A stretch of 34,837 bases of DNA from a virus. Shown here in pieces: positions 1 to 34,837 of this stretch. The position numbers and the translations under genes are program-made. Below the pieces are notes generated by a model. That model did no database searches. It saw only the letters and a list, made by a program, of their open reading frames with translations, and had not been told where the DNA came from. Every line of letters starts with the position of its first letter. Positions within the stretch are counted from its first letter, which is position 1. The DNA is taken from positions 1 through 34,837 of IMG/VR virus record IMGVR_UViG_3300045988_052159; one strand, written 5' to 3'.

Positions 1-3000
1 TTGCTGGCGCGATCACTCGTAACAATCCATTCTCATTCTTTTCTGATATTGAAGAGAGACATACTTTCAATGTTGGCTCTAAGAATGCTATGGAGGTATT
101 TGCGAAAGATAAGCATTCAATCATTGGCCAATGGGGCGGTGACCTTGTGCGTCATGGTTACCAGGTTCGGCTGTTGAAAAATGGCGGTTCAGAAAATGAA
201 TCGCTTTTTATGTACAAAAAAAACCTGTCTAGCTATCAACACAAGACCTCTACAAAATCTTTGAAAACTCGAATCACCTTCAAGACTACTGTCAAAGGTG
301 AGGGAGAAAAGGCGCCTGACCGTAAGTTTTCTGTGGTAGTGGATAGCCCACTCATTAACAAATACAGTCAAATATACGAAGATGTGATTGAGGTTAATGA
401 CGAAGATGTGAAAGATGAGGCGAGCCTGCGAAAATATGGCGAGCAGTATTTCAAGACATCGCTCTGTGACATGATGGAAGATAGCCTTGAACTTGAGGTT
501 GTCGGCCAGAGTGACGTGCCTGTCCAGATGTATGACATTGTGAGCCTGTTTCATGAGGTATACAATCTGGATGTGCGCAAGAAAATCACCAAATACACTT
601 ACTCACCGATGGCTAATAAGCTACTATCTATTGGATTTGGACGATTCAAGTCAGGTTTGTCCAACATGGTTTCTAACGCGGTCAGTGACGCGGTTAAGAA
701 TGAAGCTCAACAACTTCAAGATGATTTTGAAAGGCAGTTAGCAAGAGAACTCAAGAATGCTGATCTTGCATTTGATAGGCAGAAAGAAGAGTTGGTCAAT
801 CAATTCACAGACGGTCTCAATGCTGCCAAAGCCAGAGCCGAAGAAGTCAAGAGACAACTCTCTGACACTATCGACCAGCGCTTTAGCAGTTTTGACAATG
901 GCCCTTTACAAGAGGTGAAGCGCAGAGCTGAAGAAGCCTTGCGAAATGCTGGCGCCAGCAACTTACTTGCTCAAGAAGCGAAGCGGATTGGGTTGGACTC
1001 TGTTGCCAGACTTGAAGAGTTTAAGAGACAGGCTACAAGCGCTCAAACGGCTCTATCGGGTGATTTGGATGCTCTGAAACGGACTATCGCGAACGATATT
1101 CGACCGAAGCAAGAACAGGTTACAGCTGAGATTGCCAATCAAGTTGAAGCACTTGTTCAGACCAAAAAAGAACTGGCTGGTGTGAAGTCAGCGCAAGCGA
1201 CATATGAAGAGACAACGACGCGTAGACTGGCAGAGCTGACCAACTTGGCCAACGGTAAGGCGAGCAAGTCAGAACTCACACAGACAGCCGAGGAACTGGC
1301 GAGTAAGCTGGCTAGTGTGCAGTCTGGTAGTTCACGAAATTACTTCAGGAATTCACGTTCAAGAACGTTCACGACAGGAGATCAAGCGACATACGACTAT
1401 CGAACATTCATCGTTCCTGATTTTTGGAAGAATAATGATAGATTCAAGCGAGATTATGTCCGCTTATCTTTCGACGTGACTTTCCCTGTCGCCCTAGCTA
1501 AAGATATACAAGCCAATGTTTATTTTGGTGCTCATCCGTGGTATGCCTACAGAAACTTAGTCTTTAAAGGCGGAACGACCGAGCGTCAACATTTTGAGTT
1601 CACGATTGACTTATCTAGCTCTTCTGAAACCTATCAGACTAATAATGTATTCATACGTTTTGGGACGAATTACGGCTTTCCAGCTGATTTGCAGGTCGTC
1701 ATTGAGAACGCTATGTTATCGGTCGGCAATTATTTCCCAGCCTATCAACCAGCGTATGAAGACCAGGAAGACCGTGTGTCAGTTGTTGAATCTAACTTCA
1801 GACAGCGCGCTGATTCGCTAGATGCTGGTGTGAGCCGTCTGACTGAAGGTCTCAGAACCAAAGCGGATGTCAGCTCACTCAACGCAACTGCGGAAAATAT
1901 CCGGCAATCTGTGAAGAGTCTTGAGACAGACACGCAGAACAAGCTGAATCAGAAGTTGAGCATGGCTGAGTTTGAGGTGCGAGCAAGCGGAATCCGTCAG
2001 GAAATCCTGAACGCAACCAAGGATAAGGCAGATAAGACTTTAGTTATTACTGAAGCTGGAAAAATCCGTGAGGAATTGACCACTATTCAGACCTATGTCA
2101 ATAAAGATGGTCAGCGACAGGAAGCCCTACAGCGCTATGCTCGTGAGGAAAGCTCAAAACAAGCAATGGCTGTACGTGAACTGGTCACTCGAGACTACGT
2201 TGGTAAGGCAACCCATCAAGAAGATGTGAGAGGTCTTGAACGTAAGTTTGAATCTATCACCAACCCACAAAATGGTTCGATAGCGACTCAGATTGCCAAA
2301 TACAAAACAGCAGTAGATGGCCGATTTGCAGATATCACTTCATTGATTGATGGTAAGGCTAATCAGGCTGATTTTCAGCGAGTTCGAGAAACTAGCCAAC
2401 TCTATGAGCGAATTTTGGGCAATACAGATAATGGAATTGCTGATAATGTCGCTCGCATGGCTTTGACCAATCAGTTATTTCAGGTTGAGGTTGGGAAGTA
2501 TAGTGTCAGTGGCCCTAACCTTATTAAGAATAGTGATTTCAAAAATGGCACGAATGAATGGGCATCTACTCAAAATCTGGGAAGATTGGTTAAGCATGGC
2601 TTTTATCACAATAGTCAGAAAGACCTCATGCGTTTAAGTAATTCGACTCAAAGTGAAAACTTCTTGTATAGTCCTCGTTTTGAACTCGAACGAAACACTG
2701 ATTATGTGCTGAATTTTCGAGGATTTAACAATAGCGCTCTAGTAAGCTATGATGTTTTCATTTTAGGAAGAAAAACAGGCGAGACCAATGGCTTCACAAT
2801 CATAAATCAGGTTATAAAAAGTAAAAAACTATCCACCGCTAAATGTGAAGACGTCTCAATCACATTTAATTCAGGTGAAATGGATAATGCATTCATTCGA
2901 TTCGATAACAATGGCGCACAATCCGGAACTGCTGATTTATACATCACAGAGGTTGATTTGTACAAAGGCTATAAGCCTCGTCCATGGCAACCACATCCAG

Positions 3001-4121
3001 AAGATGCAGTCACAGATGCGAATGCGAAGCTAGAAGCGATTCGTACACAGATGACCTTGCTTCAAGGCTCATGGTCTGTTCAGAATCTAACTAGTGCAGG
3101 TTCGATTGTTTCGCAAATCAATGCGACCAACAATCAAATTCTGATTGAAGCTGAGAAAATTCGGCTGAAAGGTAAGACCTTGCTTGATGAATTGACTGCT
3201 ATTCAAGGTTACTTTAAGCGCTTGTTTGTCGACGAGGGAGCATTTGCTAAGCTGAACGCTGAGATTATTGCTTCAAAAACCATCACAGCAGATAAGCTGG
3301 TCATGGATATGGCCATGGCTCGGATGTTCGTCTCAAGCGATATCTTCACGGATACGCTTGCGGCTAAAGAGGCCTTCATCAACAAGCTTCGGTCAGTCGT
3401 AGTCACGGCGACTTTGCTTGAAGGTTTCAAAGGGCGGATTGGTGGATTCCAGATTGGGACGCATGAGAAAGACTCCTCTGTGTACTGGATAACTGGTCAA
3501 AATCAATTTTCTGTCGGCATGAGCAACGGGTCTGGCCACTGGTCACAGACAGCTTTGTGGGTCAACTGGGGAAACAATTGGGGCTATCCTGGTGACTATG
3601 CTTGGTTCGTTAAACATACAGGTCAAATGTATTGCTATAATCGCGCTGAATTTTGGAATACTCCCATTATTCATGGAGATTTAAAAGTAACCGGTCATAT
3701 TTTCTACAACAATGAGAACTCAGGAAAATCTGGTCATTGGATTCACTCGTCTAAGTACTCAAATTTTGAGCCATCGGATAACTATCTCTATCTTTATTAC
3801 AGTGGTTCAGGTTACGACTGGATTCCGATGAACAAAGAGATTTCAGACCGTCGATATAAGCACAATATCGAAGCTAGTACAGTCTCAGGTCTCGATGTAG
3901 TCAAAAATCTGAAGACGTACAGCTATCTCAAAGAATATGATGGCAAAACCGAGGATATCGCTTGCGGTATTATGGCGCAAGATGTCCAGAAGTACGCTCC
4001 TGAAGCATTTTTTGAAAATCCTGACGGCGCATACTCTTACAACACATTTGCTCTTGTGCCTTATCTTATCAAGGCCATTCAAGAGCTCAATCAAAAAATA
4101 GAAATATTGGAGAAAACATGA
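1..4121 (+). CDS. Tal-like tail-associated/tail-fibre protein, main part; continues from 34501..34837 across the circular junction (joined CDS 4,434 nt, 1,477 aa)
   Basis: The frame is open from nt 3 with no stop before the ATG at 90, and it matches the ORF running off the 3' end. The protein has long coiled-coil stretches and two jelly-roll/CBM-like modules, each ending Y(F/K)P..QP..ED. Its C-terminus carries SDRRYKHNI plus an S74-type intramolecular chaperone domain. Confidence 0.85.
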   Translation, partial: AGAITRNNPFSFFSDIEERHTFNVGSKNAMEVFAKDKHSIIGQWGGDLVRHGYQVRLLKNGGSENESLFMYKKNLSSYQHKTSTKSLKTRITFKTTVKGEGEKAPDRKFSVVVDSPLINKYSQIYEDVIEVNDEDVKDEASLRKYGEQYFKTSLCDMMEDSLELEVVGQSDVPVQMYDIVSLFHEVYNLDVRKKITKYTYSPMANKLLSIGFGRFKSGLSNMVSNAVSDAVKNEAQQLQDDFERQLARELKNADLAFDRQKEELVNQFTDGLNAAKARAEEVKRQLSDTIDQRFSSFDNGPLQEVKRRAEEALRNAGASNLLAQEAKRIGLDSVARLEEFKRQATSAQTALSGDLDALKRTIANDIRPKQEQVTAEIANQVEALVQTKKELAGVKSAQATYEETTTRRLAELTNLANGKASKSELTQTAEELASKLASVQSGSSRNYFRNSRSRTFTTGDQATYDYRTFIVPDFWKNNDRFKRDYVRLSFDVTFPVALAKDIQANVYFGAHPWYAYRNLVFKGGTTERQHFEFTIDLSSSSETYQTNNVFIRFGTNYGFPADLQVVIENAMLSVGNYFPAYQPAYEDQEDRVSVVESNFRQRADSLDAGVSRLTEGLRTKADVSSLNATAENIRQSVKSLETDTQNKLNQKLSMAEFEVRASGIRQEILNATKDKADKTLVITEAGKIREELTTIQTYVNKDGQRQEALQRYAREESSKQAMAVRELVTRDYVGKATHQEDVRGLERKFESITNPQNGSIATQIAKYKTAVDGRFADITSLIDGKANQADFQRVRETSQLYERILGNTDNGIADNVARMALTNQLFQVEVGKYSVSGPNLIKNSDFKNGTNEWASTQNLGRLVKHGFYHNSQKDLMRLSNSTQSENFLYSPRFELERNTDYVLNFRGFNNSALVSYDVFILGRKTGETNGFTIINQVIKSKKLSTAKCEDVSITFNSGEMDNAFIRFDNNGAQSGTADLYITEVDLYKGYKPRPWQPHPEDAVTDANAKLEAIRTQMTLLQGSWSVQNLTSAGSIVSQINATNNQILIEAEKIRLKGKTLLDELTAIQGYFKRLFVDEGAFAKLNAEIIASKTITADKLVMDMAMARMFVSSDIFTDTLAAKEAFINKLRSVVVTATLLEGFKGRIGGFQIGTHEKDSSVYWITGQNQFSVGMSNGSGHWSQTALWVNWGNNWGYPGDYAWFVKHTGQMYCYNRAEFWNTPIIHGDLKVTGHIFYNNENSGKSGHWIHSSKYSNFEPSDNYLYLYYSGSGYDWIPMNKEISDRRYKHNIEASTVSGLDVVKNLKTYSYLKEYDGKTEDIACGIMAQDVQKYAPEAFFENPDGAYSYNTFALVPYLIKAIQELNQKIEILEKT

Positions 4122-4327
4122 ACGAACAAGACAAACAAATTAGCAGTTTAACAATTAAATCACTAAGCGAGCGAGTCAGTAATGAAGCCACTCAATCGGC
4201 TACGCTAGAAGCTCTCTACACGGTAACCGCTATGGAGCTTGAGCAGATGAAACGAATCATCGAATCTGACGAAGAGCTCAAAACTAAATTTGAAGAAGTG
4301 AAAGGAAAAATGACAAATGGCAATTAA
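4118..4327 (+). CDS. Hypothetical small protein (69 aa) between tail fibre and lysis cassette
   Basis: The ATG overlaps the upstream stop (ATGA). The protein is acidic and helical. No motif recognised. Confidence 0.6.
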   Translation: MNEQDKQISSLTIKSLSERVSNEATQSATLEALYTVTAMELEQMKRIIESDEELKTKFEEVKGKMTNGN

Positions 4328-4952
4328 CAATTATGAACTAGCAAGCAAACCTTATACTCGTGGCTTGGGCGAAAATGTGGCGACTGTAGTAGAAATTCGT
4401 CTCTCAGAAGGCAATCGTTACAGTACGAACATGCGTGAGCTTGTAGGCGATCGTACGAATGAGCAAGAGGACGTCTTGATTCAGGCAGTGCTGGATATCC
4501 TGAAAGCTGAATTGGATCCAGGCGCAGCAATCGTGCAAGCGCAAGCTAAGCTTGAGCAAGCTGAGCAGCAGATTGCGCACAACAAGAGCGAACAGGATAG
4601 ACTTGCTCAAGTCATCAAGCAGACTGAGGAGAATTCGAAGGTGAACCAGAAGGTCATTCATGTTCTTGTCTTGAACTCTGTCATGAGCAAGAATATCGAG
4701 TACGGCACGACTTATAAAGAATTGGTTGAGTTGATTCCACTAGCTGAAGTTGGTAAGACCTACTTACCACATGACCTAATTACCATTGAAGCCCCTGAGC
4801 ACGTAGAGGTCAATGGAGAAGGCAAACGCATTTTGGTTCAACTTAACAAAGAATTCACATACAACGGCGAGCCAGTCAGCGCGTTTGCCACCAATGGCTC
4901 TCTGGAGCAAAACGGAACTGGGGTCGCTTGGAAATTTGAAGGGAAAGAGTAG
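4317..4952 (+). CDS. Hypothetical protein (211 aa), tail/lysis-proximal
   Basis: The ORF overlaps the previous gene by 11 nt and has a central coiled-coil (AQAKLEQAEQQIAHNKSEQDRL). Its position is conserved upstream of holins in streptococcal phages. Confidence 0.6.
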   Translation: MAINNYELASKPYTRGLGENVATVVEIRLSEGNRYSTNMRELVGDRTNEQEDVLIQAVLDILKAELDPGAAIVQAQAKLEQAEQQIAHNKSEQDRLAQVIKQTEENSKVNQKVIHVLVLNSVMSKNIEYGTTYKELVELIPLAEVGKTYLPHDLITIEAPEHVEVNGEGKRILVQLNKEFTYNGEPVSAFATNGSLEQNGTGVAWKFEGKE

Positions 4953-4960
4953 AGGTGTGT

Positions 4961-5413
4961 ATGCAAGATTTGGTATTACAAGATTTACTCGATCACCTTA
5001 AAAATCTATCGTATAGTCCGTACATTCATTTCTTTTTCTGGTTGATGGTATTGGATATTGTGACTGGTTACATCAAGGCATTTAAGACTAAGAGATTTGA
5101 TAGCAAGGTAGGAACAATGGGATTAATTCGTCATTTCGTTGTATTTCTCGTCATCTTACTTGTTGCTATGTATTCACGTTCACTTGGTTTTCGTAGCTTC
5201 GGTATTGCTTGGACAATGTTCTTCTCGTTCAATTATCTGTTTTCAGTAATTGAAAATTGGGAGATGATTGGACTAGCATTTCCAGAATTTTTGAAACCAT
5301 ACATCAATCAGATTAAGAAAGATAACGCTCGTAAGATAGGGCAGTTGCTGGTCAATATCGACCAAAAAGACAAAGTAAAAGTAGAGGAGAAAGACAATGC
5401 AACAAATCAATGA
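4961..5413 (+). CDS. Holin (multi-TM, 150 aa)
   Basis: ATG 4961 follows the RBS agaggtg. There are three to four hydrophobic helices and a charged C-terminus. It sits immediately upstream of a second holin and the lysin. Confidence 0.8.
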   Translation: MQDLVLQDLLDHLKNLSYSPYIHFFFWLMVLDIVTGYIKAFKTKRFDSKVGTMGLIRHFVVFLVILLVAMYSRSLGFRSFGIAWTMFFSFNYLFSVIENWEMIGLAFPEFLKPYINQIKKDNARKIGQLLVNIDQKDKVKVEEKDNATNQ

Positions 5414-5729
5414 AATTATCGCAAATGGAGCAATCAGCATTCTTGTTATTTTGGCTGGTATCGCAGTCAAAGCGGTCAAGGACTACCTGGTTCAAAAAGG
5501 TGGAGAAAAGACCATCAAAATTGTTGAAATCCTTGCTAAAAATGCGGTCAATGCCGTGGAGCAGGTAGCAGCTGAAACAGGCTATAAAGGTCAAGAAAAG
5601 CTGGAGCAAGCCCGCACTAAAATCCGTGCTGAACTGACCAAATACAACATCAGCATGACTGACAAAGACTTAGACACATTTGTCGAGTCAGCTGTGAAGC
5701 AAATGAATGATGCTTGGAAAGGGGAATAG
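5397..5729 (+). CDS. Second holin-like protein (110 aa, one N-terminal TM helix plus charged helical tail)
   Basis: The RBS gaggag lies 8 nt upstream. A TM segment ([12 protein letters not shown]) is present. The gene overlaps holin 1 and abuts the lysin. Confidence 0.7.
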
Positions 5730-5731
5730 TT

Positions 5732-6676
5732 ATGGATATTGATACAAGCAGATTAAGAACTAATTTACCTCAGGTTGGTGTACAACCTTATCGACAAGTC
5801 CATGCACATTCAACAGGGAACCGTAACTCAACCGCTCAAAACGAAGCAGACTATCACTGGAGAAAGGACCCTGAACTAGGGTTCTTTTCTCATGTGGTTG
5901 GTAACGGTCGTGTCATGCAAGTAGGACCCGTAAATAACGGAAGTTGGGATGTTGGTGGTGGTTGGAATGCTGAGAGTTACGCAGCAGTCGAATTGATTGA
6001 AAGCCATGGCTCAAAAGAAGAGTTCATGCGTGATTACAAGCTCTATATTGAACTTTTGCGAAATCTTGCAGACGAAGCTGGTCTGCCGAAAACGCTTGAC
6101 TCTGATAGCCTTGCAGGCATCAAAACGCATCAGTATTGCACTAACAACCAACCAAACAACCACTCAGACCACGTTGACCCTTATCCATATTTAGCAAAAT
6201 GGGGAATCAGTCGCGAGCAATTTAAGAAAGATATTGAAGGTGGTCTGTCTGAAGCTAGCTGGAAACGTAATGAAACTGGCTGGTGGTGGGAAGAGTCGGA
6301 TGGTTCTTATCCGACAGACCGCTGGAAGAAAATCAATGGGGAGTGGTTCCGATTTGATAATCGTGGCTATTGCCTAATTAATCGTTGGTTTAATGATGGT
6401 AAAGACTGGTTCTATCTTGATAAACGTGGTGCGATGGTTACAGGCTGGATGTACATCAATAACCGCTGGTATTACTTCAAATCAGATGGGCGCATGGCCA
6501 AGGGTTGGGTGAAATACCGAGAAACCTGGTATTATCTTGACGAGAAGGATGGAGATATGAAATCCAATCAATTCGTTAAATATGGTAACGGCTGGTACTA
6601 CCTCAAACCAGATGGATCTATGGCAGACAAGCCAGAATTTACTGTTGAGCCAGACGGCTTGATCACTACAAAATAA
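5732..6676 (+). CDS. LytA-like N-acetylmuramoyl-L-alanine amidase with C-terminal choline-binding repeats (endolysin, 314 aa)
   Basis: The N-terminus ([19 protein letters not shown]...[18 protein letters not shown]...[27 protein letters not shown]) is near-identical in pattern to pneumococcal LytA. The C-terminus has GW/YY repeats ([29 protein letters not shown]) and the tail [15 protein letters not shown] 5732 is preferred over TTG 5714. Confidence 0.95.
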
Positions 6677-6718
6677 ATTTTAAATAAAGAAAGGAGATTC
6701 TATTTTTCTTCTTAATGA

Positions 6719-6747
6719 CCCGCAGGCAATAGCTTGCGGGCTTTTTT
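6719..6747 (+). terminator. Rho-independent terminator after the lysin
   Basis: The 9-bp stem cccgcaggc/gcttgcggg (one G-U pair) has the loop aata and is followed by tttttt. Confidence 0.8.
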
Positions 6748-6921
6748 GTTTGCTTTGGAACAAGAAAATATCTAACTGACCGACGTTGATGTCGGCCAGT
6801 TATAAAATAAATGATTTGTCTGAAAAATTGACTTGTTGACATCAACAATTAGCTTTATAAAGCGCATGGTTGCCAATTTTGTTGATGTTAACAAAGATGT
6901 GATTTTAACCATTTTTTTAAT

Positions 6922-6942
6922 GGATACAACAAAGGATACAAC
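6922..6942 (+). repeat. Arm-type repeat copy 1: ggatacaacaaaggatacaac (two GGATACAAC units)
   Basis: This 21-bp sequence is repeated perfectly at 7097-7117, on the other side of the putative core. Confidence 0.8.
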
Positions 6943-6977
6943 GAATCGCTCAAGTCCTATTTTAATAAGGTTTTTGA

Positions 6978-6994
6978 GACTCCCACCGGCTCCA
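6978..6994 (+). other. tRNA/tmRNA-like 3' end (T-arm 3' strand plus acceptor 3' strand), candidate attP core
   Basis: gactcccaccggctcca is a GC-rich island in AT-rich DNA. It reads as ..GACTCCCAC (T-stem) plus CGGCTCC (acceptor) plus A. The ..GCTCCA ending has U at the G3-U70 position, which is typical of tRNA-Ala and tmRNA. No complete cloverleaf is present. Confidence 0.55.
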
Positions 6995-7028
6995 TTATTT
7001 CTTTGCATTCTTTTGCGCATTCCTTGGT

Positions 7029-7060
7029 AAAACGTTGTTAAATCAACGTTTTTTATTTTT
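7029..7060 (+). terminator. Plus-strand rho-independent terminator about 35 nt downstream of the tRNA-like end
   Basis: The 9-bp stem aaaacgttg/caacgtttt has the loop ttaaat and is followed by a T-run (ttttatttttg). The strong T-tract is on the plus strand only. Confidence 0.65.
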
Positions 7061-7096
7061 GTCTTTGGTATTCCTTGGTATTCTTTTGCGAAAAAA

Positions 7097-7117
7097 GGAT
7101 ACAACAAAGGATACAAC
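7097..7117 (+). repeat. Arm-type repeat copy 2: ggatacaacaaaggatacaac, plus an inverted degenerate unit gtcgtatcc at 7124-7132
   Basis: Exact 21-bp copy of 6922-6942. It lies next to the integrase stop codon. Additional direct repeats are attccttggta (7019-7029 and 7070-7080) and attcttttgcg (7007-7017 and 7080-7090). Confidence 0.8.
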
Positions 7118-7131
7118 ATTTTTGTCGTATC

Positions 7132-8214
7132 CTAGAAATCTATGTACTTCGCAAAGCGTTCTCCAATGTCATCCTTTGCTTGCTTAGTTATGTGAGTATA
7201 AACGTTCATGGTTGTTTTTAAGTCAGAGTGTCCTAGACGATGTTGGACTTGCTTCAAAGTCATACCAGCATCAAAGCATAGACTAGCGTGTGTATGCCTG
7301 AAGCCGTGAATTTTAATCGGACGTAGGTCGCTTCCTTCAACAATTTTGATAAGCCATTTTCTGGGAAGAGTGCTTGGAATTGGTTTCTTAAATTCATTTT
7401 CAAAAATATATTTGGTATTTGGATTTTGTTTTCTCCATTTTTTCAAAATATTTTTTGTCTTTTTATCCAAGCTAATCAGTCTATTGCTACTGACGGTTTT
7501 GGTATTACCTATTTCTTCGCCTCCAAACCCCCTTGTAATAGCCTTATTTATGTCCAGAGTATTATCTGTCCAGTCACTCCATTCAAGGGCTAAAATCTCC
7601 CCTTTTCGAGCGCCTGTGAAGGCTAGAAGACGGAATAGAGTTATCTTCTCTAGATCCTTTGTCTTAGCAACAAGTTTCAAGAACTTTTGAAGTTCGTCTT
7701 TGCTGTAAAAGTCGCTCTTGTTATTTGATTTCTTTCTTGTTGATGTAATCACGCTATCAACTGGATTTGTATCAATGTAGCCATGCCTTATTGCGTATTT
7801 AAAAACATTATTCATCAAGCCCTTTAGCTTACGACCATAAACTAATTTCTTCGACCACTCATTGGCTTGTTCCTGCATTTGGAGCGGTGTTATCGTAGCT
7901 ATTTTTCGTTTTCCGAAAGCTGGATAGATGTGATTCTTGAAATTTCTAGATGTTTTGATGTAGGTGCTTTCTTGTACAGTTTCAGAATAATCTTCAAGCC
8001 ATCTTTTGGCAATTTCTTCTACTGTAATATCTTTTCTGTATTGTTCTCCATTTTCTATATCTTCTTGAAGTTGAAGTAGTGCTGCCCTTGCTTTGGCTTT
8101 TGTGGCAAATCCCTTTTTTCGAGCGTACTTACTTTTTCCGTTTTCTTTTCCGACATAAACGATGAAACCATAAGCCGTCTCACCGTTTTTCTTTTTATAA
8201 GACTTGATTTCCAT
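7132..8214 (-). CDS. int: Tyrosine-type site-specific integrase (360 aa)
   Basis: The protein has an N-terminal arm-binding type sequence (MEIKSYKKKNGETAYGF), a SAM-like core-binding region, and the catalytic motifs GARKGE, HGFRHTH and LGHSDLKTTMNVYTH. Confidence 0.95.
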   Translation of the reverse strand: MEIKSYKKKNGETAYGFIVYVGKENGKSKYARKKGFATKAKARAALLQLQEDIENGEQYRKDITVEEIAKRWLEDYSETVQESTYIKTSRNFKNHIYPAFGKRKIATITPLQMQEQANEWSKKLVYGRKLKGLMNNVFKYAIRHGYIDTNPVDSVITSTRKKSNNKSDFYSKDELQKFLKLVAKTKDLEKITLFRLLAFTGARKGEILALEWSDWTDNTLDINKAITRGFGGEEIGNTKTVSSNRLISLDKKTKNILKKWRKQNPNTKYIFENEFKKPIPSTLPRKWLIKIVEGSDLRPIKIHGFRHTHASLCFDAGMTLKQVQHRLGHSDLKTTMNVYTHITKQAKDDIGERFAKYIDF

Positions 8215-8290
8215 TGATTTTTACCTCATTTCTTGATAAAATGGGTATAAGAAAATGACCTTTTGAATGGTTATTTCTTATACATGATTT

Positions 8291-8340
8291 CCTCACACTC
8301 TCCTCGACCAAAATTTGAGTGTGGGGATTTTTTATTTTTT
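8291..8340 (+). terminator. Terminator-like hairpin between the HIRAN gene and the integrase; orientation ambiguous
   Basis: The 10-bp stem cctcacactc/gagtgtgggg (one G-U pair) has a 16-nt loop. The T-run (attttttatttttt) is on the plus strand only and overlaps the stop of the minus-strand gene. Confidence 0.4.
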
Positions 8341-9246
8341 GGCTAGGTGCCATATTGTTAAATCTAGATAATACGTTAATTCTTTTTCACGAGAAATAAC
8401 TCTCTCGGTTTCGATGTTTAGTGTTTTATATGGACCACCTCTACCAGTTAGGATTGCATCGTATCTGTAATTTGGATTAGCTATGTAAGATGAAATTTGT
8501 GATGCGATCACAGCTGGTAAGTATCCAACAAAGATATTATTCACTAAAACTTTGATAGCATTTTTATCATGCGGATTTGAAGGTTCTGGTAATAGTTGAA
8601 CGTCTACTGTTTTCAATTTATTGTATTTGTAAACAGGTTTATATGTTTCGAGCATATAAGATTTCAAAGATTTATTATCTTTTCCAAAATAATGGACACC
8701 CTTGGAAAGAAAATCAGCAGCAGCTTCGGCTTCTTCTTTATGATAATTTGTTCCCATTAACAAGAAGTCTTCTCGGAAAACAATTGTATCAATCTGTGGG
8801 CTGTAATTTTCAACTTTCTTCTTTTTCTCTCGATTTGTAGTTAAACGGCCAATAATGTAAGTTATAAAACCTGTAATGAACAAGAAGAAGCCGAGAGGCG
8901 GAAATAAAAATAGGAAAATAGCACCTATAACTATTAGTACAATACCAGTTTCTTTATAATCTTTTGCTGTGTATTTCTTTTTAACATTAGATGTCAGAAT
9001 AGATTTTTGTTTGTTTGTAACTACTTTTTTCTTTCTCTTTTTAGATGGTTTCAGCGAATCAGAAAGTCCAAATGTTGTCTTATGATAGACCTTGTTATAC
9101 ATGGCTTTCTTGGGATTCTTTATCCATCCCACGCCTTTCTTACCATATCCAGGGATAATAGCTTTTTTAGCCTGCCTTTTCCATTTGCTGGTAGTCCTAG
9201 CTTTTAGGCTTTTAGTTAGACTTGGTTTTCTCATTCCTATTTTCAT
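8332..9246 (-). CDS. Membrane-anchored HIRAN-domain protein (304 aa): basic N-terminal region, two TM helices, C-terminal HIRAN domain
   Basis: The HIRAN signature is LLPEPSNPHDKNAIKVLVNNIFVGYLPAVIASQISSYI. The hydrophobic hairpin is GIVLIVIGAIFLFLFPPLGFFLFITGFITYIIG. The N-terminal 100 aa are Lys/Arg-rich. The RBS aggag is present, and the start lies 13 nt after the immA stop on the same strand. Confidence 0.8.
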   Translation of the reverse strand: MKIGMRKPSLTKSLKARTTSKWKRQAKKAIIPGYGKKGVGWIKNPKKAMYNKVYHKTTFGLSDSLKPSKKRKKKVVTNKQKSILTSNVKKKYTAKDYKETGIVLIVIGAIFLFLFPPLGFFLFITGFITYIIGRLTTNREKKKKVENYSPQIDTIVFREDFLLMGTNYHKEEAEAAADFLSKGVHYFGKDNKSLKSYMLETYKPVYKYNKLKTVDVQLLPEPSNPHDKNAIKVLVNNIFVGYLPAVIASQISSYIANPNYRYDAILTGRGGPYKTLNIETERVISREKELTYYLDLTIWHLAKK

Positions 9247-9259
9247 TTTCTGCTCCTAA

Positions 9260-9640
9260 TCAACTAATCAATGAATAATATTCGTCAATGACCATTACTT
9301 CATCAGTGATGGTTTTTAATTTGTGTTTTTTCATGAAATTTAAATAGTTAAAAGATTGTTGATCATCTGAGTTTTTCAATTCTTCCTCGATCAATTGATG
9401 AATCATAATGCGATTTGCTTCGTTTTCACATTTTGTATGATTGTTTTTATAGAGAACAGGAGTGTGAGAAAGATGACCTAGTTCATGGTAGACAACACGT
9501 TTTATCGCTTCATCAGACAGTTTGTTATTTACAAAGATAGTTTTGATATCCTCGATATAAATGCCAGGACGTTGCCACAAATCTTTATCAAAGTAGTAAA
9601 GAGTTACTCCACAAGATTTCACAAAGTCGTCAATCTGCAT
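9260..9640 (-). CDS. immA: ImmA/IrrE-family zinc metalloprotease (126 aa)
   Basis: The HEXXH motif is VYHELGHLSH. The gene is small and lies directly downstream of the XRE repressor on the same strand. Confidence 0.85.
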   Translation of the reverse strand: MQIDDFVKSCGVTLYYFDKDLWQRPGIYIEDIKTIFVNNKLSDEAIKRVVYHELGHLSHTPVLYKNNHTKCENEANRIMIHQLIEEELKNSDDQQSFNYLNFMKKHKLKTITDEVMVIDEYYSLIS

Positions 9641-9643
9641 AGG

Positions 9644-10003
9644 CTATCTACCTCTCAAGTATATTTCTATGATGTTTTGAATCGCATCAATATCTTCTTC
9701 TGTAAGTGGCTTACCATCGAATGTCTTTGCATTCTCTGCCATCTTTCGGAGATCGTCAGACGTGTATCCTGCGATTGTATCATTGTTTGCAATAGCAGGA
9801 TTATCAGTGCGTCCGAGCAGATAGTCAGTGGATACGTTGAAGTAGTCTGCGATTTCTTGGAGACGGTCAGATTTAGGAGTTTTTTCTTTCAAAGTATAGA
9901 GGTAATTTATACTATAGCCTAAGTCTTCGGCAACTTTTTGAAGACTTATTCCTCGTTTTTGAGCAAGCTCCTTAATTTTTTCAAGTGTTGAAAACATTGT
10001 CAT
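9644..10003 (-). CDS. XRE-family (cI-like/ImmR-like) phage repressor (about 119 aa)
   Basis: The HTH is KRGISLQKVAEDLGYSINYLYTLK. The gene is divergent from the Cro-like gene. ATG 10003 or 9997 is preferred over TTG 10027. Confidence 0.85.
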   Translation of the reverse strand: MTMFSTLEKIKELAQKRGISLQKVAEDLGYSINYLYTLKEKTPKSDRLQEIADYFNVSTDYLLGRTDNPAIANNDTIAGYTSDDLRKMAENAKTFDGKPLTEEDIDAIQNIIEIYLRGR

Positions 10004-10027
10004 AGTACCTTTTCTAAGACATGACAA

Positions 10028-10298
10028 AAAATATTTTATAAAAAAGTGTTATTTTCTATTGACAAAAATAATACTAAAGTGTAAAATAGTTTTTGTAAGT
10101 TAATGAGTTAGTAAAAAACAGAGTTAAAACTTATCTAAAAATAAATAGCTTTGGCGAGCAAGAAAATTGATAGATATAATGTTTTATCAAGGTTTTTAAT
10201 TATGCTTTCATTTTACACTAAGGTGTAAAAGTTGTCAAGCATTTTATAAAATAATTTACTAACTCTTTAACTCTATTAAAACCAAAAGGAGGAGGAAC
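10028..10298. promoter_or_regulatory. Lysis-lysogeny switch region with divergent promoters and operator-like repeats
   Basis: Plus-strand candidates are TTGACA (10059-10064), 17 nt, TAAAAT (10082-10087), and TTGGCG (10151-10156), 18 nt, TATAAT (10175-10180). A minus-strand TTGTCA overlaps the first -35. A perfect palindrome ttttacac-taag-gtgtaaaa lies at 10211-10230, and a half-site gtgtaaaa at 10079-10086 overlaps the first -10. Confidence 0.65.
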
Positions 10299-10508
10299 AT
10301 GAGCCAACAACATCGCAAATGGATTGAGCTTGTAAAAGAGCGAATTGAGAAACGTGGATGGTCACAAACGGACTTGGGCATTGTTGTAGGTGTTAGTCCA
10401 TCAGCCATCACACAGCTGCTTAAAGATGGAAAAGGGAGCGATGACTTGAAGCTTCGCATTAACAAGAAGTTGCGAATCAATGAGTCGTGGGAGAAATTTG
10501 AGGAGTAG
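10299..10508 (+). CDS. Cro-like XRE HTH protein, copy 1 (69 aa)
   Basis: The HTH is WSQTDLGIVVGVSPSAITQLL. The RBS is aaaggaggagg. It is the first gene of the rightward early operon. Confidence 0.8.
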   Translation: MSQQHRKWIELVKERIEKRGWSQTDLGIVVGVSPSAITQLLKDGKGSDDLKLRINKKLRINESWEKFEE

Positions 10509-10518
10509 GAGGAAGGAA

Positions 10519-10686
10519 ATGAGACCAAAAAGGTATCCGTATAGCGGGAAAAAACAGTCCACCTTTGTAAAGGCAGACAATGAGTTAGTTCAAAATATAC
10601 TGATAGATTCAAAAAGTCTGACAACAAAATTACAAGCCAAAGGCATAAGTGCTGGTAATATCATTTGTATTGATGATTATAGATAA
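10519..10686 (+). CDS. Small hypothetical protein (55 aa), MRPKRYPY N-terminus
   Basis: The ATG is preceded by the RBS ggaggaagg, which lies inside the conserved 19-nt junction gagtaggaggaaggaaatg. The N-terminal motif resembles that of the ORF at 18666. Confidence 0.55.
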   Translation: MRPKRYPYSGKKQSTFVKADNELVQNILIDSKSLTTKLQAKGISAGNIICIDDYR

Positions 10687-10705
10687 AGGAGATAGTGAAT
10701 AGGAC

Positions 10706-10834
10706 ATGAACGAAGATGAAAAAGTAGAATTATTGAAATTCTTAATGACAGACTATGGGCGAGGGTATCTAGCTGGAATAGTTAACGGGATGTCAATACT
10801 TTTGAAAGTTTTAAAAAAAGAAGAGAAGGAATAG
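10706..10834 (+). CDS. Small hypothetical protein (42 aa)
   Basis: ATG with the upstream RBS aaaggag; hand-translated as MNEDEKVELLKFLMTDYGRGYLAGIVNGMSILLKVLKKEEKE. It is below the ORF-track cutoff. Confidence 0.4.
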   Translation: MNEDEKVELLKFLMTDYGRGYLAGIVNGMSILLKVLKKEEKE

Positions 10835-10848
10835 AGAGGAGAAGAAAG

Positions 10849-11016
10849 ATGAATGAATCTTTTCTTACGATACTAGGCATATCAATGATTGCTAGTTTTA
10901 TTACGAATTTAATTGCTTACTTAGCTGGTAAACATCATCTGAAAAAGAAAATTAAAAACCACAAAGTGTGGTTTGATTCTGAGATAGAGCGTATCAAGAA
11001 AGATTATCATTTATGA
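10849..11016 (+). CDS. Small membrane protein (55 aa, one TM helix)
   Basis: The RBS is gagaggagaag. The TM segment is FLTILGISMIASFITNLIAYLAG. Its 3' end overlaps the 3' end of the convergent gene 11007..11456 by 10 nt. Confidence 0.45.
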   Translation: MNESFLTILGISMIASFITNLIAYLAGKHHLKKKIKNHKVWFDSEIERIKKDYHL

Positions 11017-11456
11017 TTTTTCTTGGATAATTTTTTCACAAATTGTTTTTGAAGATTGGAAGGTTGTTGCTTGTTCGCGAATTGACTAAGAGTGCTTATA
11101 TTTTTTATTGCTACATCTGCAGATATTTCTCCTGAAATAGCTTTAAAAATTAGGTCATTTATCTTTAAATTTTGGTCTGTTTGAGTGTCTAGTTGAGATA
11201 CTTTTTCAAGTTCAAGTAATCTTAATTCGTGAGTTTGTTTCAGCGAATCAAGCTCTTGTGAGTGTTGCTTTTGCATTTTGTCCATATCTTGTTTAAATTG
11301 ATTTTCGATATTTTCAAGCTCTTGTGAGTGTGCGATGTTGATTTTATCAATTTCATGCTTGCTGTTTCCTTTAGCAGCGATGTAAGACCATATACCAGAA
11401 ACCAAGGCAGGTATGGCAGCGATCGCAAGTGTTTCTATAAAACTAAAATTATTCAT
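11007..11456 (-). CDS. Membrane-anchored coiled-coil protein (149 aa), antisense to the early operon; candidate lysogen-expressed moron
   Basis: The N-terminal TM segment is FIETLAIAAIPALVSGIWSYIAA. It is followed by a heptad-rich region with an internal repeat (HSQELENIENQFKQ / HSQELDSLKQTHE). The RBS ggag lies 7 nt upstream, and the gene has its own extended -10 promoter. Confidence 0.75.
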   Translation of the reverse strand: MNNFSFIETLAIAAIPALVSGIWSYIAAKGNSKHEIDKINIAHSQELENIENQFKQDMDKMQKQHSQELDSLKQTHELRLLELEKVSQLDTQTDQNLKINDLIFKAISGEISADVAIKNISTLSQFANKQQPSNLQKQFVKKLSKKNHK

Positions 11457-11485
11457 AAGATTTCTCCAATCGTTTTATTATCTTT

Positions 11486-11494
11486 ATTATACCA
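11486..11494 (-). promoter_or_regulatory. Extended -10 promoter (TGGTATAAT on the minus strand) for gene 11007..11456
   Basis: The plus strand attatacca is the reverse complement of tggtataat. It sits about 30 nt upstream of the minus-strand start codon. Confidence 0.65.
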
Positions 11495-11513
11495 AATCTA
11501 GAAAGGAAAATAT

Positions 11514-11723
11514 ATGAGCCAACAACATAAAAAGTGGATTCAGCTCGTCAAAGACAAATTGAATTCAGAAGGAATGACACAAACACATCTTGCCCGTGCT
11601 TGTGGAGTTAAGAAACCGACCATTTCAGAATTGCTGAAGTATGGTAAAGGTAGCGACAGATTAAAAAACCGAGTATGCGATGTCCTAGGCATCGATGAAA
11701 GCTGGGTTGATTTAGGAGAGTAG
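11514..11723 (+). CDS. Cro-like XRE HTH protein, copy 2 (69 aa), paralogue of 10299..10508
   Basis: It has the same length and the same first five residues (MSQQH), plus shared KWI..VK and GKGSD..L motifs and an ESW motif. The first 15 nt are identical, and so is the 19-nt 3' junction gagtaggaggaaggaaatg. Confidence 0.8.
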   Translation: MSQQHKKWIQLVKDKLNSEGMTQTHLARACGVKKPTISELLKYGKGSDRLKNRVCDVLGIDESWVDLGE

Positions 11724-11733
11724 GAGGAAGGAA

Positions 11734-11877
11734 ATGTTTCATCATTATATAACCCATTATGCAAGCAATGGGAAAGATTACGCCGAAGCATGGATTCAAA
11801 TCAACATTTTTGGGAAGTGCTTTTGTTTATGGAAAAAGCGTACAACCATTGAACGATTGTACGCAAACGAAGATTAG
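11734..11877 (+). CDS. Small hypothetical protein (47 aa)
   Basis: The ATG lies in the conserved junction with the RBS ggaggaagg; hand-translated as MFHHYITHYASNGKDYAEAWIQINIFGKCFCLWKKRTTIERLYANED. Confidence 0.45.
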   Translation: MFHHYITHYASNGKDYAEAWIQINIFGKCFCLWKKRTTIERLYANED

Positions 11878-11907
11878 ACTTTCTCGTTAGCTGATTTAGG
11901 AGGTTGA

Positions 11908-12051
11908 ATGGAAGATAAGATCATTGAACTTGCTGATTACTTCATCAGCGAATCTACAACGTACAGAGAAGCAAAAATAGCGTGTGAGAAGCTATTAAAA
12001 CAAGTTAGCCATGAGATTGAGCTCAGAGCTATGGAAAGCAATATTGTGTAA
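11908..12051 (+). CDS. Small hypothetical protein (47 aa)
   Basis: The RBS taggagg lies 5 nt upstream; hand-translated as MEDKIIELADYFISESTTYREAKIACEKLLKQVSHEIELRAMESNIV. Confidence 0.45.
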   Translation: MEDKIIELADYFISESTTYREAKIACEKLLKQVSHEIELRAMESNIV

Positions 12052-12053
12052 AC

Positions 12054-12081
12054 AAAAAAGCACCTAACGAGGTCAGGTGCT
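12054..12081 (-). terminator. Hairpin whose U-tract is on the minus strand (A6 on the plus strand precedes the stem)
   Basis: The stem is agcacct/aggtgct with a 9-nt loop. The plus strand is followed by aatcaaaaaaa, which has no T-run. The minus strand is followed by tttttt. Confidence 0.45.
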
Positions 12082-12129
12082 AATCAAAAAAACTAATTAA
12101 ATTATAACACGAAAGAGAGGAAATTGCCA

Positions 12130-12408
12130 ATGGCTTTGGAATTGTTTGGAGAAGATTTCAAAAATGAACTGCTGGAAGAGCTTGTCCAGTTGAATGTGCA
12201 AGCTATGACTGAAGCTAGATTACGAGTGGCAAGAGGCACGAACTGGGCTTCAATCAAAGATGTTCAAGAGAAAACGGGTTGGGGTCGCAAGAAAATCGAA
12301 GATTTCAGAGATGCAGGGAAATTCCGCTATCAGCAAAATGCCAAAGGCGGTAAGTATCTATATGACTTGAACGACGTACTACGTTTTCAAAGTCAGTTAG
12401 CAAAATAG
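12130..12408 (+). CDS. Small DNA-binding-like protein (92 aa); possible excisionase/early regulator
   Basis: Assigned from its position at the start of the replication module and its basic C-terminal half (GWGRKKIEDFRDAGKFRYQQNAKGGKYLY). The functional call is weak. Confidence 0.4.
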   Translation: MALELFGEDFKNELLEELVQLNVQAMTEARLRVARGTNWASIKDVQEKTGWGRKKIEDFRDAGKFRYQQNAKGGKYLYDLNDVLRFQSQLAK

Positions 12409-12421
12409 AGGAGAATATAAA

Positions 12422-12895
12422 ATGTTTGAACCACCATTAGTTAGCCAGCTTTTAGGGACAGGAGTCGTAGTCATTGGTTTCCTAGGGGCAGGAATCCTAG
12501 CACATCAACGAGAGCAACAGGAAATCGAAGAAAGACGGTTGCAAGAAGAGCATGACACGCAAGTTATTAGAGCTTGCAATGAACTGATTGAAATGGGACG
12601 TGAATTGGAACGTCAGGAAATCCGCAAGAATATCCGTCGTCCTTTTAAGGGATTCACCTATGATACACAGCCACCTACAGGACTCGCTTCATCGATTGAA
12701 GACGTGCCACAAGTTTATAGAGCATGCATCGAAGACTATGACAGGCTAGCCAGTGACTATCAGGAAGAGGCAAGAAATAATGATTTTCTAAGAAGTCAAA
12801 ACGCTGAGATTTTAGTTGAAAATGGTCGTTTGCTTTATCAAGAAATGACTTTGGATTTCCGTAAGAATCCAAGAAAATGGAGGGCAAAGACATGA
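12422..12895 (+). CDS. Hypothetical protein with N-terminal TM helix (157 aa)
   Basis: The RBS is agaggag. The TM segment is LLGTGVVVIGFLGAGILA, followed by a charged helical region. Confidence 0.6.
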   Translation: MFEPPLVSQLLGTGVVVIGFLGAGILAHQREQQEIEERRLQEEHDTQVIRACNELIEMGRELERQEIRKNIRRPFKGFTYDTQPPTGLASSIEDVPQVYRACIEDYDRLASDYQEEARNNDFLRSQNAEILVENGRLLYQEMTLDFRKNPRKWRAKT

Positions 12896-13230
12896 GTGTT
12901 AGTCGTGAAATGAGCGAGATGGAAATCCGTGTGTTAAACATGATCATGAATTGTGCTACTTTCGATTTGCCTATTCAAGCGAGTGAAATCCGCTTAGAAA
13001 CTGGACTCTCAAAGCGTAAGCTAGAAGAGGTCATTGAGAGTCTGCGTGTGAATTTTGGTCATCCTATCGTAGCTAAGAAGATGAAGCCGAACGGATACTA
13101 TTTGCCTCGTAGCGAGGAGGAGAGACAAGCAGGTCTTGCCCCTTATCGTCGTCAGATCTTAACCGAGCAAAAGAACCTCGCTGCGGTGATGAATATTGAT
13201 TTGGATAAGTATTGGGGGAATAGCGCATGA
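12892..13230 (+). CDS. Hypothetical winged-helix-like protein (112 aa)
   Basis: The start is an ATGA overlap with the previous stop, with the RBS ggaggg. The segment ASEIRLETGLSKRKLEEVIESLR looks like an HTH/wHTH. Confidence 0.5.
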   Translation: MSVSREMSEMEIRVLNMIMNCATFDLPIQASEIRLETGLSKRKLEEVIESLRVNFGHPIVAKKMKPNGYYLPRSEEERQAGLAPYRRQILTEQKNLAAVMNIDLDKYWGNSA

Positions 13231-14561
13231 ATGAAGAATTTAGAATACTACCCCATGATCTAGCTGCTGAGCAGTCTGTTCTTGGTTCAGTCTTCATCTC
13301 CCCTGATTCACTTATATTTCTAGCGGATGAATTGGTTCCAGATGATTTTTACAAGCCTGCCAATAAGATTGTATTTAAAACCATGTTGTCCTTGCTTGAA
13401 AAAGGTGAGCCAATCGATGCGACGACTATGGGGTCCGCCCTCACGAATCAAGGAGATATTTCAAAAATCGGGGGTATCACATACATTGTAGAGTTGGTTA
13501 ATTCAACACCAACTTCAAAAAATGTGGAACATTACGCAAAGCTGGTGAAAGATAAGGCCACGCTCAGAAAGATGATAGCGGACCTATCTGACTCACTTTC
13601 GAGTGCCTATAAGGGCGATGTGTCCATCGATGACATCATCGCAAAGACTGAAAAGTCTATGCTTGATATCAGCAATCAAAATATGGGCATTGGATTTCGT
13701 AATGTGGCTGATATCCTTGATACACACATGCAGATGGTCGAGACTCGCTCTCAGACAGATGGAGTTGTGACAGGTCTATCTACTGGATTCGTTGGACTGG
13801 ACAAGATTACGACTGGTCTTCATGAGGATAATCTCATTATCCTTGCTGCTCGTCCTGCTATGGGTAAGACGGCGCTAGCTCTGAATATCGCTCAGTACAT
13901 CGCTGTGAAAGAGAAAAAGCCTGTTGCTATTTTCTCGCTTGAGATGGGGGCGGAAAGCTTGATTGAGCGGATGTTAGCAGCTGAGGGCATGGTAGAAGGC
14001 TATCATCTAAAAACTGGGAATCTGAGTGTTGAGGAATGGAGTAGGCTAGTGCATGCACAAGGGAATCTTTATGACGCACCTATCTTCGTAGATGATACGG
14101 CAGGAATTCGGATTTCAGAGATACGGTCAAAGGCTCGAAAGCTTGCGCAAGAAATGGGAGGTCTTGGAGTCATTATCATTGATTACTTACAATTGATCAC
14201 TGGCTCAAAAGGTGAGAATCGACAGCAGGTGGTTTCTGAGATTTCAAGGGAATTGAAGATACTAGCTAAGGATTTGAAAGTACCTGTCATTGCCCTATCG
14301 CAGTTAAGCCGGGAGGTGGAGAAGAGACAGGACAAACGCCCGATGCTGGCTGACTTGCGAGAGTCAGGTTCGATTGAGCAAGATGCTGACATTGTAGCAT
14401 TCTTGTATCGTGATGCCTACTACCAGAAAGAGCAAGCCGACAGTCAAGAAGCGAATAATGTGACTGAGCTGATCCTGGAAAAGAATCGGCATGGCAGTCT
14501 CGGGACGGTGAAGTTGTATTTTCACAAAGAATACACAAAATTTTCAAGTGTGGAGGAGTAG
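13227..14561 (+). CDS. dnaB: Replicative DNA helicase, DnaB family (444 aa)
   Basis: The N-terminus is PHDLAAEQSVLGSVFI. Walker A is ARPAMGKTALALN and Walker B is IIIDYLQLI. The motifs SQLSREVEKR and ESGSIEQDADIV are also present. Confidence 0.95.
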   Translation: MNEEFRILPHDLAAEQSVLGSVFISPDSLIFLADELVPDDFYKPANKIVFKTMLSLLEKGEPIDATTMGSALTNQGDISKIGGITYIVELVNSTPTSKNVEHYAKLVKDKATLRKMIADLSDSLSSAYKGDVSIDDIIAKTEKSMLDISNQNMGIGFRNVADILDTHMQMVETRSQTDGVVTGLSTGFVGLDKITTGLHEDNLIILAARPAMGKTALALNIAQYIAVKEKKPVAIFSLEMGAESLIERMLAAEGMVEGYHLKTGNLSVEEWSRLVHAQGNLYDAPIFVDDTAGIRISEIRSKARKLAQEMGGLGVIIIDYLQLITGSKGENRQQVVSEISRELKILAKDLKVPVIALSQLSREVEKRQDKRPMLADLRESGSIEQDADIVAFLYRDAYYQKEQADSQEANNVTELILEKNRHGSLGTVKLYFHKEYTKFSSVEE

Positions 14562-15299
14562 ATGGCACAACGAAGAATGTTTAGTAGAAAAATCACTGAG
14601 ACTGACCGTTTTCTTGAAATGCCATTATCATCACAAGCTCTCTATTTTCATTTAAACATGGGAGCAGATGATGAAGGATTCATTGACAAAGCCAAGACAA
14701 TTCAGAGAACAATCGGAGCAAGTGATGATGACATGAAATTACTAATTGCAAAAGGATTTTTAATCCCATTTGATAGTGGTGTGGTTGTTATCAGACATTG
14801 GAGAATTCACAATTACATTAGGTCAGATAGATTCCAATCAACATTGCACCAGGATGAAAAAACTCAATTAGAGTATGACCGCTCAAAAACAGCTATGTTA
14901 AAACCTTTAGAAAATGTCATACCAAATGGATACCAAATGGATACACAGGATAGGGTAAGTAAGGTTAGCTTAGATGAGGATAGCTTAACTACCTACCCTA
15001 AAGAACCTGACAATATCCCTTACAAAGAAATTATCGATTATCTCAATTCAAAGACTGGAAAGAATTATAGAGATAATGTTCAGAAGAACAGATCTCTGAT
15101 TAAGGCTAGATGGTCTGAAGGATATCGACTAGATGACTTTAAGCAGGTGATTGATAACATGGTTAAGGATTGGTCAGGTACGAAGTATGCGAAATACTTG
15201 AGACCAGAAACCCTCTTTGGAACGAAGTTCGACGGTTATTTGAATCAAGGAAATGTTGTTAAACGTGAAAAGAAAACAGACGAAAGGCTAGGTTTTTAG
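14562..15299 (+). CDS. Phage replisome organizer / replication initiator (245 aa)
   Basis: The N-terminus (RRMFSRKITETDRFLEMPLSSQALYFHL) is typical of the replisome-organizer N-domain. The C-terminus has the conserved phage motif IPYKEIIDYLNSKTGKNYR. Confidence 0.85.
   Translation: MAQRRMFSRKITETDRFLEMPLSSQALYFHLNMGADDEGFIDKAKTIQRTIGASDDDMKLLIAKGFLIPFDSGVVVIRHWRIHNYIRSDRFQSTLHQDEKTQLEYDRSKTAMLKPLENVIPNGYQMDTQDRVSKVSLDEDSLTTYPKEPDNIPYKEIIDYLNSKTGKNYRDNVQKNRSLIKARWSEGYRLDDFKQVIDNMVKDWSGTKYAKYLRPETLFGTKFDGYLNQGNVVKREKKTDERLGF
14919..14990 (+). repeat. Cluster of short direct repeats inside the organizer gene linker; candidate phage ori
   Basis: ataccaaatgg occurs twice in tandem (14919-14940) plus a partial atac. 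aggatag occurs at 14947 and 14977. tagctta occurs at 14966 and 14981. Confidence 0.55.
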
Positions 15300-16121
15300 A
15301 TGAAGCAGTTTAAACAATTCAAAACTAGAACGGTTCTTGATGATGTCTGTGAAATCCATGGATGCCATCTTTGGTCTGTTAAAATCCCTGTTAAGGGCAA
15401 GGTTGAGGAAATCAGTCAATGTCCTGAATGCGAGAAAGAGAATATCCGACGTTTTGAAAAGCAGCTGAATATGGAATCTGAAGTTAAAAGCAAGCTATCA
15501 GATACTTACGAGGTCTTTGCTCGCGATAGTATCGTTTCAAGCAAGTTGGCCAGCAAGTCACTACATGACTATGAGATTCGAGTTGACATCGATGAAAATG
15601 CTATGAATTTTGTGAAGCGGTTGGAGCGTTGCTATGCCAAAGGTGAGACTGGCAATGCTATCATCACTGGTCCGTCTGGTGTTGGTAAGAGTCATCTGAC
15701 TTATGGCTTTGCTAGATTTCTCAATGAGCAGTTCAAGTCTTATGATGAACCGAAAAGTGTGCTCTTTGTGTCGGTTGTGACCTTGTTTGACAAAATCCGT
15801 GAAAGCTTTGAATTTGACAATGGTTTTTCAGAAGCGAAGATGGTCAAGCTACTGTCAGAGGTTGACTTTCTCTTCTTGGACGACCTCGGTAAAGAGAGTC
15901 GCAAGGCTGATACGAAGCGGAATGAATGGGCGCATCAGATATTATTCAAGATCCTGGATAATCGGACAAATACGATTATCAACACAAATTTGAGTAGTGA
16001 AGAGATTAAAGAGCTCTATTCGGACGATTTTGGGAATGGTGCTCTATCAAGTCGCATTTTTGAAGGGGCGACAGGCAGGTGCTTTGTGTATCCAGCTGGG
16101 ATGAAGGATAGGAGGTATTGA
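15300..16121 (+). CDS. DnaC/IstB-like AAA+ helicase loader (273 aa)
   Basis: Walker A is GPSGVGKSHL and Walker B is FLFLDDLGKE. An N-terminal Cys cluster (CEIHGC...CPEC) is present. Confidence 0.85.
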   Translation: MKQFKQFKTRTVLDDVCEIHGCHLWSVKIPVKGKVEEISQCPECEKENIRRFEKQLNMESEVKSKLSDTYEVFARDSIVSSKLASKSLHDYEIRVDIDENAMNFVKRLERCYAKGETGNAIITGPSGVGKSHLTYGFARFLNEQFKSYDEPKSVLFVSVVTLFDKIRESFEFDNGFSEAKMVKLLSEVDFLFLDDLGKESRKADTKRNEWAHQILFKILDNRTNTIINTNLSSEEIKELYSDDFGNGALSSRIFEGATGRCFVYPAGMKDRRY

Positions 16122-16918
16122 TCATTAAAAAAATGACAGTTTGGGCGCTTTTTGATAGTGGAAATGGTTCGTATCTTAAAGGTGCGAAATATTTGAGCCG
16201 TTCAGGGGGGGCGAACATTGACATATATCCGATTGGAATAGATATAGAAAATAAGAACGATCATTTTATAAATTTGAACCTTGCTGACTATGGGCGATTG
16301 TTCGGAGACAATACGCTTTTTGATGAGCTAGACAAATTACCAAAACCTGACTTGATTATAGCTAGCCCACCATGTGAAAGTTGGTCAGTAGCTTGTGCTA
16401 TGTCAAACGGAACAGCTTTCTGGAAACGCGAAGATTTATCAGACAGTTTATTCGTACCCCAGAAGCAAGCAAGTCCATTTACAATTAGACCAAAACAAGA
16501 TTACATAAATGCTTATCATGATTATGATTTTGAAAAACTTTTTATGAAGCGTCTAAATGGCGAATTAACAGTATTTAATACCATTCAAATTTTAAAAAGG
16601 TATCAACCCAGATACTGGATCATTGAGAATCCTGCTAATAGTAAAATGTGGGAGTATATTCAAAAAATATTAGGTTTTCATTTACCTTATATAAATTTGG
16701 TTAGATATAACAATTATGACTATCCGTTACAGAAACCAACAAAATTTGTTGGGAATATATTTTTAAATCTAAATTCGGAAGTTAAGCCAGCAAGGACTAC
16801 ATTAACAAACTTTTCCAAATCGTACAATGAGCGTTCAAATATCCCTCAAAAACTTGTGATTGAGATTTTTGAGAAAGTATATAAAGAATTTTTAAAGGAG
16901 AATAAAAATGATCAATAA
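16118..16918 (+). CDS. Minimal, divergent C5-cytosine-methyltransferase-like protein (about 261-266 aa)
   Basis: Motif I-like is ALFDSGNGS. Motif IV is ASPPCESWS. Motif VI-like is WIIENPANS. Motif VIII-like is PLQKPTKF, and motif X-like is [14 protein letters not shown]. The start is uncertain: TTG 16118 or ATG 16133. Confidence 0.6.
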
Positions 16919-17324
16919 TGTTGTGTTGATTGGTCGCTTGACTCGTGATCCTGAATTACGATACACGCCATCGAATGTGGCTGTTGCGACTTTCAACCTT
17001 GCAGTAAATCGCAATTTCAAGGGGGCGAATGGAGAGCGAGAGGCTGACTTCATCAATTGCATCATGTGGCGCAAGCAAGCTGAAAATTTTGCAAATTGGG
17101 TCAGAAAAGGCGCTCTTGTGGGAATCACAGGTCGCATCCAGACTCGTAGTTATGAAAATCAGCACGGCCAACGTGTATATGTTACGGAAGTTGTAGCTGA
17201 GAGTTTTCAAACGCTTGAAAAGAAGGATAACTCTGCAAATCAAGCAAGCATGGAAAACCAGATGCCACCAGGTTTTGGCGCAACAAATCCGATGGATATT
17301 TCAGATGATGATTTGCCGTTTTAG
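16908..17324 (+). CDS. ssb: Single-stranded DNA-binding protein (138 aa)
   Basis: The sequence is [35 protein letters not shown]... with the acidic tail DISDDDLPF. Confidence 0.95.
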
Positions 17325-17337
17325 GGAGGTGTGAAGG

Positions 17338-18093
17338 ATGAATAGGCAGGAATTGATTAATGCCCCACGGATTTTGTTCCCTGTCGGAACAGAGGTTTTA
17401 ATAAGAGGGAAGATAGTTGGTTTAAAGGTCCTTGATGACAGATTTGTTGAGAACGTTGTTAAACTTGATTACGGCGAACAAATTATTGCTCCAAACGATG
17501 CGATTTATGTCAAGGACGAACCAGAAACAGGCCACGCAGATGAAGCACCACGCTATGTCAAGAATATACTAGCACGATTGCGAGAATTGCCAGTGCATGA
17601 TCGTGAAGTTTGGTTAAAGGCAATCATGAGTGAATTTGAGCAAGATTTTAGTCATGCAAAATGGCGTGAGGGTTACGAACAAGGAAAGCTTGAAGGCATG
17701 GTTGGCCGTGAGAAAGTCACAATTCCGAAATTTGTAGCGGATTGGATTGAGGTTTGTAAAGAGCATTTAACAACTAGTCTATATACTGCTATGAATCCAA
17801 ACTTTATGAAAGAAAACAACCAAAGTTTCGATTTAATATTATGGATCCAAAAGACGAGCAACCAAGAACTCTTCGCTCGTGCTTGGATTTTCGGCTACGA
17901 GGTAGAGGAAGAGAAGCGGTATACAGTAGTGATGAAAGAGACAAAGCAACCGCTATATTATAATGCTTTAGATGAGAAATTATTCTTCTCTATGGGTAAA
18001 ATAGCTTCACACTTCACCCAACAACAACTTGAAAAACTAAACTTCGGCTGGGTGTTTGATTGTGAGGGTCTGGAAGTTCAGGAGGTGGAATAA
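17338..18093 (+). CDS. Hypothetical protein (251 aa), streptococcal-phage early region
   Basis: A good RBS (gggaggtg) is present. No catalytic motif recognised. Confidence 0.6.
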   Translation: MNRQELINAPRILFPVGTEVLIRGKIVGLKVLDDRFVENVVKLDYGEQIIAPNDAIYVKDEPETGHADEAPRYVKNILARLRELPVHDREVWLKAIMSEFEQDFSHAKWREGYEQGKLEGMVGREKVTIPKFVADWIEVCKEHLTTSLYTAMNPNFMKENNQSFDLILWIQKTSNQELFARAWIFGYEVEEEKRYTVVMKETKQPLYYNALDEKLFFSMGKIASHFTQQQLEKLNFGWVFDCEGLEVQEVE

Positions 18094-18429
18094 ATGGAAA
18101 ATTTAATGTTTTGGGGAATGTTTATTGCTTGTTTGCTGATTTCGGCTATGACATTTTATATTATGTACTCTCAAGCGATGGTCAATAGAGATTTGGAAAG
18201 AAAATACCATGACTTAAAACAAGAAATTATAAGAGTTTTTGGTTGGGAAGAATGGGAATGGGCAAATAATTTTAGGGATTATGCTCGCAAAGTTGACGGA
18301 CTTATAAAATTTAAAAAAGAAATTGAGCAACTTGAAGTCATTAAAAAAGCATTAGAAGTCAAAAGTTTGGAAGAGTTGCAGAAGAAGAAAGAACAGATTG
18401 AAAATGTAATCAAAACGTTAGAAAAATGA
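18094..18429 (+). CDS. Hypothetical protein with N-terminal TM helix and coiled-coil (111 aa)
   Basis: The ATG directly follows the upstream stop. The TM segment is FWGMFIACLLISAMTFYIM. Confidence 0.55.
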   Translation: MENLMFWGMFIACLLISAMTFYIMYSQAMVNRDLERKYHDLKQEIIRVFGWEEWEWANNFRDYARKVDGLIKFKKEIEQLEVIKKALEVKSLEELQKKKEQIENVIKTLEK

Positions 18430-18441
18430 GGAGGTGGAGTG

Positions 18442-18669
18442 ATGAGTAAATTTGTAATCTCCCTGTCTAAAGATGACCTTGAGCATATCGCTAACGGTTA
18501 TGATATCAAAATCAAAATCAACGGTAAAAGATTCTTGGAAATAAATGAAATCATTTTGAAGCCTGCATTTATAAATGATGTTATGGCTCCGATATTGAAT
18601 TATAGAAATAAAATCATCGATACTGAACAGCAAAATCTTGTTAATAATTTTATGGGAGGGGCAAAATGA
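18442..18669 (+). CDS. Hypothetical protein (75 aa)
   Basis: The RBS is gaggaggtggag. ATG 18442 is preferred over GTG 18439. Confidence 0.55.
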   Translation: MSKFVISLSKDDLEHIANGYDIKIKINGKRFLEINEIILKPAFINDVMAPILNYRNKIIDTEQQNLVNNFMGGAK

Positions 18670-18800
18670 AACGACCAAACAGATACCCTTACACACGAAG
18701 CCAGTGGGGCGAAGAGATTACAATACTTCGCACAAGCGACAACGACTGCTTTAAGTTAAGAGTCGAGCGGAATCAAGTTACGGGGGAGAGTAAGTATTGA
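18666..18800 (+). CDS. Small hypothetical protein (44 aa), MKRPNRYPY N-terminus
   Basis: It is coupled by ATGA overlap; hand-translated as MKRPNRYPYTRSQWGEEITILRTSDNDCFKLRVERNQVTGESKY. The N-terminus is a paralogue of the ORF at 10519. Confidence 0.45.
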   Translation: MKRPNRYPYTRSQWGEEITILRTSDNDCFKLRVERNQVTGESKY

Positions 18801-19057
18801 AACGATTCATAGCTATCTGGATTCTGCTATCTGCTGGATTGAACATCTGGCAGATGGACAGGATTCGAGATTTGGAAGAGAAGCGTCCGATTACCGTCTA
18901 CAAGGCGGATAATCAAGGCGCTGAGATATTTGGTAAGGTCGTCGAAAAAGGACGACATGGCAAGTTATACACGATTACGATTCGTGATTACGGGATATTC
19001 GTAGTTACGAAAGAGGTGTATGACGAGGTGAAAGTTGGGGATGAGGTGAAAATTTAG
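18797..19057 (+). CDS. Hypothetical protein with N-terminal signal/TM segment (86 aa)
   Basis: The TTG start overlaps the previous stop. The hydrophobic segment is FIAIWILLSAGLNIW. Confidence 0.5.
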   Translation: MKRFIAIWILLSAGLNIWQMDRIRDLEEKRPITVYKADNQGAEIFGKVVEKGRHGKLYTITIRDYGIFVVTKEVYDEVKVGDEVKI

Positions 19058-19240
19058 ATGGAAGAAAAAGAGTTAGAAGAACTTGCTTTTGTTTTTCAAA
19101 TAGGGCAGCTCGTTTTGCATACAGCAAAGTCAATTATTAAAGATGAGAATTTGTTAGGAAGTAACGGGACGTTCGCTATTGACGGGCACAAGTTCGAGAT
19201 AAAGATATCCAAGGTATCTGAAAAGGGTATGAGAAAATGA
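19058..19240 (+). CDS. Hypothetical protein (60 aa), flanked by 27-nt direct repeats
   Basis: The ORF is bracketed by aaagttggggatgaggtgaaaatttag (19031-19057) and aaagtttgggatgaggtgagaatatag (19240-19266). Confidence 0.5.
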   Translation: MEEKELEELAFVFQIGQLVLHTAKSIIKDENLLGSNGTFAIDGHKFEIKISKVSEKGMRK

Positions 19241-19291
19241 AAGTTTGGGATGAGGTGAGAATATAGTTTTTTCGCTAATAAGGAGGTAAAT

Positions 19292-19741
19292 ATGGCAAAT
19301 TTTGCAGAAGGAACAATTAAACTAAGAGGATATGCAGTAAATATTAAATCAGCTTTGAAATATATGTTTGGAGATGTTGAAAACATCACAATCGAAGAAG
19401 ATACAGATGGTGAGATAATCACTTTTACTACAACGGATTCTTATTTTTATATCAATGGCACAAAACGTGCTTTTATTGACAATGATAGTTTTGAAATTCA
19501 TCTTGACGATGATTTTCTTATCATCGAACTTGATAATTTTGAGCAGGCGTGGCGCGCTATCCCAGACGATTATATAGAAATCTCTGAAAAATTTAATGTT
19601 GACATTAAGATATTCACGTTTGAACAAGGTATGCAATTTACACAAGAAATTGAAATCTCAAAAGGTAAAATTTTAAAAGATATCGTACGTAAGTATAATA
19701 ACTATGAATGGGAAGTTCCGTTCAGTAATTTTGGAGGATAA
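19292..19741 (+). CDS. Acidic hypothetical protein (149 aa; 29 D/E versus 14 K/R)
   Basis: The RBS is taaggagg. Residues were counted by hand. No enzymatic motif recognised. Confidence 0.6.
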   Translation: MANFAEGTIKLRGYAVNIKSALKYMFGDVENITIEEDTDGEIITFTTTDSYFYINGTKRAFIDNDSFEIHLDDDFLIIELDNFEQAWRAIPDDYIEISEKFNVDIKIFTFEQGMQFTQEIEISKGKILKDIVRKYNNYEWEVPFSNFGG

Positions 19742-19744
19742 GGA

Positions 19745-19996
19745 ATGAAACCAGAAAAAATTGACAATGTAAACAAACCAAGCCACTACCAAGGCTCAAA
19801 AGGTCTTGAAAGTATTGAAGTGATTGATAACTTTATTGGCAATCTGCCAGGTAAGGCAGCATGGTGCTGGGGCAATGCAATTAAGTATCTATTGCGCTTC
19901 CAGAAGAAAAACGGTCTTGAGGACCTGAAGAAAGCTAGAAAAAATTTAGACTGGCTTATTGAGGAGATGGAGCATGAGAATAAAAACATCAAATGA
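19745..19996 (+). CDS. Small conserved phage protein (83 aa), DUF3310-like
   Basis: PSHYQGSKGLESIEVIDNF...NAIKYLLRFQKKNGLEDLKKA matches the pattern I recall for this family. Confidence 0.55.
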   Translation: MKPEKIDNVNKPSHYQGSKGLESIEVIDNFIGNLPGKAAWCWGNAIKYLLRFQKKNGLEDLKKARKNLDWLIEEMEHENKNIK

Positions 19997-20138
19997 CTCT
20001 ATCATCAACGTTGACAGCGTGAAGCGTAGCATCACAATTGAAGGAGTTGAGTTTGGTTCAGATTGTAGCGCTCTGGTATCTAAGAATAAAGACGGAACAG
20101 GGACAATTACTCTGATATTTGAAGGAAAAGTTATTTGA
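19974..20138 (+). CDS. Small hypothetical protein (54 aa)
   Basis: The ATG overlaps the preceding gene; hand-translated as MRIKTSNDSIINVDSVKRSITIEGVEFGSDCSALVSKNKDGTGTITLIFEGKVI. Confidence 0.4.
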   Translation: MRIKTSNDSIINVDSVKRSITIEGVEFGSDCSALVSKNKDGTGTITLIFEGKVI

Positions 20139-20157
20139 AATAGAAACGAGGTGAGCG

Positions 20158-20583
20158 ATGCCCTTCTTTCCTGACATAAACGAAGCCAAAACAAAAGAAA
20201 ATGCCAAGAGAATTTTAAAAGGCTACCCTAGATGGCGTCGTGTGGCAAATGACACTGATGGGCAGAGAGTGACTACTACATATTCATTCATGCCTCGAAA
20301 TCCATCAATCGGGAGAGATAGTCAAGTTGAAAAGTTGGCTATACGAAAAGTCGATGCAGAGATTGAACTTGATGCAATCGAGCAAGCTGTCAGTGGATTA
20401 CATGATCCTTTATACCGTAGGATACTTTTCGAGAAATATCTTCAGTGGGATTGTAAGAAGGATGAATCAATTTCAATGGAATTATCTCTTTCAGAAAGCT
20501 CATACTATGACATCTTGGATAAGGCTCTGATGGCATTCGCAGAGTTGTATCGAAATGGTGAACAGATTGAAATTTTGGAGTAA
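20158..20583 (+). CDS. arpU: ArpU-family late-gene transcriptional regulator (141 aa)
   Basis: The N-terminus (MPFFPDINEAKTKENAKRILKGYPRWRRVAN) and the C-terminal sigma region-4-like segment are characteristic. It is the last gene before the packaging region. Confidence 0.8.
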   Translation: MPFFPDINEAKTKENAKRILKGYPRWRRVANDTDGQRVTTTYSFMPRNPSIGRDSQVEKLAIRKVDAEIELDAIEQAVSGLHDPLYRRILFEKYLQWDCKKDESISMELSLSESSYYDILDKALMAFAELYRNGEQIEILE

Positions 20584-20636
20584 ACTTGGAGTTTTTTTGG
20601 AGTAAATTTGGAGAAAGTTCGGAGTAAATATATAAT
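20575..20636 (+). promoter_or_regulatory. Five 11-bp-phased direct repeats (consensus TTGGAGTAAAT) merging into a promoter: TTGGAG, 17 nt, TATAAT
   Basis: Repeat units start at 20575, 20586, 20597, 20608 and 20619. The fourth unit sits at the -35 position, 17 nt from TATAAT (20631-20636). The first unit overlaps the arpU stop codon. Confidence 0.6.
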
Positions 20637-20670
20637 TTTGTGTGCTAAAATTATATTATGAAATATTTGT

Positions 20671-20698
20671 AAAAGGCAGGCACACCCTGCCTTTTCTT
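20671..20698. terminator. Bidirectional-type intrinsic terminator
   Basis: The perfect 10-bp stem aaaaggcagg/cctgcctttt has the loop cacac, with a T-run after it and an A-run before it. Confidence 0.75.
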
Positions 20699-20717
20699 GT
20701 GAATTGGAGGTGATGTT

Positions 20718-21299
20718 GTGAAAAAAGTTGATCCAATTCGAGAAGTCGATGACATCGAACGCATGAAAGATTATCTACGTTCTAAAAGCGAGCGTAACTA
20801 TATACTGATAATGTGTGGCTTGTACTCTGGATTGAGAATTAGCGACATCATTCCACTTCAAGTCAAGCATGTTCTTGGCGATCACATTGATATCTACGAA
20901 AAAAAGACAAGAAAAAGAAAAAGATTTCCTATAAATGACCAGCTAAGAAAGGCACTGGATGAGTATATCAGAGAAAATGATTTAAAAAGCTACGATTTCC
21001 TTTTTCCAAGTCGAAAGAAAAAACGGTCAAAATCTGGCAATATGCCAGGTGCAAGAATCCATCATATAAGTAGAGAAGCAGCTTATATGATATTCAAAGA
21101 TGCTGCTTTGCATATTGGTCTTAAAAAAATTGGAACGCATTCAATGCGCAAGACTTTTGGATATCATTTTTATAAACGAGAAGGAAATCTGGTCATGTTG
21201 ATGAAAATATTTAATCATTCAACACAGCGACAAACGCTCGATTATATTGGATACGAGCAGGATGAGATAGATGATGTGATGCTTAAATTTAAGTATTAA
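20718..21299 (+). CDS. Small tyrosine recombinase, catalytic domain only (193 aa)
   Basis: The start is GTG after the RBS ggaggtg. The catalytic pattern is GLRISD (Arg), HSMRKTF (His-x-x-Arg), FNHS (His) and TLDYIGY (Tyr). There is no N-terminal arm-binding or core-binding domain. Confidence 0.8.
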   Translation: MKKVDPIREVDDIERMKDYLRSKSERNYILIMCGLYSGLRISDIIPLQVKHVLGDHIDIYEKKTRKRKRFPINDQLRKALDEYIRENDLKSYDFLFPSRKKKRSKSGNMPGARIHHISREAAYMIFKDAALHIGLKKIGTHSMRKTFGYHFYKREGNLVMLMKIFNHSTQRQTLDYIGYEQDEIDDVMLKFKY

Positions 21300-21306
21300 A
21301 TCATCT

Positions 21307-21427
21307 TATATTTAACATATTGAGAATTTGGAAATTCAATTTTTAAAAAATAATGCTGAACCCTTGAAGAATCTGACTCTAGGGATATTTGATTGAATTT
21401 AACAGAATATAAGATATGTTAAATATA
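21307..21427. repeat. Nested inverted repeats immediately downstream of the small recombinase
   Basis: The outer pair is 14/14 bp: tatatttaacatat (21307-21320) with atatgttaaatata (21414-21427). The inner pair is 9/9 bp: aaattcaat (21332-21340) with attgaattt (21392-21400). The centre is 51 nt. Confidence 0.8.
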
Positions 21428-21513
21428 CGAGAGTGTTAGAGACTGAAAAAACTCCCCCCTACATCATAAAAATTTAGCCCCCCTACCTACTAAAAAGAAA
21501 GGACCCTCCCTAG

Positions 21514-21858
21514 ATGAATACCCCAAAGGACAGACCGGACCGGAGTGGTCCTCACCGAGTTGCTTTTGAAAAGAATAAAAATATTATTCTCAAAACAAAA
21601 AATACTTGTGGGATTTGTGGACTCCCCGTCGATAAATCATTGAAGTACCCACATCCTCTATCTCCGGTCATTGACCATGTTATTCCAATCAATCGCAATG
21701 GTCATCCGTCAGACATTCGTAACTTACAGCTTGCCCATTGGCAATGCAATAGACAGAAGTCTGACAAGCTTTACGCTGATTATAAATCAGCAAGTAGTAC
21801 TGTTGTTGGTAACAGGAACTTGCCACAATCAAGAGATTGGACAAAGTACAGAGCTTGA
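21514..21858 (+). CDS. HNH endonuclease (114 aa)
   Basis: The motif is CGICGLPVD...DHVIPINRNGHPSDIRNLQLAHWQCNRQKSDK. The gene lies next to the packaging and portal genes. Confidence 0.9.
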   Translation: MNTPKDRPDRSGPHRVAFEKNKNIILKTKNTCGICGLPVDKSLKYPHPLSPVIDHVIPINRNGHPSDIRNLQLAHWQCNRQKSDKLYADYKSASSTVVGNRNLPQSRDWTKYRA

Positions 21859-21954
21859 AGAAGCCAAAAAAGAAAAATTATATTATTTTTTAAAAATGTC
21901 AAAAATAATTTTGAATACTTAGATCTTGAAAAAATAACAGATGTGTGAAGTAAG

Positions 21955-22037
21955 TCCTAGCTTAGTATAGGGGGGTATCCCCCTCCCACTAGGCGCTCGC
22001 GAGCTTCACGCCGTCACTGTACATTTTTTCTCGCGCC
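21955..22037. other. GC-rich palindromic island upstream of the portal gene; candidate cos/packaging recognition site or structured RNA
   Basis: A nested hairpin runs from cctag (21956-60) to ctagg (21989-93) and encloses ggggg-tat-ccccc (21971-83). A perfect 10-bp palindrome gctcgcgagc lies at 21995-22004. ctcgcgcc recurs at 22030-22037. Confidence 0.45.
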
Positions 22038-22064
22038 AAATCATCACAATGAAAGGAGAACGGT

Positions 22065-23333
22065 TTGGAATTAAGAGGAATTGACTATCTCAGGAGGAAG
22101 TTGAATCTCTATCGGAGTAGAGTCAATCTGAGATACAAGCATTATGCGATGCAGCACTATGAAGCACCTACAGGAATCACAATTCCTGCACATGTCAGGG
22201 TGAAGTATCAAGCCGTTCTTGGTTGGGCTGCAAAGGGCGTTGATAGTCTTGCAGATCGTTTGATTTTCAGGGAATTTGCTAACGATGATTTTAATGTTAC
22301 AGAAATCTTTAATCGGAACAATCCTGACATTTTTTTTGATAGTGCTATTTTAGCTGCGTTGATTGGTTCATGTAGTTTCGTCTACATTTCGAAGGGTGAA
22401 GATGATGAGGTGAGGTTACAAGTCATTGAATCAAGCAACGCGACTGGTGTCATTGACCCTATAACAGGCTTGCTTGTGGAAGGGTATGCGGTGTTGGCTC
22501 GTGATGATTACAATCGTCCAACGCTTGAAGCCTACTTCGAGCCCAATGCTACTCACTTCATTCCAAAGGATGGGGAGCCTTACTCGGTTACGAATGAGAC
22601 GGGTATTCCTTTGCTGGTTCCGGTCATTCATCGTCCTGATGCGGTCCGTCCGTTTGGTCGATCTCGTATTACTAGGGCAGGGATGTATCATCAAAAATAT
22701 GCGAAGCGTACTTTAGAGCGAGCTGACATCACTGCTGAATTCTATTCGTGGCCACAAAAATATATTATTGGATTAGATCCTGATGCAGAGCAATTGGAAA
22801 CTTATAAAGCCACTGTATCAAGTTTATTGACAATTTCTGCTAGTGATAGTGGAGAAAAACCAAGTATTGGTCAATTTACTACCGCTAGCATGTCACCTTT
22901 TACAGAACAGCTCAGAACTGCCGCTGCTGGATTTGCTGGGGAAATGGGCTTGACATTGGATGATTTGGGATTTGTGTCTGACAATCCATCATCTGTGGAA
23001 GCTATCAAGGCTAGTCATGAGAATCTTCGTCTTGCTGGTCGGAAGGCTCAGAGGTCGCTGGGAGCTGGATTGCTAAATGTGGCTTATGTTGCTGCTTGTT
23101 TGAGGGATGATTTTCATTATGCGAGAAGCCAATTTGTGAGAACCATAGTCAAGTGGGAACCATTGTTTGAAGCGGATGCGAATACGATGACCATGATTGG
23201 TGACGGTGTTGCGAAATTGAATCAGGCCTTACCTGGCTACATCAATGCGGAGACAATTCGTGATCTTACTGGTATCTCTGGAGACATGTCTGCTAGGCCA
23301 GTGATAAGCGAGGGTGGTTCAAATGGAGAATGA
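22065..23333 (+). CDS. Portal protein, SPP1 gp6-like (422 aa)
   Basis: The TTG start lies 6 nt after the RBS aaaggag. Size and sequence pattern (RPFGRSRITRAG, SSVEAIKASHENL) fit, and it is followed by a MuF-type gene. Confidence 0.8.
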   Translation: MELRGIDYLRRKLNLYRSRVNLRYKHYAMQHYEAPTGITIPAHVRVKYQAVLGWAAKGVDSLADRLIFREFANDDFNVTEIFNRNNPDIFFDSAILAALIGSCSFVYISKGEDDEVRLQVIESSNATGVIDPITGLLVEGYAVLARDDYNRPTLEAYFEPNATHFIPKDGEPYSVTNETGIPLLVPVIHRPDAVRPFGRSRITRAGMYHQKYAKRTLERADITAEFYSWPQKYIIGLDPDAEQLETYKATVSSLLTISASDSGEKPSIGQFTTASMSPFTEQLRTAAAGFAGEMGLTLDDLGFVSDNPSSVEAIKASHENLRLAGRKAQRSLGAGLLNVAYVAACLRDDFHYARSQFVRTIVKWEPLFEADANTMTMIGDGVAKLNQALPGYINAETIRDLTGISGDMSARPVISEGGSNGE

Positions 23334-24528
23334 TGTTTTACCTGGTATCTTGCAAGAGGTCCAGGAGAGGTTTGAACGAGATTTTGGTAAGAGCGAGATT
23401 GTCAGAAATGCTTTTGCTGCGTTGGAGGCGAAAAAAGCCACTTACAAAACTGCAAATGAGTTTGCGATTGAAATTGGAGAGATTCTCTCTAAAGCTCTAG
23501 GAGCGTCTCTGAGCGCCGATAAATTACCAGACGGAAAAATGTATTACAATATCGCTCAGCGTTTGCTGACGGACGTGCTAGGACGAAACCACGAGCTTGT
23601 GAGTGGCTATGCTAGCGATGTTCAGAAGAATTTGAATGATGAAGCAAAAATCGGTCTGAAAGTTCAAGTCCCTGAATTGAATCAGGATCGAATCGCTGGA
23701 ATTGTGAATCGCTTTTCGTCTGAGGAGAATTTTGAGGATGTCAGTTGGTTGCTTGGTGAACCTATTGTGAACTTCACTCAGTCCATTATCGATGATAGTA
23801 TCCGGAAGAATGCGGAGTTTCATGCTAAAACTGGCTTGGTACCGACGATCAGTAGACACTCTACTGGACGTTGTTGCAAATGGTGTGATAGTTTAGTAGG
23901 AAATTACATATATGGTGAAGAACCAGCGAATTTCTACAGAAGACATCAGCATTGTACTTGTGTAATTGATTATCATCCTAAAAACGGGAAACGTCAGAAT
24001 TCTTGGACTAAAAAATTCAGCAAGGATAGTTCAAATGAGCTAGAAATTCGTAAGCAAATGAATATTGATGTGCGTGATAATAATCGCAAAGCAGATATTC
24101 AGGAATACAAGAAAATAGTTGATGTTTTAGGAGTTCAAAATGCTCCTATTTCACTAGCAAAGTTTCAGGATTTGAAGTATAATGGTGGTGAGGGATATCA
24201 AGAACTAAAAGACCGCGTCCGTTGGTCTCAGGCTAGCTTTCCCACTGAAAAATCTTTCAACGGGCATTTCAGAAAGCATAGTGAAGAATTTGGTAATATT
24301 ACACAAGCGCAGTATCTTGAACTAGGGAGGGCACTTTTAGGTGAACCTATTGGCGATAATGTACTTGGTTATGATACGGAATACAGACGTGTAAGATATG
24401 ATTTAGACAAAAACATATTTGCATTGGGTGATAACAAAAGGGGACGTGTTACAACGATCCTAAAACCAGAGGAAGGAGTGAATTATTTTGAGCAAGATTG
24501 GAAAAGGCAACTTGGTGATGATCAATGA
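23323..24528 (+). CDS. MuF/SPP1 gp7-like head morphogenesis protein with an extra C-terminal domain of about 170 aa (401 aa)
   Basis: The MuF Cys/His cluster is GRCCKWCDSLVGNYIYGEEPANFYRRHQHCTCVIDYHP, at roughly aa 185-230. An additional domain follows: ...SFNGHFRKHSEEFGNITQAQYLELGRALLGEP...RGRVTTILKP. Confidence 0.8.
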   Translation: MENDVLPGILQEVQERFERDFGKSEIVRNAFAALEAKKATYKTANEFAIEIGEILSKALGASLSADKLPDGKMYYNIAQRLLTDVLGRNHELVSGYASDVQKNLNDEAKIGLKVQVPELNQDRIAGIVNRFSSEENFEDVSWLLGEPIVNFTQSIIDDSIRKNAEFHAKTGLVPTISRHSTGRCCKWCDSLVGNYIYGEEPANFYRRHQHCTCVIDYHPKNGKRQNSWTKKFSKDSSNELEIRKQMNIDVRDNNRKADIQEYKKIVDVLGVQNAPISLAKFQDLKYNGGEGYQELKDRVRWSQASFPTEKSFNGHFRKHSEEFGNITQAQYLELGRALLGEPIGDNVLGYDTEYRRVRYDLDKNIFALGDNKRGRVTTILKPEEGVNYFEQDWKRQLGDDQ

Positions 24529-24697
24529 TGAAGAGTATGTATATTGTCCGGTCTGCGGAACATTGACTGCTGTTTATGACATTTGTGATCATTGTAATTG
24601 GCAAAATACGGGTGAAACCAACATTGATGGAGGCCCCAACAAGATGACCTTAGAAGAAGCTAAACAAGCTTATGCTAAGGGCGAACCGATTAAATAG
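24518..24697 (+). CDS. Small zinc-ribbon protein (59 aa), CPCC-type cysteine-rich family-like
   Basis: The motifs are CPVCG-x13-CDHCNW followed by GGPNKMTLEEAKQAY. The gene overlaps the MuF stop by 11 nt. ATG 24518 is preferred over TTG 24488. Confidence 0.6.
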   Translation: MINDEEYVYCPVCGTLTAVYDICDHCNWQNTGETNIDGGPNKMTLEEAKQAYAKGEPIK

Positions 24698-24698
24698 A

Positions 24699-24733
24699 AG
24701 CACTTAACTGAATTTAAAGTTAGGTGCTTTTCT
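24699..24733 (+). terminator. Intrinsic terminator after the MuF/zinc-ribbon pair
   Basis: The 10-bp stem agcacttaac/gttaggtgct (one G-U pair) has a 10-nt loop and is followed by ttttctt. Confidence 0.65.
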
Positions 24734-24756
24734 TATGCTTTGAAAGGAGTCAGAAA

Positions 24757-25041
24757 ATGAAGTACAGAAAGAAACCTGTTGTGGTTGAGGCAGTTCAGTT
24801 CGTAGATACTGAAGAATCAATTTTAAAATTGTCAGAATTAGGATTAGATCCAGTCCGGATTGATTATGCTGACCTAGATAATCCAATTTTAAAAATAGAA
24901 ACACTTGAAGGTTTGATGATTGCAACCGAAGGTGATTACATTATTAAAGGAGTTCAAGGTGAGTTTTATCCGTGCAAGCCTGATATTTTTGCAGAAACAT
25001 ACGAAGAATTAGAGTATCTGAATATTTTAGATACTATTTAG
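24757..25041 (+). CDS. Small conserved phage protein (94 aa), KKPVVVEA...GDY motif
   Basis: The RBS is aaaggag. The sequence is MKYRKKPVVVEAVQF...TEGDYIIKGVQGEFYPCKPDIF. There is no HTH, so it is not an obvious TerS. Confidence 0.6.
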   Translation: MKYRKKPVVVEAVQFVDTEESILKLSELGLDPVRIDYADLDNPILKIETLEGLMIATEGDYIIKGVQGEFYPCKPDIFAETYEELEYLNILDTI

Positions 25042-25105
25042 GAGGTGATCCGAATATCTCCCAGCGATAGGGTTATCATGCGATGACGATTGAAAGGAAA
25101 GTGGA

Positions 25106-26518
25106 ATGGCGAGGAAGAAACTTGGCAATCAGAATCCTACTCAATCGGTGATTTTAAAATACGTCAAGAAGAATTCAAAAGCTAAAGATGCGATTGAACT
25201 TTACGAGCGGACTGGTCTTTCTTGCTATGCTTGGCAGAAGAATCTTTTGCTGCCTTTGATGGCTGTTGATAAGAACGGTCTTTGGGTGCATCAGAAGTTT
25301 GGTTACTCTATTCCTCGACGAAACGGAAAGACTGAAATCTTATATATCGGTGAAATTTGGGGGCTACATGAAGGATTGAATATCCTGCATACTTCTCACA
25401 GGATTTCTACCTCTCATGCCTCTTTTGAAAAGGTCAAACGATACCTTGAAAAAATGGGGTATGTTGATGGTGAGGATTTCAATTCTATTCGAGCGAAGGG
25501 GCAGGAGAGAATCGAGCTATACTCAACAGGTGGTGTTATCCAATTTCGTACTAGGACATCAAATGGTGGTCTTGGTGAAGGGTTCGACATGCTGATCATT
25601 GACGAGGCTCAGGAGTACACGACTGAGCAAGAATCTGCTTTGAAGTACACGGTTACGGATAGTGAGAATCCTATCACAATCATGTGTGGGACACCTCCGA
25701 CCCCTGTATCGAGTGGTACGGTCTTTACGAAGTACCGTGAGACTTGTCTTTTCGGGAAAGGGAAGTATTCTGGATGGGCTGAGTGGTCGGTTTCCGATGA
25801 AAAGGAAATCGACGATGTGGAAGCCTGGTATAATTCTAATCCGTCTATGGGCTACCACTTGAATGAGCGTAAGATTGAGGCTGAGCTTGGTGAGGATAAG
25901 CTGGACCATAATATCCAACGTTTGGGATTTTGGCCAACCTATAACCAAAAATCTGCCATTTCTGAAACGGAGTGGAATGAGCTCAAAGTGGATGATGTAC
26001 CAGAATTGTTTGGCAAGCTTTCTGTTGGTATTAAGTACGGCCAAGACGGAACGAACGTGGCATTGAGTATTGCTGCACGGACTAAGGATGGCCGTTTCTT
26101 TGTGGAAACAGTTGATTGTCAATCTGTTCGTAATGGGAATGAGTGGATGGTTGCCTTTTTGCGTCAAGCTGACGTGGCTCAAATTGTCATAGATGGCGCA
26201 AGTGGTCAAAAGATCCTGGACGAAGAGTTGAAGGACTACAGAATCAAGAATGTGATTCTACCAACGGTGAAGGAAATCATCGTAGCCAATGCTCTTTGGG
26301 AGCAGGGGATTTATCAGAAGACCATCTGTCACGCTGGTCAACCATCATTGTCCAAAGTAGCTACTAACTGCGATAAGCGGAATATTGGTTCAAATGGTGG
26401 TTTTGGCTATCGATCGCACTTTGACGATATGGATATTTCTTTGATGGATAGTGCTTTGCTTGCGCACTGGGCTTGTGCTACGACCAAGCCTAAGAAAAAG
26501 CAAAAAATCAGTTATTAA
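25106..26518 (+). CDS. terL: Terminase large subunit (470 aa)
   Basis: The Walker A-like motif is IPRRNGKTE and Walker B is FDMLIIDEAQE. The coupling motif is IMCGTPP. The C-terminal half is nuclease-like. Confidence 0.85.
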   Translation: MARKKLGNQNPTQSVILKYVKKNSKAKDAIELYERTGLSCYAWQKNLLLPLMAVDKNGLWVHQKFGYSIPRRNGKTEILYIGEIWGLHEGLNILHTSHRISTSHASFEKVKRYLEKMGYVDGEDFNSIRAKGQERIELYSTGGVIQFRTRTSNGGLGEGFDMLIIDEAQEYTTEQESALKYTVTDSENPITIMCGTPPTPVSSGTVFTKYRETCLFGKGKYSGWAEWSVSDEKEIDDVEAWYNSNPSMGYHLNERKIEAELGEDKLDHNIQRLGFWPTYNQKSAISETEWNELKVDDVPELFGKLSVGIKYGQDGTNVALSIAARTKDGRFFVETVDCQSVRNGNEWMVAFLRQADVAQIVIDGASGQKILDEELKDYRIKNVILPTVKEIIVANALWEQGIYQKTICHAGQPSLSKVATNCDKRNIGSNGGFGYRSHFDDMDISLMDSALLAHWACATTKPKKKQKISY

Positions 26519-26522
26519 AATA

Positions 26523-26547
26523 AGCGGTCTTGTGACTGCTTTTTTTG
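26523..26547 (+). terminator. Intrinsic terminator between terL and the scaffold gene
   Basis: The stem is agcggtc/gactgct (one G-U pair), the loop is ttgt, and it is followed by ttttttt. Confidence 0.6.
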
Positions 26548-26598
26548 ATGCTCAAAATTACCGAACTGCCGGGAAAGCAGGAGAAAGGAGACATGAGA

Positions 26599-27066
26599 AT
26601 GTCAGAATTTAAACCAATCACTACACAAGAAGAATTTGATGCTGCTATTAAGGCTCGCTTATCTCGAGAGAAAGAGAAGTATGGCGACTATGACCAGCTC
26701 AAGTCTCGTGTTGAGGAGTTGGAAAAAGAAAATGTTGATTTGAAGTCAACAATCGAAGCTAATCGTCAAAGCAAGGCAGATGCTGACAAGCAACTTGAAG
26801 AGATGCAGAATCAAATCTCTAATTATGAGACGGCTAGTCTGCGAACTCGTGTGGCTTTGCAGTATGGATTGCCTTATGACCTTGCAGACCGTTTGCAGGG
26901 GACTGATGAAGAAAGCTTCAAAGCAGATGCGGAGCGCTTGGCTGGGTTTATGAAACCAGCAAGCAAAGTAGCACCAGTAAAATCAATGGAACCGATTGTT
27001 CCGAAAGAAGATGATGAAAGAACCATGTATAGAAACTTGGTTCAAAATTTAAGTATTGAAGATTAA
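26599..27066 (+). CDS. Capsid scaffolding protein (155 aa)
   Basis: The RBS aaaggag lies 8 nt upstream of ATG 26599. The protein is a helical, charged coiled-coil (EEFDAAIKARLSREKEKYGDYDQLKSRVEELEKEN). It sits directly upstream of the capsid gene. Confidence 0.75.
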   Translation: MSEFKPITTQEEFDAAIKARLSREKEKYGDYDQLKSRVEELEKENVDLKSTIEANRQSKADADKQLEEMQNQISNYETASLRTRVALQYGLPYDLADRLQGTDEESFKADAERLAGFMKPASKVAPVKSMEPIVPKEDDERTMYRNLVQNLSIED

Positions 27067-27078
27067 AAAGGAGAAAAA

Positions 27079-27981
27079 ATGTCAGAAGCACAACTATCAA
27101 AAGGAAAATTGTTTGATCCAAAACTCGTTTCAGAAGTCATCAGTAAAGTAAAAGGTCATTCATCAATCGCTAAGCTATCACCTAAAAAACCTATTCCATT
27201 TAATGGGTTGAAAGAGTTCATTTTCGATTTCGACTCAGATATCGATATTGTAGCAGAAAATGGTAAGAAAACACATGGTGGCGTTACCCTTGAACCTGTA
27301 ACAATTGTTCCAATCAAAGTTGAGTACGGTTCTCGTGTATCAGATGAATATCTCTATGCTTCAGAAGAAGCTAAAATTGACATGATGCAAGATTATGTTG
27401 AAGGATTTGCGAAAAAATTAGCTCGTGGTCTTGATATCATGAGTATTCACGGTATCAATCCGCGGACAAAACAAGAATCCACAATTATCGGAGACAACTG
27501 TTTTAACAAGAAAGTTACTCAATCAGTGGCATTTACAGCATCAAATCCAGATGAAAATATGGAGGATGCTATTGGATTGATTGATGGTTCAGAACGTGAT
27601 GTTACAGGAGCAATTCTAGACCCTACTTTCACGACTGCTCTTTCTAAAATGAAAAATGCTACAGGTGGAAAACTTTATCCAGAATTGGCTTGGGGAAGTG
27701 TACCTGATACAATCAACGGCTTGACTGTAGATAAGAATCGTACCGTGTCACACTCTCAAACAGATCCTAAGAATACAGCAATTGTTGGAGATTTCGAAAC
27801 CATGTTTAAATGGGGATATGCGAAAGAAGTTCCAATGGAAATCATCCAGTACGGAGATCCTGACAATAGTGGTCGCGACCTTAAGGGTTATAACCAGATT
27901 TATATCCGTTGCGAAGCATACATTGGATGGGGCATCATGGACGCTGCTAGTTTCGCTCGTATTGTGAAAACAGGAGGTTAA
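27079..27981 (+). CDS. Major capsid protein (300 aa)
   Basis: Assigned from its position after the scaffold gene, its size, its strong RBS (aaaggag) and its N-terminal pattern KGKLFDPKLVSEVISKVKGHSSIAKLS. Confidence 0.75.
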   Translation: MSEAQLSKGKLFDPKLVSEVISKVKGHSSIAKLSPKKPIPFNGLKEFIFDFDSDIDIVAENGKKTHGGVTLEPVTIVPIKVEYGSRVSDEYLYASEEAKIDMMQDYVEGFAKKLARGLDIMSIHGINPRTKQESTIIGDNCFNKKVTQSVAFTASNPDENMEDAIGLIDGSERDVTGAILDPTFTTALSKMKNATGGKLYPELAWGSVPDTINGLTVDKNRTVSHSQTDPKNTAIVGDFETMFKWGYAKEVPMEIIQYGDPDNSGRDLKGYNQIYIRCEAYIGWGIMDAASFARIVKTGG

Positions 27982-27983
27982 TC

Positions 27984-28205
27984 ATGGCTGAGTATGTAAA
28001 CAAAAAGACTGGTGCAACAATCAATACTAACACAGAAATTTCTGGAGGTGATTGGGTTCCAATTGAAGAATACAAACCTTTGGACTCATTGACTAACGCA
28101 GCATTGAAAGAAATCCTTGATGAAAAAGGGATTACTTATGATAGCCGTGCCACAAAAACTGAATTGATTTCGCTGATTGAACAAGCGAACACTGAAGTCC
28201 AGTAG
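27984..28205 (+). CDS. Small head-associated protein (73 aa) with a HeH/SAP-like motif
   Basis: LKEILDEKGITYDSRATKTELISLIE resembles HeH/Rho-N type helix-extended-helix motifs. Confidence 0.5.
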   Translation: MAEYVNKKTGATINTNTEISGGDWVPIEEYKPLDSLTNAALKEILDEKGITYDSRATKTELISLIEQANTEVQ

Positions 28206-28225
28206 TCGCCTGACTGGAGGTAGAG

Positions 28226-28621
28226 ATGGAAAACTTTGCAACAGTCGAAGATTTGAAAAAATTGTGGCGGGCGTTGAAATTCGATGAGGAAAAACGAGCC
28301 GAGGCGCTGTTGGAAGTTGTTTCTCATTCTCTTCGCGTTGAAGCTAAAAAAGTTGGCAAAGATTTAGATGGGTTGGTGGCTACTGATCCATCTTTTGCTA
28401 TGGTGGTCAAGTCTGTCACAGTTGATGTGGTGGCTCGCACGTTGATGACCTCAACTGACCAGGAGCCTATGACTCAGGTGGCTGAGTCCGCTTTAGGTTA
28501 TTCCTTCAGTGGTTCTTATCTAGTCCCTGGTGGTGGTCTCTTTATTAAAGACTCAGAATTGAAACGTCTGGGCCTCAAAAAGCAAAGATATGGGGTGATT
28601 GATATCTATGGGACGGATTAA
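28226..28621 (+). CDS. Head-tail connector protein (Gp19/Gp15/Gp42-like, 131 aa)
   Basis: The N-terminal pattern is FATVEDLKKLWRALKFDEEKRAEALLEVVS. It sits after the capsid gene. Confidence 0.65.
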   Translation: MENFATVEDLKKLWRALKFDEEKRAEALLEVVSHSLRVEAKKVGKDLDGLVATDPSFAMVVKSVTVDVVARTLMTSTDQEPMTQVAESALGYSFSGSYLVPGGGLFIKDSELKRLGLKKQRYGVIDIYGTD

Positions 28622-28946
28622 AGGAATTACTGTAACTTTGATTGGGAAAACCAAGAATGGTCGGGATGACTTCGGGCATCCTATCTATGAGAATACTGAA
28701 ATTCAAGTAGATAATGTTCTGGTTGTTCCAGCTTCAACAGAAGATGTCACGAATCAGCTCAATTTGACTGGAAAGAAGGCTGTTTATACGCTAGGAATCC
28801 CAAAAGGCGACCAGAACGAGTGGAAAGACCGTGAAGTTCGTTTCTTTGGGCGCAAGTGGCGCACGATTGGCATTCCCTTAGAAGGCATTGAAGCAATGAT
28901 GCCTCTGGAATGGAATAAGAAAGTGATGGTTGAAGCGTATGAGTAA
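28608..28946 (+). CDS. Head-tail adaptor/head-closure protein (112 aa)
   Basis: Assigned from synteny and size. ATG 28608 is preferred over TTG 28599. Confidence 0.55.
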   Translation: MGRIKGITVTLIGKTKNGRDDFGHPIYENTEIQVDNVLVVPASTEDVTNQLNLTGKKAVYTLGIPKGDQNEWKDREVRFFGRKWRTIGIPLEGIEAMMPLEWNKKVMVEAYE

Positions 28947-29175
28947 TTTCAAAGTCAAGCTTATCGGTGCGGGTGTAGGAGCTCTTTTGAAATCAAAAGA
29001 GATTCAGGACATTCTGAACAAAGAAGCGACAGCCATTAAAAAAAGATGTGGTCCTGGTTATGAACAAGATAGTTATGTTGGTAAGACAAGGACAAATGCT
29101 ATGATTTATCCAGCAACGCGAAAAGCGAAAAGGGATAATTTGAAAAATAACACTTTGTTAAAGGCGGTGCATTAG
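28939..29175 (+). CDS. Hypothetical head-tail joining protein (78 aa)
   Basis: Assigned from synteny. The ATG overlaps the upstream stop (ATGAGTAA). Confidence 0.45.
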   Translation: MSNFKVKLIGAGVGALLKSKEIQDILNKEATAIKKRCGPGYEQDSYVGKTRTNAMIYPATRKAKRDNLKNNTLLKAVH

Positions 29176-29511
29176 ATGATTGAAATTATTATCAAGAAAT
29201 ATCTTGACGGTCATTTAGATGTACCGTCATTTTTTGAGCATGAAGCTGAAGCTCCTGATAGTTTTGTCATTATTCAAAAGACAGGAGGAAAGGAGCGGAA
29301 TCATTCTGGTAGTGCGGCTTTTGCTTTTCAAAGCTATGGTCCTACTATGCAGAAGGCTGCCGAGCTCAATGTGAAAGTAAAAAGTGCTGTTAAAGGGTTG
29401 ATTGAATTAGATTCAATCTGTGGTGTCCACTTAAACAGCGATTACAATTTTACGGACACTGAAACGAAACAATATCGATATCAAGCCGTATTTGATATTA
29501 ATTATTTTTAA
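29176..29511 (+). CDS. Tail completion/terminator-like protein (111 aa)
   Basis: Assigned from synteny, directly upstream of the major tail protein. Confidence 0.5.
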   Translation: MIEIIIKKYLDGHLDVPSFFEHEAEAPDSFVIIQKTGGKERNHSGSAAFAFQSYGPTMQKAAELNVKVKSAVKGLIELDSICGVHLNSDYNFTDTETKQYRYQAVFDINYF

Positions 29512-29525
29512 AAAGGAGAAATTAA

Positions 29526-30077
29526 ATGGGAAAAGAAGCAAATGTAACGACTGCAAAACCTAAAATCGGAGGTGCGGTTTATTCTGCCCCTCTGGGAACG
29601 CCACTGCCGACAGACGCAACAACAAAGTTAGATCAGGCGTTTGAAGCACTAGGTTATATTTCAGATGAAGGTATGACCAACAGTAACTCGCCAGAGTCAG
29701 AAAATATCAAAGCTTGGGGCGGTGTCGTTGTAAGCTCAGTTCAAAAGGAAAAAACTGACACATTCAAATATATGCTTATTGAAGCATTGAATCTACATGT
29801 TTTGAAGGAAGTCTATGGACCAGATAATGTATCTGGGGATTTGTCGTCAGGAATTACCATTAAGGCAAATTCAAAAGAATTGCCACATCACTGTCTGGTT
29901 ATCGAAACGGTTCTAAAAGGTGGTGTACTTAAACGTATTGTTATCCCTTCAGGAAAAGTAACTGCCATCGATGAAATCACTTATAACGATGGAAGTGTTC
30001 TTGGATATGGTACGACAGTCACTGCCTTTCCTAACGCTGCTGACGACACACACTATGAATACATCAAAGGAGCTTAA
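29526..30077 (+). CDS. Major tail protein (183 aa)
   Basis: Assigned from the strong RBS aaaggag, its size, and its position upstream of the chaperone pair and the tape measure gene. Confidence 0.75.
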   Translation: MGKEANVTTAKPKIGGAVYSAPLGTPLPTDATTKLDQAFEALGYISDEGMTNSNSPESENIKAWGGVVVSSVQKEKTDTFKYMLIEALNLHVLKEVYGPDNVSGDLSSGITIKANSKELPHHCLVIETVLKGGVLKRIVIPSGKVTAIDEITYNDGSVLGYGTTVTAFPNAADDTHYEYIKGA

Positions 30078-30079
30078 CT

Positions 30080-30391
30080 ATGTCAAAACAAAATCGTAAA
30101 AAGAAGAATAAAGGAGCTGCACCACAGATTAAAACAATCCGTGGGGTGACTTCGACCGGATTTGCTTTTGAAATCACAAAAGAGCGCTTGGAAAACTATG
30201 AGTTGCTCGAAGCAATCGCTGAAGTAGATACAAATCCGGCAGTTTTACCAAAAGTAGTACAACTCATGCTTGGCAACAAATCGGAAGATTTGAAAAATCA
30301 TGTGCGGACTGCGGATGGCATTGTTCCTTTGGACAAGATTGGGAATGAAATTCGGGAAATCTTTACAAGTAAGAATCAGTTAAAAAAATAG
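30080..30391 (+). CDS. Tail assembly chaperone, G-like (103 aa)
   Basis: It lies immediately upstream of the tape measure region and ends in the slippery run A AAA AAA TAG. Confidence 0.75.
   Translation: MSKQNRKKKNKGAAPQIKTIRGVTSTGFAFEITKERLENYELLEAIAEVDTNPAVLPKVVQLMLGNKSEDLKNHVRTADGIVPLDKIGNEIREIFTSKNQLKK
30382..30388 (+). other. Slippery heptamer A_AAA_AAA for a -1 programmed frameshift (G to GT)
   Basis: After a -1 slip the reading continues ATA GCG CTC CTT GCT AGA ATG ATT..., with no stop, into the frame of ORF 30406..30786. This predicts a fusion protein of about 235 aa. Confidence 0.7.
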
Positions 30392-30405
30392 CGCTCCTTG
30401 CTAGA

Positions 30406-30786
30406 ATGATTCAAACAGACGAAGACGCTCTTGTTTGTGATTTAGCTGAAACCTATGGGATTTTTGATTACAGACAGTTACCTGCTGACCAGGTAGCTGT
30501 TTTTGCTTTTGGTCTGAGAGATGATTCACGGATCAAAATAGCAATGACCAATAGCAAAGTTCCTTTTGAAACCTTTTTGCTTGCAGGTGTGCTTGATAGG
30601 CTTTCTACTCTTGTGTGGTTTAAAACAACAGATGGTCAGAAAGGAATCAACAAACCATTAATGGTTGCAGAGGAGCTGACAGGTAAAACTAAAGCTAAAG
30701 AAAGTAAGGAGATGATCTTTGATTCTGGTGAGGACTTTGAAGAATATCGTCAGCAAATTCTAGAAAAGATAGGAGGTGAGGATTAG
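30406..30786 (+). CDS. Tail assembly chaperone T-like segment, probably expressed as a -1 frameshift extension of 30080..30391
   Basis: It lies in the -1 frame relative to the upstream gene. No RBS precedes the ATG at 30406. The frame is open back to the slippery site. Confidence 0.7.
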   Translation: MIQTDEDALVCDLAETYGIFDYRQLPADQVAVFAFGLRDDSRIKIAMTNSKVPFETFLLAGVLDRLSTLVWFKTTDGQKGINKPLMVAEELTGKTKAKESKEMIFDSGEDFEEYRQQILEKIGGED

Positions 30787-33700
30787 TGGCGACAGAAATA
30801 GCACAGGCTTATGTACAATTGATACCATCGGCCAGAGGTATTACTGGTAAAATCCAATCGCTCCTCAATCCTGAAGCTAGCGCAGCAGGACAAAGTGCTG
30901 GACAGTCATTAGGTTCTAGTCTTGTTAGCGTTATGACAAAGGTTATTGCAGCGGCAGGGATTGGCAAGGCCTTTTCAGCTGCTATCAGTGAAGGTGCAGC
31001 GCTTCAGCAATCGCTCGGAGGCATCGAAACTCTTTTCAAAGGTTCTGCTGACAAGGTCAAGGGATATGCTAATGAGGCCTACAAAACAACAGGTCTCTCA
31101 GCTAATGCCTACATGGAGAACGTGACAGGCTTCTCAGCCAGTCTTTTGCAGTCTTTGGGCGGTGACACAAACAAAGCCGCTGAAACAGCTAACATGGCCA
31201 TGATTGATATGTCAGATAATGCTAACAAGATGGGTACATCGATGGAGAGCATTCAGCTGGCTTATCAAGGTTTCGCCAAACAAAACTACACAATGCTCGA
31301 CAACCTGAAACTCGGATACGGTGGTACCAAGCAGGAAATGGAGCGTCTTTTGAATGATGCTCAGAAGTTGACTGGTGTCAAGTATGACATTAACAACCTA
31401 TCAGATGTTTATAATGCTATACATGCTATCCAAGAAAATCTGGATATCACTGGTACAACTGCCAAAGAGGCGGCATCTACTTTTAGTGGTTCTTTTGAAT
31501 CTATGAAAGCAGCCGCTCAGAATGTACTTGGAAAGTTAGCGCTAGGAGAGAATATCCTACCTTCTCTGCATGCTTTGCTAAAAACAACATCTACCTTTCT
31601 CTTTGATAATTTTTTACCAATGGTTGGAAATATTTTTTCTGGCCTTGGATTGGTTCTGACTGAAGGAATTAGTCAGATTGCTTCTCAGCTTTTTGGGGAT
31701 GCTTTTGGAAGTGCAGTCTTTGATCAACTATCTCGTGTAACAGGAATCTTTGAGACCTTTTTTGACATGATTTTTGGGTCATTAAGTAAGCAGGATAACA
31801 TTGATATTCTGAATACGATTGGTTTTAGTGAGGAAGCTGCAACTCAAATCGTCAATATTGCGGATAATATCCGAGTTACTTTTGAAAATATCGGGATTGT
31901 TGCTGGTAATGTAGCAAGCATTGTTGTTGATTTTGTTGGAGATCTGTTAGGGATTAAAGACGGAGAGCAGGGAGTGAATTTGCTAGGCATTGCCTTTGAA
32001 AGTATCACAGGTTTTATCGGAGATGCCTCTGAAAGTCTTAGCAAATTTACATCTTGGTTAAAAGATTCACCTCTTGCGTTAGATGCTTTAAAATCGGCTG
32101 TCGTTGGCATTACAAGTGCTTGGGCGGGCTATAAAGCTGTTTTAACGGTAATAAAAGGAATTGAAACAATCAGGAATGCAACTCTGGCTATTACGAATGG
32201 TCTTATGCTGGCTCAGTTCGTAAGAACCGGTGCACTCACTACCGCAGAAGCGGCGAATGCGGCTGCTACAATGGGAGCAAGTGGAGCGTTCGGTATTTTC
32301 AATGCAGTATTATCTGCAAACCCTATTGGCCTAATCGTAACGGCAGTGGCAGCATTGACCGCTGGTCTTGTATGGTTCTTCACACAAACAGAAACTGGTC
32401 AGCAAATTTGGTCATCTTTTGTGGATTGGATCAAGCAGGCATGGCAGGGAATTGCTGATTTCTTTGTCGGTCTTTGGTCTGGTATCTCTGAAGGTGCTAG
32501 CACATTGTGGGATGGAGTTGTTACAGCTTGGAATGCTTACATTGAGTCTTTAAAGGCGATGTGGACTGCTGTTGTAACTTTCTTTTCTGACTTGTGGGTA
32601 AGTATTCAGGAGGCTGCATCTGTTGCATGGACAGCTATCACAACGGTAGTGATGGCTATTGTTCAACCGTTCATAGATGGATTTATGAATATTTGGAACA
32701 ATATATCAGATGGTCTTACTCAAATTTGGGAAGGGATTAAGATGATTTTTCAAGGTGTTTGGGAGTTCATCAAATCCATTTTCTTGGGCGCTATTCTGAT
32801 CATCATCGACCTTGTGACAGGGAACTTCAACCAGCTAGGAGCTGATCTTTCTCTAATTTGGGAAGGTATTCAAAATGGCATTTCTATGATATGGGAGGGG
32901 ATTAAAACATACTTCTCTGGAGTTGTAGATGCTATTGTTGGTTATGGTATTGCTGTTTTTGAAAACTTTTCTGCTGTTCTTAGTGCGATTTGGGAGTTCA
33001 TCAAGTCGACTGCTTCAGCGACTTGGGAATGGATAAAGTCTACTGTAACAAGCTTGATTACAGGTTTGGTGCAGGGAGCTCAAAATATCTGGGATGGCTT
33101 TATGAACTTCCTATCAAGTTTATGGGAAGGTATTAAGTCAACGGCAAGCAATGCTTGGAGTTCTCTAGCATCTAGTGTTCTAAACATTATCAATGGTCTC
33201 GTATCCGGGGCGCAAAATGCTTGGAACAGCATGTCTAATGCGGTATCTAATCTTGTAAGTAATGTAACTGGATTCTTCAATCAATTGTGGAATATTGATC
33301 TATTCGCAGCTGGTCAAGCAATATTGCAAGGTTTCTTGAATGGTTTGCAGTCTATGTGGTCTTCTGTAACTGACTTCGTCGGTGGTATCGCTGGTTGGAT
33401 CCGTGACCACAAGGGACCAATTGAGTATGACCGTAAACTCTTAATTCCTGCTGGTACTGCAATCATGAAAGGGTTAGACGAGGGACTGCAAGAACGGTTC
33501 AAGGGGGTCAAACAAACGGTCGGAGGTATGGCTGGTGAGATTGCGGATGTGTTTTCAGGGGATAACCTGGATCTGAACTCCTCTGCGTCTGTTACTAAAA
33601 GTCTTGAGGCGCAGTTGACTATGCCGTCGGCTCAATTTGAAGCGCATGAAAATAAAACCGTGTCTGAGATAGCGATTCTGAGAGCAAGTATGGAGAAGAT

Positions 33701-33809
33701 CCTTACTGCTATCCTTGAAAAATCGTCAGATGTCTATCTAGATAATGACATTATCTCACTCAAAACCTACGAACAACATGGTGCAATTTATGCAAGGGAG
33801 GGAATTTAA
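30786..33809 (+). CDS. Tape measure protein (1007 aa)
   Basis: The start is GTG. The N-terminal TMP motif is QAYVQLIPSARGITGKIQS. Central TM-like segments are present. A long region has Trp/Phe recurring about every 11 residues (IWEGIK, LWEGIK, AWNS...). Confidence 0.9.
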   Translation: MATEIAQAYVQLIPSARGITGKIQSLLNPEASAAGQSAGQSLGSSLVSVMTKVIAAAGIGKAFSAAISEGAALQQSLGGIETLFKGSADKVKGYANEAYKTTGLSANAYMENVTGFSASLLQSLGGDTNKAAETANMAMIDMSDNANKMGTSMESIQLAYQGFAKQNYTMLDNLKLGYGGTKQEMERLLNDAQKLTGVKYDINNLSDVYNAIHAIQENLDITGTTAKEAASTFSGSFESMKAAAQNVLGKLALGENILPSLHALLKTTSTFLFDNFLPMVGNIFSGLGLVLTEGISQIASQLFGDAFGSAVFDQLSRVTGIFETFFDMIFGSLSKQDNIDILNTIGFSEEAATQIVNIADNIRVTFENIGIVAGNVASIVVDFVGDLLGIKDGEQGVNLLGIAFESITGFIGDASESLSKFTSWLKDSPLALDALKSAVVGITSAWAGYKAVLTVIKGIETIRNATLAITNGLMLAQFVRTGALTTAEAANAAATMGASGAFGIFNAVLSANPIGLIVTAVAALTAGLVWFFTQTETGQQIWSSFVDWIKQAWQGIADFFVGLWSGISEGASTLWDGVVTAWNAYIESLKAMWTAVVTFFSDLWVSIQEAASVAWTAITTVVMAIVQPFIDGFMNIWNNISDGLTQIWEGIKMIFQGVWEFIKSIFLGAILIIIDLVTGNFNQLGADLSLIWEGIQNGISMIWEGIKTYFSGVVDAIVGYGIAVFENFSAVLSAIWEFIKSTASATWEWIKSTVTSLITGLVQGAQNIWDGFMNFLSSLWEGIKSTASNAWSSLASSVLNIINGLVSGAQNAWNSMSNAVSNLVSNVTGFFNQLWNIDLFAAGQAILQGFLNGLQSMWSSVTDFVGGIAGWIRDHKGPIEYDRKLLIPAGTAIMKGLDEGLQERFKGVKQTVGGMAGEIADVFSGDNLDLNSSASVTKSLEAQLTMPSAQFEAHENKTVSEIAILRASMEKILTAILEKSSDVYLDNDIISLKTYEQHGAIYAREGI

Positions 33810-34504
33810 TGGATTATATGATCATCAATGGTTTTAACACCTCGACCCTTCCTGGTTGTGTTGTGACAGATTTTGGGAAGGTGGAGGCTGCTAAACCGAG
33901 AGGGGAGGTAGCCAACCTTCACGGAGTCAATGGTAGTTACCGTGTATTGGACGGTTCTTTCGACAGTTACGAAAGGACCTTCATTCTTCATGTTAAAAAA
34001 ATGGTTGAGATTTCAAGTATTCTTGATAAATTTCAATCTAATGACAATGTTTTGGAGTTTAGCTATCAGCTTGGTTCATTGTTCTATGCTAATTTTGTGA
34101 CTGCTAATTTTGAGCCGTTTGGGAATCATGCTTGGAAGTTAGAAATCAAGCTAGACATGCAGCCGTTTCGCTATCAAAAAGATGTAGCGCCTGTGGTTCT
34201 TACGGCATCTGGTACAGTCAACAATCCTGGGACGATTTATTCGGAACCAATCATCGAGGTTGAGGGGGATGGTGATATCTCCCTTACTATTGGCCGTAAG
34301 ACCATGTATCTAGCGATTAAGACCAAGGCTACAATCGATTGTCGGCAAGGCAAGCAGAATATCTACAACGCTACTGGAGCGGTGCAGAACACGCTCCGGA
34401 AACGTGGGGGATTCTTAGAAATCCCGACAGGAAAAGTAGGTGTTTCCTATACTGGCACCGTTCGTAAGATTACTATTCGACCAAATTGGAGGTACAAGGT
34501 TTGA
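33809..34504 (+). CDS. Distal tail protein (Dit, 231 aa)
   Basis: The ATG overlaps the TMP stop. Size and position between the TMP and Tal genes fit Dit. Confidence 0.75.
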   Translation: MDYMIINGFNTSTLPGCVVTDFGKVEAAKPRGEVANLHGVNGSYRVLDGSFDSYERTFILHVKKMVEISSILDKFQSNDNVLEFSYQLGSLFYANFVTANFEPFGNHAWKLEIKLDMQPFRYQKDVAPVVLTASGTVNNPGTIYSEPIIEVEGDGDISLTIGRKTMYLAIKTKATIDCRQGKQNIYNATGAVQNTLRKRGGFLEIPTGKVGVSYTGTVRKITIRPNWRYKV

Positions 34505-34837
34505 TTTATTTAACAAATGGCAACACACCTCTGAATGCTGCTTATGAGGGTAGGATTGTCCAAGAAGATGGTAGCACCTACCAATTGAGCTTCCGATTTC
34601 CGACGTCGGATTCCTTATGGGAGAAGTTGAAGGAAGAGACATTCCTGACGGCTGACGATCTACACGGTGAGCAGGATTTCGTCATTTTTGAGGTTGAGAA
34701 GAAGCACGGCTATATTCAGGTCTATGCGAACCAAGTATTCACACTCTTGAATAACTATGTAGTCAATCCAATCTCTTTGGACAGACAGACTGGTTCGACT
34801 GCTCTCAGTCGTTTTGCTGGCGCGATCACTCGTAACA
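34501..34837 (+). CDS. N-terminal part of the Tal-like tail protein; continues at nt 25 after removing the 24-nt overlap
   Basis: The TTG start overlaps the Dit stop (GTTTGA). The sequence LIYLTNGNTPL...FLTADDLHGEQDFVIFEVEKKHGYIQVYANQVF is typical of the prophage tail endopeptidase/Tal N-domain. The ORF runs off the window end in frame with nt 3 onward. Confidence 0.85.
   Translation, partial: MIYLTNGNTPLNAAYEGRIVQEDGSTYQLSFRFPTSDSLWEKLKEETFLTADDLHGEQDFVIFEVEKKHGYIQVYANQVFTLLNNYVVNPISLDRQTGSTALSRFAGAITRN

Follow-up and report, generated by a model that had tools for sequence, protein, structure and literature searches.

Membrane proteins that block DNA entry are known from several phages, for example Sie2009 of the lactococcal P335 phages, Ltp of the Streptococcus thermophilus phage TP-J34, HK97 gp15 and T4 Imm. 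Those of the Sie type are small, are encoded between the integrase and the repressor and are expressed in lysogens. To our knowledge, no protein of the Sie2009, Ltp, HK97 gp15 or T4 Imm type carries a DNA-binding domain. A precedent for the tethering of phage DNA to the membrane is p16.7 of phi29. Moreover, a membrane anchor is combined with a cytoplasmic OB-like nucleic-acid-binding domain, and with no enzymatic domain, in AbiP, a Lactococcus phage defence protein, and in PdpSau, encoded by S. aureus prophages; the latter lets phage DNA in, blocks replication and depolarises the membrane.

The ImmAR-type lysogeny modules of pneumococcal prophages encode SzaL and SpaL, which have been described as surface-exposed zinc proteins and modulate activation and burst timing. 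The experimental data in this pneumophage slot come from szaL and spaL only, and they bear on prophage activation and burst timing rather than on exclusion (PMC12637031). ThaL shares with SzaL and SpaL both the slot and the "associated with lysogeny" naming scheme; the gene was named thaL by Kwun et al. (2025) and is mentioned once in that paper.

Here, we analysed the whole of the IMG/VR virus record IMGVR_UViG_3300045988_052159 (34,837 nucleotides, hereafter the window), which carries a gene for a protein with a HIRAN domain. This protein is almost certainly a ThaL orthologue, i.e., a lysogeny-module accessory of mitis-group streptococcal prophages. It consists of a basic N-module, two short transmembrane helices with a PPLG turn and a C-terminal HIRAN domain, and its membrane hairpin most probably leaves both ends in the cytoplasm.

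The thaL locus and its orthologues

The features of the locus are given below, with their positions in the window.

7132..8214, minus strand: tyrosine integrase, downstream of thaL (Phage_integrase E=2.5e-22, with arm-binding and SAM-like domains; phrog_1)
8250..8345, plus strand: convergent small RNA and terminator module, Spy779816-like, between int and thaL (Rfam RF02589)
8332..9246, minus strand: thaL, with a product of 304 aa in the ORF list
8347..8787, minus strand: HIRAN domain, aa 154-300 (Pfam PF08797)
8842..8952, minus strand: two-helix hydrophobic hairpin, aa 99-135, with a central PPLG turn, predicted N-in/C-in
8953..9051, minus strand: Lys/Ser-rich basic linker, aa 66-98
9052..9246, minus strand: conserved basic N-terminal module, aa 1-65 (18 K/R, zero acidic residues in the first 60 aa)
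9253..9257, minus strand: Shine-Dalgarno AGGAG, read from the sequence
9260..9640, minus strand: immA-like metalloprotease, directly upstream of thaL in the same operon (Peptidase_M78 E=1.8e-8; phrog_87 metallo-protease E=6e-31)
9644..10027, minus strand: ImmR-type HTH repressor, first gene of the leftward operon (HTH_19 and HTH_3; phrog_8)
10210..10238, minus strand: promoter-like site TTGACA-17-TAAAAT, an 11/12 consensus match only, which could drive repressor-immA-thaL

The initial annotation had placed the gene in the slot between integrase and repressor, 13 nt after immA and on the same strand, and this was confirmed from the sequence: the ATG of thaL (9246-9244) is separated from the TGA of immA (9262-9260) by a spacer of exactly 13 nt (9259-9247), which contains the Shine-Dalgarno. 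Only 3 nt lie between the repressor stop and the immA start. The terminator scan listed no terminator-like site on the minus strand from 10027 to 8332, a stretch that spans repressor, immA and thaL. From the 13-nt coupling and the lack of a listed internal terminator-like site, we infer that thaL is expressed in lysogens. The promoter-like site upstream of the operon is faced by rightward promoter-like sites at 10059-10087 and 10151-10180. It should be noted that an ATG at 10003 is a more likely repressor start than that at 10027.

Downstream of thaL, the terminator of the small RNA module adjoins the thaL stop codon and overlaps with it, and the module is antisense to the int leader. It adopts a two-hairpin fold (z=-4.6) and has a promoter-like site at 8214-8242 on the plus strand. 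The RF02589 match in the window reaches 43.5 bits (E=4.8e-5; gathering score 67), and the syntenic site of the S. pyogenes phage Javan467 scores above the gathering score, at 82.8 bits. The label "ctRNA_pT181" of the phiARI records was not reproduced; Rfam assigns Spy779816 to the adjoining intergenic RNA.

An AT-rich sequence had been taken as a sign of an acquired moron. This does not hold, since the genes around thaL share its composition: GC is 0.329 in thaL, 0.318 in immA and 0.31-0.38 throughout the lysogeny and early region at 7-12 kb, while the window averages 0.40. What stands is the mobility of the gene. DNA-level homology to pneumophages is restricted to the thaL ORF, which shows thaL to be an exchangeable cassette.

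That thaL is a real gene is far beyond chance, as indicated by a full-length match to phrog_4721 (304/304, E=2e-193) and by hundreds of homologues. Orthologues that are 86-95% identical and annotated as "HIRAN domain protein" are found in pneumococcal and S. mitis prophages, and the labels "Phage HIRAN domain protein" and "HIRAN domain protein" stand in the pneumophage records FR671408, FR671409 and the phiARI series. Amino acid identity amounts to 88% with the pneumophage "HIRAN domain protein" genes and to 95% with P0001. Pneumococcal prophage proteins of the same architecture encoded behind C1 repressors are 86-89% identical by tblastn; among these, the proteins of IPP45 and phage 23782 fit the description of phiRMV8 thaL in the naming paper. 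The annotated thaL genes of pneumococcal and S. mitis prophages have the same transmembrane plus HIRAN layout and occupy the same lysogeny-module slot, although thaL of the window follows an ImmR-ImmA pair, whereas thaL of phiRMV8 and IPP45 follows a C1-type repressor. The initial annotation regarded the combination of domains as undescribed. No described defence family claims it, but the orthologues are annotated and the gene has a name; NCBIfam gives no match for thaL, and the PHROG family phrog_4721 is listed as being of "unknown function".

How constant the place beside cI or ImmA is was surveyed among homologues. Each of the 14 orthologues in IMG/VR follows ImmA or a C1 repressor at a distance of 12-14 nt and 13 of them lie ahead of int, an arrangement that IPP45 shares; no kinase was detected next to thaL at any of these 14 loci. 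For this survey, HTH, ImmA and recombinase genes were found by seed-based phmmer, so that the context counts are minimum values where distant relatives are concerned. Full-length orthologues of ThaL occur chiefly in mitis-group streptococci, which are naturally competent, and one cluster at 90% identity (P0002) alone comprises 677 member sequences from ENA assemblies.

The HIRAN domain and its predicted membrane anchor

The C-terminal part of the protein, already recognised as HIRAN in the initial annotation, matches PF08797 over aa 214-271 with E=3.5e-10 (40 bits; gathering score 24.7), and the isolated domain reaches 42 bits. In the full-length AF2 model the HIRAN half was poor (pLDDT 50-80) and its Foldseek match weak (E=0.02); the domain was remodelled alone with a deeper alignment, giving a beta-barrel with a pLDDT of 96.2 and a pTM of 0.87. 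The best 15 Foldseek matches of this model in the PDB are all HIRAN domains with a probability of 1.00, including HLTF, HLTF-DNA complexes and lp_0118. Their target-normalised TM-scores are 0.35-0.60, and these values are reduced because strands 1 and 2 are separated by an insertion of two helices (aa 166-181 and 191-201).

Compared with HLTF (PDB 4s0n, 4xzf, 5bnh and 6kcs), yeast Rad5 and the bacterial lp_0118 (3k2y), the HIRAN domain of ThaL has the same beta-barrel fold and a near-identical core motif, (D/E)P(N/S)NP(Y/H)DKNAIKV, and the Asp and the stacking aromatics are kept. In contrast to HLTF, it has the insertion of ~35 aa and a His at the Y93 position, and a basic N-module and a membrane hairpin are attached to it. 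ThaL is also without the SWI/SNF helicase or RING domain of HLTF and Rad5. As had been claimed from the sequence, the protein is devoid of a helicase, nuclease or ligase, and no enzymatic domain of any kind was found in it. Stand-alone bacterial HIRAN domains on mobile elements or in defence islands also include those associated with HipA (PDC-M03B, predicted antitoxins), but these are paired with a kinase and are without membrane and N-terminal modules, ThaL being the reverse on both counts.

In HLTF, D94 reads the 3'-OH, while the two terminal bases are held by the stacking aromatics Y72 and Y93 (PMC5773155). D227 of ThaL aligns to D94 and H226 to Y93, and Y168 (in GTNYH) was matched to Y72 (in GLRYY) by motif position only. 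Across the 112 members of the HIRAN subfamily, the D227 position is Asp in 109, the Y168 position is Tyr or Phe in 104 and the H226 position is His, Tyr or Phe in 86. As judged from these alignments, the HLTF residues that hold the DNA 3'-OH end are conserved in ThaL, and its HIRAN domain should grip DNA 3' ends.

Ahead of the HIRAN domain, residues 1-100 contain 32 K+R and 3 D+E, and the net charge of +29 bears out the description of this part as very basic. Within the N-module, the alignment of relatives reveals near-invariant positions throughout (M1, K2, G4, R6, P8, T18, T19, K23, R24, K27, P32, Y34, G35, K37, G38, G40, P45, Y50, N51 and Y54). The module is predicted to be helical (AF2, pLDDT 68-85), and no Pfam or NCBIfam model covers its family. 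A PDB profile search for an N-module relative gave insignificant matches only, to membrane transporters and via the hydrophobic segment. The linker that follows is variable in relatives, poorly conserved in the alignment and modelled with a pLDDT of ~60.

The two-helix hydrophobic hairpin of the initial annotation was found again as a single 35-aa hydrophobic stretch with a central PPLG (residues 101-135). Kyte-Doolittle windows exceed 1.6 throughout 96-136, and AlphaFold2 places helices at 94-114 and 116-146 (pLDDT ~97). Both flanks of the hairpin are Lys/Arg-rich and the PPLG turn is uncharged. The ThaL product has no match to TM2 (Pfam PF05154) at E<=0.1; the equivalent segment matches TM2 in 7/100 N-module relatives and 4/112 HIRAN relatives. 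On the positive-inside rule (charge distribution), the AF2 model and the architectures of relatives, the hairpin is predicted to be N-in/C-in, with the HIRAN domain in the cytoplasm.

Anchoring is widespread among relatives. In the IMG/VR survey, a strong transmembrane anchor was found in 45 of the 78 HIRAN ORFs, and the anchors are of at least three unrelated kinds. In some proteins the HIRAN domain comes first, without a hydrophobic segment ahead of it, and the hairpin is C-terminal; in others the N-terminus is either a single transmembrane segment followed by a Lys run or an amphipathic stretch of the MGLFSRLF type. All of these layouts, as read from sequence, imply that HIRAN lies inside the cell. 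Pfam detected no enzymatic domain in any of the 112 subfamily members, and the other matches in them are membrane modules only (TM2, holin-like) apart from one weak low-complexity repeat. The repeated use of unrelated anchors argues that membrane tethering is selected in the HIRAN subfamily.

The N-module family and its interchangeable heads

At 50% identity, 1701 clusters match thaL, mostly via the first ~65 aa only. Using tblastn against 50,697 phage records, we found the N-module in 95 records across Firmicutes, and it is also present in streptococcal satellite phages. Among phage protein families that as yet have no domain model, its family is one of the larger. A link to Sie2009 was considered and rejected: the N-module search gave few lactococcal records, and the matches listed (60 of the 95) included neither Tuc2009 nor TP901-1. 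ThaL is like the Sie-type proteins in that it is a predicted membrane protein encoded between int and the repressor, and no match of thaL to an exclusion family was found in PHROG, PADLOC or NCBIfam.

Relatives that share the N-module and the hairpin carry a HIRAN head in 18 of 100 cases. The other heads are an RNase_T exonuclease, SNase with Ada-Zn, SAP/HeH and zinc ribbons and, given that some of them are nucleases, direct action on DNA fits better than sensing. A core-only form, in which the N-module and hairpin occur without HIRAN, is represented by SM1 gp2, which shows that these two parts have a function of their own. Moreover, soluble HIRAN-only proteins fill the same slot in S. pyogenes prophages; the membrane anchor is therefore not always required. 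In closely related phages the slot is filled by core-only, HIRAN-only or unrelated genes, and the neighbours of relatives include Abi_2, and Schlafen/AlbA_2 with PemK. What is new in this comparison is the spacing and slot of the orthologues, the N-module family with its swappable heads and the repeated, unrelated membrane anchors.

As a speculative extension, for which we would give only low odds, proteins with the N-module and the transmembrane hairpin may form a large unrecognised class on prophages and mobile elements. Such proteins would station interchangeable DNA-directed heads (the HIRAN 3'-end clamp, a DEDD exonuclease, SNase, SAP and Ada-Zn) at the inner membrane face and intercept entering DNA. 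Where the host is a naturally competent mitis-group streptococcus, proteins with a HIRAN head would, in addition, cap transforming ssDNA at its leading 3' end and protect the prophage from "chromosomal curing".

Candidate roles of ThaL

We tentatively propose, with a probability of about 0.35, that ThaL, made in lysogens and tethered to the membrane, binds the 3' ends of DNA coming into the cell. ThaL would be translated from the repressor-immA-thaL transcript, and for this reason be present in lysogens, with its DNA 3'-end-binding head placed at the inner face of the membrane. There, the head would meet DNA that enters end-first, chiefly the front end of the genome of a superinfecting phage, and perhaps transforming ssDNA as well. 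Binding (capping) of the 3' end would then impair circularisation, replication or recombination of the incoming DNA, and the basic N-module would probably add non-specific binding to nucleic acid or anionic lipid. Overall, the comparative evidence fits action on DNA at the inner membrane face, and it is also compatible with an abortive-infection or induction-modulating role. As points against capping, a non-catalytic binder must act stoichiometrically and its route to the entry site is not obvious.

A role closer to that of SzaL and SpaL is conceivable, although we consider it unlikely. Here, ThaL would modulate the induction, excision or lysis timing of its own prophage by reading DNA-end or ssDNA signals (damage, competence), with no action on foreign DNA. 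ThaL shares its slot with szaL and spaL, whose disruption alters sensitivity to mitomycin C and CSP as well as burst size or timing (PMC12637031), and it is putatively co-transcribed with the regulators ImmR and ImmA; moreover, the 3' ends bound by HIRAN would be a natural signal of stalled forks or imported ssDNA. However, the szaL and spaL data concern those genes, thaL itself being outside the experiments, and SzaL and SpaL are described as surface-exposed whereas the HIRAN domain of ThaL is predicted to be cytoplasmic. The thaL cassette is self-contained behind both C1-type and ImmAR-type regulators and is therefore not tied to one regulatory circuit. Swappable nuclease heads are hard to square with signalling, and there is no evident reason for a chromosomal-damage sensor to be membrane-bound.

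Abortive infection of the AbiP/PdpSau type is a distinctly unlikely explanation, in which the cytoplasmic HIRAN would detect the ends of phage DNA or intermediates of its replication, whereupon the N-module and hairpin would oligomerise and depolarise or permeabilise the membrane, and the cell would die. ThaL does resemble AbiP and PdpSau in its possible way of working, with a transmembrane hairpin and, on the presumed cytoplasmic side, a HIRAN domain that is an OB-like barrel; the prophage-encoded PdpSau, with its membrane anchor and positively charged cytoplasmic OB-fold-like domain, offers a precedent for this layout. The N-module and hairpin are the most conserved part of the protein and exist alone, as an effector might, a few HIRAN relatives have TM2 or holin-like segments, and Abi_2 genes adjoin family members. 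Homology to PdpSau was rejected, nevertheless, as aligning PdpSau (phage 53 ORF016) with the HIRAN-subfamily profile in hhalign gave a probability of 0.1%. PdpSau also differs in having a single N-terminal transmembrane segment and a gene located after the lysin, whereas ThaL has a hairpin and a gene behind the repressor. Furthermore, the alternative heads include nucleases (RNase_T, SNase), which look more like effectors than like sensors; constitutive synthesis of a hairpin in lysogens would have to be tightly controlled because of its potential toxicity, and there are soluble HIRAN-only versions in the same slot.

It is improbable that ThaL serves mainly against transformation ("anti-curing"), by capturing the 3' end of transforming ssDNA as it leaves ComEC and lowering the homologous recombination that would delete the prophage. 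Pneumococcal DNA uptake runs 3' to 5', with the 3' end leading at the membrane (PMC3764208), and transformation efficiently deletes pneumococcal prophages, which evolved counter-measures (PMC12637031). The concentration of full-length ThaL in the competent mitis group and the conserved HIRAN pocket are in line with such a role. However, the thaL-carrying phiRMV8 was deleted efficiently, and Kwun et al. did not report that phiRMV8 blocks transformation. In addition, many other Firmicutes have phages with a membrane-anchored HIRAN relative in this slot, and so wide a spread suggests a target more general than transformation.

We regard as highly improbable a role in the phage's own DNA metabolism, where ThaL would anchor the ends of replicating or excised phage DNA at the membrane in a phi29 p16.7-like manner. 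The layout of a membrane anchor with a predicted DNA-binding head and the conservation of the gene in many related phages would suit it, but thaL lies on the repressor strand in the lysogeny operon, outside the early lytic/replication module, and is dispensable, the slot holding other genes in closely related phages. Finally, pairing with a HipA-like kinase as a toxin-antitoxin or candidate defence system (PADLOC PDC-M03), suggested by weak PADLOC matches to PDC-M03B (E=7e-7 to 1e-5) and by the prediction of HIRAN and HipA-like kinase pairs as antitoxin/defence components (PMC11706625), is effectively refuted, since the matches span the HIRAN core only (aa 169-263) and cover the profile incompletely, the neighbours are ImmA and integrase, and the partner kinase is absent from the window and from the orthologous loci.

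For the preferred reading, the binding of the 3' end of entering DNA at the membrane, experimental handles are at hand in the D227/Y168 pocket, the natural core-only and HIRAN-only variants and the paralogues with nuclease heads. A phenotype would annotate many genes at once, because thaL is very common and has relatives in many Firmicute phages. If this reading is true, ThaL would give the prophage a non-enzymatic control over which DNA becomes established in its host, be it that of rival phages or, in pneumococcus and its relatives, transforming DNA able to delete the prophage, and it would bear on the arms race between prophages and competence described for S. pneumoniae.

Genomic position of thaL

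The window is a temperate phage of mitis-group streptococci, with all 70 of its megablast matches falling in Streptococcus phages, and it looks like a complete, circularly permuted genome of 34.8 kb. As judged from its sequence, thaL is beyond doubt a real gene, because the match of its product to phrog_4721 spans all 304 positions (E = 2e-193). The features around it are:

7132–8214: tyrosine integrase gene (domain and family matches)
8332–9246, minus strand: thaL, 304 aa (ORF call)
9246–9244, minus strand: ATG of thaL (sequence reading)
9260–9640, minus strand: immA-like gene, Peptidase_M78/ImmA product (stop TGA at 9262–9260)
9644–10027, minus strand: HTH_19/HTH_3 repressor gene (domain matches)

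These neighbours bear out the slot between integrase and repressor proposed in the initial annotation, and the sequence confirms that thaL starts 13 nt downstream of immA on the same strand; the spacer, TTAGGAGCAGAAA, holds an AGGAG Shine-Dalgarno motif in minus-strand reading. Only 3 nt separate the repressor stop from the immA ATG. Moreover, a strong promoter-like site, a consensus match and not proof, lies upstream of the repressor (minus strand, 10238–10210), and a consensus-based scan listed no terminator-like site on that strand from the repressor to the end of thaL. The suggestion that thaL is AT-rich compared with its flanks was not upheld: its GC content is 0.329, against 0.318 for immA and 0.31–0.38 for the 7–12 kb region overall, and the AT-richness is thus not specific to thaL.

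Several other features of the window were observed. In the repressor-cro intergenic region (10028–10298) promoter-like sites lie face-to-face, the leftward one (TTGACA-17-TAAAAT, 10238–10210) sitting to the right (upstream) of the rightward ones (10059–10087 and 10151–10180), so that divergent transcripts would overlap by ~150 nt. A second repressor-strand gene inside the rightward early region (11007–11456, minus strand) encodes a 149-aa protein (phrog_2542, unknown function) that is hydrophobic at its N-terminus and contains a coiled-coil; the gene has its own promoter-like (11551–11524) and terminator-like (10974–10956) sites. It is bracketed by two paralogous, 51% identical cro-like HTH genes of 69 aa (10299–10508 and 11514–11723, both plus strand), and has the appearance of an inserted moron or of a switch module that was duplicated. 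Between thaL and int, a convergent small RNA (8250–8345, plus strand; promoter-like site 8214–8242, plus strand) folds into two hairpins and a U-run (z = −4.6) and scores 43.5 bits (E = 4.8e-5) against Rfam Spy779816 (RF02589), below the gathering score of 67; at the syntenic site of S. pyogenes Javan467, from the HIRAN stop to int on the opposite strand, Spy779816 scores 82.8 bits, above that threshold. The small RNA of the window lies antisense to the int leader, with a terminator that overlaps the stop codon of thaL and a −35 box that overlaps the start codon of int. Its probable role is to shield int from read-through of the operon, to control int as an antisense RNA, or to do both. In the phiARI records the label 'ctRNA_pT181' is found near this site. 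Directly left of the integrase lies an endolysin gene (5714–6676, plus strand; phrog_1110, E = 1e-145), with terminator-like hairpins between the two (6719–6740, plus; 6802–6773, minus; 7133–7108, minus); attP is presumably in this ~450-nt gap (6677–7131).

Homology to pneumophages in megablast is bounded by the ORF itself (query 1318–2247, window 8317–9246), and thaL is therefore an exchangeable cassette. The upstream partner differs between phages: it is ImmR-ImmA in the window phage, whereas the IPP45 orthologue lies 12 nt behind a C1-type repressor and thaL of phiRMV8 likewise accompanies a C1-type regulator (PMC12637031). We surveyed 80 IMG/VR loci by HIRAN profile and scored 78 ORFs, their neighbours being assigned by phmmer using seeds taken from annotated loci, which makes the counts over the 78 ORFs lower bounds. 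The adjacency to cI/ImmA for which homologues were surveyed was found in 14/14 orthologues (at least 86% identity), all on the same strand and 12–14 nt downstream of an ImmA-like (5) or C1-type HTH (9) gene. The integrase follows 121–176 nt downstream in 13 of them, the remaining contig ending early. Overall, at least 45 of the 78 HIRAN ORFs have an HTH or ImmA gene within 700 nt upstream on the same strand, at least 42 a recombinase downstream, and at least 37 both. An HTH gene also adjoins three distant members in Pfam-annotated phage contigs, directly upstream and on the same strand in two.

Architecture of ThaL and its predicted 3'-end pocket

The three parts described earlier (basic N-terminus, hydrophobic hairpin, HIRAN domain) were all recovered. 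Residues 1–100 contain 32 Lys+Arg and 3 Asp+Glu (net +29), residues 101–135 form one 35-residue hydrophobic stretch with PPLG at its middle, and Pfam HIRAN matches the C-terminus above its gathering score (E = 3.5e-10). The full-length AlphaFold2 model places hairpin helices at 94–114 and 116–146 (pLDDT ~97), and Pfam TM2, a two-helix membrane domain, matches the equivalent segment in relatives. Given the Lys/Arg-rich flanks (KKKYTAKDYKE before, GRLTTNREKKKK after), the uncharged PPLG turn and the +29 N-terminus, the positive-inside rule predicts an N-in/C-in topology with HIRAN in the cytoplasm. Relatives with other anchors give independent support. Some have their HIRAN domain at the N-terminus, lack a hydrophobic leader and carry their hairpin at the C-terminus (clusters P0322, P0324, P0360, P0361 and P0384; loci L038, L039 and others), some a single N-terminal TM segment with a Lys run directly after it, and further ones amphipathic MGLFSRLFSRK-type or Trp-rich N-termini; each of these anchors is most simply predicted to keep HIRAN inside the cell.

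Anchors among the 78 surveyed HIRAN ORFs
N-module (the basic N-terminal part) plus hairpin: 14
N-terminal TM: 17
C-terminal TM: 14
No strong TM (many amphipathic): 33

The C-terminal half was poorly modelled in the full-length run, which accounts for a weak Foldseek match to the HIRAN domain of human HLTF. A profile of this half gathered 192 relatives, and residues 150–304 were remodelled with 112 sequences (pLDDT 96.2, pTM 0.87). The best 15 PDB matches to the new model are all HIRAN domains (probability 1.00), from L. plantarum lp_0118 and from HLTF, DNA-bound or free. A viral structure library returned phage HIRAN proteins. The best of these (BFVD A0A8S5T5A9, E = 1e-9) is a DUF4236-HIRAN fusion, a 390-aa 'DUF4236 domain-containing protein', and DUF4236 may serve this HIRAN subfamily as a further partner module at the N-terminus.

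Unlike HLTF, ThaL has two additional helices (166–181 and 191–201) between strands 1 and 2. In HLTF, D94 reads the 3'-OH while Y72 and Y93 pinch the last two bases (PMC5773155). The HMMER alignment of HLTF ...DPNNPYDKNAIKV... with ThaL ...EPSNPHDKNAIKV... equates D227 with D94 and H226 with Y93, and motif position (GTNYH in ThaL, GLRYY in HLTF) equates Y168 with Y72. Among the 112 subfamily sequences, position 227 is Asp in 109, position 168 Tyr or Phe in 104, and position 226 His, Tyr or Phe in 86; a GG-x-Y-K motif (270–274) is nearly invariant. The 3'-end-binding pocket thus appears to be kept in ThaL. Pfam matched HIRAN in all 112 members and found enzymatic domains in none, its other matches being membrane modules (TM2 and a weak holin-like one) and one weak low-complexity repeat.

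The N-module family and its heads

HMMER, run exhaustively over 1.84 billion representatives (E ≤ 0.001), matched 1701 clusters (50% identity), almost all only over residues 1 to ~65, the N-module (9052–9246, minus strand, ~65 aa). Its consensus, MK-G-RKPS-KKS-KARTTGK-KR--KKA--PGYGKKGMGWIKNPKKA-YNKVY-KTT, has about twenty nearly invariant positions. Neither Pfam nor NCBIfam gave a model for it, nor the PDB a solved structure related by sequence. The module occurs in 95 phage records, with 55–79% identity between Streptococcus, Enterococcus, Lactococcus, Clostridium and Lactobacillus phages and 45–48% in Paenibacillus and Geobacillus phages, its proteins in all of these being annotated as hypothetical. 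It also stands alone as a 66-aa ORF (phiEf11_0033, Dub35A_004) and occurs in the streptococcal satellite phages Javan390, Javan395 and Javan412.

In most members a ~40-aa hydrophobic hairpin comes next, followed by the end of the protein or a variable C-terminus. Among 100 N-module representatives, Pfam identified HIRAN in 18, TM2 in 7 and Ada_Zn_binding in 3; one protein each carries an RNase_T exonuclease (P0159), SNase together with Ada-Zn (P0182), SAP/HeH (P0233) or a double zinc ribbon (P0180). Most of the heads are thus DNA-directed. The thaL slot itself also holds the core (N-module plus hairpin) by itself (SM1 gp2, 146 aa), the core with a separate Abi_2 gene after it (IPP16), or soluble HIRAN-only variants (S. 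pyogenes Javan467, S. mitis Javan330). The SNase paralogue lies in the order S24 repressor, X, P0182, Abi_2, integrase, and the RNase_T paralogue in an integrative element that also has PemK and Schlafen/AlbA_2 genes. The SAP paralogue has an ordinary chromosomal neighbourhood, and N-module members are thus not confined to mobile elements. In two unrelated prophages (L012, which is IPP16, 3001–4624; L015, 4001–6411) an N-module-family gene is directly followed by Abi_2 (PF07751) and then integrase, which suggests that a membrane core protein and an abortive-infection gene are a recurring pairing.

Possible roles of ThaL

ThaL would probably be produced in lysogens, placing a head that binds DNA 3' ends at the inner face of the membrane. 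Since DNA presented there end-first would be above all incoming DNA, we rank first the reading that ThaL intercepts or caps it, with a probability of about 0.35. The target would be the genome of a superinfecting phage or, where the streptococcal host is competent, single-stranded transforming DNA, which enters 3' end first according to the passage of PMC3764208 that cites Mejean and Claverys 1988. That the HIRAN subfamily gained its anchors recurrently and independently argues that membrane proximity is the point; that nucleases take the place of HIRAN on this core argues that the heads act upon DNA and do more than sense it.

Next, at rather long odds, ThaL could modulate the activation of its own prophage, as do SzaL and SpaL, encoded in the same slot of pneumococcal prophages; experiments with szaL and spaL altered the sensitivity to mitomycin C and competence induction, and burst size or timing (PMC12637031). 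Somewhat less likely is an abortive-infection protein resembling AbiP or PdpSau: there is experimental precedent in OB-like nucleic-acid binders that are anchored in the membrane and depolarise it, but ThaL is not homologous to PdpSau. A dedicated anti-transformation factor is improbable, and tethering of the phage's own DNA to the membrane more improbable still. A HipA-type toxin-antitoxin partner is effectively excluded because no kinase was found in the window or beside the 14 orthologues.

The initial annotation regarded the combination as undescribed. This holds for function; as a description, the protein is already annotated and named. Full-length S. pneumoniae prophage genes are 86–89% identical (tblastn), phages 23782 and 11865 carry a 'Phage HIRAN domain protein' and the phiARI series a 'HIRAN domain protein', and a large protein collection contains hundreds of relatives from S. 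mitis and S. pneumoniae (71–95% identity) named 'HIRAN domain-containing protein'. The name thaL, mentioned once, is from Kwun, Ion, Apagyi and Croucher (Mol Biol Evol 2025, PMC12637031). By sequence comparison, the present thaL is a new sequence (95% identity to the nearest cluster) in this family. What may be new is the extent of the N-module family and its modular logic, the recurrence of membrane anchors in the prophage HIRAN subfamily, the conserved 3'-end pocket and the strict 12–14-nt coupling of thaL to immunity genes. The existence of thaL would not surprise a specialist, but as a common and well-placed gene it is a candidate that lends itself to testing in the prophage-competence and phage-phage conflict of pneumococcus and its relatives.

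Follow-up and report, generated by a model that had tools for sequence, protein, structure and literature searches.

A minimal tyrosine recombinase gene and a conserved two-part DNA element at the early/late boundary of an SM1-like Streptococcus phage and its relatives

Several described systems associate a tyrosine recombinase with a short site. XerS/difSL of streptococci and lactococci and XerH/difH of Helicobacter each combine one tyrosine recombinase with an imperfect palindrome of roughly 28–32 bp, and the XerS and XerH genes adjoin their sites; Xer/dif dimer resolution is usually activated by FtsK. In TnpI/IRS of Tn4430 and in res-type sites, a core dyad adjoining the gene is accompanied by accessory half-sites within ~120 bp, and a core with accessory repeats of the Tn4430 IRS type imposes resolution selectivity. 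Cre of phage P1 acts at loxP, a single site per genome with an asymmetric spacer, and serves cyclisation and dimer resolution between copies. FimB/FimE–fimS and the Bacteroides invertons are defined by two orientations; their recombinases are very small and have no separate DNA-binding domain, and the gene lies just 5' of short inverted repeats and structural genes. Exchange by tyrosine recombinases usually requires matching site centres.

The locus analysed here lies in a window of 34,837 nt (the whole stretch of viral DNA studied) which is an SM1-like Streptococcus cos phage. Like the XerS and XerH systems, it has one tyrosine recombinase (gene rec) and a palindromic site of similar size, but rec is devoid of an N-terminal core-binding domain and scores far below every Xer cut-off; moreover it is phage-borne, is placed with a late-gene activator, has an extra upstream site (site I below) and has no FtsK-like partner encoded in the window or its replication module. 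The putative core-plus-accessory arrangement resembles that of Tn4430, except that the element is 3' of the gene, that the accessory site, too, forms a dyad, with another centre, and that the carrier is a cos phage, not a transposon or plasmid; judged by its sequence, it is a candidate resolution site. Cre is likewise a phage tyrosine recombinase with one asymmetric site per genome, but its N-terminal domain is complete and it works without an accessory site, and P1 is a plasmid prophage with headful packaging whereas the rec phage has cos ends and integrates via a separate 360-aa integrase, also encoded in the window. Recombinase size and gene position are shared with FimB/FimE–fimS and the Bacteroides invertons; unlike these, the rec element was found in one orientation and showed no internal plus-strand promoter in a consensus scan. 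The features of the region are as follows.

20158–20583, plus strand: ArpU-family late-gene activator, directly preceding rec
20573–20651, plus strand: putative ArpU boxes and late promoter (direct repeats, promoter scan)
20671–20700, plus strand: intrinsic-terminator-like hairpin, AAAAGGCAGG/CCTGCCTTTT with a T run, 3' of the promoter-like sequence and 5' of rec
20718–21299, plus strand: rec, small tyrosine recombinase, 193 aa, catalytic domain only (Pfam, PHROG, AF2, homologue alignment)
21307–21340 (about), plus strand: site I, TATATTTAACATATTGAGAATTTGGAAATTCAAT, comprising the left arm of the outer repeat and a TGAGAA...GnAAAT motif; conserved in relatives
21341–21394, no strand assigned: variable spacer separating sites I and II; its CCCTTG / CACTTG motif is weakly conserved
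21395–21426, plus strand: site II, candidate core site; arm GAATTTAAC, centre AGAATATAAGATAT, arm GTTAAATAT
21427–21513, plus strand: conserved right flank, ATACGAG and a C-rich leader (CCCCCCTAC twice, then CCCTCCC), ending at the HNH start codon
21514–21858, plus strand: HNH endonuclease of the packaging module, first gene 3' of the element
22005–22017, plus strand: cos site TTCACGCCGTCAC, identical to the cos annotated in SM1 and phiLC3
22065–23333: portal
25106–26518: TerL

The coordinates of arpU, HNH, portal and TerL bear out the position assigned to rec by the sequence-only reading, between arpU and the packaging genes. The arpU product matches NCBIfam TIGR01637 (121 bits, cut-off 43) and PHROG 248, transcriptional activator; the HNH gene matches Pfam HNH (E 6e-11) and PHROG 338. 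ArpU, RinA and LtrC require three 7-nt direct repeats just 3' of their own gene (PMC3753634). Five TTGGAGT-type direct repeats are present at 20573–20630, together with a promoter-like TGGAGA-16-TATAAT at 20609–20636 (promoter scan) and then TGTGCTAAAAT at 20641–20651; we infer from their sequence that these may be the ArpU boxes and the late promoter. The hairpin that follows (DNA fold −10.5 kcal/mol, z = −4.6) completes a promoter-then-terminator layout which was likewise observed in phiLC3, L090 and SpSL1. The element itself was considered as cos or cosB, and this was rejected because cos lies past HNH, about 580 nt downstream of site II. A PADLOC search found nothing.

The rec ORF begins with GTG and is preceded by a GGAGG ribosome-binding site. 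Its sole domain is Pfam Phage_integrase (PF00589; residues 11–177, E 1e-22, 81 bits for a cut-off of 27), it matches PHROG 216, and AF2 models it as one domain (pLDDT 91). R40, E61, K63/K66, H141-x-x-R144, H167 and Y176 do not vary among 29 diverse homologues (46–70% identity). By PF00589 score, catalytic residues and fold, rec is thus a member of the tyrosine recombinase superfamily, and the proposal of a small recombinase reduced to its catalytic domain stands, with one domain and every catalytic residue present; on this sequence evidence it is probably catalytically active. The model matches IntI4, XerA, XerH and Cre with probability 1.0. The nearest solved relatives are XerA, XerD, XerH and IntI4; the last is the top structural match, with the likeness confined to the catalytic domain, which is most like the Xer and IntI groups. 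Assignment to a described family is another matter: only the C-terminal halves of the Xer profiles align, with scores below the cut-offs for XerA (52 bits, cut-off 220), XerD (49.5, 330), XerC (35, 335) and XerS (33, 267), and the same holds for the scores against the integron integrase TIGR02249 (35 bits, cut-off 265) and the FimB/FimE-type invertase NCBIfam NF007371 (25.7 bits, cut-off 222).

The rec family comprises 840 proteins at E ≤ 1e-5 and was found in 206 phage records, with carriers among Streptococcus, Bacillus, Listeria, Clostridia and Paenibacillus phages. All the annotated examples that were retrieved have the gene directly 3' of a late-gene activator (ArpU, sigma-like or Alt-like); this synteny is found in SM1, OlisA2, MissG1, IPP45, 315.1, BtCS33, phiCD146 and a Listeria phage, and the two genes overlap by 4 nt in BtCS33, a Listeria phage and a satellite. 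The 'second integrase' annotated after an ArpU or sigma-like gene in phIS3501, BtCS33, SM1 (gp32), 315.1, pneumophages and C. difficile phages occupies the same place and belongs to the rec family. Its role was called unclear in one paper (PMC3335513) and it was taken to be an integration enzyme in another (PMC3359378); earlier work on it is annotation of the gene alone. Literature searches retrieved no characterised function or motif for rec or its site, and no conserved bipartite site beside rec was found in the searchable literature. Two relatives, phiLC3 and L630, possess neither rec nor the element. The activator-HNH-cos-portal order of phiLC3 is the same, and L630 has a 90% identical ArpU and retains TTGGAGT-type boxes.

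The element begins 7 nt past the rec stop codon. It had been described from the sequence as nested perfect inverted repeats, and all the coordinates were confirmed: the outer repeat pairs TATATTTAACATAT (21307–21320) with ATATGTTAAATATA (21414–21427) at 14/14 positions and can be extended to 17 nt with one mismatch, and the inner repeat pairs AAATTCAAT (21332–21340) with ATTGAATTT (21392–21400) at 9/9 and encloses a 51-nt core. The outer repeat is the sole perfect inverted repeat of at least 14 nt with a gap of at most 150 nt in the 34.8-kb window; by chance (first-order Markov simulations) such repeats occur at a mean of 0.05 per window and are present in 3% of simulations. Whether homologues are followed by similar repeats has a two-sided answer. 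The inner repeat is mostly unpaired and not conserved in relatives, and the left arm of the outer repeat carries three uncompensated mismatches to the invariant right arm in about half of 159 variants; a nested long hairpin was rejected on these grounds. What is conserved near rec is a two-part DNA element.

Its first part, site I, is conserved in 72 unique relatives and has equivalents in Clostridia, phi105 and B. cereus phages. Conservation of the spacer columns is low (0.7–0.83), and the spacers form discrete families that go along with the rec allele. Site II consists of a 9-nt arm, a 14-nt asymmetric centre and a 9-nt arm. Its inner 28-mer (21397–21424) has a per-column conservation of at least 98% and is 100% identical in 80 out of 85 loci, retrieved via sequence or protein similarity; 4 of the remaining 5 end before the site. 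The centre recurs about 123–149 nt past rec in 115 of 152 diverse loci, where it is flanked by lineage-specific palindromic arms. The arms are mostly palindromic (GAATTTAAC/GTTAAATTC, GAGTTAAAC/GTTTAACTC, CAGTTACAC/GGGTAACTC), the left arm of one Streptococcus lineage (AAGTCAC) being non-palindromic. They do not simply track overall rec similarity, since they differ between recs that are 82–84% identical and yet are common to recs that are 47% identical. The ATTTAAC arm is found with three unrelated activator families and, therefore, the arms are not activator boxes. Each of the two sites is a dyad conserved across lineages; both contain ATTTAACATAT (plus strand, 21310; minus strand, 21414), their central sequences are different and their spacing of ~106 bp corresponds to ten helical turns. 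There is one full site per genome: the window contains no second full site and no attC-like cassette array.

In Streptococcus loci holding the conserved block and enough upstream DNA, rec lies 100–105 nt upstream with few exceptions (L116, L265 and a few loci where the apparent distance is larger). L265 has the block and a rec-like gene as a 3' tail only. L116 is an apparent assembly chimera, with Neisseria-like DNA joined near site I, and was treated as an artefact. In all flanked loci, rec is upstream, HNH is downstream and the block is on the same strand. The gene, site I and the spacer assort together, with breaks in linkage immediately 5' of rec and within the element at site II: pairwise distances for site I correlate with those for rec at 0.88 and with those for the HNH side at 0.53, the drop occurring across site II, and the 21427–21513 flank travels with the HNH module. 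We propose from this pattern that site I may be an accessory binding site linked to the rec allele. Linkage of arpU is 0.48–0.63 with HNH/portal and 0.41–0.55 with rec. The element is always immediately 5' of the late genes, even when 1–4 kb of extra genes follow rec. Many lineages have a terminator right after rec, which implies that late transcription there starts at or after the element, and in SpSL1 the element is followed by a separate unit of boxes, promoter and terminator. This variable placement relative to promoters and terminators points to a role at the DNA rather than the RNA level.

Comparison of the site II 28-mer with known dif sequences (as given in PMC3025954) gave 19/28 matches to B. 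subtilis dif and 18–19/28 to E. coli dif, the top score among ~70,000 window positions. Its layout is that of a dif-type core (~28 bp, inverted arms, short centre). The match extends to 10 of the 11 positions of the right-hand 11-mer of E. coli dif (TTATGTTAAAT), which we take to be the XerD-binding arm. Of the three functions suggested by the sequence-only reading (invertible switch, dif/cer-like site, plain RNA hairpin), a dif/cer-like site is the best fit, although what is established is a resemblance in sequence. A second dif-like match (20639–20666, 19/28), which would place a rec cassette between two sites, was judged a coincidence because it overlaps the −10-like sequence, is not conserved in relatives and is impossible where rec overlaps the activator. 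The ATTTAAC/GTTAAAT arms fit the attC consensus RYYYAAC/GTTRRRY; the fit is limited to the Streptococcus lineage and the site is single, without an array, and an integron attC was rejected as an explanation.

The reading that we favour, tentatively and at rather less than even confidence, is that of a self-contained recombination module, composed of a mini-Xer-like enzyme, an accessory site and a dif-like core, which acts between genome copies. Here rec would be an active minimal tyrosine recombinase and the inverted-repeat DNA 3' of its gene the two-part target. Site I would be an accessory, allele-specific binding site and site II the dif-like core, on whose 9-nt arms two protomers would sit and cut within AGAATATAAGATAT. 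The reaction would be a conservative exchange between copies of site II on different or multimeric phage genomes; given one full core per genome and different centres in the two sites, no intramolecular inversion or deletion is expected. Multimers would thereby be resolved or interconverted, and related phages might occasionally exchange DNA. Since the rec gene accompanies that of the late activator, often with translational coupling, the reaction would occur around the early-to-late transition. Several points count against such a module. Recombination products were not observed, the window lacks a gene for an FtsK-like partner and the left arm of site II is non-palindromic in one lineage. It is not obvious why a cos phage packaging concatemers should need its multimers resolved, and the linkage breaks at a short invariant block could be explained by ordinary homologous recombination. 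Finally, the location of the element at the head of the late operon, with rec following the activator, fits regulation at least as well.

That regulation might take the form of a complex of rec, produced along with the late activator, on sites I and II which shapes or loops the DNA and controls late transcription or read-through, catalysis being secondary (e.g. local nicking and closing). We consider this unlikely, though it is the main rival: rec directly follows ArpU, sigma-like and Alt-like activators, with the 4-nt overlap in some cases, the element keeps its place just 5' of the late genes even when 1–4 kb from rec, many lineages have the terminator after rec, and two dyads with unlike centres, between which no recombination is expected, resemble operator pairs. 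However, the catalytic residues, including the nucleophile Tyr, are invariant across a deep family, which is unexpected for a pure DNA binder. Ltr proteins were the only phage factor required at the late promoters tested in reporter assays (PMC3753634), and rec-less relatives express their late genes with the same activator design. The SM1-type activator boxes and promoter upstream of rec and the SpSL1 unit downstream of the element also imply that the element is not itself an activator-dependent promoter; an ArpU-dependent late promoter within it was rejected, as the boxes and promoter 5' of rec persist in a rec-less relative, SpSL1 has its separate unit and the same arms occur with three activator families. 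A more doubtful alternative is that site II serves as a 'public' crossover shared by many phages, at which rec promotes the swapping of whole early or late modules, of rec cassettes or of accessory genes when phages are co-resident; that rec, made as late growth begins, and the near-universal site II form a dedicated engine of mosaicism at the early/late boundary of phages and satellites of one host group is, in our estimation, just as doubtful. Such exchange would account for the identity of the site II centre and right arm in prophages of S. pneumoniae, S. mitis, S. oralis, S. infantis, S. cristatus, S. suis and S. timonensis, the flanks of which differ by 20–30%, and for identical left sides joined to different right flanks that switch just past TGTTAAATA. 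The fall in correlation across site II, the better linkage of arpU to HNH/portal than to rec and the clusters of variable genes that flank the element to left and right in B. cereus phages agree with it too. Against this, any short invariant block yields apparent mosaic junctions and is equally usable by homologous recombination, many loci were retrieved by the exact 28-mer (an ascertainment bias), another inverted repeat borders the inserts of the B. cereus phages, and there is no attC-like array or second site in the window.

The two remaining explanations are considerably less probable. A structured RNA in the late leader, i.e. a hairpin with a conserved loop acting independently of rec as a processing, stabilising or antitermination signal, is very improbable. 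The folding of the repeat region and that of the site II hairpin alone are both stronger than in shuffled sequences (z = −3.3 for each), covarying arms around a conserved 14-nt 'loop' are a structured-RNA pattern, and in the window the element would lie inside a rec-HNH transcript; but an Rfam search gave no relevant match even at E ≤ 5, the mismatches that recur (A.G, G.G and C.A) are not of the wobble type, changes involving the right arm are uncompensated, and one lineage has lost the site II pairing and kept the sequence. The inner repeat is unconserved, the element of SpSL1 and of the Bacillus type lies behind a terminator or 5' of a separate promoter and hence is not consistently in a late leader, and the strict co-occurrence with rec is left unexplained. 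The plain RNA hairpin is thus disfavoured by its non-wobble mismatches, lost palindrome and varying placement. Least probable of all, and close to untenable, is the invertible switch of fim or Bacteroides type that the sequence-only reading had preferred, in which rec would flip 21321–21413 between the 14-nt repeats and so gate the late or packaging genes. A perfect 14/14 repeat does adjoin the gene for a roughly 200-aa recombinase (FimB and FimE are similarly small) upstream of structural genes, and the protein does match the NCBIfam tyrosine-type DNA invertase, though weakly. However, the pattern of the inverted state had 0 matches in viral, metagenome and genome collections, as against 83, 104 and 32 for the normal state, these counts being from assemblies, which report the majority state only. 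No inverted or deleted variants of the element were present among the assembled loci, and every flanked locus has the single orientation. About half of the variants have the imperfect left arm, the differing site centres argue against exchange between sites I and II, and a consensus scan (sigma-70-type) of 21300–21513 revealed no convincing plus-strand promoter.

Temperate phages that carry rec, which is routinely annotated as an integrase, number in the hundreds; their hosts are streptococci, bacilli, listeriae and clostridia, and well-studied examples are SM1, 315.1, pneumophages, phi105, BtCS33 and C. difficile phages. The present analysis shows that rec travels with a deeply conserved two-part site at the early/late boundary and that, in the assemblies, this arrangement gives no sign of being an inversion switch. 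Three hypotheses can now be tested: late site-specific recombination between copies of the genome, regulation of the late operon, and programmed exchange of modules. The pair has practical interest too, the recombinase being very small (about 190 aa) and the site roughly 32 bp long. Any one of the three hypotheses, if true, would be a new step in the life cycle of phages of Gram-positive bacteria.

The window comes from a temperate Streptococcus (mitis-group) cos siphophage, to which SM1, OlisA2 and Javan330 are 78–83% identical across 20100–22100. The small recombinase gene (rec), apart from which a canonical 360-aa integrase is encoded elsewhere in the window, has the following surroundings:

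20158–20583, ArpU-family late activator (TIGR01637)
20573–20651, five TTGGAGT-type direct repeats and promoter-like sequences
20671–20700, strong terminator-like hairpin
20718–21299 (+), rec, a 193-aa ORF
21307–21427, repeat element
21446–21513, C-rich leader between the element and HNH
21514–21858, HNH
22005–22017, cos, TTCACGCCGTCAC, the same as the annotated cos of SM1 and phiLC3
downstream of cos, portal, then MuF-like protein and TerL

The five TTGGAGT-type copies, spaced by ~11 nt, lie just past the arpU stop codon (region 20573–20700) and are followed by the promoter-like TGGAGA-16-TATAAT and TGTGCTAAAAT and then by the terminator hairpin right before rec. This promoter-then-terminator leader, which recurs in phiLC3, L090 and SpSL1, hints at late transcription that needs terminator read-through or antitermination. 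The C-rich leader upstream of HNH, kept in SM1-like relatives, contains CCCCCCTAC twice and then CCCTCCC beside the ribosome-binding site.

The coordinates and counts reported for rec and the repeats in the sequence-only reading were all correct on recheck, as was the description of rec as catalytic-domain-only: its sole content is a Phage_integrase catalytic domain (residues 11–177). Residues R40, E61, K63/K66, H141, R144, H167 and Y176 do not vary in 29 homologues (46–70% identity). The AF2 model is confident (pLDDT 91) and superposes on IntI4, XerA, XerH, Cre and lambda Int; the nearest sequences are those of XerA and XerD, and against curated families each score was well under the family cut-off. 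At E<=1e-5 the rec family comprises 840 proteins, and three different queries returned 569, 135 and 499 viral loci. Homologues occur in 206 phage records from Streptococcus, Bacillus, Listeria and Clostridium/Clostridioides (phi105, BtCS33 and 315.1 among them) and additionally in Paenibacillus genomes. In all annotated examples examined, rec is the gene immediately 3' of the late-gene activator, be it ArpU, sigma-like or phi31 Tac/Alt-like, and the two overlap by 4 nt in BtCS33, a Listeria phage and a satellite. No explanation of the gene's role was found in the literature: the BtCS33 paper took it simply as the integrase (PMC3359378), and its early versus late expression is ambiguous in SpSL1 RNA-seq (PMC6755750). 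The Streptococcus satellite phages Javan556/557 (S. suis, ~10 kb) carry a rec homologue (46% identity) at the extreme end of the satellite as annotated; in the Javan556 annotation (L179) a small ORF upstream overlaps the start of this gene.

Within the repeat element, conservation is concentrated in the left-arm region and in site II (21395–21426), where 9-nt arms enclose a 14-nt asymmetric centre. The 28-mer ATTTAACAGAATATAAGATATGTTAAAT (21397–21424) was identical in 80 of 85 loci gathered through sequence or protein similarity, the site itself not being used as query; it lies ~101 nt past the rec stop codon, and the rec proteins there are just 60–68% identical to that of the window. The other five are four contigs ending before the site and MissG1, with four left-arm substitutions. 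The left-arm region TATTTAACA (part of site I, ~21307–21340) is conserved too in this set; the interval 21320–21396 is not. The same plan is found in Clostridia, Paenibacillus-type, phi105, Listeria and B. cereus-group phages. Across lineages, site I consists of a dyad with a GAGAAAnTGnAAAT-like motif after it, and 80–100 bp beyond it stands site II, with lineage-specific, mostly palindromic 9-nt arms and a nearly universal asymmetric centre, A(C/G)AATAT(T)AAGATAT. The site II core was found in 115 of 152 non-redundant diverse loci, usually 123–149 nt after rec. Retrieval through ArpU, the fairest picture within Streptococcus (70 loci), gave rec in 69, with the exact 28-mer in 50 and absent from 19; two examined of these 19, like MissG1, have a variant site II with a non-palindromic left arm (AAGTCAC) and the usual centre, right arm and site I. 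The 14/14 inverted repeat is the sole one of its kind in the window; ~3% of Markov simulations contained one.

The suggestion of a dif-like site gained ground, as regards sequence likeness. The 28-mer shares 19/28 positions with B. subtilis dif and 18–19/28 with E. coli dif, the top dif scores among ~70,000 window positions, and agrees at 10/11 positions with the XerD-binding arm of E. coli dif, its right-hand 11-mer. Both reference dif sequences were confirmed in PMC3025954. No second site II-like sequence was found in the window. A stretch upstream of rec in direct orientation (20639–20666, TGTGTGCTAAAATTATATTATGAAATAT) equals site II as the best window match to E. coli dif (19/28) and was judged a coincidence because of its overlap with a promoter-like -10 sequence and its lack of conservation as a site. 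In some B. cereus-group phages (L508, L528, L546, L559, L483, L489) a second core-like site, CTAATGTAAC-AAAATATATGATGT-GTTACATTAG, whose 10-nt arms are perfect and whose 14-nt centre is related, lies 1.3–3.4 kb downstream of site II on the opposite strand, inverted to it; it might act as a partner for recombination or be a hairpin in its own right.

The proposed fim/Bacteroides-type switch was not borne out. An inverted-state-specific pattern had no match in viral, metagenome or genome collections and the normal-state sequence had 83, 104 and 32, respectively, in assemblies, which show the majority state only. Wherever a locus had sufficient flanking DNA, rec lay upstream and HNH downstream, both on the strand of the block, and no deletion from the left arm to site II was seen among the loci compared. 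In roughly half of 159 Streptococcus variants, three positions of the outer stem fail to match, uncompensated by the invariant right arm; in this set 5/9 inner-stem positions are mostly unpaired. In tyrosine recombinases, differing central sequences usually prevent exchange between sites; the centres of sites I and II differ (TGAGAA... versus TATAAG...), which argues against exchange between them. Inversion is therefore scarcely credible. Slightly less remote, and still very improbable, is an RNA structure such as the plain hairpin first considered: an Rfam search of the element gave no match, and the arm mismatches (A.G, G.G, C.A) are not wobble pairs and lack compensation. The place of the element in transcription units also varies between lineages, with a terminator immediately 3' of rec in many Bacillus-type phages and 1–4 kb of extra genes between rec and an otherwise intact element in some B. 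cereus phages, which argues for a role at the DNA level. In L508, L546, L559, L568, L570, L576 and similar B. cereus-group loci, these inserts are bounded by ~27-nt imperfect inverted repeats (TAGGGGTATCGCAGCATTTTGG ... CAAAATGCTGGTGGTATCCCTA), enter exactly 5' of site I and vary in gene content; the unit has the look of a self-contained cassette or mobile insert.

Comparison of loci ties the element to rec rather than to the activator, cos or an RNA. phiLC3 is laid out in the same way (activator, promoter, terminator, HNH, cos, portal) and has neither rec nor the element. Both are likewise missing from L630, whose ArpU is 90% identical and whose TTGGAGT boxes and promoter are the same. The arm ATTTAAC is seen alongside three unrelated activator families. 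ArpU-type activators use short direct repeats just past their own gene (PMC3753634), a pattern that the TTGGAGT repeats 5' of rec match. In SpSL1 the box-promoter-terminator unit flanks rec and the element on both sides; the duplicated unit (CTTGTCAAAAAAAG.ATAG.ATTGACAAAA..., L184 1480–1600 and 2300–2420) comprises activator boxes, promoter and terminator, as if the rec cassette, on insertion, had carried in a copy of this late control region. In place of rec and the element, L630 (IMGVR_UViG_3300045988_000683, 1865–3077) has >2 kb without a plus-strand ORF continuing the gene array, the ORFs listed there looking spurious; this stretch contains a GOLLD RNA (273 bits against Rfam RF02032), with a giant non-coding RNA apparently sitting under the late promoter.

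In 133 unique SM1-like loci, many retrieved through the exact 28-mer, pairwise-distance correlations were high within arpU (0.81–0.93), rec plus site I plus spacer (0.72–0.88), HNH (0.69–0.79) and portal (0.85–0.91). They fall in the stretch immediately before rec and at site II (from 0.88 to 0.53), and arpU is linked more closely to HNH and portal (0.48–0.63) than to rec (0.41–0.55). Rec, site I and spacer thus behave like a cassette open to exchange, with conserved sequence at its borders, a pattern compatible with site-specific exchange; homologous recombination at the invariant block would look identical. A dedicated module-exchange function of rec and site II seems improbable. The rec alleles are distinct (193-aa window type versus 188-aa SM1 types, 60–68% identity), diverge more than the flanking ArpU (78–96%) and HNH (87–100%), and each goes with its own site I and spacer family. 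In one metagenome contig (L116, IMGVR_UViG_3300006301_000088) the phage sequence is fused, at or near site I, to GC-rich DNA resembling that of Neisseria, and several others (L134, L171, L158, L135, L123) begin or end within ~110 nt of the block; most likely these are assembly breaks or chimeras at a repeat common to many co-occurring phages.

Taken together, there is good support for the element as the cis-acting DNA target of rec, in which site I would be accessory and site II a dif-like core, and against an invertible switch. A rec–DNA complex might instead control the late operon, as the strict placement of rec with the late activator and of the element at the head of that operon would suggest, and we consider this rather unlikely. 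The invariant catalytic residues, the anatomy of the core site and the presence of a single asymmetric site favour, tentatively, a recombination reaction: rec would carry out conservative exchange between copies of site II on separate or multimeric phage genomes, timed at the early-to-late transition.
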